This document shows, piece by piece, positions 1 to 60,576 of a stretch of DNA of 60,576 bases. This DNA is from Candidatus Micrarchaeota archaeon (GTDB taxonomy: Archaea; Micrarchaeota; Micrarchaeia; Anstonellales; Bilamarchaeaceae): NCBI GenBank assembly GCA_038046765.1, contig JBBSVN010000008.1:1-60576 (forward strand), in the 5' to 3' direction. The notes under the pieces were generated by a model, which saw only the letters and a list, made by a program, of their open reading frames with translations, was not told the origin of the DNA and searched no databases. Within the stretch, counting starts at the first letter, position 1. Each line of letters starts with the position of its first letter. The position numbers were made by a program, and so were the translations under genes.

Positions 1-2
1 CT

Positions 3-1382
3 GATAATGTGAATAATTCAGTAAATACTTCAACATATAGGTTTACAATAAGTATTCCAGTATCTGCATCTCGTTCTTCAAGCAGCAGTCCACCAAAAGC
101 ATTAACTTCTGAATTTGTGAGTGTATCTGCCAGTGTAGTTTGTCCAAACACATTACATATATCTACCCTGCCGGGAGCAATTGTTGATGTAATACTAACT
201 TCACCATATGAAGGAAATGTTTTAAGTGCAAACGCAGATTCTAGCGGGAAATTAAACTTAGACCTTGTTAAACACGGGACTTACGAAGTTGATGCTAGAA
301 AATCCGGTTATCAGATGCCGCTTCCAACAACGGTTTCTTTTACTTCTGAGTCTTGCCCTACAGTCGAGCTATTATCAAATGAAACTTTACAAAACGAAAC
401 ATTGCTATTAAACGAAACATCCAACGAAACAAAAATCATTGATAGTTGCGGTAATGGCATTTGTGAATATTCACTTAATGAAAGCAGGACAAGTTGCGAT
501 ATTGATTGTAATTTCTGTGGAAATAACCTTATAGATATAGGGGAAATATGTGATGGCTCTGATTTAGGTGGACAAACATGCTTTACAAATAGGTACATAG
601 GTGGAGAACTAAGGTGCAAAGATGACTGCTTAGGCTACAATACAGAATTATGTGTCAATTATCCATCCTGCTTAATTATCCATGATAAATACGGTTATGT
701 TGGTGAAAAACGACTTATTAGATTAGTAACTCCAAATGGAGAAAGTTGTGCCAGAGTTGAAGTTAATGTAAAAGATCCAAAGGGGGAAAAATTATCTGCA
801 GTAACTAGTTTAAACGGAGAACTGTTTGCAGAACTAGATACAGTTGGAGTCTATTCAATAACTCTTCCATTTGACCTTACCAAGTATAGCTCAATTCAGG
901 CAATAAACGCTAAACCTTCAGTTGATACATGCGAAATTGTTGCTGATCAAAATGTACTTGTTGGTAAGGCCTTTAAGATAAAACTTCAAAGTAAACAAGG
1001 TCCTTGTGTTGATACATTAATAAAAATTACTTACCCTGATAAAAAAACGGTTATAGAAAAAACTTCGGCATCTGGTGAACTTTCAATTATGGCCGCATTA
1101 AAGGGAGATTATAAAATACAATTATTATCTTCACATGAAGGCGTGGTTGTTTCAACAAAACAAATAACTGCAATTTCTGAATCAGAATATGCCAAAGTAT
1201 CTGCTAAATCATCTTTCCTAGAAATTCCAAATGTAGTTCAAGCAGTTTCATCTTTCTACAAATCCCCAAGCGTTGCAAATATTGGTGCAAGCATATTTAT
1301 TATCCTATTTGCAGTTCTTATTCTGCTACGTGCTGGTATTTTAAAATTTGGCAAAGCAGGTTCTTCAAGGTTTAAAAAATAA
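3..1382 (+). CDS. Surface protein, 5'-partial: Cys-rich CGNG..E repeats, Ig-like domains, C-terminal TM anchor
   Basis: Frame is open back to the window edge; CGNGICE..SC..DC and CGNNLIDIGEICDG motifs; hydrophobic C-terminal helix followed by a basic tail. Confidence 0.75.
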   Translation, partial: DNVNNSVNTSTYRFTISIPVSASRSSSSSPPKALTSEFVSVSASVVCPNTLHISTLPGAIVDVILTSPYEGNVLSANADSSGKLNLDLVKHGTYEVDARKSGYQMPLPTTVSFTSESCPTVELLSNETLQNETLLLNETSNETKIIDSCGNGICEYSLNESRTSCDIDCNFCGNNLIDIGEICDGSDLGGQTCFTNRYIGGELRCKDDCLGYNTELCVNYPSCLIIHDKYGYVGEKRLIRLVTPNGESCARVEVNVKDPKGEKLSAVTSLNGELFAELDTVGVYSITLPFDLTKYSSIQAINAKPSVDTCEIVADQNVLVGKAFKIKLQSKQGPCVDTLIKITYPDKKTVIEKTSASGELSIMAALKGDYKIQLLSSHEGVVVSTKQITAISESEYAKVSAKSSFLEIPNVVQAVSSFYKSPSVANIGASIFIILFAVLILLRAGILKFGKAGSSRFKK

Positions 1383-2062
1383 TGGCAATTAGTCACATTT
1401 TCTTTGATATCGACGATACTCTTTTTCCAAGCACATTATTCGCAAAACGAGCAAGGGAGAATGCGGTTAGTGCATTAATCAAATTGGGAGTTAAAAAAGA
1501 TAAAAAAATACTTTATAACATGCTCATGGATATTGTTCGTGAGAAAGGCTCCAATTATCCTGGTCATTTTGATGATCTATGTATAAAGCTGCAATTAACT
1601 CCGATTGCGAAATACATTGCGGGAGCAGTTGGGGCATATCATGAAACTAAACTTTCGATTAAACCCTTTTTTAGTGTACGTACTATATTAAAAAATCTTA
1701 AGAAAAACAAATACAAATTATATATTGCTACAAATGGGCTCGCAATAAAGCAATGGGATAAATTAATTCTTATGGGTCTGCATGATTATTTCGAAGATGT
1801 TTTTGTAAGCGAGGATCTTGGTGTAGAAAAGAGTTCGGAGTTTTTTAAGTTAGTTACACTTAAATTAAACGTAAAAGCCAAAGACTGCTTAATGGTTGGT
1901 GATAAAGAAGAAGCAGATATACTAAGTGCAAAAGAATTTGGTATGCATACTGTTAAATTAGACAATTACCATTCGTCCAAATCAAAAATTAATCTAAAAA
2001 CTGCAGCAGATTCACTAATTTTCAATATGGTTGAACTTCCTGTAATTATTAAAAAGCTTTAG
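1382..2062 (+). CDS. HAD-superfamily hydrolase (archaeal type)
   Basis: FFDIDDTL motif I, ATNG, K, MVGD..EAD motif IV. Confidence 0.9.
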   Translation: MAISHIFFDIDDTLFPSTLFAKRARENAVSALIKLGVKKDKKILYNMLMDIVREKGSNYPGHFDDLCIKLQLTPIAKYIAGAVGAYHETKLSIKPFFSVRTILKNLKKNKYKLYIATNGLAIKQWDKLILMGLHDYFEDVFVSEDLGVEKSSEFFKLVTLKLNVKAKDCLMVGDKEEADILSAKEFGMHTVKLDNYHSSKSKINLKTAADSLIFNMVELPVIIKKL

Positions 2063-2078
2063 TGACAAATCTGATAGT

Positions 2079-2939
2079 ATGTTTTCTATTAACAAAAAAT
2101 TTTTGATTATACTTGGAATAGGGTTTTTACTATTTTTGTTTGGCTGTGCCAGCGTTGGGCCAAAGCAATGTTCCAAAGATACTGAATGTAAAAATTATCA
2201 GTTTTGCAACATTGCTGCAAAACAATGCGAACTTAAAGTTAACTCTTGCGAAGTCACTGCTGATTGTAAGGATAATTTGATGTCGTGTAACGTTAAAAAT
2301 TTCACGTGTGAATTCGAGGCAGGTAAATGCAGGTATGATGCGGATTGTTCAAACTGGCAGATTTGCGGTAATAATAATAGTTGTGTTACAGCGCAAGGGT
2401 TTTGTGCAACTAGTGCAGACTGCGATCAAAAAATAAATATCTGTAATCCTCAAACTAATAAATGTAATGTAAGGCCTGGTTTATGTCAGACTAATTTAGA
2501 CTGTAAAGGATACGAGACATGCTTACAAGACCAAAAGAGATGCGTACTATTACCTAATCGATGCAGTGTTGATAACGATTGTAGTACATTCCAGTCATGC
2601 GATGTAAAAACAAACTATTGTAAACCAAAAACCGGATTCTGCAATAACGACTTGGATTGCGGAACTTATGCTACATGCGACAGTAGTCAAAAGTGCGTTG
2701 CAAGGCAAGGTTACTGCCTGGCAGATAATGAATGTGCTTACTGGGAATTTTGTGATTCTAAATCTACTAATAAATGTGTCTCAAAGCGTGGAATGTGCAA
2801 TGTAGATTCTGACTGCTTTAATTATGAATTATGTGATGGTAGTGTGCATATCTGTAAGGCGAAAATCGGGCGATGCAACAGTAATAAAGATTGCGTAACT
2901 GGCGAAGTTTGCGATCAGACTAATAATATATGTAAATAG
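2079..2939 (+). CDS. Cys-rich repeat lipoprotein
   Basis: Lipobox LFGC; about 10 tandem C-x2-D-x-DC-x3-Q/E-x-C-x6-C repeats. Confidence 0.8.
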   Translation: MFSINKKFLIILGIGFLLFLFGCASVGPKQCSKDTECKNYQFCNIAAKQCELKVNSCEVTADCKDNLMSCNVKNFTCEFEAGKCRYDADCSNWQICGNNNSCVTAQGFCATSADCDQKINICNPQTNKCNVRPGLCQTNLDCKGYETCLQDQKRCVLLPNRCSVDNDCSTFQSCDVKTNYCKPKTGFCNNDLDCGTYATCDSSQKCVARQGYCLADNECAYWEFCDSKSTNKCVSKRGMCNVDSDCFNYELCDGSVHICKAKIGRCNSNKDCVTGEVCDQTNNICK

Positions 2940-3021
2940 CTTTGAGCTTTGGGCTATTGAGCAATGAGCAACGCACGGATTATTTGTGGCTCAGTGCCTC
3001 AGGCGCACTGCACAAGGCTCA
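2938..3021. repeat. Heptamer-period inverted repeat element (TGAGCNN family), copy 1
   Basis: agctttg-agctttg-ggctattg-agcaatg-agc left arm; gctca/gcgca/gcaca/gctca right arm. Confidence 0.8.
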
Positions 3022-3051
3022 TTTTAAATTCTTTCTTTCTTATTTCTCTTT

Positions 3052-5142
3052 ATGAAAACTAAATTGTTATTTTTGTTCGGAATTTTGTTTGTTCTTTTTG
3101 GAGTAGTTAATGCTACTATTGGCATTACAGTCAATTCACCTGCTAACAATGCAAGATTTAGCCAAGGTCCCTATTCATTTACCTTTGTCGCAACTAATAC
3201 AAACTTTCAAACTTTTTCATGTGCAACTATGCTAGCAGGTAGAAGCCCAACTGGTTCTTCTTATGGAAATTTTAGGATTAATAATAATAACGCACAAAGC
3301 GGAGCTACAACTACTAATTCCGTACCAAGCCTAAACGAAGGATATTACTCCTGGTGGATTAGTTGTAGTAATCCTGATGGTAGCGAAGTAACTAACAGTA
3401 CTAACTACGACCTAACTATCGATCGAACTGAGCCAAGTATAACTCTAGTTTCTCCAACAGATAGTTTGACACTAACTAATCCTAATACAAATTTCAATTT
3501 CATTCCATCCGACAACATTGATAATTCACTTTACTGTTCCCTTTGGATTGATGGAATTCAAAAAGCAGTCAATACTCAAACTCTTTCAAATACTCAAGCA
3601 ACTTTAAGTCCGCCTTCTATTGCAAATGGCCAACACAGTTGGCATGTAGAATGCTTTGATGATGCTGGAAATGGGGGTAGAAGTCGAACTAATACTTTTG
3701 TAATGAATAGTCCACCTGCGCAAATCCCTATGATTTTAACTATTCTTGAGCCTGTACGTGAATACAATACGACTACACGTAACGTTGGTGTCTATTTTAG
3801 AATGAATGGGCCATCCTCAACAACTTGTTCTGTATTTACAAATGGTGTAAATACAAATACTGGAACTGCTTCGAATAATATACCTGTTACGATTGGTTTG
3901 GGGTTAACTAATCAAGGGAGGTACAGTTATTATGTTGAATGTGCTGATGCTCAAAATAATCGAGCAAGAAGTGAAACTCAATTTATCAATTATGATTCAA
4001 CTGCGCCTGTTATTTCATTAATTAGTCCAAATAATGGTGCATCTATACTTACTGGTACTACAAGTTTTACTATGACTGCAAGTGATAACGTCTATACTGT
4101 ATTTAGCTGTTCGCTTAAAATTGACGGCGCAGTTGTGAGTACTTTTGATGTTTCAAATAATACGCTTAAGGATATTCGTTATTCCATCGTAAATGCTAGA
4201 AGTAGCTCCTGGCATGTTACATGCACTGATCCTGCTGGTAATATTGGCACTAGTGGAATTAGGACGTTTACATCTACAAATCCGCAGCAACCAGCACCAC
4301 AACCAACTCCAGGAGGGTACACATTTCTTACTCTTTCATACAGTTTAACTTGCACAAATAATCGAATAACTGTTCTTAGTAATGGTGTCCCTATTGCAAA
4401 TGCTCATGTAATTGTTTGGGAAGTAAAGCCTGATGGCTCTTATAGCGGTCTTTATGAAGCTGATACTGAACAAGCGGGTGAAGTTCGATTTCCCGGGTGC
4501 GGTAAACACATTTTTATTAATGCAACAAAATCTGGGTATAGTACGGTAAGCACGGGGTTAGAATTAATTGCGTGTGGACAGTGTTCTGGTGCAGTTCAAA
4601 ATCAAAGTCCGACAAATCAAACTCCTGCTAGTTCATGTACTTTGGATAGTGATTGTTCGTTAAATCAGGTTTGTTTAAATCATTCTTGCGTTGCACAAAG
4701 TCAACCTACCCCAACACCCGAACCACAGCCAACACCAGAACCAACACCTGTAAAACAGTTGGTACTGCAAACTCCTGCGTCCGCACAAGTAGGTCAAGTT
4801 ATTGAAGCTAAAGTTGTTTGTGATAACTGCGAAGTTAGAATTACTGATCCCCAAAATCAGACCAAAAAAGAGACTCTTGTAGAATCTGCAATTTATAAAA
4901 TTTCTATTAAATCTGCTGGATTTTATAAAGTTGAAATCGTAAAAGACGGCGTTGTGCTTAAATCCGCAACAATAACTGCAACTGGAGAACCTAGTATATT
5001 CGCGGGCCTTTTAAATAATAATCTTTTAGTTCCAGCGGGCTTAGGTTTGGTTTTGCTTGTTGTTATTGCGGTTGTAGCATATATTTTACTTAAGAAAAAG
5101 CCGCCTGCAAAATCCGTACCTGATAGTAAGCCAAGTGTTTAA
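3052..5142 (+). CDS. Secreted Ig-like repeat surface protein with Pro/Thr linker and C-terminal TM anchor
   Basis: Signal peptide; four roughly 95-aa repeats (D.T.P.I.L.SP...W...C.D..GN); PTPTPEP linker; TM followed by KKK. Confidence 0.8.
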   Translation: MKTKLLFLFGILFVLFGVVNATIGITVNSPANNARFSQGPYSFTFVATNTNFQTFSCATMLAGRSPTGSSYGNFRINNNNAQSGATTTNSVPSLNEGYYSWWISCSNPDGSEVTNSTNYDLTIDRTEPSITLVSPTDSLTLTNPNTNFNFIPSDNIDNSLYCSLWIDGIQKAVNTQTLSNTQATLSPPSIANGQHSWHVECFDDAGNGGRSRTNTFVMNSPPAQIPMILTILEPVREYNTTTRNVGVYFRMNGPSSTTCSVFTNGVNTNTGTASNNIPVTIGLGLTNQGRYSYYVECADAQNNRARSETQFINYDSTAPVISLISPNNGASILTGTTSFTMTASDNVYTVFSCSLKIDGAVVSTFDVSNNTLKDIRYSIVNARSSSWHVTCTDPAGNIGTSGIRTFTSTNPQQPAPQPTPGGYTFLTLSYSLTCTNNRITVLSNGVPIANAHVIVWEVKPDGSYSGLYEADTEQAGEVRFPGCGKHIFINATKSGYSTVSTGLELIACGQCSGAVQNQSPTNQTPASSCTLDSDCSLNQVCLNHSCVAQSQPTPTPEPQPTPEPTPVKQLVLQTPASAQVGQVIEAKVVCDNCEVRITDPQNQTKKETLVESAIYKISIKSAGFYKVEIVKDGVVLKSATITATGEPSIFAGLLNNNLLVPAGLGLVLLVVIAVVAYILLKKKPPAKSVPDSKPSV

Positions 5143-5147
5143 TTTTT

Positions 5148-6260
5148 CTATTTTTCTTTAATCATTTTTCGTTCATAATTGAATTCTCGTATGTCTCTAT
5201 CTTTTTGTATTTGTTCCTCATCTTTAAGAACTGAAGCGAAGTAGATTGTAGCTCTCTGTTTTGCACCTGGTTTTATTCCTCTTATCATTAATTGATATTC
5301 TGCTTTATAACAAACACTTCTTACTAAATCGTCAATATATATCCCTTCTTTTTGCTTTTCGAGTACCTTGATAAACGGTTTAGAAAATACACCTGTACAC
5401 GTTTGTTTTTCCTCTTGAGAAACTGCAACTGCCGAATTCGCAGGAATATTTTGCATATAATACCAACCATAACAGCAATCAAAAATCATCATTTTTCTTG
5501 CCCGTATATTAGAAACTAAATCGTATAGTTCATTAACTCCAATTTTTCTGTCCTTTAAAACTAGTTCTCCTTTGCTTGATCCATGGCCTAAATACATTAA
5601 AAGAAAATAATCACATTCTCTTAATCTGCTAGAATATTCGTACAATTTCTCTGTTAACTGTCTAGAACTTACCTGACCTTTAAGTAGGCCAACTTCAAAA
5701 CCTCTATGAGTTAAAGTAGCTTTAAGTTCTTCTGCTGTTTGCCGGTCATCAAATAGACTTCCATCAGGGTCTGCAACTATCAACCCTATGTAGTGTGTTT
5801 TTTTCTCAATTTCTTTAAATACGAATTCAATAAAATGATCATATTTTTCACTTAATTTAAATGAAACTATATCTCCGTGACTAACTAATGTTGGTCTTCC
5901 CGGTTCAATATACTGCTCGTTTATCCTAGTTCCATTTATGCTAAATAAATCAACTATTCCATAACCCGTTTCTTGATGTTCTGGTACTTGGAACAAAACC
6001 TGCCTTCTAGATACCCAGGCTGTTACATCTGTAAGACCAAGTTCCAGAGTTCTATTTTCATAAGTTTTTCTTAACTTATCGAATGAGATTGTTCTATTAT
6101 TTCTCACTCCTTTATTTGAATGATCTTTTCCACTTATTCTCCTTTCCCATATTCCAAATAATTCAGAATCAGAAATATTACTAGCTCTACCAATTACAGT
6201 ATTCCCGTCCAAGTAGAATTCTCTGTTTGTACTTTTTTGAACTAGCTTCGCGTAGCGCAT
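5148..6260 (-). CDS. FHA domain fused to caspase-like (C14) peptidase
   Basis: FHA motifs VIGR, VSRRQ, DLFSINGTRIN; caspase dyad motifs LMYLGHGS and IFDCCYG. Confidence 0.7.
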   Translation of the reverse strand: MRYAKLVQKSTNREFYLDGNTVIGRASNISDSELFGIWERRISGKDHSNKGVRNNRTISFDKLRKTYENRTLELGLTDVTAWVSRRQVLFQVPEHQETGYGIVDLFSINGTRINEQYIEPGRPTLVSHGDIVSFKLSEKYDHFIEFVFKEIEKKTHYIGLIVADPDGSLFDDRQTAEELKATLTHRGFEVGLLKGQVSSRQLTEKLYEYSSRLRECDYFLLMYLGHGSSKGELVLKDRKIGVNELYDLVSNIRARKMMIFDCCYGWYYMQNIPANSAVAVSQEEKQTCTGVFSKPFIKVLEKQKEGIYIDDLVRSVCYKAEYQLMIRGIKPGAKQRATIYFASVLKDEEQIQKDRDIREFNYERKMIKEK

Positions 6261-6379
6261 TATTTATACTATATGTGGTAACATTTATAAATAACTGTAA
6301 TTGTAATATTAATTCCAAATCTTTATAATTTGCGGTTGTATAATTTATTTATATAAGAAAAATATTCGGTGTGTACATC

Positions 6380-7633
6380 ATGAAAGCAGTCATATTCGCA
6401 GGAGGATCTGGATCACGACTTAAGCCTTTAACTAATACTCGCCCAAAAGTTATGCTGCAAGCAGCTGGAAAACCAATTCTTTATTATGTATTAAAAATTG
6501 TAAAAGACGCTGGAATTAATGAAGCAGTAATCGTAGTCCGAGACATGAAAGAACAAATAATTTCCTATTTTTCTGACCTAAATGTGCAAAAACAACTTGG
6601 CATGAAACTAGAATTCGTTGATCAAGGTAAAGACTATGGAACTGCTAAAGCACTCCTAGCTGCAGAGTCAAAAATTAACTCTACATTCGTTGCATTAGCT
6701 GCGGATTTAGTAGAACCAAGTGCGATAAAAGCAGTAATTAAAGCGCATAATCCAAAGAAATCTGAATCTACAATGTGCTTAACTAAAGTAAAAGAACCAA
6801 AGCGTTATGGGGTAATTGAACTAGATAAAGAAAACAAAGTAATTGGTTTAGAAGAAAAACCAGAAAAACCTAAAAGCGATTTAGTAAATATTTCTGTTTA
6901 TTGTTTTGAACCTACAATATTTGCAAAACTGAAAAAAATTAAACCTAGCTCGCGCGGGGAATATGAAATAACCGAGTGTCTAATTGGTTCAACTGGAGTA
7001 ATCTATTCGGGTTACTGGCTAGATATCGCTTACCCTTGGGATTTATTTGACGCAAATGAATATTTACTCTCGCAAATGGATGGAATTGAGAATGGCGAAA
7101 TAGAAAATTCGACTATTAAGGGTAAAGTAATTTTAGAAAAAGGAGCAAAACTAATTAATAGTTATGTTGAAGGCTTTTCGTACATTAGCGAAGGCTGTGA
7201 AATTTCTAATGTTAATTTACGTGGCATAAATAGCTTTGGAAAAAATTGTCATATTGGCGGTTTTACTAATATAAAAAATAGTATTCTATTTGATAATGTA
7301 AATGCAAAACATCTTACTTATATCGGAGATAGCATAATTGGAGAAGGAGTTAATTTTGGATCTGGTACTCAAACTGCAAATTTAAGGTTTGACGAAGACT
7401 CAATAAACGTTGAAACAGAAAAGGGTTGGGTCAATACCAAGAAGAAAAAATTAGGCGCAATAATTGGCGATAATGTAAAATTTGGAGTTAATGTATGTAT
7501 CATGCCAGGTAAAATAATCGGTGAAAACTGCTGGATCGGAACGGTTGTAATAAATAAGAATATTAAACCGAATACGCATGTTTATTTGAAACAGGAATTA
7601 AACGAGTACATGGAGAAAAAGAAAGAAAAATAA
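6380..7633 (+). CDS. glmU: Bifunctional sugar-1-phosphate nucleotidyltransferase/acetyltransferase (archaeal GlmU-like)
   Basis: AGGSGSRLKPLT..RPK; EEKP; hexapeptide repeats; HLTYIGDS; GGTG RBS before the ATG at 6380. Confidence 0.85.
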   Translation: MKAVIFAGGSGSRLKPLTNTRPKVMLQAAGKPILYYVLKIVKDAGINEAVIVVRDMKEQIISYFSDLNVQKQLGMKLEFVDQGKDYGTAKALLAAESKINSTFVALAADLVEPSAIKAVIKAHNPKKSESTMCLTKVKEPKRYGVIELDKENKVIGLEEKPEKPKSDLVNISVYCFEPTIFAKLKKIKPSSRGEYEITECLIGSTGVIYSGYWLDIAYPWDLFDANEYLLSQMDGIENGEIENSTIKGKVILEKGAKLINSYVEGFSYISEGCEISNVNLRGINSFGKNCHIGGFTNIKNSILFDNVNAKHLTYIGDSIIGEGVNFGSGTQTANLRFDEDSINVETEKGWVNTKKKKLGAIIGDNVKFGVNVCIMPGKIIGENCWIGTVVINKNIKPNTHVYLKQELNEYMEKKKEK

Positions 7634-7658
7634 AAAGTAATTTTTCGAGCGTGAATTA

Positions 7659-8135
7659 TTGCACCTTATAATCGGAATTGACCCCGGAATAAATGTTGGT
7701 TACGCTGCACTTAATTTAGATGGAAAATTAATTACTTGCGGTTGTGTTAGAGATGCAAATGAAGAAGATATTGTAAAATTAATCTCCCGATTTGGTATTC
7801 CATCTATAACTGGTTCGGATGTAACGCCCCCGCCTAATTTTGTTTCCAAAATCGCTGCGCGTTTTAATGTTAAAGTAATTTTTCCTAAAGAAAGCATGCA
7901 AACTGATCAAAAGAAAAAAATTGCAAAAAATATATCTGACCCCCATACAAGAGATGCATATTCAGCTGCAGTTAAAGCATATCGATTTTATGCTAATCGT
8001 TTACGACAAATTGACAAGTTAGAAACGAATCTGGATAAGGATAAATTAAAACATGCGATAATTCAAGGGATTCCTATCGGACAAATTATAAAAACAGGAA
8101 ATTATAAAATTGAAAAAGAAAGAAATAGGACATAA
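7659..8135 (+). CDS. DUF460-like RNase H-fold protein (short form)
   Basis: IIGIDPG, SDVTPPP and H.RDA..AA motifs. Confidence 0.75.
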   Translation: MHLIIGIDPGINVGYAALNLDGKLITCGCVRDANEEDIVKLISRFGIPSITGSDVTPPPNFVSKIAARFNVKVIFPKESMQTDQKKKIAKNISDPHTRDAYSAAVKAYRFYANRLRQIDKLETNLDKDKLKHAIIQGIPIGQIIKTGNYKIEKERNRT

Positions 8136-8152
8136 GAATTCTAAATCTAAAA

Positions 8153-8752
8153 TCATGGTTGTTGTTCGCTAACTAGAAAGTCGATGATTAATTTATATCC
8201 GATAAGTTGTCCAAATAAATTTTCGTCTCCTTCCATAGCTCCGTACTTCGTATATAATCTCTGGGCGCATGCTAAAGGGGTCTCTTCGATATTGATTCCT
8301 AGTTTACCTGTTACTGGTTCTTTATTTGTTACTGTTTTATCTAGTTTAGGATTACTCCATAATAATTTAAATGCTTCAAAGTCGCCCATCATGATTGCCA
8401 GAAATATGGCGGGAGTCCCAGGTAATTTTACTCTCTTTCCATTCCCCATATCTATAGTTGATCCTGCTTTATTTGTTGCGTTGACATCCGCTCCTTGCCT
8501 AATTGCATCAGTAATTACCTCTAAGTGTGATTCAGTTTTACTGGGGTTTAATAGTGCACTTAAAAGAACGTTGTTGGGGGTTAATGCCATTTTCCATCTA
8601 ATCGAATCTATTATTGGAGTTATCATAACTGGTTCTGTTTTGGGTGGTATATTCCATCTAGCTTGGCCTGTTTTAGGTTCACTTATTCCGCTACCATTAC
8701 CATTTCTTGGTACTGGCATATCCTTTGCAATCACAACTGTCAATATTTTCAC
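8153..8752 (-). CDS. Ankyrin-repeat protein
   Basis: GADVNATN, TPAIFLA and ETPLACA ankyrin-like motifs. Confidence 0.65.
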   Translation of the reverse strand: MKILTVVIAKDMPVPRNGNGSGISEPKTGQARWNIPPKTEPVMITPIIDSIRWKMALTPNNVLLSALLNPSKTESHLEVITDAIRQGADVNATNKAGSTIDMGNGKRVKLPGTPAIFLAIMMGDFEAFKLLWSNPKLDKTVTNKEPVTGKLGINIEETPLACAQRLYTKYGAMEGDENLFGQLIGYKLIIDFLVSEQQP

Positions 8753-8935
8753 CTTATAAGAATTATTTTAATCCAATTTCTATTTACAAAATATGTTTAC
8801 AAATCCTTATAAATATACCCTTTGCAACATAATTTCTAATAGCTCAATAACAATTGTCGCTATAAGCTAATATTTATAATTTAACACATTCTAATTGTTA
8901 TTATACTTTATTAGTGTTAATCAGCTCGTGAGCTT

Positions 8936-10480
8936 ATGGAAAAAGGACAAGATTATAAAATTAAAAAACTAGAAAAAGGGCCCCTTCAGAGGTTCAAGAA
9001 TCAAAACTTACTACTTAAAAAATTTGGTGAATTCGGTTTACAAATATATAAAGTAATGACTGGCAAGCGTACTGTAAGAGAACTTCAAAAGGACCTGGAC
9101 ATCGAAGAAGACCGTTTTGATTCAGTGATGGAATATATGGAAGAAGCAGGTATGGTTGAACTTACAATCGTTGAATCTGAAGTAGAAGACGTAAAATCAA
9201 CTAAAACAAAATCCAAACAAAAAGAAGAAGCTCATGAAGAACCAGAAGAAATAGAAGAACCACTATCTAGACTCAAAAAGAAAGAAATCGAAGAATCTCA
9301 AGAGGAAATCGAACCAGAAACTACAGAGGAAACTAGAAACGAGATAGAACCTGAAGAATCAAAAGAAGAATTAACAGAGAAAGAAATTGAGCCTGAATCT
9401 TCAGAGGAAATTGAAATTGAAAAACCCGTTCCAAAGAAAAAGAAAGATCTGTTTGAAGAAATTGAAATAAAACCAGAAGATGTTGAGATAAAACCTGAAA
9501 ATGAAGACGAACAGGAAGCTCAAGAAGAACCAGCTAAAGAAGAGGTTGAAATAGAGCCTCAGATAAATGAAGAAGAAATTTCCATTGAAACAGAGCAGGA
9601 AGAGAAAAAAGAAGAATCAGTTGAAAAAGAGGAAGAACAAGAAGAAGAGCTTAAAATCGAAGCAGAAGAAGATATTGCTCCAGAACAGGAAGAAGAAAAA
9701 GCAGAGGAGATTAGCCCTGTTGAGAGAATAATCAAAGATAAATATGGCGAAATCGGGATTAAAGTTTATGCCTTAATTGATGGTCAAAAAACTGCAGAAG
9801 AAATTATGAATGAAACTGGTCTAAGTGAAAGTAAATTAGTTGAAATTTTAGATTTTCTAGATGAACAGGGAATAATTAAGCTAGAATATCCTGGTTCTAA
9901 AGACAAGGATAAAGAAAAGAAATCCTTTGTTAGTCCACAAAGTGAAGATGAGTCTGAGTTTAAACCAATTATAGAAGAGGGTGCCGAATCAGATTCAATT
10001 TCAAAAGACATCTCTCCAGTTGAAGTTCCGATAAAAACTTCCACAGATATCATTAAAAGTGTCAAATTAAAAGCAAAAGTAGTTCTAAAGTTTGGGGATA
10101 AGGGGAGTAAAATAATTGATGAAGCTGACGGTAAAAAAGACGTTATCGACATTGCATTAAAACTTGATATTCCACTTTACACTGTTTATGATATAATAAA
10201 ATACTTAAGTGCTGAAGGAGGTATTTTACTTAAGCCTCTAACTAGAGCAGAACTTAAGAAAAAATACGGAGATGATGCATTCTCAATATATAAAAAATAT
10301 GGTCGAGAAGGAGTTATGCTATATGAGTTAATTGGAAAAGAACTTTCAATAAAGCAAATGGCAGAACGGGTTACAAAAGACAAGCCAAAAGTAGTTGAAA
10401 TATTTATATTTATTCATCAGGTTCTTGGAACTGAACTCCCAATTGATCAGGAAATGTTAACTAGACAACTTGATTCCTAG
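8936..10480 (+). CDS. Multi winged-helix repeat protein with long acidic linker
   Basis: Four repeats of KK(F/Y)G..G..(I/V)Y....G.....EI; about 180-aa Glu-rich region. Confidence 0.65.
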   Translation: MEKGQDYKIKKLEKGPLQRFKNQNLLLKKFGEFGLQIYKVMTGKRTVRELQKDLDIEEDRFDSVMEYMEEAGMVELTIVESEVEDVKSTKTKSKQKEEAHEEPEEIEEPLSRLKKKEIEESQEEIEPETTEETRNEIEPEESKEELTEKEIEPESSEEIEIEKPVPKKKKDLFEEIEIKPEDVEIKPENEDEQEAQEEPAKEEVEIEPQINEEEISIETEQEEKKEESVEKEEEQEEELKIEAEEDIAPEQEEEKAEEISPVERIIKDKYGEIGIKVYALIDGQKTAEEIMNETGLSESKLVEILDFLDEQGIIKLEYPGSKDKDKEKKSFVSPQSEDESEFKPIIEEGAESDSISKDISPVEVPIKTSTDIIKSVKLKAKVVLKFGDKGSKIIDEADGKKDVIDIALKLDIPLYTVYDIIKYLSAEGGILLKPLTRAELKKKYGDDAFSIYKKYGREGVMLYELIGKELSIKQMAERVTKDKPKVVEIFIFIHQVLGTELPIDQEMLTRQLDS

Positions 10481-11187
10481 TCATCTCTGCCTAAAAGTTC
10501 GTATCTTTTTCTTATAAATATGTCTACTACAGCATCTACTTGACCTTCTGTAAATGGTAATCGTTCAAACATTTCGCCTAGATGGCTGTATGTAGAATGA
10601 GTTCTTACAAGTCTTCCTGGTATCTCTACTATTTCGAAATTAAGATAGTTCTTTTCTCTTTCAACTACCATTTCTAAAAGAATCTTCCTCATTTCTTCAA
10701 AATTCATTCTTAAATCTTCTTCAACTTTTTTTACATATTCACTTTCTAAACTATCATTTTGCATTCCTACAACTGCTCGTTTAAGTGCATCTCTTCCATA
10801 TACTAATCGCTGACCTTTTACTGTTTGGAATCCCGATAAAAGTCTTCCTATGTCACTTCTTACATTTCCTATGTTGTTAAAAGCTTCTTCGCTAGACGCA
10901 TGGATTTCTAATGTATGGTTTCCCATCGCAATAAGTAAACGTGCTTTAAGGTCTAAAATATTAATAATTAAATCTAGCTCTTTCTTTTCTTGATCTGTTT
11001 TTGGAGAAGGAACATCTGCTACCATATTCGTCAATTGTTTGGAATCGGGCGTTTTTTCTTTTAGTGTTGAAAAACCCAATCGTCTTATTTTTACTCCTAC
11101 TTCTTTTAAAAAAGGCAAAACCGCAGCATGTTCGCTACTGTGTGGTGCACAAAGCAAAAATCCACTAGTTCTAATTTTTTGAATCAT
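10477..11187 (-). CDS. Hypothetical protein
   Basis: 236-aa ORF with a TTTATAA box upstream. Confidence 0.6.
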   Translation of the reverse strand: MIQKIRTSGFLLCAPHSSEHAAVLPFLKEVGVKIRRLGFSTLKEKTPDSKQLTNMVADVPSPKTDQEKKELDLIINILDLKARLLIAMGNHTLEIHASSEEAFNNIGNVRSDIGRLLSGFQTVKGQRLVYGRDALKRAVVGMQNDSLESEYVKKVEEDLRMNFEEMRKILLEMVVEREKNYLNFEIVEIPGRLVRTHSTYSHLGEMFERLPFTEGQVDAVVDIFIRKRYELLGRDD

Positions 11188-11241
11188 AATTAGTTTAGCA
11201 CATAACTCCTTATAAACCTTTCTTTTACATAAAAAGCAACA

Positions 11242-11637
11242 TTAATTTATCCTGCTTAAACTAATTCTTTCTAGTCTCTTCTGGTCTACTTCTTTCTCCT
11301 TAAAAACTTCTTCTTTCGCTTCAAGCTTATTAAGTATTTGGTCTTTATCTTCTTCTTTGTTAAAAATAATCAAAATGGCTTCCTTTTCTGTTGGCTTTAT
11401 CGTTGCCATTGCGCTTTTTATATCTTTTTTTCCGCTTAACCAGAGTAAAAATTCGAGTTTCGAATCTTTTGCAATGTTCGTCTTTTCTTTAAATGATTTT
11501 TTGGTTAGGTAATCTGCAAGTTCAATTTCCTTAGTCGAATGAACTAAACCTATATTAACAAGAACTGCGTTAAAACTAGTAATTGCCTTTATTGCATCAT
11601 CAATAGGCATCTTTAGGTTAATTTTTAAGATAAGCAT
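11242..11637 (-). CDS. cgi121: KEOPS subunit Cgi121
   Basis: NIAKD..LEFLLWLSGKKDIKSA and C-terminal LERISL motifs. Confidence 0.8.
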   Translation of the reverse strand: MLILKINLKMPIDDAIKAITSFNAVLVNIGLVHSTKEIELADYLTKKSFKEKTNIAKDSKLEFLLWLSGKKDIKSAMATIKPTEKEAILIIFNKEEDKDQILNKLEAKEEVFKEKEVDQKRLERISLSRIN

Positions 11638-11729
11638 AATATTTATAAACAGTAATAGTTATAAAAACTATACCGTAGTAATTAATATTCTACTTATTGT
11701 AAAGTAGTATTTTGTAAGGTGTTTATACA

Positions 11730-12122
11730 ATGCAACAATATCACGAATCTAATTCAAGGAAAAAAGTAAGTTCTGGAACTGGCGGTATGAGAAGAAAAAA
11801 CCGAGATAAGAAATTATCTCATGTTGGTGGAGTGCCAACTTTAACAAAAGTTGCAACTAAATCTGTTATAGACCAGTTAAGAACTAGGGGCGGAAGTGAC
11901 AAGGCAAAACTTAAACGAGCTGCATTTGCAAACGTAAGAGATAAAACTGGCAAAATTGTCAAGACGAAGATATTGTCTGTTGCACACAGTGCAATTCAAG
12001 ATTATATTCGAGCGAACATTATCACTAAAGGTTGCGTGCTTAATACTGAGTTAGGAGAAGTTATTGTAACTAACCGAGTTGGCCAAGATGCAGTTGTTAA
12101 TGGCGTATTAAAAACTAAATAA
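11730..12122 (+). CDS. rps8e: 30S ribosomal protein S8e
   Basis: RTRGG, NIITKG, VTNRVGQDAVVNGVL. Confidence 0.95.
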   Translation: MQQYHESNSRKKVSSGTGGMRRKNRDKKLSHVGGVPTLTKVATKSVIDQLRTRGGSDKAKLKRAAFANVRDKTGKIVKTKILSVAHSAIQDYIRANIITKGCVLNTELGEVIVTNRVGQDAVVNGVLKTK

Positions 12123-12180
12123 CCTATTTATCTTTTTTTAATTTTCTCCATTTAATTCTTGTTTTTCATTTAATCCCTAA

Positions 12181-12645
12181 TCAACCATCATCTTTTTCTA
12201 AATAAGAAAGTATTGCCCATATTGGAAGTAATGAAGCTCCAAGCGTAAAGAGTAATATTCCAAATACATAAAATATACTTACCAAAAATTCGAGAATGCC
12301 GTTTAATGAGAAAGAAGATAATGCAAAAGAATAAATTTTAAATTTATCTAGCATTGTAACTAATAACGCTCCGACAATTCCGGCAGTAATATTTTCCATC
12401 AGTCTTTGTAATCGTCCTTTATCTTCTTTATTATATTTTTTTATTAAGTAAATTCCTGTAAATGCTAAAATAATTGTTATCCAAATGAAGAGTGCCCAAA
12501 CAATGAATTCCTTTATGAAGTTTAATTCTGATGGTACAAATACATAAAAAAAGACCAGTGCGAATATGCCAAGTAAGAAAATTAACGTCATCTTCTTAAT
12601 GTTGATTGGTTTATTCTTGCTTGTTTTCGCATTTTTTACCTTCAT
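12181..12645 (-). CDS. Membrane protein (about 4 TM)
   Basis: Four hydrophobic segments. Confidence 0.6.
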   Translation of the reverse strand: MKVKNAKTSKNKPINIKKMTLIFLLGIFALVFFYVFVPSELNFIKEFIVWALFIWITIILAFTGIYLIKKYNKEDKGRLQRLMENITAGIVGALLVTMLDKFKIYSFALSSFSLNGILEFLVSIFYVFGILLFTLGASLLPIWAILSYLEKDDG

Positions 12646-12804
12646 AGATTTATCAAATACACTTAAATTAATAAGTTTATCTTAGTTTTGGTTTAGTCAA
12701 GCTAACTAAAACAGTAAATCCGTAAATAAATAAAAACCGTTTTATTATGTTCGTTCAATCTTATTTGTACTCGTAATTATTGACTTAGTATAAACTTATT
12801 TAAT

Positions 12805-12961
12805 GCAGGGGTGGCGGAGTCAAAGTTCCGGGTTTTTGAGTTCCGGGTTTTGTATCGCAACGGTCAAACGTGCTGGATTCAGGAGGCTTTTTGGTTTAAC
12901 CAATTACTTTGAAAAGTTCAGTGCCTTAGCGGCTACGCAGGTTCGATCCCTGCCCCCTGCA
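12805..12961 (+). tRNA. trnL: tRNA-Leu(CAG) with two introns: 12820-12860 (position 15/16) and 12884-12915 (position 37/38)
   Basis: Acceptor stem GCAGGGG/CCCCTGC-A; T arm GCAGG-TTCGATC-CCTGC; anticodon stem CTGGA/TTCAG; long variable arm; spliced D-loop GAGCGGTCAAA; BHB-like helices at both introns. Confidence 0.9.
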
Positions 12962-13001
12962 AATAATGCCTATTTTTAACCTGTGTCAAAATAATTATAT
13001 T

Positions 13002-14327
13002 ATGAAATCAACAATCGAAAAGTTATCTCCTATAATCGGTTTACTTATACTTGGGATTTTCCTTCTCTTATCAATCTTCGTTATTCGAACGAGCGTTTTT
13101 GGCGAAGTTGAGGGAGAAAAACACATATACTTTGAAATTGTATTCTTGCTCCTTTTAGCAGTTGCAGGTGAATTAGTTGTTGCATATACTAAACAGCCAT
13201 CAGTTATGATTTTGATGGTTCTAGGAATTTTTATGAGTTCAAGTTTTCTGGATCTTTCTTGGAATATTCTAACCTCATTAAATCTTCCATTTAAAATACC
13301 TGCAAATCCCCCAGATATACTAAGACTAGAAAATGTTCTAACTGTGTTTGCGCAATTGGGTGCGGTTATTTTATTATTTAAAGTTGGAATGCATAACAAA
13401 ATCGAGCGTATCTTTGCATTTGATAATTTAATTGTTGCAATCGCAGGAATTGTTTTGCCTTTTGCTGTTGGATATTTATACGCAAGTTACGTTGGAGGAA
13501 GTTTTGCGTATTCTATGTTCGTGGCAGCCGCCTTAACTGCTACATCTGTAGGAGTAACAGTCGCAATTTTAAAAGAATTCAAACTATTAAATGAACGATT
13601 CGCAGAAATAATTATTGGGGCTGCTGTTTTAGATGATATTCTAGGCCTCTTGGTATTATCTTTTGTAATCAATGTTACAAGTGCCACTGGAAGCGAATCA
13701 ATACTCGCATCGATAATTTTAACTCTAATTACTGCCGTCGTGTTTCTTTTTGGTAGCGTCTTAGCTGGAAATTACTTTGTCAAATATTTAGATCAAAAAG
13801 AAATGAGTCCAAAAATATTCATGCTGATCTTGGCATTTGTACTCTTCTACGCTTATTTTGCAGAATTTATTAAATTGTCTGCGATCGTTGGCGCATTTAT
13901 GGCCGGAATTATATTAAATAAAAGTAAACATCACGGTGAGATTGAAGAAAAAACATATGGATTAGAAATGCTGTTTATGCCGATTTTTTTCATTTCCTTA
14001 GGTACTCTTATGGACATTAATGCACTCGCTACTTTTCTAGTTCCGATCCTGATTTTATCTTTTCTAGCTATTCTAACTAAGGTTATTGGCTGTGGTCTTG
14101 CTGCAATATTCGCAAAATTAAAATCATTAGAAGCTGCAATCGTTGGTTTTGGTATGTCTCCAAGAGGTGAAGTTGCGCTTATAGTTGCTTCCATCGGGTT
14201 GACAACAAAAATTCTAAACGCTTCAGAATACTCAATAATTGCGTCCATGGCACTACTAACTACATTAGTTACTCCTCCAATATTGCAAGTTTTAATTCGC
14301 AAGATCGAAAAAAGGACTAGCGGTTAA
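13002..14327 (+). CDS. Cation:proton antiporter (CPA2/NapA family)
   Basis: ATSVGVT, AAVLDD, GAFMAG, GMSPRGEV; about 12 TM. Confidence 0.9.
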   Translation: MKSTIEKLSPIIGLLILGIFLLLSIFVIRTSVFGEVEGEKHIYFEIVFLLLLAVAGELVVAYTKQPSVMILMVLGIFMSSSFLDLSWNILTSLNLPFKIPANPPDILRLENVLTVFAQLGAVILLFKVGMHNKIERIFAFDNLIVAIAGIVLPFAVGYLYASYVGGSFAYSMFVAAALTATSVGVTVAILKEFKLLNERFAEIIIGAAVLDDILGLLVLSFVINVTSATGSESILASIILTLITAVVFLFGSVLAGNYFVKYLDQKEMSPKIFMLILAFVLFYAYFAEFIKLSAIVGAFMAGIILNKSKHHGEIEEKTYGLEMLFMPIFFISLGTLMDINALATFLVPILILSFLAILTKVIGCGLAAIFAKLKSLEAAIVGFGMSPRGEVALIVASIGLTTKILNASEYSIIASMALLTTLVTPPILQVLIRKIEKRTSG

Positions 14328-14520
14328 AAAATGATTTGAAAAACCCTCTCCTGCAAACTATTTTCTTAATGTAAAAACAAATATTATTTTTCTAAGTTTG
14401 CCTTCCGGGTTGCCCAAAAGGGACAATAAGTGAGTTACTTTTTTCCACTTTGCAATCGTTTGTCTTTACGCCAAGAAAATCTTAAGTCGCTTAAGCAAAT
14501 ATACTAAGACAGAAAAGTTT

Positions 14521-14660
14521 TCCAGAGAACTTTGTTCTCGATCCCTTCAAATTCAAAGAATTTGCAGATCTTTAGAACGAACCGTCGTTCTAAAGTATTA
14601 GAAAAGCCCTTCTGGCCTTTTCTAAATCGGCATTACTTATTTGATTCAGTATAATGCCGT
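14521..14660. mobile_element. Hairpin cluster containing a 58-bp double-hairpin element (14569-14626)
   Basis: TCTTTAGAA-x-TTCTAAAGTATTAGAAAA-y-TTTTCTAAA shared with 57704-57761; further flanking hairpins. Confidence 0.7.
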
Positions 14661-14704
14661 TTTCGTGACACTAGTTTTTATTTGTCCTGACTTGCAATAT
14701 ATCT

Positions 14705-15652
14705 ATGACACTATTGATGCTTAGAAAACCTTCACCAAAATCAATGACTTTAGAAACGCACATGCGTTTTGCTTCCAGAACAAATCATTCGGGGGTTCAT
14801 TTGGAAGTTTACCGGACGCATGATGATAAACTTGTTGAAACGATGACCTGTTCTGGGGAAGATTATCAAAATCGAACTTTAGTATCTATAACTAATCAGA
14901 TCGGTTGTCCAGTTCGATGTGATTTTTGCAAGGTAAGTGAATTATCCTTAGTTAGAAATATTACTGTTGCCGAGTATCTGCAACAAGTAGCGGGAGTTGT
15001 TCAAAATATCAATGGCGTTCCGTGGTTTAATCCGGCATGGCCAGTTAAGGTTTCATTTGGAAGGGCAGGAGAACCTCTGTTAAATGCAAATACCATGGAA
15101 GCCGTATTCGCGCTAGCAGAATTATATCGTAATGCCTTTCAGCTTTTTTCTGTTATGCCCGGTTCGCCTACGACAAATAAGTTACTTGAGGCCATTATGC
15201 AGTTTGTTTCAACTTATGAAAATACCTTTCAATTAAATGTTTCAATGCATACAACTGATGAAAATAAACGAAGGCTAATTATGCCTAAAGGAAAATTAAT
15301 GTCGTTTGAAGAAATTGGCAGATTTGGTGAACTTTGGCATAAAGCTAATCCCAAAAGAAAAATTGACCTGTCATTTATTCTAATGGAAGACGTTGTAGTA
15401 GATTTTCGAGCAATAAGAGATATTTTTGACCCGCGGTTTTTTACAATTAGGCTTGCGTATTACCTGCCAAGTTCCGCTCAAACCGCATTACGACATCCTT
15501 CTTCAGATGATTCTAGGCTAGTTCAAAAAGCGCAAGAAGCTAGGGACCTAGGATATTCTTGTATTGAAGCTAGAGCTGGTCCAATTGAACGAATATGGGA
15601 TTCTAGACCTTACAGTGGATTTAGGATGCTAAGGGATGATTATTCGCTATAA
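14705..15652 (+). CDS. RlmN/Cfr-like radical SAM protein, atypical
   Basis: QIGCPVRCDFC, GRAGEP, VSMH..DE.KR..IMP; no ACGQL motif. Confidence 0.75.
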   Translation: MTLLMLRKPSPKSMTLETHMRFASRTNHSGVHLEVYRTHDDKLVETMTCSGEDYQNRTLVSITNQIGCPVRCDFCKVSELSLVRNITVAEYLQQVAGVVQNINGVPWFNPAWPVKVSFGRAGEPLLNANTMEAVFALAELYRNAFQLFSVMPGSPTTNKLLEAIMQFVSTYENTFQLNVSMHTTDENKRRLIMPKGKLMSFEEIGRFGELWHKANPKRKIDLSFILMEDVVVDFRAIRDIFDPRFFTIRLAYYLPSSAQTALRHPSSDDSRLVQKAQEARDLGYSCIEARAGPIERIWDSRPYSGFRMLRDDYSL

Positions 15653-15679
15653 AAACTCTAAAAAAATAAAATAAAAAAA

Positions 15680-15728
15680 TCCAGAGAAGAGGAATGCCCT
15701 TCTCTAGCTTTTCATCTGCGGATGAAAA
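15680..15728. repeat. Double hairpin between convergent genes, variant of the double-hairpin family
   Basis: AGAGAAG-aggaatgcc-CTTCTCT then TTTTCATC-tgcg-GATGAAAA; loop resembles the reconstructed hairpin at 57606. Confidence 0.55.
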
Positions 15729-15746
15729 AGAAAATTAATCGTCAAA

Positions 15747-16199
15747 TTATTTAACAATTAAAGTAGCCTGAATATCTGGATGTGCTCCTCCGGTTGTTGC
15801 TTTCCAGGAGTTTGTAGGTTCATCACAGGTTTTACAGTAAATTTTAAAAGTTCCAGTTTTATCTGCTGTAAATTGTATTTTTACTGGATTACTCTTATCC
15901 TCGCTTTTTACTACCTGATTAACTCCATATTCATCAATCGTAATTCCGTGCCCATGCCAGCTTGTTCCTGGTTCAGTTACTGCTAAAAATCTTACAACAT
16001 CTCCCTTGTTTACGGTGAATGCTTTTGGATTATAACCTGAATCGTGTCCAATTGTTACCTTGAATTCTTTTGCGGTATCAGTTGCTGTGCTTGGAGCTAC
16101 TGCCGTACTTTGCGTTCCTGTTTGTGTTGTTGGTGTACTTCCTGCGCAACCAAATAGTAATAAAGCAAATACTAAACCTAATACGATAAATAATTTCAT
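15747..16199 (-). CDS. Cupredoxin-domain lipoprotein
   Basis: Lipobox LLFGC; FTVNKGD.V, HGITID, F.ADKTGTF..YC..C...H. Confidence 0.8.
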   Translation of the reverse strand: MKLFIVLGLVFALLLFGCAGSTPTTQTGTQSTAVAPSTATDTAKEFKVTIGHDSGYNPKAFTVNKGDVVRFLAVTEPGTSWHGHGITIDEYGVNQVVKSEDKSNPVKIQFTADKTGTFKIYCKTCDEPTNSWKATTGGAHPDIQATLIVK

Positions 16200-16334
16200 T
16201 TAATTTTTCACCTTCTTATAAATTTTATTTTATTTTTTTAATAGAATACGTTTAATCTGCTCGCAAGGTATAAAAACATGCTTTTGGTGAAGAAAAATTC
16301 TCGAGAATTTTTAGAACGTTATTTTTTTTATTTT

Positions 16335-17066
16335 TTAAACATAAATTTCTCTTTCCGGTTGTATATTTGGCAATCCCAACAATTTCCAATTAGACAAAAT
16401 CCTTTCAATTTCGATTAACTCGAATTCTGTTAAATAAGCTCGTAGCTGGTATCTATGACAATTACTTGGTAACCTTAGTTCTGGTTGATCACCAAAAGGT
16501 ATGTGGTTCATGTTGTGGATAATTCCTAAAGTCATTACAAGGTCATTAAAATATTGATAAAGTGGACCGGAAGGTTCAACTGTATTTTTAAGTATTTCTC
16601 TTATGACTAATTCAACTGCATCCAGACTTCGATTAAGACCAAGAACAGTATTTATTTCTAATAAATCGTAAACAGGTAATCCATACTCCTGCATTAAGCC
16701 TGGATTTAGATGTACTAAAATTGTATGTGCCTCAAGTTCATGGATTGTTTTTGGTTCGGACCACGGAATAGTTAACCGTTTAAGGGTTACCTCACGATAA
16801 AATGATTTTAGTACTGCGTCTATTCTCTCTCGGAGTTCTTTTGGAATTTGTGTTCTTAAATCAGACCATTCAGGCGGCCTTTGTCTTAAATTTTTCCTAA
16901 GTTCATCTACATTAAGTAAGCTGGTTGCAGAAAAGATTTGAACAACGTTTCCCTGTTGTTTAAAATAAAATCTCCACTGCTGTCGTTCTGAATCCGTGCG
17001 TTCACTAAATTCCGTTACATTCTCTGGTTTTTTTCCAGGTAGTCTAGCTTTTATCTGATATTGCAT
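16335..17066 (-). CDS. Hypothetical protein
   Basis: 243-aa ORF, no recognised motif. Confidence 0.55.
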   Translation of the reverse strand: MQYQIKARLPGKKPENVTEFSERTDSERQQWRFYFKQQGNVVQIFSATSLLNVDELRKNLRQRPPEWSDLRTQIPKELRERIDAVLKSFYREVTLKRLTIPWSEPKTIHELEAHTILVHLNPGLMQEYGLPVYDLLEINTVLGLNRSLDAVELVIREILKNTVEPSGPLYQYFNDLVMTLGIIHNMNHIPFGDQPELRLPSNCHRYQLRAYLTEFELIEIERILSNWKLLGLPNIQPEREIYV

Positions 17067-17196
17067 AAATAATTATTTTAGGCAACATATTAAAAAGAAG
17101 TGTCACGTTAATACTTAAGGTTTATACTGTTGATAGTAAACTTTTGATTTACTCATAATCACAACCTTTAAAAAGTCTTTTACATATAATAACATT

Positions 17197-17745
17197 ATGA
17201 AAAACATGTTAAAATTGTTTGGAATTTTGGTTTTAGTACTTATTTTATCTACAGTTTCATTTGCTGCAAAATCTTCTGAATATATCTATGGAAGATCTAT
17301 GGATATTCCAGTCGCAGTAAATAATGGACTACCCTATTGGCATGGTTGGGCAAACGTTGACGGATGGGTCAACATGTACGAAATAGTTCAGATAAGCCCA
17401 GGCAACTACAAAGGAATTTTAGTAGAAACAAAAAGATCCTTAGGAAATTCTGGAGCAAATTTTAGAATAAGGGAAGGTCAGATAATTAATTTTATTGGCT
17501 TTACTAGTCAGGCAAAAGCACAAGGTGCAACTAGCTGGACATTTGATACTCCACCATATAAAAACTTTGGTTATTCTCCGGTTGCTGGTTTTCCAAATGC
17601 AATTTGTCAGATAAACTATGGTAATTCTAATGAAATGTTAAGGTCAAGTGTTGACAATTCATATTCCTGTGCTACTTCAATGAGTTCAATTAATGGCGAT
17701 TTTGTAAGGACAAATTGGAATGTTAATACGAATCATTTGAATTAA
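17197..17745 (+). CDS. Secreted hypothetical protein
   Basis: Sec signal peptide ending VSFA. Confidence 0.65.
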   Translation: MKNMLKLFGILVLVLILSTVSFAAKSSEYIYGRSMDIPVAVNNGLPYWHGWANVDGWVNMYEIVQISPGNYKGILVETKRSLGNSGANFRIREGQIINFIGFTSQAKAQGATSWTFDTPPYKNFGYSPVAGFPNAICQINYGNSNEMLRSSVDNSYSCATSMSSINGDFVRTNWNVNTNHLN

Positions 17746-17766
17746 ATATATTTTTGGTGATTACTA

Positions 17767-18795
17767 ATGAATTTAAAACAATTATTTTCTAGTAAAAAAG
17801 TAGAAGTAATAGAAAGCAGAGCTAAACCAAAGCAAATAGAACCCTTAACCGATTCCCCTCTCAAATCAAGAGTTGGTACTTTAGGCCGTGTAGTTGCTGC
17901 AGCATTAACTTTTGCCTGTACTGAAAATACTTACATTTATGGAAACGTAGACGCAGGAGTTGATTCAAAACCTGCACAAATGGATGCGACTACAAATCAA
18001 GATAGAGCACAAAATCCAGATGCGTCACAATCTCCTGTTTGTCCAAATAATGGTCCAGCCATACCATGTAATTTATCTGTATCTGGAACAATTAATCTGA
18101 CCGAATCAATTTCATTTGCAACTTCTGATGGAAGAAGTTTTAGTTTAAGGCTTGATGATTTAGAAGCGCTTCTTAATACAAAATCAGCAATTGTATCTAT
18201 TTTAGATAATGATTGCTTGGTTGTGAAACAAGCAGTTATCGCTGAAGGTGCTACGATTTCGTTTAATGTTGGTCAATCGAATTTTAACATTACGGCAGAT
18301 CAAATTGCAATAGGTTATAGCTTTGCTTCAAAATGGGCAACTTTAACTATAACTAATATCTGTTCTTCCGTTGATGGTGGTTTATCTAACGATGCGGGTA
18401 CTGACCGTGTCGCTTCTGGAGATGCTACACCAGACGCTGGAAGAACTTGTACTCCCAACCCACCTGCGCCAGCAATGTGTAGTTCGGTTTCAGGAATTAT
18501 AAGTCGTGGAGAATCCATAATTTACACTACTTCGAATTTAGTACCTGTAGCAATTCAACTCGATGACTTAGTTATCTCTCCATCTTCAATATCTGCGGCA
18601 TTATCTATTCTGGATCGAGATTGCGCGATTATAAGAAGGTTACTTATCCCAGGAGGTCAAACCGCAAATGTTTGGGTTAGCGGTTCCCAACTTAGTGTTA
18701 CCGCAAATCGTCTAGCTCCAGGATATACTTTTAATGCAGTATGGGCTGACTTAACAGTTTCTGATGTTTGTTCTTCAGATGCAGGAACAGATTAA
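17767..18795 (+). CDS. Putative lipoprotein with two S-layer-like beta repeats and DAG/DGG linkers
   Basis: LTFAC lipobox-like motif; duplicated domain LDDL...SILD.DC...GY(S/T)F...WA.LT. Confidence 0.65.
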   Translation: MNLKQLFSSKKVEVIESRAKPKQIEPLTDSPLKSRVGTLGRVVAAALTFACTENTYIYGNVDAGVDSKPAQMDATTNQDRAQNPDASQSPVCPNNGPAIPCNLSVSGTINLTESISFATSDGRSFSLRLDDLEALLNTKSAIVSILDNDCLVVKQAVIAEGATISFNVGQSNFNITADQIAIGYSFASKWATLTITNICSSVDGGLSNDAGTDRVASGDATPDAGRTCTPNPPAPAMCSSVSGIISRGESIIYTTSNLVPVAIQLDDLVISPSSISAALSILDRDCAIIRRLLIPGGQTANVWVSGSQLSVTANRLAPGYTFNAVWADLTVSDVCSSDAGTD

Positions 18796-18816
18796 ATTTT
18801 TTTCTTCTTATTCTTT

Positions 18817-19776
18817 TTAATATTCCATAGCTAAATCTCTAAGCCTTATCCTGTTTCCCCCAATAATAAAATCTTCATTAACGCCTAGATATTGAGTATA
18901 GTTAATTCTACCAACACGTAATTCGATAGCTGCAGTTGCCCCTGAATTACTTCTTGCTGGAGCTACCTGCAATATTTCTACTTCCTGCCCTCCAATTCTT
19001 TTTGGAACTCCTGGCATGGCCTTTGTTAAACCAGTTACTGCATTTGTAGAGTCGCTACTTTGGAAAATTGCGCCATACTTTGTTTCGCCCATTGGTTCAG
19101 ATAAATCTGCAACAGTAACGCGTATATTCCCCCAGGAAACTGTGCTTCCAACCTGAACTAAACCTAGACTTCTTCCAGTTACTTGCCCGTTTCTTTTTAG
19201 GTTAATATGCAAATCTGCACCATTCATCATGTTAAAAGTAGTCCCTGCAAAAGTCCGGAGTGCAGTTACTTCTATTGAATCTCCGCCTGGTAATCTTATT
19301 GTTTCAGAATTATTTAGTCCGGGTTTTACTATTGCAATTCGGGTACCTAAAATCGGATCTTCTATTTTTAATATCGCATGCGAAACATCGCTTCTGTTTT
19401 GAGGCTCTGAAATATCAAGTAATTCGACAGATACTCCCTGCCCTCTTAAGGTTAATTCATTTCCGAGGTTAAGTACGCCTCGTGAACTAGCTTCTGTAGC
19501 GCGATTTCTGGTTATAGTTACACTAAGATTTGCTCCAAGTGCATTCCCGCGATATCCGTTTATTACTTCTTCTCCGCTTACTTTTATTTCCCTACCGTCA
19601 TGAAGTTTTATTTTTACATCTCCGCCTTCGTAAACCTGCCGATAATTTATTCCCTCCGGAGTTCGGATTGCGATTATTGCCATGTGCCTTTTTTCAGTCT
19701 GATGGAGTTCGTTAATCGGATCTTCTGTTCTTACTGGTAAAACTGAACTTTTTTCCTTAAATCCTGGAGCTGCCAT
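18817..19776 (-). CDS. Beta-rich repeat protein related to the neighbouring S-layer-like repeats
   Basis: GVLNLG...V.L.D(I/L)SEP...AI repeated; GGTGA RBS. Confidence 0.6.
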   Translation of the reverse strand: MAAPGFKEKSSVLPVRTEDPINELHQTEKRHMAIIAIRTPEGINYRQVYEGGDVKIKLHDGREIKVSGEEVINGYRGNALGANLSVTITRNRATEASSRGVLNLGNELTLRGQGVSVELLDISEPQNRSDVSHAILKIEDPILGTRIAIVKPGLNNSETIRLPGGDSIEVTALRTFAGTTFNMMNGADLHINLKRNGQVTGRSLGLVQVGSTVSWGNIRVTVADLSEPMGETKYGAIFQSSDSTNAVTGLTKAMPGVPKRIGGQEVEILQVAPARSNSGATAAIELRVGRINYTQYLGVNEDFIIGGNRIRLRDLAMEY

Positions 19777-19797
19777 AGTAATATCACCAACGTAATT

Positions 19798-19807
19798 GGG
19801 GGGGGGG
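19798..19807 (-). promoter_or_regulatory. C10 tract between TATA box and RBS
   Basis: Minus strand reads TTATAAActttg-C10-aattacgttGGTGAtattactATG. Confidence 0.5.
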
Positions 19808-19911
19808 CAAAGTTTATAACTGTTTTGTGTTCTTGAGGTTTTTTAGGTAGTTTTATCGAAGGAACGTGAAATATTTAAAGAACCTTTGATAAATCTTATT
19901 AGGTGTAATTA

Positions 19912-20100
19912 ATGGAAACAGTAACTGTTCAAAAACAAGTTTTTCAAAATTTCGTTGTGGACCTAGAGAAATTACCCACAGATTTTGAAAAGATGCTTGA
20001 CTATTAATTAGAAATGGAAACCCAAAAAAGACTTTCTGAGGCTAAAGAAGGAGAAATTAAAATGTTAGATGATACAGATCATAAAAAACCAGTTAAATAA
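19912..20100 (+). pseudogene. Small antitoxin-like ORF with internal TAA (20005-20007)
   Basis: AGGTG RBS; METVTVQKQVF...DY*LEMETQKRLSEAKEGEIK continues in frame. Confidence 0.5.
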
Positions 20101-20120
20101 TTTTATTTTCTTTTTCTTTC

Positions 20121-20558
20121 TTAAACTCCTTCTATCTCCTTATCAATCAACTTCGCTAATTCTCTCATTCTTCGCATTTGCCTGAGCATATCGTTTTCTA
20201 ATTCTTCCATCGTCCGGTCTAAACTTGTACTTCTTAAAAAATAGTATTTTCCTTGTTTTCTTACAACTCCGGATTGAATAAAAATATTAAGATGATAGAC
20301 AATTGCGCCTTGCGTTACATGTTCTTTTTCCATGATTTCACGAGTTGAAACTCCCTCCTGATCCTTAGTCGCTTTAAGCAATTCTTTAAATATTTGGGCT
20401 GCTAAATCATTTTCACCTTGGGCAAGGCCAAGACACTCGCAAATCCATTCTATTTGTTTTTCCATGTTATTTTGGTCAGTTGGAGGGGTGACGTCACGTA
20501 TTGCAATCTCTGCAATTACTCGTGGTTTTTGCTTTTTTATTTGTAATTCGCTAGTCAT
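20121..20558 (-). CDS. Winged-helix transcriptional regulator divergent from the chaperone operon
   Basis: STREI....VTQGAIVYHLN.FIQSGVV.K HTH-wing. Confidence 0.8.
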   Translation of the reverse strand: MTSELQIKKQKPRVIAEIAIRDVTPPTDQNNMEKQIEWICECLGLAQGENDLAAQIFKELLKATKDQEGVSTREIMEKEHVTQGAIVYHLNIFIQSGVVRKQGKYYFLRSTSLDRTMEELENDMLRQMRRMRELAKLIDKEIEGV

Positions 20559-20587
20559 ATGCAGTAATAAGCGTACGATAGGTTTAA

Positions 20588-20647
20588 AAATATTTCGAAA
20601 TATTTAACATATCGTTCAAAATTTTAATGATTTGTTAAAATTTTAAA
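20588..20647. promoter_or_regulatory. Palindromic candidate operators in the regulator/hsp20 divergent promoter
   Basis: Perfect 18-bp AAATATTTCGAAATATTT (20588-20605); two AAAATTTTAA repeats. Confidence 0.45.
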
Positions 20648-20698
20648 CAAAGTTAAAAAAAGTTAAAATTAAAGAAAATTCAAAATGAGGTGTTTAGT

Positions 20699-21163
20699 AT
20701 GGCATTGCCGATGCTACGAAGACCAGTAAGTTTAATGGATGAATTAGAAAGAATGCAAAGAGAGATGGATGAGATATTCGAAATCCTGCCTAGAACCAAA
20801 GATCCATTAATGCTTCAAAGTAAGTTTATGAGTTCAATGTTTAAGCCACCTTTGATGGATTTAGAAGAAAAAGATAATTTATACATAATCAAAGCCGAAA
20901 TGCCTGGCTTAGATAAAAATGATATTAAGATCGAAGCCGAGCAAAATATGCTTACAATCACGGGGGAAAGAAAAGAAGCAAAGGAAGAAAAACAAAAAGA
21001 TTCTTTCTACTCGGAGCGAAGCTACAATGGATATAGACGAACAATTCAATTGCCATCTGGGATAAATCCAGAAAAGATTGATGCCGAATACAAAAATGGT
21101 TTACTCACTCTTACTATGGAAAAAATGTTTTCTTCAAAGAAAAAAGAAATTACACCCAGGTAA
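20699..21163 (+). CDS. hsp20: Small heat shock protein Hsp20
   Basis: AEMPG..K.DI.I, ERSY..Y.RTI.LP, A.YKNGLL.L. Confidence 0.92.
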   Translation: MALPMLRRPVSLMDELERMQREMDEIFEILPRTKDPLMLQSKFMSSMFKPPLMDLEEKDNLYIIKAEMPGLDKNDIKIEAEQNMLTITGERKEAKEEKQKDSFYSERSYNGYRRTIQLPSGINPEKIDAEYKNGLLTLTMEKMFSSKKKEITPR

Positions 21164-21190
21164 ATTTTTGTAACTCAATGAGGTTTTCAC

Positions 21191-21742
21191 ATGTCCGACG
21201 ATGATAAAAAACAGGAAAAAGTCTTGGAAGAAACAATAAACGAAATAAATAAAGAGGATAAAATCTTCGAAGAACTTGGAACAGAGCAAGTAAAAGAAGA
21301 ATTCAAAAAGGATGACACCAAACAAATGGAAAACCTACTCAAAAGAGTTCACGCAGACTTTGAAAACTACAAAAAATATGTTGAAAAAGAAAAGCAAGAG
21401 CTCTTTGTACGTGCCAACTCGGGGTTAGTACAAAGGCTTTTGCCAATAGTTGATGAATTTGAAATCACGGCAGAATATGCAAAAAAATCATCTGATGAAA
21501 ATATGAAAAAAGGAATCGAATTACTCTATAAAAATTTCCTTAGTTCGCTGGTTAAAGAAGGGCTTAAAGAGTTTGGTGCAATAGGGGACAAATTTGATCC
21601 ATATTTACATGAAGCAATAAAGCATGAAGAAACAGATGTTGAAGAAGGAAAAATTTGTGATGTATTAAAGAAAGGCTACGAATTTAAAGGGCAGGTAATA
21701 CGGCACGCAATTGTAGCTGTAAGTAAGGGTAACGTAAAATAA
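21191..21742 (+). CDS. grpE: Nucleotide exchange factor GrpE
   Basis: ADFENYKK, FDPYLHEA, KGY......IRHA.V.V. Confidence 0.93.
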   Translation: MSDDDKKQEKVLEETINEINKEDKIFEELGTEQVKEEFKKDDTKQMENLLKRVHADFENYKKYVEKEKQELFVRANSGLVQRLLPIVDEFEITAEYAKKSSDENMKKGIELLYKNFLSSLVKEGLKEFGAIGDKFDPYLHEAIKHEETDVEEGKICDVLKKGYEFKGQVIRHAIVAVSKGNVK

Positions 21743-21764
21743 GTAATTGAATTGAGGAGATTTT

Positions 21765-21944
21765 ATGAACGAAATACAGATTCAAATAAATATTGAAGAT
21801 GGCGTATGCGAATGCGGTGATAATATTGTTGAAACGGATGTTAATGTCCATTTTGAAACAAAACATCATCAAGATTATCTTACACTTAAAAGTTCAATCG
21901 CAAGAGGATTAGCGACTGCAGTTCAAGTCGGAATTGCATCATAA
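21765..21944 (+). CDS. 59-aa small ORF with CECG motif
   Basis: GAGGAG RBS; MNEIQIQINIEDGVCECGDNIV...; below the ORF-track cutoff. Confidence 0.5.
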   Translation: MNEIQIQINIEDGVCECGDNIVETDVNVHFETKHHQDYLTLKSSIARGLATAVQVGIAS

Positions 21945-21959
21945 AAAAAGGCGATACTT

Positions 21960-22133
21960 ATGGAAACAATAATGGAAACTAAAAAAATAAAATATGCTTT
22001 GGGAATGCAGGCTTTAAAATTAAAGAAACCTGCATCTGAATCATTAATATATAATTATTTTGGGGACGAAACCCATAAAACCGTCGCAATTTCTATGACT
22101 ATAATTTCTCATGGATTTTTCGAGATATGTTAA
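21960..22133 (+). CDS. 57-aa small ORF
   Basis: GGCGA RBS-like site; fills the gap before dnaK. Confidence 0.4.
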   Translation: METIMETKKIKYALGMQALKLKKPASESLIYNYFGDETHKTVAISMTIISHGFFEIC

Positions 22134-22169
22134 ACAAAAAATTTATGCTAAAAATAGAGGTGTATTATA

Positions 22170-24065
22170 ATGACAAAAATAATCGGAATTGATTTAGGAA
22201 CTTCAAACTCAGCAGCAGCAGTAATGCAAGGAGGACGACCTGCAATCGTACCAAGCGCTGAAGGAATTACACAATACGGAAAAGCATTCCCAAGTTATGT
22301 TGCAATAACAAAAGACGGGCAAAGAATTTTAGGTGAACCTGCAAGGCGTCAAGCAGTAACAAATCCAGAAGGAACAGTTAGTGCATTTAAGAGAAAAATG
22401 GGAACTGATTTTAAATATAATATTTTTGGTAAAGAATACAAACCACAGGAATTAAGTGCAATGCTTTTACAAAAAATAAAAAATGATGCCGAGAAATTCT
22501 TAGGCGAAAGCGTTACAAAAGCAGTCATTACTGTTCCCGCATATTTTGATGATAATCAAAGACAAGCTACAAAAGATGCTGGTGAGATTGCCGGCTTAGA
22601 GGTAGTTCGATTAGTTAACGAGCCAACTGCCGCGTGTCTGGCTTATGGATTAGATAAAGTCGGAAAAGATATGAAAATCTTAGTATTTGACTTGGGTGGA
22701 GGAACCTTAGATGTTACTATCATGGATTTTGGAGGCGGGGTCTTTGAAGTAAAGGCAACAAGCGGGGATACTCAATTAGGAGGAACTGATATGGATAAAG
22801 TAATCGGTGATTTTCTAGTTGACCAGTTTAGAAAAGAAACTGGGTTTGATGTTGCAAAAGATCCTCAGGCGATGCAGCGATTAAAGCAGGCTGCAGAAAT
22901 GGCTAAAATCGAACTTTCAACGACAATGGAAAGCGAAATTAATTTACCATTTTTAACAAGTGTAGATGGAACTCCAAAACACTTTACACACCGATTAACT
23001 AGGGCGAAATTAGAAGATTTGGTTAGGCCTATTATTGACCGGTGCAGGGGTCCAGTTGAACGCGCATTAAGCGACGCGAAATTAAGTGGGACTAATATTG
23101 ACAAAATTATCTTAGTTGGAGGTCCAACAAGAATGCCTATGGTGCAAAAATTTGTTGAAGATGTTGTAGGTAAAAAAGTCGAGCACGGAATCGATCCGAT
23201 GGAATGTGTTGCAATGGGAGCAGCAGTACAAGCCGGTGTTCTAGCTGGTGAAGTAAAAGACATTTTACTACTAGATGTTACGCCATTAAGTTTAGGTTTA
23301 GAAACCTTGGGTGGGGTTACGACTGTATTAATTCCAAGAAACACAACTATCCCAACTAAAAAATCTCAGATATTTACTACGGCTGCAGATTCGCAGACTG
23401 CAGTAACAATTCATGTACTTCAGGGAGAGCGTACCATGGCAAAGGACAATATCGAACTAGGGAGATTCGATTTAATTGGTTTACCGCCTGCGCCAAGAGG
23501 AGTTCCTCAAGTTGAAGTTACATTTGATATCGACGCAAATGGGATCTTACATGTAAGCGCAAAAGACATGGGAACAGGTAAGGAACATAAAATGAGAATT
23601 ACTGCCCCTCATAAAATGGCTCGTGAAGATATCGATAAAAAGATGAAAGAAGCAGAAGATCACGCAGAGCAAGATAAAGTTGCACGCGAATTAATCGAAG
23701 TTAAAAATGAGTCCGAGTCTTTAATCTACACTGCGGAAAAAACAATTGCCGATCTAAAAGATAAGCTTCCACAGGATAAGGTTGTAAAAATAGATGAGGA
23801 GATGAAAAAACTAAAAGAAACTTTAAAGACTGATGATTTAGCTAAAATCAGGGCAGAAAGTGATGCCTTCAAAAAACTCTTGCAGGAAATCGGTTCGTAC
23901 GTTTACGAGCAAACTGGCGGTAAAACTGGTGGCGAAGGTGCTGCTGGTTCATCTGCCCAGCAAGGGGAAGGGCAAACAGGAGCCGGCGATGAAAAAGTCT
24001 ACGATGCCAAGTATGAAAAGAAAGAAGACGAAAAGAAGGAAGATGATAAGGGTAAGGCTGGCTAA
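22170..24065 (+). CDS. dnaK: Chaperone DnaK
   Basis: [36 protein letters not shown]. Confidence 0.98.
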
Positions 24066-24073
24066 GGTATCAA

Positions 24074-24118
24074 CTAGATTAATTAAGGAGTTAGTGCAAA
24101 CTCTTTAATTACTTCTAG
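24074..24118 (+). terminator. Stem-loop after dnaK
   Basis: TAATTAAGGAGTT-agtgca-AACTCTTTAATTA closed by CTAGA/TCTAG. Confidence 0.45.
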
Positions 24119-24204
24119 AAATATCTAATATTAAATAATTCAAATAAAATCCAAATAAAAATTAAATCAAATTTAAAATATCTAAAATAGCAAACGGTAA
24201 AATC

Positions 24205-24594
24205 ATGCCAAAAAATTATCATAATGTTTTAGGAGTTAAAGACGATGCTAGCGAAGACGAAATAAAAAAAGCATATCGCAAACTAGCTATGCTTTACCAT
24301 CCTGATAAAAATAATTCCAAAGATGCGGAAGAGAAATTTAAGGAAATAAATGAGGCATACGCAGTACTAAGTGGAAAATCAAAACCAGAGGAGTTCATCC
24401 CAGGTAGTTACGCTTCTCCAAAATCTTCAACAGAAATCTGGAGAAACATGTTTAGTGACTTTGTTTTTGGTGAAGAAAAATTGCATGTCGTTATTTGTAA
24501 ATCATGTCAAACTGGCAGATTCTGCCAAACTCGGTCAATGATAAACTCTATGAAAGATGTTGTTATTAATCAGAAGAATAATGCTTATCGATAG
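24205..24594 (+). CDS. Small J-domain protein with C-terminal His/Cys motif
   Basis: [18 protein letters not shown]...CKSC.....C. Confidence 0.85.
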
Positions 24595-24625
24595 CCGTGA
24601 GCCTCGAGCTTTGAGCAGTGAGCCA
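24592..24625. repeat. Heptamer element, single arm, copy 2
   Basis: tagccgt-gagcctc-gagcttt-gagcagt-gagcca. Confidence 0.75.
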
Positions 24626-24761
24626 ATTTATCCTGCTTCTTGTACGGATTTGGCCGACAACGTCATGGATAAATACTGGTGTGGTTGTAGGACAGCGGTC
24701 TCAACTAAGAACATGCGCGAGAAATAGTTTAGAAATGCTGTATGTAAGGTGTGTATAACAA

Positions 24762-25919
24762 ATGTCCAAAAAAGACTATTACGAAATTCTTGGTGTTAAT
24801 AAAACTTCCAGCGCAGATGAAATCAAATCTGCATATCGAAAACTCGCCTTTCAATTTCATCCTGATAAAAATAAATCTTCTGATGCTGAAAATAAATTCA
24901 AAGAAATTAGCGAAGCATACGCAGTGTTAAGCGACCCGCAAAAAAAATCTACTTATGATCAATACGGTCACGAAGGATTTTCACAGCAATACTCACAGGA
25001 GGATATCTTTAGGAATGCAAATCCAGAAGATTTTGGTGATATGTTTAGAAATTTTGGATTTGGCGATGTTGGCGATTTATTTGGCGGCGGACGAAGACGG
25101 GGCGATTATGGTGCTGATTTACAGTATGAATTAGATATTAGTTTAGAAGAAGCTGCAAAAGGCGCAAAAAAAGACATACATCTTAAACATTCAACTTCCT
25201 GTTCGCACTGCGATGGAAACGGAATTGAACCTGGAAGCGAAATAATTCGGTGTCAGACTTGTAACGGACGGGGCCAAGTTCAACAAGCACGAACGCTTGG
25301 TGCTATGCGATTTGTTACTGCAAGTACGTGTAATAAATGCCGTGGTGCTGGAAAAATTCCTACTAAATTATGTAAGGAATGCGATGGTGAAGGAAGCGAG
25401 TATAAAAGTGAAACAATTTCCGTTGATATTCCTGCTGGCGTAGAAGACAATATGACCTTAAGGCTAGATAGTCAGGGCGAATTTGGTAAAGATGGTAATG
25501 GAGATTTGTTCATAATTATTCGAATTAAACCTCATTCGATATTTAAGCGCGATGGGGATGATTTATGGATCGAAGTTCCAATAAATTTTATTCAGGCGGC
25601 TATAGGAGATAAGATTGAAGTGCCTACTTTATTTGGCAAAGCGAGTTTTGATGTCCCATCTGGAACGCAAAGTCATAGTGTGTTTAGGCTTAGAAGCGAA
25701 GGAATTGTAAATATCCGGTCTAAGAAAAAGGGAGATGAATACGTTCGAGTCATTGTAAAAGTTCCGGAGAAATTAACAGGTAGACAAAAGGAATTACTTG
25801 AAGAGTTTTACGGAAAAAACGAAAGCCAAAATGAAGGAAAAGAAAAATCAGAGGCCAAAGAAGAAAAGAAAGAATCAAAAAGCAAGAAAAAGAAATCTGG
25901 ATGGTTTGGGGTATTTTAA
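24762..25919 (+). CDS. dnaJ: Chaperone DnaJ
   Basis: HPD motif, G/F region, four CxxCxGxG. Confidence 0.97.
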
Positions 25920-26476
25920 TCCCGAACAACAATCCCCTTCACAAATTCATTAAGTTCTTTTATCGCAACTAATTTTTTCTTTATTACACGACTATAATAT
26001 TCTTTTTCAGTTTTTGTTAATCTTTTTCCACTTTTTAATTTTGAAATTATCTCTATCTGTTTTTTAGCAAAAAGAAAGGATAGCTGATAATTAATTGAAA
26101 CTGGAAGAGAACTGGTTTCTGAAATATTTTGTGAATATTGTTCATATATTTCTTCAAATTCCTCTAGTTTATAACTCAATTTGATCTTTTTCTTAAAAAT
26201 AATTCTCTCAAGAATCTCTTTTTTTTCCTTATTTTGAATTATCTTAGATGCTATATAAATGATTTCTAATAATTTACTTAAAAGTTTTTTTTGTGATTTT
26301 CTTGCGCAATCTAACAGATAGGTATAATCTATTTCAGCTCTTTCAAGAATTAACGGTATTCCTAAGATATATCTTGTTTCTCCTAGTTCAAGGGCATCAA
26401 TTATTGCGTCTTCTGATGTGTGAATCGTGAATAATGAATAACCATATTTAGAAAATATTTTTTCAAAATCTTTCAT
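25916..26476 (-). CDS. Hypothetical partner of the nucleotidyltransferase (possible antitoxin)
   Basis: Overlaps the upstream NTase gene; C-terminal [17 protein letters not shown]. Confidence 0.55.
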
Positions 26477-27068
26477 TTGCCCACCTCTTTGCGATATCTA
26501 AAGCAGTTTGATCAATTTTCATTTGTTTTTCTATAATTGAAAATAAAACTAGGATATTTTCTTTAGCATCCCGAACTAAAGAGTTTGCCATTGTTTTTAT
26601 GTAACGTTCTACTAGTTCCTTTTGATTTATTGGATAACTAGATAAAATAGTTTTGATATCTTCTTCATCTCTTTGGTTAAGCCTTGCAGTTTTAGTTATT
26701 ATCAAATCGATTGGATTTAATGAATATAATTCGAGCTTTTGCATCGTGGTTATTTCGACAGATTTTTCAAAATAATCACTTTCCAGATGAACTGCGAAAA
26801 TGTAACCTTTGCAGTAATAATCAATAACTATATTCTTTCCAATTAGTTTTCTTGCTGATTCTATCTTATAACCTAAACGTTCGGCAGTTTTCAGGAATGT
26901 TTTTTCTTCACTTTCATTCAAAAAACAGATATCAATATCTTTAGTACTTGATTTTTTGTTTAGTAGTGTTAAGGCCGTTCCCCCCACCGCAATTAGTTTT
27001 ATGCTTCTTGGTAAGTACTTATCAAATTCTAGCAATATTTCGAAAAGTTCTTTTGCAACGATTTCCAT
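26463..27068 (-). CDS. AbiEii/DUF6036-like nucleotidyltransferase
   Basis: VGGTAL....K.STKDID; DLIITK..R...RD.EDI. Confidence 0.8.
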   Translation of the reverse strand: MEIVAKELFEILLEFDKYLPRSIKLIAVGGTALTLLNKKSSTKDIDICFLNESEEKTFLKTAERLGYKIESARKLIGKNIVIDYYCKGYIFAVHLESDYFEKSVEITTMQKLELYSLNPIDLIITKTARLNQRDEEDIKTILSSYPINQKELVERYIKTMANSLVRDAKENILVLFSIIEKQMKIDQTALDIAKRWANERF

Positions 27069-27100
27069 AATTAGTTTAGATATAAACTGTTTTTAATTCT

Positions 27101-27160
27101 TTGTATTTTAAAATACAATAATTGTATAAATTCGTACAAAATTTGTATTAATAAGTACAA
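27101..27160. promoter_or_regulatory. Three tandem TTGTA-N8-TACAA operators at 21-bp period
   Basis: Copies at 27101-27118 (perfect palindrome), 27122-27139 and 27143-27160. Confidence 0.7.
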
Positions 27161-27246
27161 GAAAAGAACTAAAGATGGTTTATTTCCCAGGTTATATCTA
27201 ATCTTGGCCAATCGTCTCCTAGTTTTCATTACCCAAACCTTTAAAT

Positions 27247-27260
27247 ATGTGAAATCACAT
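27247..27260. promoter_or_regulatory. Operator ATGTGA-aa-TCACAT of the vapBC-like pair
   Basis: Inverted repeat abutting the TTTAAATA box. Confidence 0.5.
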
Positions 27261-27278
27261 AAAATATTTGTGATCAAA

Positions 27279-27509
27279 ATGGAAACTGTAAATATAACTC
27301 TCGCTTTACCAAAAGACATATACGAACAAATGAAAAGCCACGAAGAAATACGCTGGAGTTCGGTAATAAAATCTATTCTAAAGAAAAAACTAGCTGATCT
27401 TGAATTACTAAATAAGTTAACCTCTAAAAGCAAGCTTACGGAAGCGGATGTAGACGAATTGAGTGATTTGATAAAACATAGTGCAGCAAAAAGGCTAGGT
27501 ATCCTATGA
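27279..27509 (+). CDS. RHH/CopG-type antitoxin
   Basis: VNITLALP..IYEQMK.H.EIRWS; overlaps the PIN gene at ATGA. Confidence 0.8.
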   Translation: METVNITLALPKDIYEQMKSHEEIRWSSVIKSILKKKLADLELLNKLTSKSKLTEADVDELSDLIKHSAAKRLGIL

Positions 27510-27937
27510 AATTTGTCATAGATTCAAATATTCTCTTTGCAGCACTAATGAAAGATTCTACTACTAAGGAGCTAATTATTCTGCTTGATGTCGAACTTTA
27601 TTTCCCAGATTCTTTAATGAAAGAAATTTTTAAATACAAAGATTTAATAAAGAAAAAAGCTGGTTTTTCAGAACAAGAATTTCACGAAAATCTTAAAACA
27701 CTGCTTGAATATATAATCTTAGTTCCAGAAGAAGAACTAAAAAAATTTCTTAATCAAGCTTTAGAAGAAATGAAATTCATTGACCCTAAAGATTCTCCGG
27801 TTCTAGCATGTGCACTAGCTCATGAAGGTTCTGTTATTTGGGCACAAGATGAGCATTTACATAAACAAAAACTAGTTCAGGCAGTGCGTACAAAAGAAGT
27901 TATTGATATATATCTTAAAGGAAAAATTCAATTTTAA
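27506..27937 (+). CDS. vapC: PIN-domain toxin
   Basis: VIDSNIL, E, DPKD...LACAL, IWAQD.HL. Confidence 0.88.
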   Translation: MKFVIDSNILFAALMKDSTTKELIILLDVELYFPDSLMKEIFKYKDLIKKKAGFSEQEFHENLKTLLEYIILVPEEELKKFLNQALEEMKFIDPKDSPVLACALAHEGSVIWAQDEHLHKQKLVQAVRTKEVIDIYLKGKIQF

Positions 27938-28428
27938 TCAATCAACTTCAAGCTCTTCTTCGCCTGCTCGTAAATCGATTTTAACTTCGGATAATTTTCT
28001 TTTAACGCGCTATACGTTACAAAAACAAATCTTTCAACTTTTGGGTCATGAACAATGCACGTTATCATTATCGCTTCCTTTTCTTTAGCACCTACATCTG
28101 CCTTCGCGTTAAATGACATTTCAATCGCATCAAAATTTGCCACAACAATATTTTGTCTTGATATAAGTTTATTCTTATCATGTATATTTAGTCCCGTAGC
28201 AAGCGCGTCTGCAAACTGGTCTAAAGTATGAAATAAAGACGAAGTTATTTTCACTGCGAGCATACCCTCCTGTTTATCTTTGTCGCTAAAGGTATCTCCA
28301 AAATCATCGCTATTAGATATATGCATCCAATTAAGTGGTATATCTAAACTGTATCCATCCTCCTTGTTTTCGTATCTTGTAAATTTCTTATTTAGTAATT
28401 TATCTAGTTCTTTCAAAGGAAACACCAT
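27934..28428 (-). CDS. PsbP/DcrB-like domain protein
   Basis: Y.N...GYSLDIP.NW at the start; V..TY.A....Y......YEQ..KS at the end. Confidence 0.65.
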   Translation of the reverse strand: MVFPLKELDKLLNKKFTRYENKEDGYSLDIPLNWMHISNSDDFGDTFSDKDKQEGMLAVKITSSLFHTLDQFADALATGLNIHDKNKLISRQNIVVANFDAIEMSFNAKADVGAKEKEAIMITCIVHDPKVERFVFVTYSALKENYPKLKSIYEQAKKSLKLID

Positions 28429-28434
28429 TTATTC

Positions 28435-28512
28435 TAGCTTTGGGCAATGGGCATTGTGCTTTGAGCCAAAGTTTCTTTTGCCCATTCGCTCATTGCACAT
28501 AGCTCAAGGCCA
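28435..28512. repeat. Heptamer inverted repeat element, copy 3
   Basis: tagcttt-gggcaat-gggcatt-gtgcttt-gagcc ... gctcatt-gcacata-gctcaag-gcca. Confidence 0.8.
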
Positions 28513-28514
28513 AT

Positions 28515-28913
28515 TTAATGTACTCTAATCCCAAATAGTAATTCTGTTTTTGCAAAATCATCTTGTGATGGTTTAATTGCAACTTCTGTATATTCATGTG
28601 CTTTTGAAATAATATAAACACTTTCTACATTTATTTTTTTCAGAGCGAGCTTTCGCGTTATCTTACCAAGTTCTCCTGGTTTATTTGGGAGTCTAAGGAC
28701 TATTATGTCAGATTCTTTAGCTTGGATATTTGGTATTTTTGAAAGTGCTTTCATTGCACTAGTTGCATCGTTTGTAACTAATCGGATAACTGCATTATTA
28801 TTTCTTTCATATGCCGAAACTGCTTCTATATTTATCCCAGTATTACCTAAGCTTTCAGTTATTGTAGCTAATGCTTCAATTTCGTTTTTTGCTACTACAG
28901 TTATCTCTTTCAT
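28515..28913 (-). CDS. Tandem ACT-domain protein
   Basis: GINIEAV; LPNKPGELGKI...L....INVESVY. Confidence 0.85.
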   Translation of the reverse strand: MKEITVVAKNEIEALATITESLGNTGINIEAVSAYERNNNAVIRLVTNDATSAMKALSKIPNIQAKESDIIVLRLPNKPGELGKITRKLALKKINVESVYIISKAHEYTEVAIKPSQDDFAKTELLFGIRVH

Positions 28914-28985
28914 GTATTCACCTCCATTTGCCTTAATATTATTGATTGCAATAAAGTTAAAAAAACTCTTGTATATAGTTATACT

Positions 28986-29282
28986 ATGCTAACAAATGAG
29001 TCTGTAATGAGTGCATTATTAACCGTTGAAGACCCGGAAATCGCTATGAACATTGTTGATTTAGGTCTAGTTTATGAGGTTAAATTAAACAAAGATGATG
29101 TAGATATTAAAATGACTCTAACTACTCCAATGTGCCCGCTTTTAGGCCAATTATTAGCTGATATACAGACCAAAGTAAAAGAAGCTGGGGCAAAAGAAGT
29201 AAATGTCGAACTTGTCTGGGATCCACCTTGGACTCCGGAAAAGATGAGCGAAAAAGCCAAGGCGATGCTAGGAATATTCTAA
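28986..29282 (+). CDS. DUF59 Fe-S cluster assembly protein
   Basis: V.DPEI..NIVDLGLVY, MTLTTP.CP, WDPPWTP. Confidence 0.92.
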   Translation: MLTNESVMSALLTVEDPEIAMNIVDLGLVYEVKLNKDDVDIKMTLTTPMCPLLGQLLADIQTKVKEAGAKEVNVELVWDPPWTPEKMSEKAKAMLGIF

Positions 29283-29298
29283 TTGTAGACTGATACTG

Positions 29299-30612
29299 AT
29301 GGATATTACTTTTTACGGAGGGGCATCTGAAGTGGGCAGGAGTTGTTTCCTGTTAGAAAATAATCAACAAACTAATAATCTTCTTCTTGATTGCGGAATT
29401 AAATTAGGAGAAAAGACAGAGTATCCTAATTTAAGCGATGAGCAAATTAAGAATTTAAAAAATATTTTTATATCTCATGCGCACTTAGACCATAGCGGTT
29501 ATTTACCGCATGTTTACGCTAAGGGAGCTAAGCCAAATGTTTTTATGACAAAACCAACGCGCGATTTAATTGGGGTTCTATTAGCGGATTACCTAAGATT
29601 GCACAATATGAAAGATGAACAAAAGCTATTCACTCAAAAAGATGTTGATTCTGTAATACAAAATGCAAATATTGTTGAATTTAATCAGTTGTATGACACA
29701 ATAAAAAAACCTTTTGAATTTTCTCTTTATAATGCTGGTCATGTTCTAGGAAGTGCAATGATAAAACTAAATATCAATAATGGAATTTTATATACGGGAG
29801 ATATTTGTTTAAGAAATTCAAGAATTCTTAGTGCTTGTGAAAAAAATATAAGTGCAGAAACTCTTATCGTTGAAGGGACATATGGGAATAAAACGGATTC
29901 AATTCCAAGTTTTAAAGATTCAGCACAGAAGATGGTTGACCTTATTAACCAAACAATCAAAGAAGGAGGACACGTAATAATTCCTAGTTTTGCCGTTGGG
30001 AGGGCACAGGAAATATTACTTATGCTTGATGATTACATGCGATCGGGCGCTTTAAAAGAAACTAAAATATATGTTGAAGGAATGATCACTAAGGCGATGC
30101 GTATATTTCGTCATAATGCGTTTTATGCTAGTGATGAAATTAAAAAAAGAATTTTGATGAGCGAGGATGATCCGTTTAAAAGCAAGTTTTTCAATGTTTC
30201 AAAAAGCAAAACACGAGAGGATGTTCTAAGCGAGCCATCTATAATTGTGACAACTTCAGGTATGCTTAGCGGCGGACCGGTCTTATTTTATATAAAGAAA
30301 CTTGCAGCAGATCCTAAGAATCGGATTATCTTTTGCGGTTATCAGGCAGAAGGTACGCTTGGTCGAAAGATTTTATCTGGCGAAAAGAAAGTAATGGTTG
30401 AAGAAACTGAAGTTGAAATTAATTGCAAAATTAGTGAAGTCCGAATAAGTGGGCATGCTGATTATACTGAATTAATTCAATTCATAAAAGGAGTAAAAGG
30501 CCTAAAAAAAGTTTTCCTGGTTCATAATGAAGGCAAGACTGATTTAAAAAACGCGTTAGAAAAGAAGTATGAAATAATTATTCCGAAAATTGGGGAGAGT
30601 TTTAAAATTTAA
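29299..30612 (+). CDS. Beta-CASP MBL-fold ribonuclease (aCPSF2-like, no KH domains)
   Basis: GGASEVGRSC, SHAHLDH, AGHVLG, YTGD, SGHAD. Confidence 0.9.
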   Translation: MDITFYGGASEVGRSCFLLENNQQTNNLLLDCGIKLGEKTEYPNLSDEQIKNLKNIFISHAHLDHSGYLPHVYAKGAKPNVFMTKPTRDLIGVLLADYLRLHNMKDEQKLFTQKDVDSVIQNANIVEFNQLYDTIKKPFEFSLYNAGHVLGSAMIKLNINNGILYTGDICLRNSRILSACEKNISAETLIVEGTYGNKTDSIPSFKDSAQKMVDLINQTIKEGGHVIIPSFAVGRAQEILLMLDDYMRSGALKETKIYVEGMITKAMRIFRHNAFYASDEIKKRILMSEDDPFKSKFFNVSKSKTREDVLSEPSIIVTTSGMLSGGPVLFYIKKLAADPKNRIIFCGYQAEGTLGRKILSGEKKVMVEETEVEINCKISEVRISGHADYTELIQFIKGVKGLKKVFLVHNEGKTDLKNALEKKYEIIIPKIGESFKI

Positions 30613-30619
30613 TCTAATT

Positions 30620-30666
30620 AGCTACCTGCTACAAGCTACTTGCTCATTGCCCAAGGTTCAATGCTA
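30620..30666. repeat. Heptamer element, single arm, copy 4
   Basis: gctacct-gctacaa-gctactt-gctcatt-gcccaag-gttcaat-gcta. Confidence 0.75.
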
Positions 30667-30667
30667 T

Positions 30668-33172
30668 TTATGTATAATACCTACAAATAGCTTCAATTAC
30701 ACTTATGCTTGCGCTGCAACTACAACTTTGTCCGCAATTAGCGCTTACTTGTCCATTATTTATTCCGGTTGTACTCGTAGCAGTTACAGTTACGCTTTGA
30801 CCGTTTGTTACTATATTTTGATTTATTCCAGATCCGCTAACACTCCATGTTGCACTGCACGGAACAAGATTTACCCCACATAAAACAGTATATATTCTAC
30901 TTTGTCCTGTTACTAATACATCGGTTGATGGTGAAACCTGACAGCCATTTCCTCCAGGTCCAATCGTGACATTTTTGCCTGGTGGCTCGCTTTGATTTGT
31001 CTGGCCTGCTATTGAGATTAAACTCGAGCAGCTAAACTGTCCGCTAACATTTGCATTTATCGCTCCGCTTTGTGCAACTGCAGATGGGCTTGAAAAAACT
31101 GCATTATTATTTGTTACAGTTATAAAAGAACCGCTTATTCCAGTGTTCGACCATTTTACCAAAGAACACGGAATATTAACTCCATTCTGATTACATGATA
31201 AATTAAATTGTTCTGGAGTATTTTGAGTTAAAGTAGCTGAACTTGGCGTTATTAAACAACTTTGACCTTGGTTGTTTGGGCCTGATACACTAAGTGCTGA
31301 AATACACTGGTGACCCGGGCTAAACTGTGCAATTAACTGGCCTGTTGCTGGGGGTGATGAAGTTACCAGTGCAGTAACTCCTTGCGAACTTGGATTTGCT
31401 AATGAACCAGTTAAACCAGATAAAATCCATGTTGGTGTAATTGGACAGACAATAAAATTACCTCCTATCGAGCAGCCTAATCCAAAACTACTAAACTGAT
31501 TTTGTCTAAATGTAAATGAACTTGGTGAAATTGTGCAATCAAATCCACTTGGGGGTGGATTTTGCGCAACAGTTATGCTTGCGCTGCATTGTTGTCCGTT
31601 TGAAAGAATTGATGTTAAAGTACCGCTTGCAGGCGGAGCTGATGTAATTTCAACTAATGCTCCTGTGTTGCTTGGGTTTGTTATACTTCCGCTAACTCCT
31701 GCTAAGGACCAGCTTGGATTAGCTGGACACGTTACACTTTGTGTTCCTTGTGCACAGGTTAATCCAACTACTTCAAAAGAATTTTGCGCCATTGTCAATG
31801 AATTTGGATTTATCTCACATGTAACTGGCAAGGGTGTTAAACAATTTGGATCATTTGGTTGACATGGGGCAGGGGGACATCGTGGATCTGCGCTAGGGCA
31901 AACGGGTGGTGGACATCTTGGATCTTGACTAGGACATACAGGTGGAGGTTGTGTGGCTGTAATTGTATAAGGAATTGAAGCTGTTCCTGGTTGTGTCTGG
32001 CTGCAAGTTCCTTGTGTTGGGCTTAAAGTAAATAACAATAATACAAATGCTGAACCACTAAAACTTTGTGATGCGCTTACAGTTACAAATACGTACTGGG
32101 TTTGACCTGGTTGGATTACTGAGTTAAAGTTTGAACTACATCCTAGAAAACATGGTGGTGAAGGATAATTCGGGGTAGGCGCTACTGTTAGTTGATTTAC
32201 GTTGTTGCTAAATGATGAAAATGCGACATTGGTCACACTAAACGGGGTGTTTCCCGTATTTTGTATCGGAACCATGATCGTTGTACTAGCTCCTGGTGCT
32301 AATTGTATGTTTGAATTAGCTGCGGGGAATGCTACACCGCTTACTTGTCCAGTTACTTGTTGATTTTGGACTGTAATTGTTTTTGTATCGCTTGGAAGAT
32401 TTGTTACTGTTAAAGGCGATTGACTATATACATACATATAAAAGTATCCATCATTTTCCGGCTGTTTTAATGTTGCTCCAATACATTGTACGTTTCTCAT
32501 TTGCGTAGTTATTGTGTATCGACCATTTTGTGTAAATTGAATATTTGGATTTGATTGTTGGGTTACATCGACTTCATCAACTACTTGCGTTTGTCCGCTT
32601 GGGTTTGTTACGCTAGTTCGTACTGTTCCTGTACAATAGACTCCGACTTTACCAAGTCGACTAGTTAATGTTTGTTGGTTACTTCCTGTAACGGGAATAT
32701 AATTTACTGTCTGGCTTGACATCCCATTATAAAACATCGAAACTTCCGGATCTGATTCTATAAGAAGTTGTGGAGAATTTAATGCAGTTGCAAATGTACT
32801 TTGAGATAAGAAAACAATTTGATTGTTTGTTGAAACCGAATTTGTTGAAGGTGGTGTTATTGGACAGCTGTTCGATCCACATGCTGGAAATGGGCTAACT
32901 ACTCCAAAATTAGAACCTGAACTAGGCCAGGTTGCGCTTGAAGTACTTCCTACTGTTGCACTTCCTGGACAAGCTGCTCCGTTGTTTTGTATTGTGTCCC
33001 CACTTTGGGTAAGTGAAAATGCGTTATTGAATGTTAAATCTGTGTCGATATAATATTGAGATCCAGCTAGTGTTGTTAATCTAGCATAGCTTATATAAGA
33101 ACTAGAAGAAAAAACTAAACTTGGTAAAGCAAGGAACAAAAATAATCCGAGTATTAATGTTATTTTTTTCAT
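30668..33172 (-). CDS. Large secreted Cys-containing Ig-like repeat protein
   Basis: Signal peptide; four C.I.P.S...C...C...W domains; PPPVCPS.DPRC repeats. Confidence 0.75.
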   Translation of the reverse strand: MKKITLILGLFLFLALPSLVFSSSSYISYARLTTLAGSQYYIDTDLTFNNAFSLTQSGDTIQNNGAACPGSATVGSTSSATWPSSGSNFGVVSPFPACGSNSCPITPPSTNSVSTNNQIVFLSQSTFATALNSPQLLIESDPEVSMFYNGMSSQTVNYIPVTGSNQQTLTSRLGKVGVYCTGTVRTSVTNPSGQTQVVDEVDVTQQSNPNIQFTQNGRYTITTQMRNVQCIGATLKQPENDGYFYMYVYSQSPLTVTNLPSDTKTITVQNQQVTGQVSGVAFPAANSNIQLAPGASTTIMVPIQNTGNTPFSVTNVAFSSFSNNVNQLTVAPTPNYPSPPCFLGCSSNFNSVIQPGQTQYVFVTVSASQSFSGSAFVLLLFTLSPTQGTCSQTQPGTASIPYTITATQPPPVCPSQDPRCPPPVCPSADPRCPPAPCQPNDPNCLTPLPVTCEINPNSLTMAQNSFEVVGLTCAQGTQSVTCPANPSWSLAGVSGSITNPSNTGALVEITSAPPASGTLTSILSNGQQCSASITVAQNPPPSGFDCTISPSSFTFRQNQFSSFGLGCSIGGNFIVCPITPTWILSGLTGSLANPSSQGVTALVTSSPPATGQLIAQFSPGHQCISALSVSGPNNQGQSCLITPSSATLTQNTPEQFNLSCNQNGVNIPCSLVKWSNTGISGSFITVTNNNAVFSSPSAVAQSGAINANVSGQFSCSSLISIAGQTNQSEPPGKNVTIGPGGNGCQVSPSTDVLVTGQSRIYTVLCGVNLVPCSATWSVSGSGINQNIVTNGQSVTVTATSTTGINNGQVSANCGQSCSCSASISVIEAICRYYT

Positions 33173-33213
33173 GTTTACTTCCACCATATTTATCATATCC
33201 TAAATTAAAATTA

Positions 33214-35307
33214 TTATTTTAGTATATCTGTCTTTATTTCGAAACCTCCTGTAATTACATCAAGGCCTAAAGTAAGTTTACTTGGAAATATTCTCATATA
33301 TCCCGCTGTGAATGACATTGCCTCTTCAGATCCACCCTTGCTTTTTCTATCAAGAAGAGATGCCTTTACTCTGCCTCCTACTGCCAAAATATTTTGTGAA
33401 ATATTTCCTTCTGCTGTAAATGTTATTCTTGATCGGTCAGATATTTGTACAGGTATATCTACTATTGCTGACCCACCTGTTTCATTAGTCCCAATTCCAG
33501 TTACTTTATTCTGCATGTATATGTAAGATGGTCTTAGTGTTAAATCAACATTACCTTTTGCAAAGCTAGCTACAAATGACGTTGCAGCGTAGACTAAAGG
33601 TTCAGTTCTTAAAACTTTCTTACTTTCTCCAATTCCTTTACCTATAAATTCACTAGCAACTTCTAAATTATCAAATCTAAATGATAATGCTGGTGTGTCA
33701 AGTAAACGATATCCTTTTTTAGGTTCTCGATCTCCCGGTGCTCTTAAATAAGGAGTTAAGGTTAATTCTGCTCCACCTGTTGTTGCACCTACATCCATAA
33801 CAACAGTATATTCAGGAGTAAATCCTTTTGCCATTTTAACTCTTACTCCAGGTCTAGATAATATTAAATCCGCTGTTCTTGATATACTTTCTGAAGTAGT
33901 CGTACCAGTTGCACTTGTAATATCCTGTCTTGTTGATTGTTCGTAAGATAATATCAAAGGTTCGTAAAATGCAGTTATTCCTAGCACAACAAATCCAAGT
34001 TTTTCTAGCATAATATCTGAGTTAGCCCATTTTTCCCATTTATCTTGATTAAAATCAATACGAAGATTGAACGTTGGCCTAAATGCGATCGCAGATCCTT
34101 GTTTAACATCTATTACTGTTAAGGTTTGTAAAAAGTTTGAAAATACCTCTTTTTTTAGTGGAGTTCCATCAGGAATATCTCGTAATGCGCCTCCAAAATC
34201 CCCCTGCTTAATTTTTTCTAACCATGCATTCATTGCGGTCGTGTCTCCACCAAAGTCTCTTAATGTCCTGTTTCCAGTTCGACCAAGGCCTTGTCTTAGT
34301 AAATCCTCCATCCGTTGACCAATTGAAGTAGCAGTTGCAGGATCGCCAAGCCTTTGTTTACATAAGCCATCTCCAAAACCTGTGGCAAAATTATCTTCCT
34401 GCCCTGAAGGTACATAATAACCTAAAGATGAAATTCCAACTCCTCCTGATTTGCAAGTAATCATTTGATCCTTTTTATTATAAGCTAAATAAGCTGCAGT
34501 TTTGAAGTTGTCCCTCCCTTCAAATGTGTGTAATGAAACATCCATCCTTAATGTTTCGCCAAATAATCCTGGACCTCCTTTTTCCTTTTTTGCAATTACC
34601 TTTCCTGAATTATAAAGTGCAAATGCTAGTGATTCAACAGTTTCCCTGATTTGATCTGGAACATCTTTTACATTTGAAATTTTTCTAAGTAATGCTAGTA
34701 ATGGAACTACATCTGATTCCGCATCAAGCTCGGATAATGTTCTAAGTATTCTTTCTTTTGCGCTTTTAACTATTTTTAAATCAGTGGGTTGTACTTCGTA
34801 TTTCGGTCCCCCACTAAACTTTTCATATATCTCTTGCAATTCCTTTACAGCCCACTCGTAACTTTTTCTTCTTTCGCTCTTGTCAACTCTTTTTTCAAGC
34901 AGTCTTTCCATTTCCATTATGCTATCATTTATCGATTTATCAACATTTCTTGTTTTTAAATTTGCAATTAGTTTAAGTAATTCCGCAGCTTCTTTTGGAG
35001 AAATATCTTCTAGATTTTGAGAAATTTTTCCTTTAGCCGTACTTACGATTTCCCTAGTTTCTCCGTTGATTGGCTTATCAGAATCAATTTTCTTTTGAGC
35101 TAGTTTTAATGCTTCCACAACAAATTTGTAATCTTCGTTCTGATCTTTTTTATCCGCAGTTTTTTGTGCTTGAGCCATAGATTTACCCTCTATCTGTTCC
35201 TGATATGAATACGAAGGACTGCTTATTAATAGTTGTGCCGCAGCTAACATTGCTGAAACTGGCTTGAAAAAAGCCGATTTTTTAACCTCCCTCTCCTTGG
35301 TTTTCAT
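33214..35307 (-). CDS. Secreted hypothetical protein: helical N-terminal half, amphipathic beta-strand C-terminal half
   Basis: Signal-like N-terminus; alternating hydrophobic strands in the last roughly 300 aa. Confidence 0.6.
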   Translation of the reverse strand: MKTKEREVKKSAFFKPVSAMLAAAQLLISSPSYSYQEQIEGKSMAQAQKTADKKDQNEDYKFVVEALKLAQKKIDSDKPINGETREIVSTAKGKISQNLEDISPKEAAELLKLIANLKTRNVDKSINDSIMEMERLLEKRVDKSERRKSYEWAVKELQEIYEKFSGGPKYEVQPTDLKIVKSAKERILRTLSELDAESDVVPLLALLRKISNVKDVPDQIRETVESLAFALYNSGKVIAKKEKGGPGLFGETLRMDVSLHTFEGRDNFKTAAYLAYNKKDQMITCKSGGVGISSLGYYVPSGQEDNFATGFGDGLCKQRLGDPATATSIGQRMEDLLRQGLGRTGNRTLRDFGGDTTAMNAWLEKIKQGDFGGALRDIPDGTPLKKEVFSNFLQTLTVIDVKQGSAIAFRPTFNLRIDFNQDKWEKWANSDIMLEKLGFVVLGITAFYEPLILSYEQSTRQDITSATGTTTSESISRTADLILSRPGVRVKMAKGFTPEYTVVMDVGATTGGAELTLTPYLRAPGDREPKKGYRLLDTPALSFRFDNLEVASEFIGKGIGESKKVLRTEPLVYAATSFVASFAKGNVDLTLRPSYIYMQNKVTGIGTNETGGSAIVDIPVQISDRSRITFTAEGNISQNILAVGGRVKASLLDRKSKGGSEEAMSFTAGYMRIFPSKLTLGLDVITGGFEIKTDILK

Positions 35308-35321
35308 ATTTGTTTCACAAC

Positions 35322-37451
35322 TTATTGGAATAATACAAATGCTGTTCTATATGTCCCGTGTCTTTCGTTAAATTTAGGTGAAACAATATTCTTTTCGCAT
35401 AAAATCTCTAAGAATTTCTCATCGGAAGCAGACTGTGAAGTAGGTTTCATTTCATGTGACTCCCTATTATAGTCCACACTTCCAATTACTGCTCCTGTTT
35501 TTACGTTTGTAATTCCGTCTCTACCGACTTCTAAAATGGGTACAAATCTTTTTCTATCGGTATCAAATTTCCATTGCAATTCAAATATTTCGCCGGTTGC
35601 TTCAATATAAACGCCTGCGTATACCTTACCTTTTTTATACTCCTCATCATTAGGTTGTACGATAAAAAGTTTTCCGCCTTCTTCTTTCATTTCCATCTGG
35701 TAGGAGCCTTTTACGTTTATCTGTTTACCCTTTTTCTTTTGGTCTTCTTGCCAATCTTGAAAAGACATTAATCTCCCACCAAGCCTTACACCGTATTCTA
35801 TCCTGTTATGGTCTTCTCCTAGTTTGTCTAATCCTTGTATACTATAAACTTCCTTCGCAGCTGGTTCAACTGGAACTGGCATTTTGCCTAGTTTATCTAC
35901 ATTATCTTTTACTGCGCCAAGTGCCCCGCGTCTTATTTCACTACCAGTTATTCGGCTATCTCTTAATCGGCTATTATCCTGAACATTTTGGTTTAATTTT
36001 GTTTTTGCGTCTTTAATTGCTTCTTGCAATTCTTTTATTGATTTTTTACCTTCTTCAATTCGTCCGTTGTATTGCTCTCCATAAATTCTGGTTCGCTCAT
36101 TTTGCTTAAGTTTTTCTAATGCCGCACCATATTTTGTCGCAGTAGAATCAAAATATTCTGTTGGTGTCATCTGCTTACTATTTGGCATCATACTTTTTTC
36201 ATTAAGATAAGTTTCAGCCTGGATTATGTTCTCTACTAATATAATTGCATTACTAGGGCTTCCAAGCTTATGCCCTGTTACATCAGTAAACCTGGCTTTT
36301 TGTTCTGCATCACTATGCTCTCCTTTGGATACTAATTTTTCAAGATCTGCTAAACCTGCTTCTATTGTTTCTTGAACTCTTTGCCTTGTTTGTTTGACAT
36401 ATTCATCTAAAAACCTAGCCGTTTGCGGATTTGCAGTTGCTCTTAATCCCTCAATTCTAGCTAATGCATCGCTCCAAAGTTTTGCGTCTCTTTTAAGTTC
36501 ATCTATTAAATTAGGTGTTTTTTCTTTTCCTGTTTTCATTGCTGCTTTTAAATCATCTTCCTCTTTTTGCTGTGCTTTTTTTGTTTCTACAAATATTTCT
36601 CTATTTTGTTTCATTTTTGCAATGATTGGTTTAACTTGTGCATCAGTTACTTCTGCATATCTTGTTATTCTTCCCCTTGTTGTTGATTTTAAGCTATCTT
36701 CTAACCTGCTAAGTTCTGTGCTTGCAATATCATAATCGCGCCTTATTTTCGTTTTTTCATCACTATCTCTCAATTTTTGCATTTCTCTATTTAACTTAGC
36801 TGCAATTTTGCCAAGAGCGTCTATAACTTCTGGCTTGGTTGATGAAATTACGCGAGGATTACCTGCGATTACTTCTTCAGCAGTTTCATGTTCTCGTTCT
36901 TTACCTGTTAACATATCTTCTAATCCAGCAAGTAATTCTTTTACGTGAGCGTTCATAGGATCTGCTGTGACTATGACAGCAACCGGTTTTGCAACTGGTA
37001 CTGGTGTAGCATCAATTTTATTTGGTTCTTCTTTTTTTGGTTTATCCTCTTTTTTATCTACATTTTTTACTCCAAGAACCTCCCCGATTTTATCCATGCT
37101 AGCTTTTGCATTTCCATAATTTCCTGGTTCTATTTGTCTAAACAATACTGCTATCTCTTCTCTTTGTTTAGCTGTTAAACTTTCTGCATTTTTCCTAAGT
37201 TTAGATTCTGCATTAGCTATGAATATGACTATTATTGGTTTATCTCCGTTATCCCTTAGTTTTTCAAGTATTTTTTTACAAAATTTGACTGCTTCTTGTA
37301 CTTCTATATTTTCTGGTTCTTGAACTTTTTGAGCATAAGCCATGTTTTCACCTAATGCGCGGAATTTTCCGCTTTGTTCTATTCTTGGTGATATACCTAC
37401 TAAGCTAACGCATAAAAACGCTGTTGCTGCTAATCTTTTTAATCTCATCAA
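35322..37451 (-). CDS. Secreted coiled-coil-rich hypothetical protein
   Basis: Signal-like N-terminus; AGGTG RBS; charged helical body. Confidence 0.6.
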   Translation of the reverse strand: MMRLKRLAATAFLCVSLVGISPRIEQSGKFRALGENMAYAQKVQEPENIEVQEAVKFCKKILEKLRDNGDKPIIVIFIANAESKLRKNAESLTAKQREEIAVLFRQIEPGNYGNAKASMDKIGEVLGVKNVDKKEDKPKKEEPNKIDATPVPVAKPVAVIVTADPMNAHVKELLAGLEDMLTGKEREHETAEEVIAGNPRVISSTKPEVIDALGKIAAKLNREMQKLRDSDEKTKIRRDYDIASTELSRLEDSLKSTTRGRITRYAEVTDAQVKPIIAKMKQNREIFVETKKAQQKEEDDLKAAMKTGKEKTPNLIDELKRDAKLWSDALARIEGLRATANPQTARFLDEYVKQTRQRVQETIEAGLADLEKLVSKGEHSDAEQKARFTDVTGHKLGSPSNAIILVENIIQAETYLNEKSMMPNSKQMTPTEYFDSTATKYGAALEKLKQNERTRIYGEQYNGRIEEGKKSIKELQEAIKDAKTKLNQNVQDNSRLRDSRITGSEIRRGALGAVKDNVDKLGKMPVPVEPAAKEVYSIQGLDKLGEDHNRIEYGVRLGGRLMSFQDWQEDQKKKGKQINVKGSYQMEMKEEGGKLFIVQPNDEEYKKGKVYAGVYIEATGEIFELQWKFDTDRKRFVPILEVGRDGITNVKTGAVIGSVDYNRESHEMKPTSQSASDEKFLEILCEKNIVSPKFNERHGTYRTAFVLFQ

Positions 37452-37610
37452 TATGCACCTTCTAGTAAATGCTGTTCTTTATTGCTAATTCATGTTTTTT
37501 TAGTTATTTTATATTAAATAATATGTTTAATACTATTTAAATACTTATTGACACAGCATACACTTGAATTTACCATAGTTTTTAATTCCTTTTTAATAAA
37601 AAGTTTTGTT

Positions 37611-37991
37611 ATGTCAAAAGTAACCTTTCAAAAAAAAATTACGCTATCAGCAAAAAAAGTTCGTGCAATTCGTGGGTTTGAATATGATGACCAACATCGT
37701 TTAAAGATAATTTTAAGTCAAAAATGCCTCACTCATGATGGTAAACTTCCTAGACGTGTTGAAGTTATTGGTGCAGAAGAACCCAGCGGGAAGAAAAAAG
37801 TTATAACAAAATTTCTTGCAAGCGTTACTTGTGATAATCTAAATCAAGACCAAGCAACGTATCATGGCTCGTATGATCCTAAACGTCGAGTTTATATATT
37901 CAGATTAACTAGCGAAGACACATCTCCCTTACCTATTCCTTTTGCAAGAACGATGGACGAACTCTCTAGTCCTTGGCTATGTGTATTTTAA
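37611..37991 (+). CDS. Hypothetical protein
   Basis: ORF from ATG 37611; no motif. Confidence 0.45.
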   Translation: MSKVTFQKKITLSAKKVRAIRGFEYDDQHRLKIILSQKCLTHDGKLPRRVEVIGAEEPSGKKKVITKFLASVTCDNLNQDQATYHGSYDPKRRVYIFRLTSEDTSPLPIPFARTMDELSSPWLCVF

Positions 37992-38014
37992 TTTCTTTTC
38001 CTATATATAATATT

Positions 38015-39325
38015 ATGGCAATTTCTCCTTTTGAAGAGCGTTATGCAACGGAAATGAACAAGGTTTTTGATGAAGAAACTAAAATGAAAAAATGGCTCGC
38101 TGTTGAAGTAGCATTAGCTAAAGCACATGCCAAGATTGGCAACTTTGGAAAAGATGCTGCAAAAAAAATCGAAGAAGGATCGATTAAAGTAAAAATCGAA
38201 CGAGTAAAAGAAATCGAAAAAGAAATCGATCATGATCTGATGGCATTAGTTAAAGCATTAAGTGAACAATCTGGTGAAGCTGGGAAATATGTTCATTTAG
38301 GATCGACTAGTTATGATATTGAAGATACTGCTACTGCACTAATTTTTAGAGATGCGATTGAACTAATCGAAAAAGATGCACAAAATTTGTTGCAAGTATT
38401 AAGAGATTTAGCAAACACTCATAAGAAAACTATTTGCATTGGAAGAACGCATGGTCAACACGCTGTTCCTACTACCTACGGGATGAAATTTGCTCTTTAT
38501 TATCAAGAAACGAAGCGAAACTTAGATAGATTAAAGGATGCAAAGAAAGGCATTTTAGTTGGAAAAATGTCGGGAGCAGTTGGAACAAAAGCAACTTTCC
38601 AAGGTAAGGGAAGCGCAATAGAAATGGAAGTTATGAAAAGTCTAGATTTAACCCCTGCTAAAGTAACCAATCAGGTTATTCAAAGAGATCGGCACGCAGA
38701 GGTACTATGTTCACTAGCAATATTTTCCGCGCTCTTTGAAAAAATCGCAAAAGAAATTCGGAATTTACAAAGAAACGAAATTTTAGAAGTTTCAGAATAT
38801 TTTTCACCAACACAAGTTGGATCTTCAACAATGCCTCAAAAAAGAAATCCTCATAAAAGCGAACGAATTTGCAGTATTGCGCGATTAGTTCGGGCAAATG
38901 TCCAGACTGCAATTGAAAATATTGCACTAGAGCATGAACGGGATTTAACTAATTCAGCTAATGAACGCGCAATATTTAGCGAGAGTTTTATTGCAACTCA
39001 TTACATTTTATTGCAGACTACAAAAATACTTTCTGGTTTAGAATTCTTCCCTGAAAATATAAAACAAAATCTGGAACTTACTCAAGGTTTAGTTATGTCC
39101 GAGCGAGTTATGATTGCTTTAACAAATAAAGGAATGGCTAGGCAAGATGCGCATGAATTAGTTAGGCAGTTAGCTCAAGAAGCATTTAGGTCTGGGCGGG
39201 ATTTGAAATATGTTGTAAAGGAAAAGACAAAACACTTTACTAATACTGAGTTAAACGAATTGTTTGATTATTCGACTTATATCGGAGAAGCAGAGAAGAT
39301 TGTTGAAGAAGCTGTGAACGATTAA
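38015..39325 (+). CDS. purB: Adenylosuccinate lyase
   Basis: HLGSTSYDI, GRTHGQHAVPTT, GSSTMPQKRNP. Confidence 0.96.
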   Translation: MAISPFEERYATEMNKVFDEETKMKKWLAVEVALAKAHAKIGNFGKDAAKKIEEGSIKVKIERVKEIEKEIDHDLMALVKALSEQSGEAGKYVHLGSTSYDIEDTATALIFRDAIELIEKDAQNLLQVLRDLANTHKKTICIGRTHGQHAVPTTYGMKFALYYQETKRNLDRLKDAKKGILVGKMSGAVGTKATFQGKGSAIEMEVMKSLDLTPAKVTNQVIQRDRHAEVLCSLAIFSALFEKIAKEIRNLQRNEILEVSEYFSPTQVGSSTMPQKRNPHKSERICSIARLVRANVQTAIENIALEHERDLTNSANERAIFSESFIATHYILLQTTKILSGLEFFPENIKQNLELTQGLVMSERVMIALTNKGMARQDAHELVRQLAQEAFRSGRDLKYVVKEKTKHFTNTELNELFDYSTYIGEAEKIVEEAVND

Positions 39326-39350
39326 ATACCTATATAGTGCAGTTTTACAA

Positions 39351-39536
39351 ATGGACAAGCAAAAAACTATAACTGCCTATAAAGAAAAAAAACTGACATT
39401 AAGAAAGGCAGCTGAACTTTTAGGGATTGATTACTACCAGATGCAGGAATTATTAGAAGAAAACAATGTTCCAATTACGGATTTGAAGGCAAATGAGATA
39501 CGCAAGAGAAAAGAACGGATCAAGGAAATTGCATGA
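39351..39536 (+). pseudogene. UPF0175-like HTH antitoxin fragment
   Basis: YKEKKLTLRKAAELLGI; no N-terminal half; overlapping ATGA start that stops after 3 codons. Confidence 0.5.
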
Positions 39537-39569
39537 TTCTTTAGCAAGAACAAATGCGTCTGCGATTGG

Positions 39570-40565
39570 TTAGATCGTCAAATCCCATTCTTTGCCTTCA
39601 TATTCTAAGAAAACTCCTTTTTTATTTCCTACAACACTGCCAACTACTTGCGCTGGACAATTATTTTTCTTTAAATTTACAAGTACGTTTTGTTCTTCGC
39701 TTTTTGGAACTGCTAGAACCATGCCGATTCCCATGTTAAAAGTAGTGTAAGCATCAAGTGGGGTTTCCATCTTGGTTATTAGTTCCTTAAAAAGTCCTTT
39801 TGGTTTTGGTAAATTATCAAAAACAAATCCGACATTTTTATTTATTCTTGTAATTTTAGAAAATGCGCCTCCAGTAATATGGGCAATTCCATGAATTTCA
39901 TGTTGCTTAACAACATCCAAAACAGGCTTTACATAAATTCGAGTTGGCTCTAACATTTCCTTTCCGAATTTTTTAATATCAAGAAGTTTTCGAGCGAGTG
40001 TGTATCCGTTACTATGTAATCCGCTGCTTTCTAAACCGATTAAAACATCGCCATGTTTTATTGCATCTCCGGTAATTATTTCTTTTGTTACAACTCTGCC
40101 AACTACTGCAAAACTAAGATCAAAAGTTTTTTTATCTTCTTTAATTAATTCTGGAACTACTGCGGTTTCTCCGCCAATTAATGCACAACTTGATTGTTTA
40201 CAACCTTCTACTAAACCCTTAACTAGGTCGTTAACAATTCGTTCATCCTGTTCTCTTAGAAAAATACTATCTACGCCAACTAAAGATTCAGCGCCTAAAC
40301 AAAGAATATCATTTACGCTCATTGCTACTACATCAATCCCGACTGTATCATATTTGTTAAGTTGCTGCGCTAAGATAATTTTTGTACCTACGTTGTCATT
40401 GTGCATTACTAGTTTCTCGCTTCCAGCTTGGAAAACTCCACCATAGTGTCCATAAATCGGTAAGGGTTCGCCATATCCCGAGCGAAAAGAATAAGTCTGT
40501 TTGATCATGTTCCAAATGTTTGCTTGAATTCCTCGCATTTTTTTAACATCAACTGGGTATTTCAT
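39570..40565 (-). CDS. purM: AIR synthase
   Basis: DNVGTK, VAMSVND, GGETA, SSGLHSNGY, AHITGG, TFNMGIG. Confidence 0.95.
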   Translation of the reverse strand: MKYPVDVKKMRGIQANIWNMIKQTYSFRSGYGEPLPIYGHYGGVFQAGSEKLVMHNDNVGTKIILAQQLNKYDTVGIDVVAMSVNDILCLGAESLVGVDSIFLREQDERIVNDLVKGLVEGCKQSSCALIGGETAVVPELIKEDKKTFDLSFAVVGRVVTKEIITGDAIKHGDVLIGLESSGLHSNGYTLARKLLDIKKFGKEMLEPTRIYVKPVLDVVKQHEIHGIAHITGGAFSKITRINKNVGFVFDNLPKPKGLFKELITKMETPLDAYTTFNMGIGMVLAVPKSEEQNVLVNLKKNNCPAQVVGSVVGNKKGVFLEYEGKEWDLTI

Positions 40566-40607
40566 ACTAATAATAAAACAAGAAAGAAATTAAACCTAAT
40601 CGTAAAG

Positions 40608-40865
40608 TTACCTTCTTTCATAAATATTCTTTCTGTGGCCTATCGACATTAAAAATACGATGTTGTCATTACGCAAAATTCTTGCAATAATTCGATAGTC
40701 CCCAATTCTGATTTTACTTTCTTCTCTTCCAGCTAAACGCTCAAAAAAATGATCCGGATTTTCCAGAGTTGTTTCTAATTTTTCTATAATTCGTTTAGCA
40801 GTTGGATTATCGAGTTTACGTAACTGGAGTAAAGATTCATCTGAAAAAATAAGTTTGTAAATCAT
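40608..40865 (-). CDS. relE: RelE/ParE toxin
   Basis: QLRKLD...AKRI; KIRIGDYRII; IGHRKNIY. Confidence 0.9.
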   Translation of the reverse strand: MIYKLIFSDESLLQLRKLDNPTAKRIIEKLETTLENPDHFFERLAGREESKIRIGDYRIIARILRNDNIVFLMSIGHRKNIYERR

Positions 40866-41107
40866 TAAACTATCCCTAATTGTTTTTTGACTTCTTCTAC
40901 GGAATGTGTTCTTCCATGTTTTATATCTAGTAATCCTCGAAGTAAAGAAAGTTTAAATTCTGGAGTGTAATTGCCTTCATCATCAGAACTTGGAACCAAA
41001 TTAAGCAGGTCATTTATTAAATGGTCATAAGTTTCTCTTGAGGCCGTTTTTAATTCAGATAATCTTGATCTAGTTTGTTCGGTTATTTGTATCGTTGTAT
41101 AATTCAT
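40865..41107 (-). CDS. Antitoxin (TTIQI...RETYD type)
   Basis: TTIQIT..TR..L..LK...ETYD..I; C-terminal S.EEVKKQLG; AGGTG RBS; palindrome TATATAATGATTATATA at 41119-41135. Confidence 0.8.
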   Translation of the reverse strand: MNYTTIQITEQTRSRLSELKTASRETYDHLINDLLNLVPSSDDEGNYTPEFKLSLLRGLLDIKHGRTHSVEEVKKQLGIV

Positions 41108-41260
41108 ATATAACACCTTATATAATGATTATATACATAATTATAAATCTATCTATATCATCCTATCTTATTCAATTAAATCTCGTGTGTTAATTCGTTA
41201 GCGAGAGTTTGTTATTTTGGTATAGCTCATTTTAAAACATAACCCTTCACATATTAAATC

Positions 41261-42613
41261 ATGCAAAAAGTAAGAACGGATTTTTCTAATTTCCCCCATC
41301 AAAAAATTGGATCTGGGACTTTTGGCGCTAAAACTACTAAACTTGAAAGCTTTAAAGCGTCAATGGAGAAATCCGGATTAATTACTCTCCCTTCAGTTTC
41401 TTTTCCAATAGAATACTTTAGATCAGCCTTAGTTAGAGCTACACTTGTTGACCAATGTGGAAAATTTACTGGACAAACTTCAGGGGATTTTCCAATTGAC
41501 TTTGGTATAAATCAAACACGACAAATTCAAGAAATTACTAAATTTCTTAAAGGGTTTATTGTGGCTGTAAGGTCGGACGAAAGAAGTGCAAAAGGTTGCG
41601 GGGTTTTTGAAACTCAATTTGTCGAAGCTAGAGACATACTATGGATTCTTAAGCGGATTTTACGTTCCCAGTTTTCTGAATCAGCACAGGTTTTTAAGAG
41701 ATTGACTCAAATACCCGATGAAATTGGAATAATGTTAATGCCATTAGCTGGTCAGAATTTTGATCTTTTTGAAGATGTTTTGTATGGCCCAAGTGTGTCT
41801 GTTGCGGGGTTTACTATAATCGATCGAAATGAAGTAAGGCTCAGCATTGGCTTTGGAATCGGTGGCGGGGTAAATCAATATGCCGTTCAAACGAGATTTA
41901 GGGGAGGTAAGATTGATTTTTTAGAATTTCCACCAGAAATTCGTTTGATGGAAGCGCAAGATAGATCTATTTCTGATGAAAAATTTGCTCCAAACATTCT
42001 AGTAACTGATTTTGGGTTCCCTAATATATTTGAAGCTCAGAATTCTTCTGATGATTTTTGTAATCGTATTCTTTCTGTTGCAAGAGAGAGGCAAACTGAT
42101 GTTTATTTTGAAGCGCAACTTATTGACCATAAAGCTGGGCTCTTTGCAGTAACACAAATTGCAGAACACACCTGGCCTAAGATTGATAAACCAAATGGAA
42201 AAGAAATAATTAAAATAACTGGTTATCGAAATATTGTCGGTTCCGGGGTAAAGGTTCTTGATCATTACGTTTTTTTACCCTCGCCATCATATGTACTTGA
42301 TGAAAAAAAGGGTGAAAACATTGCTGAAGTTCGCTTTAAACTAATTCGCGAAAATCCAGGTGCACTTGTAATATTTGATCGGGATAGTTTGAATTTGCAT
42401 AGCCTAGCCACTTATGAATATAATCCTGCAATCATAAATCTTACTGATCATATTCGTCCATTTAGTTGTCATATCAGCGGGGCATTTAGGGAAACTGGAA
42501 AAATAGTTCTAAATGCTGGAGGATATAACTATTTTATAAACGAATTAAGTGGTAAAAAATTCGCTGTTTGGGCAGACGAGTTAAATGAAGAGGCAGGGAT
42601 AGTTCTTCTTTGA
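41261..42613 (+). CDS. Divergent PEP synthase/PPDK-like ATP-grasp protein
   Basis: GAKT..L; VAVRSD...G.G.FET.F; GFGIGG; C-terminal CHISG segment resembling a phospho-His swivel domain. Confidence 0.5.
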   Translation: MQKVRTDFSNFPHQKIGSGTFGAKTTKLESFKASMEKSGLITLPSVSFPIEYFRSALVRATLVDQCGKFTGQTSGDFPIDFGINQTRQIQEITKFLKGFIVAVRSDERSAKGCGVFETQFVEARDILWILKRILRSQFSESAQVFKRLTQIPDEIGIMLMPLAGQNFDLFEDVLYGPSVSVAGFTIIDRNEVRLSIGFGIGGGVNQYAVQTRFRGGKIDFLEFPPEIRLMEAQDRSISDEKFAPNILVTDFGFPNIFEAQNSSDDFCNRILSVARERQTDVYFEAQLIDHKAGLFAVTQIAEHTWPKIDKPNGKEIIKITGYRNIVGSGVKVLDHYVFLPSPSYVLDEKKGENIAEVRFKLIRENPGALVIFDRDSLNLHSLATYEYNPAIINLTDHIRPFSCHISGAFRETGKIVLNAGGYNYFINELSGKKFAVWADELNEEAGIVLL

Positions 42614-42665
42614 TTCAATTATTCTATCCGAAACGCTTAATAATCCTTTTAGCGAAGTTGCTCTT

Positions 42666-43118
42666 ATGCGTTTAATTGGAAGTTTTTACATGTTTACTCA
42701 AAGGGTTTTAGATTCTTTAAAATCCACGAAATTACCTAAAAGTGATCGAGATAAATTATCAAGGCTCCTAAAGCGAACAGCAAAAAGAAATTCGGTTTTA
42801 GCTAAAGGTATACTATCTGGTCTATCTGCTGGGGGCGCAAGCGATGACGATATTAAAAAATTTAGTAAACTTCTAGAGCGTGCTAATTCAAAAATTCTAG
42901 AGGACAAAGAACCATTTAGTGAAATTGACAAAAAAGATTTAAAAGAAATATTTAGAAGGTCATACGTATCAGCTAAGGCAGCTGACTGGTTCGCATCACA
43001 AATGGATGAATTATTAGCTGAAGAAATTGGGGAATTTATACAAGGAAAAAGAACAATTGGCGTTCCAACAAAAACAATTTTATTAGAAGAAAAAAGACCA
43101 AAGAAAATAACTGTCTAG
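42666..43118 (+). CDS. Hypothetical protein
   Basis: 150-aa helical ORF. Confidence 0.5.
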   Translation: MRLIGSFYMFTQRVLDSLKSTKLPKSDRDKLSRLLKRTAKRNSVLAKGILSGLSAGGASDDDIKKFSKLLERANSKILEDKEPFSEIDKKDLKEIFRRSYVSAKAADWFASQMDELLAEEIGEFIQGKRTIGVPTKTILLEEKRPKKITV

Positions 43119-43135
43119 TTATTTTAGGGATTTCT

Positions 43136-43651
43136 ATGAAAGTTAAACTTACACCAGAACTTGCTTACATAATCGGATTCTGGAGAAAAAGAAGAAGCTT
43201 TGAAGGCCTGGGCGTTCATGGAGATGGGTTATACTTACAAATTTTTTCCCAGGAAGTACTTGATAAGGGTCTTACTATTTCAACTAAACTACTTACTGCA
43301 GAACATCGTGTTTACTTTTTTCACTCTGCCTATAGAAAATTTTTTCAGGAAGTTGAAAAAGAACAGCTTGAACGTTTTAAATATATGAATGAATATGCTG
43401 CAAGTTATTTAGCTGGAATTTTTGATAGTTCTGGTGAAGTAGATTCTTCTGGAAAAATTTGTATAAACAAGGCAAACCGGGAAGATGAAATGCTTCTTTT
43501 ACGTTTGGGGTTTACTTCAAGAAGAAGGGAAGATCGGCTTGTTGTAGGTAATCCAAAAGCATTTTTACTTTTTATAAAAAATTACGTAAAAAAATTCAAG
43601 GATGATAAAGTTTTTGAGTATGTAAAAAGTACTAAGAAAGTTGTAATTTAG
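43136..43651 (+). CDS. Stand-alone degenerate LAGLIDADG-fold protein
   Basis: LTPELAYIIG and YLAGIFDSSG helices. Confidence 0.7.
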   Translation: MKVKLTPELAYIIGFWRKRRSFEGLGVHGDGLYLQIFSQEVLDKGLTISTKLLTAEHRVYFFHSAYRKFFQEVEKEQLERFKYMNEYAASYLAGIFDSSGEVDSSGKICINKANREDEMLLLRLGFTSRRREDRLVVGNPKAFLLFIKNYVKKFKDDKVFEYVKSTKKVVI

Positions 43652-43664
43652 CTTTTTTTCAAGT

Positions 43665-44192
43665 TTACCAAGGAACTTTCTTTAATCCAAGTTTATTTGC
43701 AATAAAATTCGTTAATGGATGTAAAACTAACGTTGCAAATAATAATATCAATAAAGAAACAAAATCAAACCTTTCAATTATTACAAAAGGCGATGCTAAA
43801 ATTAATGCGACAAAAAGAAACATCGTGCTATCTAATATAAACTGTTTTCCAGATCCGACTTTGAATCTTCTTTTAATGTAACTTCCTAGTGAATCTCCGA
43901 TCATCGCGCCAATCGAAAGTGTGACTCCTCCAAAAAACTGCATACGGGGATTTTCAAAAAATTTAAGTTGCACAAATAATGCGAGCAATCCCGCAAAAAC
44001 AATTCCTGATGCTATTCCGCCTATAAATCCGCGAATCGTTTTTCCATCTCCTAGTACCCGCTCGCCATCATCGTGTTTTTTGCCAAAGTCAATTGGCGCG
44101 CCTCCTCCAAGTAAAACTGGTGCCGCATTTGAAATGTATGCTGGCAATATGAATAATACTAAAGAAAGTATATTTTCATAAAAAGTTTCCAT
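43665..44192 (-). CDS. carS: CDP-archaeol synthase
   Basis: PAYISNAAP, PIDFG, LGDGKT.RG, GD..GSYIKRR, LK.VPW. Confidence 0.93.
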   Translation of the reverse strand: METFYENILSLVLFILPAYISNAAPVLLGGGAPIDFGKKHDDGERVLGDGKTIRGFIGGIASGIVFAGLLALFVQLKFFENPRMQFFGGVTLSIGAMIGDSLGSYIKRRFKVGSGKQFILDSTMFLFVALILASPFVIIERFDFVSLLILLFATLVLHPLTNFIANKLGLKKVPW

Positions 44193-44243
44193 ATAGATTG
44201 CTAATTTCCCTAGATTAGTTTATAAATATTCTATAATAGTTAT

Positions 44244-44322
44244 TAGCAATGAGCACTGAGCCTTGGACAATGAGCAATAGTAAATCCCTCTTTTGGCTCA
44301 TGGCACAATAGCTCAAGGCTGA
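44244..44322. repeat. Heptamer inverted repeat element, copy 5
   Basis: tagcaat-gagcact-gagcctt-ggacaat-gagcaat ... gctcatg-gcacaata-gctcaag-gctga. Confidence 0.8.
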
Positions 44323-44327
44323 CATAT

Positions 44328-45245
44328 ATGTATCCAGAAACTAAATCCAGACAGAAAGGAAATTCGCTTATACCAACGATCGCTCTTTTAATCGGAGTTT
44401 TTGTTTTACTTGTAGGAGTAGTTCTATTTTTTTCATCTGCAAGTTCGTCCCTAAGTGGCAAGTGTGTTGCAGTAGTAAATTTAGATGATGAAATTTCTAT
44501 CCAAAGTATTCCTGCTTCATTATTTTCTGCTGGTAAACCCGGATCCGAAGATATTGCAAATTCGATATCATCTCTTAACAAACGAGATGAAATTTCTGGT
44601 GTTCTCTTAGTTGTAAATTCTCCTGGTGGCAGCGTAGTTGCTACAAGGGAAATTTATAATTCTTTTAAAGATCTTAAAAAGCCAAAAGTAGTTTACATGC
44701 GTGAAGTGGCGGCATCTGGCGGGTATTACGTTTCAAGCGCAGCTGATTACATTTTCGCAGATCCAAATACAATTACGGGGAGCATAGGAGTTATTACTAC
44801 TTTTACCGATTTATCTGGTTTATTAGATAAGGTTGGTGTAAATGTGACTGCTGTTAAATCAGGTGAATACAAAGATATTGGTTCACAATCTAGGTCAATG
44901 AGCGATAATGAAAGCAAACTGATCAAGGATTTAATTCTCGAAGTTTATTCTGAATTCAAAGGAGTCGTGCTTGAAAATCGAAAAGGAAAATTAGATATGG
45001 CGCGCTTCGATAATGCAACTGATGGTCGAATCTTAAGCGGCAGACAAGCAAAGAGCCTTGGTTTAATCGATCAACTTGGAACTAAAAAAGATGCACTAAA
45101 ATATACTGCTAATTTATCTGGCATCGATGCTAATGAACCACGAGTTTGTCAAATAAGTACAAGTTCTGCGGATGAGGGGTTGCTTAGCATCAAATCATTA
45201 ATCGGTTCAATTTCAAACAGAAAGCTTCAAATAAAGTTCGAATAA
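44328..45245 (+). CDS. sppA: Signal peptide peptidase SppA
   Basis: VNSPGGS, AASGGYY, TGSIGV, KSGEYKD. Confidence 0.93.
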   Translation: MYPETKSRQKGNSLIPTIALLIGVFVLLVGVVLFFSSASSSLSGKCVAVVNLDDEISIQSIPASLFSAGKPGSEDIANSISSLNKRDEISGVLLVVNSPGGSVVATREIYNSFKDLKKPKVVYMREVAASGGYYVSSAADYIFADPNTITGSIGVITTFTDLSGLLDKVGVNVTAVKSGEYKDIGSQSRSMSDNESKLIKDLILEVYSEFKGVVLENRKGKLDMARFDNATDGRILSGRQAKSLGLIDQLGTKKDALKYTANLSGIDANEPRVCQISTSSADEGLLSIKSLIGSISNRKLQIKFE

Positions 45246-45255
45246 TGATGTTCTT

Positions 45256-45609
45256 ATGAAAGAAGAAAATCGTTATTTTTTTGTTCCAGTAATCCTGTTT
45301 TTTATTCTTCTTTTACTTGTTTTTTATAATTTCTTTCTTTACAAACCGGTCGTTGAACAAAAATATGTTTCGATAAATTCTGGTAAAAATATTTGCGTTG
45401 AATCTGATCAAAAAGCTTGCATTGTTAATAATTCTTGTAAAGGCATAAGTGTTTGTAGGTCTAATTTTTGGAGTGAATGTATAATCAATCGTACTTGTGA
45501 AACTGGTTCACGCATTCCATGCTACAGTGAAAATAGCTGTTCTACAGGTTACCGCGTCTGCGATCAGTGCGGAAATTACGGAAGTTGTATCTATTCAACT
45601 ACAAAATAA
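45256..45609 (+). CDS. Small membrane-anchored Cys-rich protein
   Basis: N-terminal TM; two C...G...C....W/Y..C repeats. Confidence 0.65.
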   Translation: MKEENRYFFVPVILFFILLLLVFYNFFLYKPVVEQKYVSINSGKNICVESDQKACIVNNSCKGISVCRSNFWSECIINRTCETGSRIPCYSENSCSTGYRVCDQCGNYGSCIYSTTK

Positions 45610-45621
45610 ATGTTAATTATA

Positions 45622-45779
45622 CCGAGTCAACTTAAAAAAGTCGACTCGATCTATGTCGAGAACGGCAGTAAAGCCTTCTCGAGCATGTTCGCGAACCCCT
45701 CTGGTGTTCGCGACATTCAGAACCAAATATATAAGAACTAAGCTCAAACAATCGAGATTACTTAGTTGGTTCTGAATAG
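45622..45779. mobile_element. Hairpin cluster with a 62-bp double-hairpin element (45654-45715) inserted in a longer stem
   Basis: TG-TCGAGAA-x-TTCTCGA-GCATGT-TCGCGAAC-y-GTTCGCGA-CA; its removal gives the 14-bp stem CTATTCAGAACCAA/TTGGTTCTGAATAG. Confidence 0.75.
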
Positions 45780-45956
45780 CAAATGGATAGTAAAAGAATA
45801 ACTAATTTTTCATTTGAAGGGAATTTCTCTTCTCTAGAGTTAGTGAAGGATGCTATTCTTCGCTAAGTAGTAAGAAACTGCACTTTTTTCTAAGTAATAC
45901 GTATGCTATAAGAAATACCTTATATTTAAAAACATCTCGAATATAATAATGATAAT

Positions 45957-46523
45957 ATGCAAAGTAAAAAAGGTTTTGTTTTCTCATTAGATTCATTTGT
46001 AGCATTTACCTTGTGTCTTGTTATAATCTATTCGTTAATTTTCTTTTCAAGTATCCCGAGCGGGTATTACGATACCTTAACTCAAGCTCATTTTCTAACT
46101 AAGGACACATTAAATGCATTAATCTCTACTAAATGTTCGTTCACAGAATGCACTGACAAATCTGTAAATGTGCTAGAACATATTGTATTTCGTTCCGCGC
46201 AAAAAGATGTTGCAATCCAGAACTTTATTGGAAGCAAAATACCAACTCAATTCGGCTACCGGTTTGAAATCTTAGGAGAAGCAGTAGTTTACGATAGCAG
46301 GGTCAACCCAAGTGATAATCACAAAAAAAACTCAGATAAATTATCTGTTTCTGCTTCAACAATTGTATTTGGCTACGGTACAAGAATTAATAACATTCAA
46401 AATCCAAACGTTTACAAAACCTGCAATGGTGGAAGAGAAAATTTATGTACAGATATTTCATCAAACCTTCCAAATCTGCCCCAGTTTGAAATAAAAACTG
46501 TAAAACTCACGGTGTATATATGA
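45957..46523 (+). CDS. Class III signal peptide (pilin-like) protein
   Basis: KKG|FVFSLD followed by a hydrophobic helix. Confidence 0.75.
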   Translation: MQSKKGFVFSLDSFVAFTLCLVIIYSLIFFSSIPSGYYDTLTQAHFLTKDTLNALISTKCSFTECTDKSVNVLEHIVFRSAQKDVAIQNFIGSKIPTQFGYRFEILGEAVVYDSRVNPSDNHKKNSDKLSVSASTIVFGYGTRINNIQNPNVYKTCNGGRENLCTDISSNLPNLPQFEIKTVKLTVYI

Positions 46524-48061
46524 AAAGAAACTCCAAAGGTTTTTTCTTTACCATCGTAATTTTCCTTTTGATTACTTACATTCTTAGTTCTACTTCAATA
46601 TGGGTAAAAACAGTGCAGGAAAGTGAGAAGAAGTTTTCTGATGAACTAAGAAAATCAAATTTGGAATTAATCGCATCGCAATTAAATGATTTGGAAATTA
46701 CAAAATTTTCGCTTTTATCTGTTCAAAATGCGCTCTTTGCACTTAATACACAAACTGCGGTTACTCCTGTTAAACAAGATCCATCTGATGAGTTTTATCA
46801 CGTAAATAATGCCATGATTCAGTTAATTGAAAATGGTTCTGCAACTTCTGATAATTTTGTACTAAGTCAGCAAGCGGTAAGCAGTGTTTCATCCAGTTCA
46901 TCATTTTCAGGATGGTTTAATCAGGTAAACACATCGATTTCTGGTCTTGGCTTTAGGATAAAATCATACAAACTAAACAATTTTAAAATAAATCAAAGCA
47001 GGATGGATAATATTAATTATTCATTTAACATTTCAGTAGTTATTGATGATCGGACAACCGAGCTTTCAATCGAACGGAATTATACTATAAATGGCACTGT
47101 GAATATTTCCGGATTTACTGACCCCGCAATTAATCGCTTAATTGTTCCATCTCCGAATGTAAAAGTTGAAAAACAATACTTCTTTTACGATGATTATAAT
47201 ACTCCTGCTGCAATCGCACCAAGGTCAATTTTAACTGCAAACGAAGGTCAGGGTTGGTTTTATGGACCACTAGTTTCTGTTACGAAAGCAAATACAATTG
47301 CAACACAAGATCGAAACAGATACATTTTGGTTGGTGGCTATCAACAGGTAATCTCGTTAGTTGGGCAAAGCGTTGATTATGCTCAATTTGGTGCGATCAT
47401 ACTTACAAGTTCGCCAACTCTTTCACAATCGGCTTGTAGCGGAAATTCTAATGAAGCAGATACATTAAATGCACTTAGTTTTAATTCGCTTTGTGCTGCA
47501 ACCGCAAGCGGGTCTTATGCTAAACCGTTTGCAGTCTCGCCAGGATTTGCAATTTCAAATATGCCAAGTTGTCCTGAAGGAAATTGCGTTATTTTTGTGT
47601 CATCACATAATCCGGTACAAGTGACTGCAAGTCCCGCCCTTAAACTTAATCCAGTAAGTTTCTACGATATGGAAGCAATTCGGGATTTTGCAATCTGCGG
47701 TTACTACACTAAAAATTCTAATTCACCCTCATTTTTACAACGAATGTTGGAAAGTCCGTACAGTAAAAAAAGCGATAATTTTGGGATTGAAACATTTATC
47801 GTTAGCAACTTTATAGGCGGAACAAGCGTTGGAAATATACAAGCAACTTCAATATATCCTGATAGTACAAGTAGGATTGACAAAGATATCTTCAATAGCG
47901 TTAGCGGATTTAAGATTCGTGGAATGCCTGGATGTAAAAACTTAGAAAGTTGTAGCTCGGCATCTCCAATAGGACACTTTAGTTTAAGTCCTGATGGTAT
48001 TTCAAGATATATATTAGCTAGTACACTCTCATGTAATTATGGAAACGCAAATTGTGGTTAA
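46520..48061 (+). CDS. Large class III signal peptide (minor pilin/adhesin-like) protein
   Basis: SKG|FFFTI followed by a hydrophobic helix; Cys-rich C-terminus. Confidence 0.7.
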   Translation: MKRNSKGFFFTIVIFLLITYILSSTSIWVKTVQESEKKFSDELRKSNLELIASQLNDLEITKFSLLSVQNALFALNTQTAVTPVKQDPSDEFYHVNNAMIQLIENGSATSDNFVLSQQAVSSVSSSSSFSGWFNQVNTSISGLGFRIKSYKLNNFKINQSRMDNINYSFNISVVIDDRTTELSIERNYTINGTVNISGFTDPAINRLIVPSPNVKVEKQYFFYDDYNTPAAIAPRSILTANEGQGWFYGPLVSVTKANTIATQDRNRYILVGGYQQVISLVGQSVDYAQFGAIILTSSPTLSQSACSGNSNEADTLNALSFNSLCAATASGSYAKPFAVSPGFAISNMPSCPEGNCVIFVSSHNPVQVTASPALKLNPVSFYDMEAIRDFAICGYYTKNSNSPSFLQRMLESPYSKKSDNFGIETFIVSNFIGGTSVGNIQATSIYPDSTSRIDKDIFNSVSGFKIRGMPGCKNLESCSSASPIGHFSLSPDGISRYILASTLSCNYGNANCG

Positions 48062-48502
48062 ATGATTCACGCAAAAGATTTTCCAGGAAAGACACAAAAA
48101 GGTCAGTCAAGCCTAGAGCTATTAATTACTCTTGGTGTTGTCCTTGCGTTCTCCTTACCCGTAGTATTTCTTTTACTTACTGTATCTCAATTTGGTTTTG
48201 AAGATACATCAAAATTCCAGGCAGATGCAACTGCGATCAAAATTGCAGACACAATAAATGAGGTATATGCTAAACAGTCTTATGCAAAAACAACGCTTTT
48301 AGTTAATCTTCCAGCAAATACAAAGGAAATAAAAATAAATGGTCAGGAAGTGATTGTTGAAATAAACTCGGCTTCTGGAGTGTATCAGGCCGCTGCTCCA
48401 ATATTTGCTGATGCAAGAGACGTAACAATCGAAGGTAAGCGAGGGCCGGTTGTATTTTTAATAAACATTGATTCTTCAGGAAAGGTGCTTGTAAATGGAT
48501 AG
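48062..48502 (+). CDS. Class III signal peptide pilin-like protein
   Basis: KG|QSSLE followed by a hydrophobic helix. Confidence 0.8.
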   Translation: MIHAKDFPGKTQKGQSSLELLITLGVVLAFSLPVVFLLLTVSQFGFEDTSKFQADATAIKIADTINEVYAKQSYAKTTLLVNLPANTKEIKINGQEVIVEINSASGVYQAAAPIFADARDVTIEGKRGPVVFLINIDSSGKVLVNG

Positions 48503-49121
48503 TTCTAACTTAGCCCTGGGCAATGGGCGATGTGCCGTAAAGAGCAAAAAGCCTTTACTAGCTCGTCAAGTGCAAGCACTTGTCGATACAGTGAGCCACG
48601 CGATACGAAGAAGTGCAAAACTCAAGACTCAAAACAGGTTGCCCACAGCTCAAAGCTCAAAGCTCAAGGCCCATCACAAAGGCCAAGTTGCAACTGAATT
48701 CCTTATGTATACCGGCATGTTCATACTAATGGTCGTTATTGCTTTTGTCGCTGTTTCATATATTCAATCTGCAGAATTGCCTGCTAGGCAAGCTAATCTA
48801 ATAAAACAAACTGGAGAAGAATTTTCAAGTGCAATAAATTTAGCTGTAACTGCCGGAACAGGTTTTAAATATTCATTTACTTTCCCAAAATCGATCCTTG
48901 AACGCGATTACCTTATGTTGTTTGATACAAGCAATTCAAGATTAATCATTGTTTCTGGAGAAGATCCTCAAACATTTACCTATGCATATCCATTAAATGC
49001 TTATAATTATCGGCTTGAAGGGTGCATCGCAAGCAATAATAAGTTGCAGGCAAGTCAGTGTAAAAATACGCTCGAACTTTATAATGATGGTAATACTTTA
49101 ACAATAAGACAACCTAGTTGA
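48495..49121 (+). CDS. Class III signal peptide pilin-like protein with repeat-derived long leader
   Basis: KG|QVATE after a 63-aa leader; AGGTG RBS before the ATG at 48495. Confidence 0.75.
   Translation: MDSSNLALGNGRCAVKSKKPLLARQVQALVDTVSHAIRRSAKLKTQNRLPTAQSSKLKAHHKGQVATEFLMYTGMFILMVVIAFVAVSYIQSAELPARQANLIKQTGEEFSSAINLAVTAGTGFKYSFTFPKSILERDYLMLFDTSNSRLIIVSGEDPQTFTYAYPLNAYNYRLEGCIASNNKLQASQCKNTLELYNDGNTLTIRQPS
48511..48673. repeat. Heptamer inverted repeat element, copy 6, inside a CDS
   Basis: tagccct-gggcaat-gggcgat-gtgcc ... gcccaca-gctcaaa-gctcaaa-gctcaag-gccca. Confidence 0.8.
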
Positions 49122-49125
49122 TTTA

Positions 49126-49665
49126 ATGAAAAACACTCGCAAAATAACTAAAGAAAAATGCTATAAAGGTCAATACTTTAGTTTTGACGCAATAATTGCA
49201 ACCGTAATTTTTGTCATCGCACTAGTTTCATTGCTTTCATATTGGAACGCTACAAAAAACAGTTTTGAGTTACAATCAAATGAATTATCTCAAGAGGCAT
49301 TTAGAGTGAGCAATGTTTTACTTTCGCCAGGATATCCTGCTAATTCAGTTTGCAGTTCTCAATCGCAAGTCGGTTTTGGGAAATCAATTTCAGATAAGGT
49401 TCTGATGCTTTCTAAAATCGAGTGTGTAAGGTCACTTGCATCGGATACGGTTAAGCGTTCACTTTCAACTGGTTTTGGTGTTAGCGTTTATATGGATGAT
49501 AAACTTGTTTCTGGAGAAGATTTAGCAACTGGTGCTATTTCAAGCAGGTATTCAAACATTGAGCGTGTGCGAAGAGTTGTTTCTGTTTTAGATGATTTTT
49601 ATCCCGCTAGTCCTTTTTATAATACTGCGAATGTAAGCGCGATAGATATTTATGTTTATAGGTAA
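49126..49665 (+). CDS. Class III signal peptide pilin-like protein
   Basis: KG|QYFSFD followed by a hydrophobic helix. Confidence 0.75.
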   Translation: MKNTRKITKEKCYKGQYFSFDAIIATVIFVIALVSLLSYWNATKNSFELQSNELSQEAFRVSNVLLSPGYPANSVCSSQSQVGFGKSISDKVLMLSKIECVRSLASDTVKRSLSTGFGVSVYMDDKLVSGEDLATGAISSRYSNIERVRRVVSVLDDFYPASPFYNTANVSAIDIYVYR

Positions 49666-49822
49666 GTTCTCAATTTTATTTCTCGGTTTATTATTCCTTA
49701 CGTAAAAACGTAAGAAAAAGGCTCATTTTCTTACGGAATTAGGTAAGACTTTGGATTCTTGGATATCTGTTACTTTTTCTAGTAAAAGATGTATTTATAA
49801 ATACTTTTGTAGTAACGTAATT

Positions 49823-51379
49823 ATGAATCGGTTAGTTGATCCAAAACAGGGTGCAAAGTCTCAACGAATTACGGGTGAATTTCCTAAAGTCAGTCCTGCC
49901 CTTGACCAATCACAAAGGAAGGTTACTGTGAATGGGAAATCTTACACCGTAGTCCGACAAATAGCAGACACTAATTTTTCAGTTGTTTCACTGGTAGAAG
50001 ACCAAGCAGGCATGAAAAAGGTAGCAAAAGAAATAAAACTTAGTGAAAAAGGATTTAAGGCACATGAACTAGCAGAAAGAGAAGTTACTATTCTTAAAAA
50101 TCTCACACACCCAAACATCGTTAAATTAGAAGATTCTCAAATCGGTTCAGACATGGTAAATCCAATACTTTTATTGGAATATTTAGATGGTCAAACGATA
50201 TCTGAACTAGTTAAAAAAGGGGAACGAATTTCAACAGATAAATTTATTGCATTTTTAGATCAGATGGCAAGTGCAATAGAACATGCACATTCTATGCACC
50301 CTCCGATAATTCACAGGGATATTAAACCAAATAACATAATGGGGGTAGAAGACCGTTATGTGTTACTGGACTGGGGAACGGTTGAAAAAGGAGGAAGTGG
50401 AGGAAATACAACTGTATTTGGAATAGATAATTTTGGTTATATTGACCCTGAACTTCTGCAAGGTCGAAGGGCAACAGTAAAAAGTGATATTTATTCCCTT
50501 GCAGCAGTTTCTTTCTATTTGTTAACTCACATTGAACCAGACCAAAGAAAAGAAGTTCTAAAAGGCGAACTTGGGGATTTAAAACCTGAAGTAAGAACTG
50601 TTTTAGCTAATTCATTAGAACATGATTCAGATAAACGACCTTACGAATCAATTAAGCAATTTAAGGTTGCTTTATCCGCAGCTTTAGGTGAAACTAAAAT
50701 ACACGGAATAAAGATAATTTTGGGAAAGGATAAAACGGAATTTATAGGTCCAAGAGATGTTTTGACAGTTTTTGGTGTAAAAAAACAGATAAAAATTATT
50801 GATGCTGTTTTTGGGTTTGTTGGTACGATGATCGGACTTTATGCTGTAAATGATCTGCGAGCTGCAATCTCTGGTTTCATACTTGGATTATGTGCAAGAA
50901 CTTTAATTGAATTTGTTGGTAAGGCTTATACTTTTACATATCATGCTATTGATAATTCAGATGCTCAAATTAGAAGATTTGTGAAATTATTTACAAATAA
51001 ATTAAAATTAGATTTACCAGAAAAACAAAAACTTCTTGCAGGCAAAACCCAAGACGCGGAAATTCCAGATTCAGTAAAGAGCAGAGAAGCCTTTACTGTC
51101 TCTCCAGCTTCTATCGAATCTGTCAACTGGTCAAAACTAGACTTTGCAAGTGAGGTCATAGTTTTAGATGGAAAATTCACAGCACAGCAGGCAATTGAAG
51201 AAACAAGAAAACAGGACATGATTATTTTACCCGACAAAGTTTTCCAGGTTATTTTCGAAAATCCTAATTTAAGAGAAAAGTACAAATCAGTATTTCCATG
51301 CTGGGTCGCAAAGAACGAAGATCCTCCTGGGGCATATTCTGGCCTTTTGGTTAGCGTTGGTGGCTACTACAATGGTTGA
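49823..51379 (+). CDS. Hanks-type Ser/Thr protein kinase with TM segments and C-terminal domain
   Basis: VAKE, E..ILKNL.HPNIV, HRDIKPNN, DWG, YIDPE, SDIYSL; two hydrophobic helices; TTTATAA upstream of ATG 49823. Confidence 0.9.
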   Translation: MNRLVDPKQGAKSQRITGEFPKVSPALDQSQRKVTVNGKSYTVVRQIADTNFSVVSLVEDQAGMKKVAKEIKLSEKGFKAHELAEREVTILKNLTHPNIVKLEDSQIGSDMVNPILLLEYLDGQTISELVKKGERISTDKFIAFLDQMASAIEHAHSMHPPIIHRDIKPNNIMGVEDRYVLLDWGTVEKGGSGGNTTVFGIDNFGYIDPELLQGRRATVKSDIYSLAAVSFYLLTHIEPDQRKEVLKGELGDLKPEVRTVLANSLEHDSDKRPYESIKQFKVALSAALGETKIHGIKIILGKDKTEFIGPRDVLTVFGVKKQIKIIDAVFGFVGTMIGLYAVNDLRAAISGFILGLCARTLIEFVGKAYTFTYHAIDNSDAQIRRFVKLFTNKLKLDLPEKQKLLAGKTQDAEIPDSVKSREAFTVSPASIESVNWSKLDFASEVIVLDGKFTAQQAIEETRKQDMIILPDKVFQVIFENPNLREKYKSVFPCWVAKNEDPPGAYSGLLVSVGGYYNG

Positions 51380-51400
51380 TTCCTTTTTGGGGATACCAAT

Positions 51401-51937
51401 ATGTTTGATTTTTTCGGGGTAGCATGCATCTCACGCGAAACATACGAAAAATTAAAAGTAAAAGAAACAATCGAAGAAAATCAAGTTGAAGAACTTGCCA
51501 GATATGCCGCAAAGAAATTTATTTATTTTACAGCACACTCTGCTGCTCAAATAAACTTTGAATATGAATTTAGAGAAATTGAAAAAAAGTTACTCTTAAA
51601 AAAAGATTGGAGCCAGGCAATACAAACATTTTCACGTGCTGAAGGTCATCCAATACTTAATGAACGGGGTATTCTTAAAGCTACCAATTATCTTACTCCA
51701 AGTGAACTATCAAAACTTAATAATTTTTCTTTGATCTGGCTACTAGATGATATAAAAAATTTCTTACTTACTAGCACAAATGATCCGCGTCTTTTAACCC
51801 ATGTTACTTTGGTTGATAAAACAGCACATCCTTTTACGGATCAACAAAAATATGAATTACTAATGGAGTTTTATTCTGACCCAAGTATAATAAGAAAATT
51901 CTTAGAAGCTGCAAAAGAATTTAATGAACAATCCTAA
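51401..51937 (+). CDS. In-frame continuation of the kinase ORF beyond a TGA (or a separate hypothetical protein)
   Basis: Same frame as the kinase; only the TGA at 51377-51379 separates them. Confidence 0.55.
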   Translation: MFDFFGVACISRETYEKLKVKETIEENQVEELARYAAKKFIYFTAHSAAQINFEYEFREIEKKLLLKKDWSQAIQTFSRAEGHPILNERGILKATNYLTPSELSKLNNFSLIWLLDDIKNFLLTSTNDPRLLTHVTLVDKTAHPFTDQQKYELLMEFYSDPSIIRKFLEAAKEFNEQS

Positions 51938-51993
51938 CCTTGGCAAACCCTGGCAGAGACTACTTTGCCAATGTCTGCCAGCATTACCTTTGT

Positions 51994-53337
51994 TTAAATT
52001 AATTCTCCAAATAAACTTCCGTAATTACTTTTAATAATTTTAACTTTACAAAATTCGCCTAGTTCTCCAGTAAAATCCTTGACTACGACCTGTTTGTAAT
52101 TAATGTTCCTACCTGTGTAATCCTTGTTCTTTCCATCTTGCTTTTCGGTTATCAAAACTTCGTATTCTTGACCAACAAATCTCTCATTTTTCCTTTCAAC
52201 AATTTCTAAAACAAGTTTAGTTAAAAGTGCGCTTCTTCGCTTTACTTCTTTATTGTCGATTGCCTTTAGTAATGCTGCCTTTGTTCCTTTTCTAGATGAA
52301 AACTTTGAAATGTTTACAATATCAAGTTCAAGTTCTTTTATCATTTTATATGTATCTTCAAAATCCTCTTCTGTTTCAGTTGGGTAACCAACAATAATAT
52401 CTGTTGCAATCGTTACATCTGGACTTTCTTTTCTAATTGATTTTATAATTTCTATAAAATCAGCGACCGTATGGTCACGGTTCATTTCTTTGCAAACCTT
52501 TTCGCTACCGCTTTGAACTGGGACGTGTATAAATTTGTAAAACCGTTCGCCTTTAAGTTCGTTAATTATTTTATCCTTCATCCTCTGGATATGGTCTGGG
52601 TTTGCCATTCCAAGACGAACGTAAAATCTTTCTTTTGTGTGTTCGAGAAGATGATTCTTCTCGACATGGATCGAGACCGGCAAATTTCCTGGTCTGGGTA
52701 TATCTATATTATTTATTTTTTCCATTAGAAATCCTAAGTTAGTTTTAATATCTGCTCCATATGCTCCAGCATCCATGCTTGTCATTTGCACTTCTTTTGC
52801 ACCATGTTCTACTGCATGACGTATTGCATAAATTACGCCATCAACTGAAAAACTTCGAAGCCTTGGTCTTGCTAATTTAGTCTGGCAAAAATTACAAAAA
52901 CTTAAACATCCTTCGCTTATTGGTAAACGCAATATTGGCGCGCTAAAAAACTTCGGCAATCCTTCTTTTTTTAGTGAATCGCGAAATTCTAATGGTTCGT
53001 TCCTAAAAGCTGCATCAACTGCTAAATCAATTTTTGATATTGCACCCGCCCAGACGATTGGAGAAAAAGGTAAGTTCTTTCGTATTTTGGCAGTATTAAC
53101 GCTTAAGCATCCAGCCACAACTACCTTTTTTCCTTGCGTTTTAAGTTCGCGCATTTTTTGCAAGATTCGGCTTTCTGTTGCGCCTTTTACTGTGCACGTA
53201 TTAAGTATAATCAGTTCGCTATCGGTTTCACTCTGGCTTATCTCATATCCTTTTTCATAAAGGATTCCTTTCATCATGTCGCTATCTGCCTGGTTAAGAG
53301 TACAGCCATACGTTAGTATAAAAACAGATTTTTTCAT
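51994..53337 (-). CDS. mtaB: tRNA t6A methylthiotransferase (MtaB/CDKAL1-like) with a roughly 20-aa palindrome-encoded insert
   Basis: TYGC..N..DS, LNTCTV, EGCLSFCNFC, HVPVQSGS, TDIIVGYP.ET, TRAM domain. Confidence 0.9.
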   Translation of the reverse strand: MKKSVFILTYGCTLNQADSDMMKGILYEKGYEISQSETDSELIILNTCTVKGATESRILQKMRELKTQGKKVVVAGCLSVNTAKIRKNLPFSPIVWAGAISKIDLAVDAAFRNEPLEFRDSLKKEGLPKFFSAPILRLPISEGCLSFCNFCQTKLARPRLRSFSVDGVIYAIRHAVEHGAKEVQMTSMDAGAYGADIKTNLGFLMEKINNIDIPRPGNLPVSIHVEKNHLLEHTKERFYVRLGMANPDHIQRMKDKIINELKGERFYKFIHVPVQSGSEKVCKEMNRDHTVADFIEIIKSIRKESPDVTIATDIIVGYPTETEEDFEDTYKMIKELELDIVNISKFSSRKGTKAALLKAIDNKEVKRRSALLTKLVLEIVERKNERFVGQEYEVLITEKQDGKNKDYTGRNINYKQVVVKDFTGELGEFCKVKIIKSNYGSLFGELI

Positions 53338-53402
53338 AAGAAAACCTAAAAAATAAATAAAAATAATAAATTATAAAATAAAGAAAAATAAAAAAATTAT
53401 TC

Positions 53403-54803
53403 TTACTTTGCCTTAGTCATTATTTCGATGTTATCTGGCACTTTATTTACATTACCAATCTTTACACCAAGTAATGTCTTAACTCCTTTATTTGCTGCCA
53501 AATCAACTAATCTTTGAGTAATTATTCCATCAAAGACAATCGCTTCAACATCTCTCATTTCTTCAAGTGCTTTAATCACATCTCGTACTGCTATTTCACC
53601 AATTCGCTCGAATCTGCTGTTATAAAATCTTGCGCGTAAGGTGTTGTTTAATTCTTCAAGTTCCTTCATCAAGTCGTTTTTTTCAATTTTCTTTAAAGGC
53701 ATTGGTGCTGGAACTGGTTTTTGCTCTTTATGTTCTTTAGTTTCTCTTGGTTCATAAGCTGGTGTTTGCCTTTGAGGCTCTGCAAATGTCCGCTCTGGTT
53801 GCGTATAAGTCCTTTCTTGAACTGGTGCGTGGTGTGTTTGCTCCTGCATTTTCATTTGCCTAAAGCTTTTTGCCAGTTCCTCTTGTATCGAACGGGGTTC
53901 ATCAGCTGCTTCTAACCTTTTTTCAGGCGCAGAAGAAGTCCTCCTGCGCATCCTTGCTTCGCGGTCTTCTTTTTTGACATCTTCGCTTTGTTCAAACGGA
54001 ACTTTGTTTCTTATGCACTTTATAATCTCCTTTCGCATAAGTTCTTCAACTTCTTTTCCGCTTGGAGCTCTAGCTACAAAGTCGATATCAACTCCGCCTT
54101 GGACTAACTCGTTTAAGATGATATCTCCGCCTCGGTCCCCATCTAAAAATACAGTTACTTCCTTACCTTTTGAAAGTTGTACTATTGTTGGAGGTACCTT
54201 CGCTCCCTGTATTGCGATTACATTCGATATATCATTCTTTAAGAGGTTAATGACATCTGCTCTTCCCTCTACAATAATTATATCCTTTACTTTATCGATA
54301 TTTGGTCCAGCTGGAAGTTTATCCATTCCATACTCGCCAATTTCGGCAGTTTTTACTTCATCCCTTACTACTTCGCTTATTTCTTTACTTTCTGGTATCT
54401 CAGTTACAAGTAAGGTTTTAAGTAATCCTTTTGCCCTTTCAATAAGTATTTTTCTCTTTGAATTTCTAGTATCTTCTATCTTGCCGACCTTTATGCTTGC
54501 TTCGCAAGGACCAACTCGGTCAACAGTTTCTAAAGCTGCTGCAATAATACAGGTTTCAACCATGTCTAAACTGCTTGGGATTTTAATTAATCCTAAACTT
54601 CTTCCTTCTTTACCTGCTAGGTCAACTTCTATTCTTCCTATTCTTCCGTTTTTTTGTAATTCTCTTAAATCCAGTTCGTCTCCGAGTAAACCTTCGGTCT
54701 GACCGAAAATCGCACCCACGACATCAGGTTTTTCAACTAAACCGCCGATATCTACGTTTGCATATACTAAATATTTTACTGTATCAATGTAAGTTTTTGC
54801 CAT
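53403..54803 (-). CDS. dnaG: Archaeal DnaG-like primase (exosome-associated)
   Basis: VEKPDVVGAIFGQTEGLLG, VEGRADV, DGDRGG, FDGIITQRL. Confidence 0.96.
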   Translation of the reverse strand: MAKTYIDTVKYLVYANVDIGGLVEKPDVVGAIFGQTEGLLGDELDLRELQKNGRIGRIEVDLAGKEGRSLGLIKIPSSLDMVETCIIAAALETVDRVGPCEASIKVGKIEDTRNSKRKILIERAKGLLKTLLVTEIPESKEISEVVRDEVKTAEIGEYGMDKLPAGPNIDKVKDIIIVEGRADVINLLKNDISNVIAIQGAKVPPTIVQLSKGKEVTVFLDGDRGGDIILNELVQGGVDIDFVARAPSGKEVEELMRKEIIKCIRNKVPFEQSEDVKKEDREARMRRRTSSAPEKRLEAADEPRSIQEELAKSFRQMKMQEQTHHAPVQERTYTQPERTFAEPQRQTPAYEPRETKEHKEQKPVPAPMPLKKIEKNDLMKELEELNNTLRARFYNSRFERIGEIAVRDVIKALEEMRDVEAIVFDGIITQRLVDLAANKGVKTLLGVKIGNVNKVPDNIEIMTKAK

Positions 54804-55114
54804 TTTTATACACCTCTATTGTTATTCAATTTCTTTGATAAATTTTTCATATTAACTATTTTTTTAAATTCCTTATTCCTTCTTGCACCAGGTTTGTAAT
54901 ATCTTTTTTATGCCTAAGGCAGATACTTTCTTTCCACAAGATCAATATAAGATAAAAATTCAATAACTCTAAGGTAGTTTTTGTACTCTTAGGCTGTTTT
55001 TCCTTGGGAATCAAATATAAAATAAGCAGGAGAACTTTATCCTATGCATTGTTGACTTATCCTTCATAGCTAAATTGCTCGGACAGCCATCCTTGCATAG
55101 TCTAATATTAATAA

Positions 55115-55546
55115 TTATCGTAGTGAAACCCTTTCTTCTATAAGGTCAATTACTGCCGGAAATATTTTCATTATATCATCTTCGCTAATTATTCCGACTA
55201 ATTGATCCTTGTCATTAACAACTGGCAATCTTTTTACTTTGTCTTTTCTCATTGCTTTTGCAGCAACTTCGATACTTGTTGTAGGTAAAACGACTGCGAG
55301 CGGAGTTGACATAATCTTGTCAACTGTTGTCTCGTAAGGGTTTTTTTTGAGCGCAATTATTTTGTGGACGATATCTCGTTCTGTCATTATTCCCTTTGCT
55401 TTGTTGCCATTTTTCTTGTCCACAATGATTAGGCTGCCAATACTGTGTTTTTTCATTAATTTAGCAGCTTCACCGACGTTTGTGCCCATTGAAATTACTA
55501 TGACCTTTTTTGTCATTATGTCTCCTACTTTTAAATCTGATCCCAT
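55115..55546 (-). CDS. CBS-pair protein
   Basis: V.DIMT, GIMTERDI, KRLPVV...LVGIIS. Confidence 0.9.
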   Translation of the reverse strand: MGSDLKVGDIMTKKVIVISMGTNVGEAAKLMKKHSIGSLIIVDKKNGNKAKGIMTERDIVHKIIALKKNPYETTVDKIMSTPLAVVLPTTSIEVAAKAMRKDKVKRLPVVNDKDQLVGIISEDDIMKIFPAVIDLIEERVSLR

Positions 55547-55757
55547 AATAGATAAAACTTAGGAAAAATTTATAAAGTCTTGGTTAATTAGGTCAAAAAC
55601 CTAATTTATATGTTATAAATAGTACCCGATTGTACATAAAAAGGTATCGAAAAGTGCTATTTTTGGGATTTTTACTAAAATCTTTAAGAATTCTTAAAAT
55701 ATCTCATTATTTTACATAAAAGATAACTTAATAAAGCGTTTCGATCATATCTTACTT

Positions 55758-56732
55758 ATGAATCAGATCCCTTCTACGCGTTCCAAAGTTCCAGTACTAT
55801 TCGCATTTGGCGATCATGGTAATTTAAGTCTTCGTTCTGCCGATCGTAAGTTTTTTAGATGCGCGGTTGTTCCGTTCTTAGAAGAAATGGTTTCTGCAGG
55901 CCGAAAAGTTGTCGTCATAAACGAAGCTTTCTTTGGGCAAAGGAGTGATTATGTGAATCCTTTACGTGAGGAGTTTGGGCAGAAAAAAGTCGATCTATTA
56001 GACAAGACGGTTTTAGATGAAGAACCTGCTGCATTAGAAATAATTCAAGCCGCCAAAGAATCCAGATTTACTGCAAATTTTCTATTAGACCAAACTATAA
56101 ATCTGGGCGTTCCTCTTTCAGGAAGGTTAAATTTCGTGGACTTGCAACGCGCGTTTTTAAAATCTATAAAAAAAGGGATGTTCGGGGACTTTGATTCTTC
56201 GATGTTTAAAGAACATTTACAATTTCATCTAAAAGAATTACGGTCATATCTATGGGGGTTTGAAAATGATATCGTCAGATTAAATTCTCCAAATTCATCT
56301 TCAATTCGGACGGTATATGAATCATTTGATCGTTTTGCATTCTTTGAGCTATGGGATTTTGATCGCATCCAAGAACAAATTCACTTGCTTCCTTCTGGTA
56401 GTTCTGTTCCAATTGAATTGCTTGCTGAGCTTGCAATTACTTTTGTAGAAGCAAATTATATTCGAGATTTAGCAGTTAAAAAACTAATTGAAGACCTATC
56501 TGAAAAGGACCCGCGAGTCGCTATCGTAGTTCCTCGAGGAGACGCGCATAGGGAAATGGTCTGTTTATTTGATCATTCGCGTTTTGATATATCTACTAGA
56601 ATCGGTGTTCTTGATAATGAATTTTTTTATGTAAAAGCACTTCTTATGATGGAATTAACCGCAGGAGATACGGATTATGTTCGTAAATTTATTTTTGATT
56701 GGATTGAACGTGGGAAACCATTAATAGTTTAA
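55758..56732 (+). CDS. Hypothetical protein (possible TraB/ChaN-like fold)
   Basis: FGDH, INE, RD and VPRGDAH pattern. Confidence 0.45.
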   Translation: MNQIPSTRSKVPVLFAFGDHGNLSLRSADRKFFRCAVVPFLEEMVSAGRKVVVINEAFFGQRSDYVNPLREEFGQKKVDLLDKTVLDEEPAALEIIQAAKESRFTANFLLDQTINLGVPLSGRLNFVDLQRAFLKSIKKGMFGDFDSSMFKEHLQFHLKELRSYLWGFENDIVRLNSPNSSSIRTVYESFDRFAFFELWDFDRIQEQIHLLPSGSSVPIELLAELAITFVEANYIRDLAVKKLIEDLSEKDPRVAIVVPRGDAHREMVCLFDHSRFDISTRIGVLDNEFFYVKALLMMELTAGDTDYVRKFIFDWIERGKPLIV

Positions 56733-56747
56733 TTGATACTCCTTTTT

Positions 56748-57197
56748 ATGAACTGGAAATCCCATGTTATTATCGGCTGTTTACTTACTCTTGCTATATT
56801 TCTTTTCCTATTTAATATACGCGATTACGCTACGCTAATCGTTCTAACAATATTTGGTGGGTTAAGCGCGCTACTTCCAGACTTGGATCATGATTTAAGT
56901 AAAGGTAGGAAAATACTGAATGTTTTTGTTATACTAGGTTCAATACTTTTCTTTGTATTTTTTTCAAATTCTTATAGTTTACAAAATTCCCTTACATACC
57001 CCTTAGCAGTAGTCGGAATTTATTTTATTCTATTTGCCTTTTTTAAACCAAGACATCGGGGTGTTACGCATTCGATAGTTTTTGCAGTAAGTTATGGTAT
57101 AATTCTGTTCTTCCTAGCCGGAATTGATTTTGCTGTTGCCGGTTTTATCGGGTACTTTTCGCATTTACTGGCTGACGGAATGATAAAAATAATTTAA
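56748..57197 (+). CDS. Membrane metal-dependent hydrolase (YdjM-like)
   Basis: M...SH, LLPDLD, HRGVTHS, SHLLAD. Confidence 0.88.
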   Translation: MNWKSHVIIGCLLTLAIFLFLFNIRDYATLIVLTIFGGLSALLPDLDHDLSKGRKILNVFVILGSILFFVFFSNSYSLQNSLTYPLAVVGIYFILFAFFKPRHRGVTHSIVFAVSYGIILFFLAGIDFAVAGFIGYFSHLLADGMIKII

Positions 57198-57233
57198 ATC
57201 TAGTGGATTCCAACCCGTCTATTTGACTGGTGG

Positions 57234-57799
57234 TGTCGTAAACCTAAACTTTCGCAAACACCTTTTAACTACGTCGGACGAAAAACGAGTTTTCACTAAA
57301 TCACGTTTATGTAGTTGCCACTACATTTGTTATCGACGCAAGCGAAAATCGCTTACGAGAATGCGCGAATTTCAATTTGCGAAATTTGGGTCGTAAACAC
57401 TAGAGGGTTCACGAGCATACTCGTGATGTAGAGAACAGCAACAGCGTTCTCGAACATGTTCGTAATCCATCTGTTGATTACGACATCGTTGCGAAGATCG
57501 TGACATCTGTCAAACTGCTCAAGCGAGGAGGCCGAGCAATGTCGTGAAAACGCTTCTTCGCGACATTTAGAAAAAAGATTCGTCTTTTTTCTAATACTTT
57601 AGATGTCAAGAAGAGGAACACCCTTGTAGAGAAGACCAGAGGGTTTCTCTATCATGATCATGAACCCTGCTGGTGTTCATGACATCTTGATCATGATCGA
57701 GAATCTTTAGAAAGAATCGTCTTTCTAAAGTATTAGAAAAATCATAAAGGATTTTTCTAAATCCCAAAGATTCTCGACAACGACGTTTCGTTCTCAAGA
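57234..57799. mobile_element. Nested cluster of 58-60 bp double-hairpin elements
   Basis: Six reconstructable copies: 57389-57505 contains 57427-57485; 57566-57799 contains 57604-57779, which contains 57625-57684 and 57704-57761; degenerate hairpins lie upstream. Confidence 0.8.
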
Positions 57800-57984
57800 T
57801 GGGGACTCTTTGTTCACATTGATTTTATGGATAAAAAATGTTGGGCTTAAGGTTTTAAATAGTTCGATTATTCTACTTGCTTTAAATCTGATTTTTATAG
57901 TCGTAGTTGGCTTTTTTAAATATTTATTCAAATATTTCCCCTCCAAAATAAAGATTTAAAAAGCTTTTCCTAGTTTATACTGCT

Positions 57985-60576
57985 ATGAATTATTCTAGAT
58001 TATTTTTCGGATTATTATTTTTGTTTGTAGTCTTAACTATAAATGTCTCTGCATTTGCAGATGGAACCAAATGGTTTGTTAATACAACTTCATGTTCTAG
58101 CTATGGAGCTAATTCTACAAATTCTAACGGAACTCTTGTTGCAGGTATTGCCATGGCAGCAGCAAGAGGATTGCCTGGAGATACTATTATGGTATGTAAT
58201 GAATCTGGATTTTATATTGGTGGAGCTAACATTAATTTTTCAATAAATTTAGTTGGTATTGGTCGACTTGAAACAGTAAATATATCTAGTCATCCTAACG
58301 AAGGAAACTCTGTATTTAACATAACTGCAATAAACGTAAACATAACTAATTTAACAATTAATTCTTCAGCAGTTCCAGGTATTATTGTAGATGGTGCATT
58401 TACAGCTGCAAACGGTGCAAGTATTAACGATTCGAACATAAGTTCAAGAAACGGTATCCTTGTTGCAATAAATTTTACTGAGAACACAACTATTGGAGGA
58501 CTCTTTTTAAATCAAACAACATCCAAAGCGATATTTGCAAATAACAGTAACATTACTAAAGTTTTCAATACCAAGATATTCAACATTTCAGGTTCTGGTA
58601 TCGAGCTTGAAAAATCGAACAACAGTTATTTTGATAATAATACTATTAGTCACGCTACATCTTCAGCAGGTATCAATTTTACTGGTCTTAGCAAAAATAA
58701 TACTGTATCTAACAATACAATATTCAATACTACTACTGGTGTGTTTGTATTTGGACCAGGCACTAACTACACACTTTTCAATAATACCATATACAATAAT
58801 ACAATCGCCATAAATTACTTATACGCAGAAAACCTTACACTTGCAGCAAACAAGCTGTTTAATCAAAGTTCATCTGCCTTTAACGCTAACGGTTTAAACA
58901 ACAGTAATATATCTAACAATATAATTGCCAATCAGACTTACGGTATCTACCTGACCTTTGGAAGTTATAATCTTATAAATAACAACTCGATTTTTAATAC
59001 TAGTAACGACGGAATTACGCTCACTTTCAATGGTGCTCCTGTAGGTTCATCTAACGCCATTACCAATAATACTATATCTAGATTTGGACTAGCTGCTGCA
59101 GGTATTGGTATTTCAAACATACTTAGTACGAATAATATTTCCAATAACGTTGTAAATGAGTCAAGGACAATTAACTCATACGGTATAGCAACATACAGTT
59201 CTTCCAATTCTCTAATTAATAACACAATAATTAACATATCCTATTACGGCATTTATGCATCAGATGATAATGGTGCTGGTTCAAAAATTAGCGAATTTGA
59301 AAACAATACTATATATGATACTGAAGTTGGTTTGTTCGTAGACGGTACTACTGGTGCAAATAATGATAATAATATCACAAACAATACTGTATTCAATAGT
59401 ACATACGGGCTGATTTTCTACGATACTTCAAGAAATAATATCTCAAGAAATACTGTGAGAGATAATCGACATGGTATTTTGATGAATCTAACTACTAGTA
59501 ACATCGGTACCAGTATGCGTATTTTTAATAATACTATAAGCAACAATACATTTACTGGACTTAATCTTACAAATTCCTGGAACATAACTATCTTTAACAA
59601 CATTATTACAAACGGTAACTTTGGTTTCTCAATAGGAGCTAATTCAAACGATAACAACATTACAAATAACAGTGCAACAAACAACAGCCAAGGATTTTTC
59701 TTTTTCAATAACAATAATAACACAGTAGTAAACAATACTGCAGCAAATAATACTATTGCTGGATTTAATTTCACTCTGTTCCTAAACTCAACAATTCAAA
59801 ATAACACAGTAATCAACAACACCAATGGTATGGTCTTTGACACTGCAATAAACAACACAATAAGGGACAATATGATTTTCAATAACAGCTATGGTGTTTA
59901 TGCAACAAACAGTTACAACAATACGTTCAAATACAACAACCTAATTAACCAAACAACCTTTGGTTTCTATCTTCAATCTACATCAAACAATAATACGATT
60001 ATAAACAACAATGCAACTAGCAACTGGAGTCTATCAATAAACAGTGTTGCTGGTTTCTACATTGGTGCTAGTTACAATAATACTCTTTACAATAATACTG
60101 CATCAATGGCACAAGGATTTATCCTTAACAATTCAGCCTTAGTTAATAACTTAACAAATAACACAGCAGTAAACAATACCTTTGCTGGGTTTAACCTAAC
60201 AACATCCAGTTCAAACGTAATTATAAATAACTTTGCTTATGGAAATGGATTCGGTTTATCAGTAGGAGCTAATGCAAATAACAATAACATCACAAATAAC
60301 AGTGCATACAATAACTCGCAAGGCCTGTTCTTCTTTAATAACAACAACAATAGCATAGCAAACAATACTGCAAGCAACAATACCTTCTTGGGTATGAACT
60401 TTACCTCTGTATTTAATTCATCAATAGAAAATAATACTGCCACAAACAACACGAACTATGGTCTTGGCTTTAGTTCCAGCACAAACAATACTATTGCAAG
60501 AACTACCTTGATCAATAACAGTTATGGTATCTACATAACAGGAGGAGAAAACAATACTTTCTCAAACAATAACTTG
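57985..60576 (+). CDS. Large secreted parallel beta-helix (NosD/PbH1-like) surface glycoprotein, 3'-partial
   Basis: Not in the ORF track because it runs off the window end; MNYSRLFFGLLFLFVVLTINVSA signal; NNTI.NN..G repeats; dense N-x-S/T sequons. Confidence 0.85.
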   Translation, partial: MNYSRLFFGLLFLFVVLTINVSAFADGTKWFVNTTSCSSYGANSTNSNGTLVAGIAMAAARGLPGDTIMVCNESGFYIGGANINFSINLVGIGRLETVNISSHPNEGNSVFNITAINVNITNLTINSSAVPGIIVDGAFTAANGASINDSNISSRNGILVAINFTENTTIGGLFLNQTTSKAIFANNSNITKVFNTKIFNISGSGIELEKSNNSYFDNNTISHATSSAGINFTGLSKNNTVSNNTIFNTTTGVFVFGPGTNYTLFNNTIYNNTIAINYLYAENLTLAANKLFNQSSSAFNANGLNNSNISNNIIANQTYGIYLTFGSYNLINNNSIFNTSNDGITLTFNGAPVGSSNAITNNTISRFGLAAAGIGISNILSTNNISNNVVNESRTINSYGIATYSSSNSLINNTIINISYYGIYASDDNGAGSKISEFENNTIYDTEVGLFVDGTTGANNDNNITNNTVFNSTYGLIFYDTSRNNISRNTVRDNRHGILMNLTTSNIGTSMRIFNNTISNNTFTGLNLTNSWNITIFNNIITNGNFGFSIGANSNDNNITNNSATNNSQGFFFFNNNNNTVVNNTAANNTIAGFNFTLFLNSTIQNNTVINNTNGMVFDTAINNTIRDNMIFNNSYGVYATNSYNNTFKYNNLINQTTFGFYLQSTSNNNTIINNNATSNWSLSINSVAGFYIGASYNNTLYNNTASMAQGFILNNSALVNNLTNNTAVNNTFAGFNLTTSSSNVIINNFAYGNGFGLSVGANANNNNITNNSAYNNSQGLFFFNNNNNSIANNTASNNTFLGMNFTSVFNSSIENNTATNNTNYGLGFSSSTNNTIARTTLINNSYGIYITGGENNTFSNNNL

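Follow-up and report, generated by a model that had tools for sequence, protein, structure and literature searches.

A membrane-anchored kinase gene of a Micrarchaeota archaeon is probably a retired target of a diversity-generating retroelement, later cut by an in-frame TGA

The window analysed here is the whole stretch of 60,576 nucleotides at positions 1 to 60,576 of contig JBBSVN010000008.1 (GenBank assembly GCA_038046765.1), from a Candidatus Micrarchaeota archaeon. The assembly is 1.52 Mb long, in 20 contigs and 89.7% complete, and those samples that have a recorded habitat are groundwater metagenomes. The window carries a gene for a Ser/Thr kinase whose C-terminal domain is interrupted by an in-frame TGA, beyond which a second ORF continues in the same frame. 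The features of this locus are as follows.

49792..49803, + strand, TATA-box-like element TATTTATAAATA, recognised from sequence only, ending 19 bases before the ATG
49823..51379, + strand, Ser/Thr kinase ORF of 518 aa, from ATG 49823 to the TGA (protein records P0005 and P0006 are of equal length)
49943..50578, + strand, protein kinase domain PF00069, aa 41-252 (E 1.4e-31, 110 bits, cut-off 31.7)
50789..50923, + strand, two adjacent hydrophobic segments, aa 323-344 and 347-367, predicted to form a membrane hairpin
51125..51307, + strand, N-terminal part of an AvpA-type CLec domain (NWSKLD...FPCWV), profile positions 4-69, E 2e-9
51308..51334, + strand, 9-residue linker in place of 59 profile positions of the paralogues
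51353..51418, + strand, putative former variable region of 22 codons (7 NNC, 11 NNT, G+C 0.41), with no template match
51377..51379, + strand, in-frame TGA within the putative former variable region
51389..51403, + strand, SD-like GGGGAT, six-base gap and ATG 51401 (178-aa ORF), a possible restart
51415..51420, + strand, IMH-like CGGGGT, the same hexamer as in template-matched targets, where templates read CGAAAT; here it doubles as Gly-Val codons
51416..51463, + strand, closing strand and helix of the CLec domain (GVACIS...ETYEKLKVK), severed from the kinase by the stop
51464..51937, + strand, 157-codon tail absent from paralogues and relatives, with coding-like codon use

The ORF list gives the window kinase an upstream TTG; the database protein records are 518 aa long, starting at 49823. 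The element TATTTATAAATA would fit an archaeal leaderless promoter for this gene, and a sigma-70 promoter scan performed at chance level (8 found versus 8.5 expected). DnaG is encoded next to the window kinase, and almost all of its best relatives come from genomes labelled Micrarchaeota. The kinase domain displays the protein kinase motifs VAKE, AERE, HRDIKPNN, DWG, IDPE and SDIY. With a catalytic Lys, a Glu, HRD..N and D.G in place, it has the sequence hallmarks of a Hanks-type Ser/Thr kinase, and its glycine-rich loop is degenerate, as it is in the paralogues. The original prediction was a diversified receptor kinase. A receptor kinase with its sensor outside the cell would have an odd number of membrane passes between kinase and binding domain, and a simple hydropathy scan found two adjacent segments in the window kinase (Kyte-Doolittle maxima 1.62/1.70), as well as in two other kinases of the genome, kinA (1.63/2.25) and kinB (2.24/1.88). 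After such a pair, the chain would have returned to the side on which the kinase lies, so that a binding domain exposed on the outside is doubtful.

The C-terminal domain of the window kinase can be assigned, by homology to targets of diversity-generating retroelements (DGR), to the AvpA-type CLec variable-protein family. It is 35-42% identical to its four paralogues in the genome, and the protein family is widespread: its profile hits 61 of the 401 phylum genomes and 33 of 75 in the taxonomic family. No Pfam family covers any of the variable domains, the ESM Atlas returned unnamed clusters only (at 0.91), and an alignment-based PDB sequence search gave one unrelated weak match. As assessed on an intact paralogue, modelled from 25 aligned relatives (pLDDT 92.5), the predicted fold is that of a CLec domain. 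Among 48,161 solved chains searched with VIA, the best match is AvpA 5IOO (Z 8.4, rmsd 3.5, 135 aligned residues, 8% identity), a Z that is modest by VIA's own scale; the list beneath it is almost entirely one fold, the next matches being C-type lectin domains and TaqVP (Z 5-6.4). Foldseek found nothing for this model at E ≤ 0.001. The read-through domain of the window itself was modelled poorly (pLDDT 45), and its fold search gave no Z of 5 or more. This model was built from 5 alignment rows compared with 25 for the paralogue and is thus not a fair test of foldability. The CLec-like domain that had been proposed is therefore borne out for the family by homology and for the fold by the intact paralogue, the model of the window copy being too poor to add to this.

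The domain was also described as compact, which it is, being shorter than its paralogues by about 50 aa. The part before the linker covers β1, α1, α2 and the start of the next strand, as named from the paralogue model. The 59 profile positions reduced to 9 residues correspond in that model to most of one strand plus four further strands, and they include the most conserved segment of the family, GWY...GIP...R. In the available text on AvpA (PMC5006420) and on compact C-type lectin domains, which do without a long loop (PMC9630629), the loss may map to core strands by the AvpA labelling or to that long loop, a mapping that is our own. The window copy has a terminal branch of 0.87, compared with 0.16-0.30 for the four paralogues, in a tree whose clade support is weak (82/67). 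In addition, the TGA lies ahead of the GVACIS strand. β1 and β5 pair to close the AvpA fold, according to the available text of PMC5006420. With its closing strand cut off, the CLec remnant of the 518-aa product should not fold.

DGRs copy a template RNA with errors at adenines and use the copy to replace a variable region. As was stated originally, neither a template repeat nor a reverse transcriptase (RT) lies within the window, and both exist elsewhere in the genome. Contig C4 harbors two DGR cassettes, each consisting of target, template and RT; both RTs are RVT_1 matches above cut-off and lie beside their templates. No Avd was found, either as a PF22296 match in the assembly or in the ORF lists of the cassettes, which a divergent Avd could escape. 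The second template, TR2, has a 70-base core of 27 adenines and 43 other bases. Three genes match this core with none of the 43 non-adenine bases changed, and differ from it at 13 (its own target), 14 (kinA) and 15 (kinB) of the 27 adenines. As kinA lies on contig C1 and kinB 65 kb from TR2, their adenine-only differences are those expected of remote DGR targets. Both encode Ser/Thr kinases that carry two hydrophobic segments and end in a variable domain. In these genes, the variable region would have been replaced in trans by an adenine-mutagenised copy of the template. The variable domain of the intact paralogues would lie in the cytoplasm next to the kinase and select a cytoplasmic or membrane-bound ligand or substrate. 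The other template, TR1, has two matches, namely its own target and, with a three-codon insertion, a remote copy located on C1. Two stand-alone paralogues of the variable domain found on the kinases (C1:2147 and C4:193926) match neither TR1 nor TR2; they retain a G+C-rich NNC patch and resemble templates absent from the assembly, suggesting that a further template existed or exists. The presence of RTs in the genome, which the original prediction had made a point to check, is thus confirmed for two loci, but in both genes the frame is broken at a 14-base AG repeat, which lies between two conserved motifs. The true targets may hence be static too.

In the window, the kinase ORF and ORF 51401-51937 share one frame across TGA 51377-51379, and the read-through is exactly as first reported. 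The frame stays open for 185 further codons past the TGA, up to 51937, making this the single stop in 704 codons. The read-through aligns collinearly with kinB across the stop (aa 67-547, 25% identity, pairwise E 7e-39), a four-paralogue profile built with the window left out matches on both sides of it (E 2e-9 before, 0.004 after), and all four paralogues continue unbroken through this position. The TGA is also found outside this assembly. A 3,248-base contig from run X3, another sample of the same study, covers 50546-52100 at a depth of 9.5 and differs from the window by a single base at 51069, outside the variable patch, the TGA being identical. Protein record P0005 stops at the very residue where the window kinase does and carries two upstream residue differences, one of which affects the otherwise invariant Trp436 and may be a sequencing error. 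The TGA is therefore not an artefact of one assembly.

The patch around the stop had been singled out for its codons, and indeed 18 of the 21 codons in 51353-51415 are NNY. The binomial probability of one such window is 4e-4 at the genome NNY rate of 0.483, but equal runs occur in 893 of 305,610 windows and in 100 of 739 long ORFs of the genome, which makes the NNY pattern alone weak evidence. We take the patch as real because homology to the paralogues spans the stop. It has 22 codons, compared with 22-24 in the four paralogues. The view of it as a DGR-type NNY patch was not supported, the codons having moved away from NNC: there are 7 NNC and 11 NNT in the window versus 57 and 17 in four template-matched regions (Fisher P = 0.003), and the codon pattern is indistinguishable from the gene's own background (P = 0.11). 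Similarly, the patch has a G+C of 0.41 versus 0.59-0.67 in targets and 0.64-0.67 in the four template-matched regions. A GRA-loop hairpin lies inside the target gene in three cassette-type targets (-9.6 to -12.2 kcal/mol), whereas no G+C hairpin follows the IMH-like hexamer of the window (-3.2 kcal/mol); template-matched kinB also has a weak hairpin only (-4.4 kcal/mol).

The window patch resembles none of the templates at hand. When scored against 15 templates (the 2 of this genome and 13 from relatives) with shuffles as control, the patch reached 17.0 at best, below the shuffle mean of 18.9, and 23 of 30 shuffles scored as high. The same templates gave 121.6 for kinA, 113.6 for kinB and 53.5 and 32.7 for the two stand-alone paralogues, with 0 of 30 shuffles as high in each case. 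Short-word BLASTn, which had been put forward to find a template repeat near an RT/avd gene, detected no template for the patch, and genome-wide adenine-wildcard scans (ungapped, four sub-ranges) and a DNA search of the organism's own genome returned the patch itself only. By template match, the window kinase does not look like an active DGR target. Of the claim that it is a remote target, what stands is that kinases of the same architecture, kinA and kinB, appear to be such targets; the window gene itself lacks a template match. No variation at codon positions 1/2 was seen in the single contig set covering the patch; this was one run of the four examined (X3), all four from one study and seen as contigs, which drop rare variants. 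With both RTs out of frame and no positive control on kinA or kinB, this comparison is a weak test.

The proposed route from AGA to TGA by adenine mutagenesis is unavailable at this position in any of the in-register templates. The template codon there starts with C in all 12 in-register templates (CAG in 6, CGG in 3, CGC in 2, CGT in 1) and the preceding codon is AGG in 11 of the 12, from which adenine mutagenesis cannot yield TGA. These positions were counted back from the IMH codon, assuming no indel between stop and IMH, and 3 of the 15 templates were left out, 2 because the piece available contains no IMH* and 1 because it is not in register. TR2 has one AGA codon elsewhere that is able to give TGA. 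A plain transition would be the simpler source.

These results make it probable that the window kinase is a DGR target that was retired long ago and later cut by an ordinary point mutation. Most likely, it is a former target of the AvpA-type family, and decayed copies have already been described as a kind. The order of events that we infer is as follows. An ancestral gene encoding kinase, membrane hairpin and CLec domain would have been rewritten in trans by a DGR. The window copy would then have lost its template, after which the patch drifted to the A+T-rich codons of the genome and the domain was shortened. A tail of 157 residues would have been gained where the paralogues stop; indeed, two paralogues end in TAA where the window has GAA and runs on into the tail. 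Finally, a recent transition (from CGA or a CGG-derived codon, or TGG to TGA) would have made the stop. The product would be a 518-aa kinase with a membrane anchor and a CLec remnant minus its closing strand. The IMH-like hexamer and the 18 of 21 NNY codons that remain in the patch are counterpoints to retirement.

The strongest of the rival readings, which we consider possible though unlikely, is that retirement from the DGR left a functional split, with selection keeping two products, a membrane kinase of 518 aa and a protein of 178 aa. The kinase motifs are intact, relatives without a CLec domain exist and the stop is present in both haplotypes seen. Moreover, the 185 codons past the stop are open with coding-like codon use; the codon score of the tail is 0.318, compared with 0.298 +/- 0.095 for genes and -0.077 off-frame. 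The motif GG.GAT precedes 40 of 729 long ORFs but only 5 control windows, an enrichment in front of genes, and a GGGGAT sits six bases before the only early start codon, ATG 51401. This SD-like restart is a hint only, as the motif was noticed after the fact, and a recent stop explains the intact frame equally well: either the stop is recent or the tail is still in use. Against two working genes, all four paralogues are unbroken at the stop position, and the 178-aa ORF opens with 21 residues torn from the CLec domain. It has no relative, and its Atlas model has a pLDDT of 0.38; for the tail, none turned up in protein, ESM Atlas or family-genome searches.

That the window kinase is still targeted remotely by a third template, one that the assembly lacks, the TGA being a nonsense product of adenine mutagenesis, is improbable. 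Remote targeting of kinases is apparent in this genome from kinA and kinB, the assembly is incomplete, and the IMH-like hexamer and the NNY pattern are kept; an AAT-rich template would give NNT codons. However, an AAC-rich scan revealed no third template-like stretch in the 89.7% complete assembly, the patch shows no similarity to the 15 templates whereas even the orphan paralogues keep some, and both its low G+C and its missing hairpin are at odds with the targets. In addition, TGA is unreachable here in 12 of 12 in-register templates, and the patch is identical in a second sample and a second record.

Highly improbable is read-through of the TGA, by recoding or as a leaky stop, to yield a kinase of 704 aa that bears a compact CLec domain and a tail. 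The single stop in 704 codons would be in keeping with this, as would the lost segment if it were the long loop missing from compact C-type lectin domains (our mapping onto the available text of PMC9630629). In this genome, however, TGA is an ordinary stop, which ends 91 of 729 long ORFs with a median of 6.5 codons to the next stop and no excess of open frame behind it, and the 8,000 candidates scored include no 704-aa record. The TGA stop counts also led us to reject a genome-wide recoding of TGA. Least likely of all is an assembly or sequencing error: although the site is covered by one study only, the same base is found in the other sample's contig (depth 9.5) and in P0005, which differs elsewhere.

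We also searched for relatives of the window kinase. Searches that may miss distant relatives turned up no orthologue whose reading frame is intact, so that the undamaged ancestor under the retirement reading is one we infer rather than see. A query of the domain plus tail gave none among 60 relatives, pattern scans of genome and metagenome contigs confirmed 0 of 84 and 0 of 199 candidate stretches, respectively, and protein searches returned records of the organism itself only. The kinase part matched in 5 of 98 genomes of the family (29-32% identity), and kinB in 3 of 400 genomes of the class. Among the related kinases, L080, L082 and L084 have no CLec domain, and these together with L081 are either CLec-less or equipped with other C-terminal parts, indicating that the kinase part of the window gene may still work. 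The intact build of kinase, helices and domain is found in L083, from genome G014 (one contig, no RT match). Its domain is also devoid of the GWY...GIP segment, which suggests that released, trimmed copies can persist.

Comparable systems have been reported. In cyanobacteria, the available text of Vallota-Eastman et al. 2020 (PMC7517822) describes DGR variable proteins, remote variable proteins and non-diversified paralogues, and suggests that diversification is removed once a variant is selected. The likeness lies in a CLec domain at the C-terminus, which occurs by itself or grafted onto a Ser/Thr kinase, and in dispersed copies with graded template similarity. The present case differs in its archaeal host, in a CLec domain that is AvpA-type by fold, in the membrane hairpin between kinase and domain, and in a window copy that is shortened, tailed and cut by a stop. 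For DUSEL4 Nanoarchaeota, the text available from Paul et al. 2015 (PMC4372165) reports template-less "partial DGRs", RT-less targets read as fossils or remote targets, together with a TGGGGT/TGGAAT IMH pair and GRA-loop hairpins. Targets far from the RT, an xGGGGT/xGAAT IMH pair and a GRA-loop hairpin in cassette-type targets are shared; unlike in DUSEL4, both outcomes coexist here in one genome, with an exact match for kinA and kinB, and neither a match nor a hairpin for the window copy. As in AvpA 5IOO (Handa et al. 2016, PMC5006420, available text), the variable region is internal and lies just before an IMH-encoded ...GV closing strand. AvpA stands alone, at 8% identity, and in the window copy about 50 residues are missing and the stop cuts off the closing strand. 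Thiohalocapsa PB-PSB1 (Dore et al. 2024, PMC10907252, available text) likewise has CLec targets with TM and kinase domains and incomplete loci diversified in trans; unlike the present host, it is bacterial and multicellular, and its diversification was shown from reads. Kinase-domain DGR targets are listed in surveys, as seen in the accessible parts of PMC5758913 and PMC11661182, and the accessible parts of PMC8144416 and PMC8867640 contain nothing on nonsense variants. Our literature search found no paper on kinase DGR targets in Micrarchaeota; survey supplements could list some, and we claim no priority.

Under the retirement reading, one genome holds a series from exact template match (kinA and kinB) through partial match (the two stand-alone paralogues) to none (the window gene), which supports the proposed life cycle in which DGR targets are diversified and then released. 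The differences in kinA and kinB also point to a DPANN archaeon in which signalling kinases are remote targets of a DGR. A cytoplasmic position of the domain, if correct, would mean that the DGRs of these episymbionts adjust signalling or sensing inside the cell, not host attachment.

The repeat in the two RT genes recurs in other loci. We examined 32 RT loci, 30 of which were scorable, and 26 of these 30 have a poly-G, poly-C or AG repeat at the same place. All 23 loci that are out of frame carry a repeat, and the in-frame loci comprise 3 with a repeat and 4 without, counts that include kin and so are not independent, and in which assembly errors in repeats are possible. This pattern fits a slipped-strand on/off switch, on which we found no paper in our literature search. 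A more elaborate scenario, distinctly unlikely as a whole, would combine these elements: membrane-anchored kinases would form a family with CLec tips in the cytoplasm, and a DGR under the control of a slippery repeat in its RT would hypermutate these tips in trans, the copies being subsequently released and remodelled, until in the window copy the old variable region came to serve as stop, ribosome-binding site and start of two working genes.

As found by comparing the templates of the two DGR cassettes on contig C4 with the rest of the host assembly, the template of the second cassette (TR2) exactly matches, with differences at adenines only, the genes of two membrane kinases, kinA and kinB, both of them intact. 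A remote copy of the target of the first cassette (template TR1) was also found. These three genes are as follows.

L003 211-2136 (+), kinA, intact membrane kinase, adenine-only match to TR2
L004 226-2025 (-), kinB, intact membrane kinase, adenine-only match to TR2
L007 1747-2622 (+), the remote TR1-target copy, its variable region bearing a three-codon insertion relative to TR1

Judged by their sequences, kinA and kinB are remote DGR targets in an archaeon. In one protein record (P0011), a 5' part from the cassette target is joined to the 3' part of the remote copy at L007, a junction that would reflect either gene conversion or chimeric assembly. No Avd gene was found in the two cassettes (L008 and L009) or elsewhere in the assembly.

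Four more paralogues stand alone (L005 148-789, L006 186-827, L047 501-1292, and L048 483-1292). The assembly contains no matching template for any of them, and two of the four retain similarity to the templates of relatives.

Both RT genes on C4 are interrupted at the same kind of repeat.

L001 1914-1960, DGR RT with a frameshift at an AG repeat
L002 1926-1965, DGR RT with a frameshift at an AG repeat

Across the order, a poly-G, poly-C, or AG repeat occupies the same RT position in 26 of the 30 loci that could be scored among L001, L002, L018-L046, and L086, and 23 of the 30 are out of frame. Such a pattern makes the repeat a candidate phase-variable switch.

The AvpA-type CLec domain is found in different protein contexts in other genomes.

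L083 298-2226 (-), genome G014, an independent kinase-helices-CLec gene from another genus
L097 546-1961 (-), genome G150, variable domain with C-terminal repeats
L096 1574-2929 (-), genome G171, variable domain behind a long uncharacterised N-terminal region

The domain of L083 is devoid of the GWY...GIP segment, the most conserved stretch of the family, and its source genome yielded no RT match. The repeats of L097 are, by their sequence, presumably ankyrin-like. On contig C70 of G150 (L065 and L098), three family matches lie in tandem and appear to contain internal stops (1 TAG, 1 TGA, and 2 TGA); these stop-bearing copies are candidate nonsense alleles.

In the window, the kinase is flanked by the following features.

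45957-49665 (+), five-gene run directly 5' of the kinase
49709-49735, hairpin of ten pairs plus a T-run, in the gap that separates the kinase from the upstream operon, flagged as terminator-like for the minus strand
51994-53337 (-), archaeal tRNA methylthiotransferase (TIGR01578, above cut-off)

Several genes in the run encode a short N-terminal KG/KGQ motif followed by a hydrophobic stretch, an arrangement that we take to resemble archaeal type IV pilin-like operons; none of the four genes tested gave an NCBIfam match. A scan for terminator-like hairpins found 1, that at 49709-49735, versus 1.7 expected. The TIGR01578 match is in two parts, apparently separated by some 25 inserted residues near aa 205-230. 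At the contig end, the template scan flagged AAC-rich stretches (59587-60370, +) within a repeat gene rich in Asn, but these do not resemble a template. Ser/Thr kinase genes number at least eight in this 1.5-Mb DPANN genome (G000; contigs C1, C3, C4, C5, C6, C8, and C15).

Follow-up and report, generated by a model that had tools for sequence, protein, structure and literature searches.

The question raised by this locus is how hairpins came to lie inside other hairpins in one intergenic block of a Micrarchaeota genome, and what placed them there. The window, that is the whole stretch of DNA analysed, is 60,576 nucleotides long and is contig C8 of the source genome (G000; 1.52 Mb, 89.7% complete); other contigs of this genome are designated C#, comparison genomes G### and labelled comparison loci L###. 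The nest extends from about 57200 to 57800 and starts after a stop codon; its neighbours are a gene for YdjM at 56733-57197 and, from 57985, one for a long beta-helix surface protein. It consists of four TG...CA units, two units of a second family (TTTAG...AAGA), a solo hairpin, a true MITE and an outer hairpin host. These features and the other copies in the window are listed below, with the strand where one was assigned.

57200-57233 and 57506-57539: outermost host, recognised from the fold of the remainder; the next unit lies in the loop of its first hairpin
57234-57505: TG...CA unit F, exactly 58 nt with TG...CA ends after removal of two inserts
57242-57391: classical MITE of 150 bp with terminal inverted repeats, unrelated to the units
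57427-57485: TG...CA unit E, 59 nt, lodged in F (second hairpin, 5' arm); 54.6 bits
57540-57565: solo TG-hairpin-CA with mismatched arms; a similar solo lies in L144
57566-57799, plus strand: TTTAG...AAGA unit D, 58 nt without its insert; inserted at a CA/TG step (a slash marks a junction)
57604-57779: TG...CA unit C, 58 nt without A and B; in the second hairpin of D
57625-57684: TG...CA unit A, 60 nt, in the first hairpin of C; 56 bits
57704-57761, minus strand: TTTAG...AAGA unit B, 58 nt, in the second hairpin of C
14569-14626, minus strand: free-standing TTTAG...AAGA unit, recognised by folding and sequence
45654-45715: TG...CA unit of 62 nt, 57.6 bits, between two hairpins of a third family
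52611-52666: decayed TG...CA unit, 27.4 bits, beside a third-family hairpin

The first-pass annotation had described units A to E, C and D as the remainders left after excision, and the free-standing copy at 14569. These are composed as claimed, with two hairpins each; four of them and the copy at 45654 have folding z-scores of -4.5 to -8.6, and none of 200 shuffles was as stable. They do not form the single family proposed: the units at 57234, 57427, 57604 and 57625 are of the TG...CA type, and those at 57566 and, reversed, at 57704 and 14569 are of the TTTAG...AAGA type. The 58-nt TG...CA host proposed for unit E exists, but it starts at 57234 and not at 57389, and is interrupted by the 150-bp MITE. 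Missing from the inventory were the solo hairpin, the outer host and the copies at 45654 and 52611. Restoration of a stem does not by itself fix a boundary, as an 8-bp stem is restored by 32 of the 1,683 deletions of 58-60 nt that the block allows; element boundaries were fixed by the conserved ends and by copies outside the nest.

Unit F is the oldest unit, is partly decayed and has a weak dumbbell fold (-0.3 kcal/mol). The insertion site of unit E is recurrent and was also used at G000:C7:14081, L106, L114, L127 and L139. Unit A recurs almost unchanged, and in the same nested setting, at G000:C6:115070-115168 (92.9% over 99 nt), and unit B is 95.5% identical over 67 nt to G000:C14:152-218. 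The solo hairpin is probably an internal deletion product of a full unit. The hairpins of the outermost host resemble, by eye and unscored, a decayed IS200/IS605-type end such as those of L141, L174 and L245. The MITE is flanked by a 5-bp target duplication (57237-57241, 57392-57396), and its second copy, in the region G000:C19:14771-14911, has a 5-bp duplication of its own; the nest thus sets a true MITE beside duplication-free units. With a third member at C3:24738-24933, this MITE family has inverted ends and a length of 140-200 bp, and two of its three full copies carry the 5-bp duplication. A second nest in the source genome (G000:C6:115015-115168) repeats the nested order of window 57586-57684, with 92.9% identity over 99 nt, which suggests from the two sequences that composites may be copied as a block. 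The decayed unit at 52611-52666 lies inside the reading frame of a radical-SAM methylthiotransferase (51997-53337, minus strand), which has 17 extra residues at the hairpin elements (window 52560-52700) compared with the orthologue in G079.

The nest is real and is not an assembly artefact. A second sample of the first study (run X2) has three overlapping contigs that together span it entirely, and two further studies have contigs that agree with it, at 0-1 differences, over 57237-57578 and over 57298-57455 plus 57485-57674; the artefact that had been named as a possible refutation is thereby set aside by contigs of three studies. No empty allele of the nest was present in any run (four contig sets; assembled contigs drop rare variants), nor was a circle or excision product seen in assembled contigs.

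The units are members of a dispersed family. In the source genome a motif scan found 18 paired units; three Markov-3 simulations gave 0, 1 and 1. Of the TG...CA family there are 18 copies in the genome, 16 of them intact after iterative excision and two interrupted, and of the TTTAG...AAGA family there are seven. Iterative excision over all loci then included gave 101 distinct TG...CA copies. A covariance model built from 55 copies matched 45 of the 99 genomes of the family Bilamarchaeaceae, in 14 of 23 genera, and one of 77 genomes of the order outside that family; the covariance-model scan recommended in the first-pass annotation therefore found the element in the source genome and in its relatives. 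The distribution is patchy within genera, with 25 of 40 genomes of one genus carrying the element. A metagenome scan gave at least 121 loci, more than half of which are true copies and the others fortuitous matches in DNA of high GC content; stricter patterns, which exclude two common arm variants, undercount the family at no fewer than 10 loci and at least 7 of 401 genomes. Viral contigs gave 0 and 5 pattern matches, all five of which are not true copies, and plasmids gave no match to the element. Copies were also observed on two contigs labelled Methanosarcinales (L065, L069).

At least four more double-hairpin families share loci and nest with the TG...CA family. Double-hairpin families with other cores, at least five of them, were observed at L114, L121, L125, L153, L167, L324 and L434-L439, and several of these sister families insert exactly at the central CA/TG of TG...CA units.

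The consensus of the element is TG-hairpin-N-CA/TG-N-hairpin-CA. On either strand two short pairings are available, each with a single bulged base: the TG at the 5' end with the CA of the centre, and the CA at the 3' end with the TG of the centre. The folded element is thus a rod, invariant in its middle, with closed loops at its tips and the two ends side by side at its centre, a nicked dumbbell of about 27 bp with two 7-11-bp arms around a 6-nt spacer and bulges on one strand only. The hairpin foot is TGTC in 53 of 55 aligned copies. In this alignment 97% of cells are paired. Changes on both sides are seen in 16 of 24 pairs, and almost all of them are Watson-Crick. The pairing covariation was reached in none of 500 shuffles, a count that is not a probability as the copies are related and were preselected for hairpins, and lay above all slid controls. 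The linear dumbbell fold is within 0.4 kcal/mol of the minimum in four of five window units, and the circular minimum-energy fold is the dumbbell in four of five, the decayed unit F being the exception.

Invariant pairs prove nothing about the pairing of ends with the centre, and variants were therefore examined. The centre is TG in all but 13 of 148 distinct elements; seven of the 13 were set aside (other families at the centre, or unclear make-up). In L403 and L165 (CG with CG) and in L127 (CA with TG) the centre and the terminal dinucleotide have changed together, and in all three the boundaries are fixed independently by the restored host. One variant of a single genome (L016/L026) breaks the end-centre pair, and L171 is ambiguous, so that end and centre have co-changed in three of four informative variants. 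The bulge base is C, which would blur the register, in one of 190 ends. A sister family in G273 has, by eye, the same layout around a GCGC core. We conclude that the ends of the element are defined by pairing with its own centre. The end-centre pairing that gives a nicked dumbbell is new here.

Insertion was studied at 62 independent sites, obtained by merging copies with similar flanks. The ends are TG...CA at 59 of these sites, although ends formed part of the copy filter; in the motif scan, which had no rule on ends, both were present in 11 of 12 TG...CA copies. The length is 52-61 nt, with 58 nt at 30 of the 62 sites, and reaches 62 nt in the window copy at 45654. A target duplication of at least 4 bp occurs at none of the 62 sites, and one of 2 bp at three. 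Filled and empty sites could be paired: L114 with L092 in one genome, L040 with the homologous tnpA leaders of L038 and L039, and L141 and L066 with L041. For sister families entering the TG...CA centre, the filled site L117 pairs with the empty L113, and L153, L160, L169 and L202 with L164 and L177. The empty alleles proposed as a check thus exist at other loci, but not in the nest contigs. Insertion is precise and without duplication, copies are dispersed, and hairpins are the targets; the earlier description of a minimal, non-autonomous and nested family inserting without target duplication is borne out.

That the units might not be mobile, and represent a structured non-coding RNA, terminators or an assembly artefact, carries almost no probability. 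An intergenic position after a stop codon would suit such features. The nest sequence has no match in Rfam, it recurs in the contigs of three studies, other copies are inserted in coding and transposon sequence, and the filled and empty pairs refute this explanation.

The rule for the target is one of structure, met by hairpins of many kinds, with little rule of sequence. An A adjoins the end in 87 of 124 ends, and G stands at -2 in 54 of 124. Sixteen empty sites of the source genome have a median folding z-score of -3.6, compared with -0.39 for 60 random intergenic stretches (p=1.3e-5). Only 6 of the 202 ends of the 101 copies lie behind the family's own arm, and the preference for its own hairpins that had been inferred from the nest gives way to a general use of hairpins, including those of sister families, the ends of IS200/IS605 elements and the RNA region of a diversity-generating system (DGR). 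IS200/IS605 elements supply many of the targets: copies lie in or at their end hairpins in L165, L401 (at the apex of the left-end hairpin) and L403, and elsewhere in such elements in L040, L141, L400 and L402. Among 41 Y1 loci, a strong copy lies within 1.5 kb of three, and a weak one within that distance of two. The copy at L400:1520-1577 lies in the 3' end of tnpB, where it alters the end of the protein and cuts the gene short; this part of tnpB usually encodes the guide-RNA scaffold.

In G079 two copies lie between the target gene and the reverse transcriptase gene of a DGR. With this arrangement, two reverse transcriptase loci in the source genome and one in G079, movement through RNA copied by a DGR-type reverse transcriptase was considered and is very improbable. 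Changes in the stems are almost all Watson-Crick swaps, both strands fold alike, no pattern directed at adenines was noticed, and the DGR RNA region counts as one structured target among others.

The bases at the junctions were also compared. The flanks read A/T on neither, one or both sides at 3, 31 and 28 sites; independence is not rejected (p=0.19), and these counts do not separate single-strand from double-strand insertion, the one-sided rule of single-strand insertion being absent. No element base predicted a target base after 54 tests, the best complementary trend having an uncorrected p of 0.023. A two-base AT core with heteroduplex inheritance, in the style of serine recombinases, was rejected because the mismatches lie outside the element (TG...CA at 59 of 62 sites).

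The reading preferred here is that these are non-autonomous elements of 52-62 nt whose movement takes place in folded single-stranded form, by means of an HUH/Y1-type enzyme acting in trans (peel-and-paste). It is held at about even odds, with a probability near 0.5, because the enzyme is missing. An enzyme similar to the Y1 TnpA of IS200/IS605 would bind the rod on single-stranded DNA and cut at the junctions, mostly A/T, freeing a circle. This circle would be a closed dumbbell and would be joined into another single strand bearing a hairpin. Base pairing between the cut site, which lies 3' of the last hairpin, and the nucleotides on the 5' side of that hairpin would follow the guide-directed cleavage logic of IS200/IS605 and REP elements. 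A preference for hairpins would build nests and disable IS200/IS605 ends, and the enzyme gene would not need to stay in the genome. The reading rests on the lack of duplication, the hairpin targets, the bulged stems and the cut site paired to bases 5' of the hairpin. Against it, the distance from hairpin to cut site is 2 nt only; in IS608 ends it is longer. Pairing that guides cleavage, recognition of bulges and the marks of single-strand transposition are described for HUH systems in the available text of PMC8266576.

The source genome has no match to profiles of Y1, tyrosine integrase, serine resolvase, TnpB or IS110, which extends to the assembly the earlier statement that the window contains no transposase. 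Neither a Y1 gene nor a relic was found with a local Y1 profile in six frames of this 89.7% complete genome, nor a Y1 gene in G079 (93% complete). Among the 99 family genomes, Y1 is present in 15 of the 45 that carry the element and in 10 of the 54 that do not (Fisher p=0.11), and 30 of the 45 carriers are without a Y1 match. The proposed link to HUH/Y1 enzymes is the best reading but an unproven one, with no gene in the source genome and a weak co-occurrence. A transposase or RAYT flanked by the same hairpins, also suggested at first, did not emerge: the Y1 genes beside copies are those of IS200-type elements into which a copy has inserted, and these elements have their own ends. Ordinary IS200 ends, different from those of the TG...CA element, bound the adjacent tnpA genes and are themselves invaded by small double hairpins; at 11 tnpA loci the ends differ from those of the element. 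All four Y1 proteins tested score as IS200/IS605 transposases and fall under the RAYT cut-off. As far as the available text of PMC6006769 reports, subclass 1.1 is the sole Y1 group in Archaea, and it is of the IS200 type.

All eight host genomes of one subclade of solo IS200-type tnpA carry the element, a subclade that was chosen after viewing the tree and is absent from G000 and G079. Of its five next relatives (the four closest outside the family and the sister G004), only G273 has weak matches, to the sister family. Solo IS200-type tnpA genes at L036-L040, L047, L147, L265, L267 and L409 were seen to have in common a branched, conserved leader ahead of the start codon and to end in a QxxLxxF(F/Y)-like motif, the pattern of the PCNA-binding PIP box. 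In the source genome an HUH-like motif is present in the orphan gene C5:142875, which has no usable database match. Subtraction of the non-carrier G187 from the genes common to G000 and G079 was uninformative, as it left 283, with 947 kb of the approximately 1.5 Mb of G187 compared.

Alternatively, the mover could be a tyrosine recombinase for which the folded circle serves as a core site with two arms and extrahelical bases; integron integrases and XerC/D act on folded single strands. Two arms of 7-11 bp around a 6-nt spacer, with bulges on one strand, would fit such a site, and integrase genes occur in 60 of the 99 family genomes. Their presence is not associated with that of the element (28 carriers with and 17 without, 32 non-carriers with and 22 without; p=0.84), the break is at the centre of the spacer and not at its edge, the targets share at most one base with it, and the source genome has no such gene. 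A tyrosine recombinase is accordingly improbable. Not even a XerA-like tyrosine recombinase matched in the source genome, which may be due to incompleteness. TnpB likewise shows no co-occurrence with the element in the 99 genomes (p=0.84).

Five of the 45 carriers, the source genome included, have no match to Y1, TnpB or integrase, and the source genome also lacks resolvase and IS110. At the replication fork, host enzymes that act on hairpins and junctions (structure-specific nucleases, ligase, type IA topoisomerase) could then release and re-insert the dumbbell, which would accord with targets that are hairpins of any kind. Specific recognition is indicated instead by the constant length, the invariant ends and the existence of several families that differ in their cores; the distribution is patchy within genera, and incomplete assemblies often lose mobile genes. 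Movement by host enzymes alone is unlikely for these reasons.

The absence of five common recombinase and transposase families from the source genome would also fit an enzyme of an untested or undescribed family, for example from a virus, a plasmid or the host cell of the symbiont, and the mobiliser of the SMR-A elements of Haloquadratum walsbyi is called likewise enigmatic in the available text of PMC3119063. Against this, no autonomous copy was found among 15 unpaired halves, no other recurrent mobile-element protein family lies beside the copies in 187 loci, and viral contigs and plasmids gave no true copy. An enzyme of this kind has a small probability, and the HUH/Y1-type enzyme acting in trans remains the preferred reading.

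SMR-A of Haloquadratum is the closest precedent for the behaviour. According to the available text of PMC3119063, SMR-A elements are about 110 bp long and SMR-B elements down to 80 bp, copies of a type are usually more than 95% identical, and SMR-A has inverted terminal repeats unrelated to transposons, makes no duplication and targets near-terminal IS605 palindromes. Like SMR-A, the TG...CA elements are archaeal and non-coding, have inverted ends, make no duplication (none of at least 4 bp at 62 sites) and hit the end palindromes of IS605-type elements. They differ in entering other targets as well, in a length of 52-62 nt instead of about 110 bp, in loops and stems that vary freely while pairing is kept, and in nesting in each other, a comparison in which SMR is known by description alone.

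REPIN, REP and BIME elements with RAYT are described in the available parts of PMC3116915, PMC8266576 and PMC3733652. Shared with REPINs are two short palindromes in inverted order, the extragenic position, mosaic clusters and bulged stems. REPs of the CGTC type, sometimes TGTC, are also without a known transposase in the parts of the REP literature available (PMC3116915, PMC3733652). The TG...CA units have no GTAG or GGAG tag and a TGTC foot instead (53 of 55 copies), their halves are not separated by a spacer, their ends pair with the centre, the host is archaeal and its genome has no RAYT, insofar as REPINs are covered by these sources.

IS200/IS605 elements and PATEs resemble the family in their end hairpins and in the lack of duplication. 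A cut site paired to bases 5' of a hairpin may be a further likeness: the right end of the TG...CA element pairs and co-varies with the centre in three of four informative variants, and the target side shows no significant link. The ends of the TG...CA elements are, however, two-fold symmetric with hairpins 2 nt from the ends, there is no fixed one-sided target of 4-5 nt but only the A at -1 and the weak G at -2, and the hairpin sequence is unlike that of the local IS ends, which are its targets. MITEs of DDE transposons likewise have terminal inverted repeats starting with TG and ending with CA, but the TG...CA family lacks a duplication of 4 bp or more at its 62 sites and conserves structure, not sequence.

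No published description of the TG...CA family or of the end-centre pairing was found in the literature searched, which did not include most subscription journals. The suggestion that the elements are undescribed therefore holds for the family, whereas its behaviour has a precedent in SMR-A, as far as the latter is described in the available text of PMC3119063. The TG...CA family is a real, widespread and previously unnamed family of minimal mobile elements akin to SMR and REPIN, with a new structural rule. It may, more tentatively, stand for a class of its own among minimal mobile DNAs, widespread among small archaea and defined by geometry rather than sequence, a transposon parasite and the general form behind SMR-A. 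Such a class would borrow an HUH enzyme or use an undescribed one and would land in IS200/IS605 ends, and the end-centre rule would let ends be reprogrammed for scarless insertion. At half the size of SMR-A and with more than 100 variants, the family offers a testable rule for the definition of ends, and a 58-nt oligonucleotide and a few candidate enzymes bring the question of the mover to the bench. The elements also reshape tiny genomes: a tnpB is shortened, transposon ends and the DGR RNA region are occupied, and a tRNA-modifying enzyme is lengthened.

The DGR-type reverse transcriptase genes mentioned above were recognised by motifs and neighbouring genes, with no profile scan, at G000 C4:70756-71978 and C4:12217-13307 (minus strand) and at L317:14804-15954 (G079). 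Each of them is split into two frames at the same place, in a GA-repeat tract in G000 and in a C run in G079, and the split may be a phase-variable or frameshift switch on the DGR.
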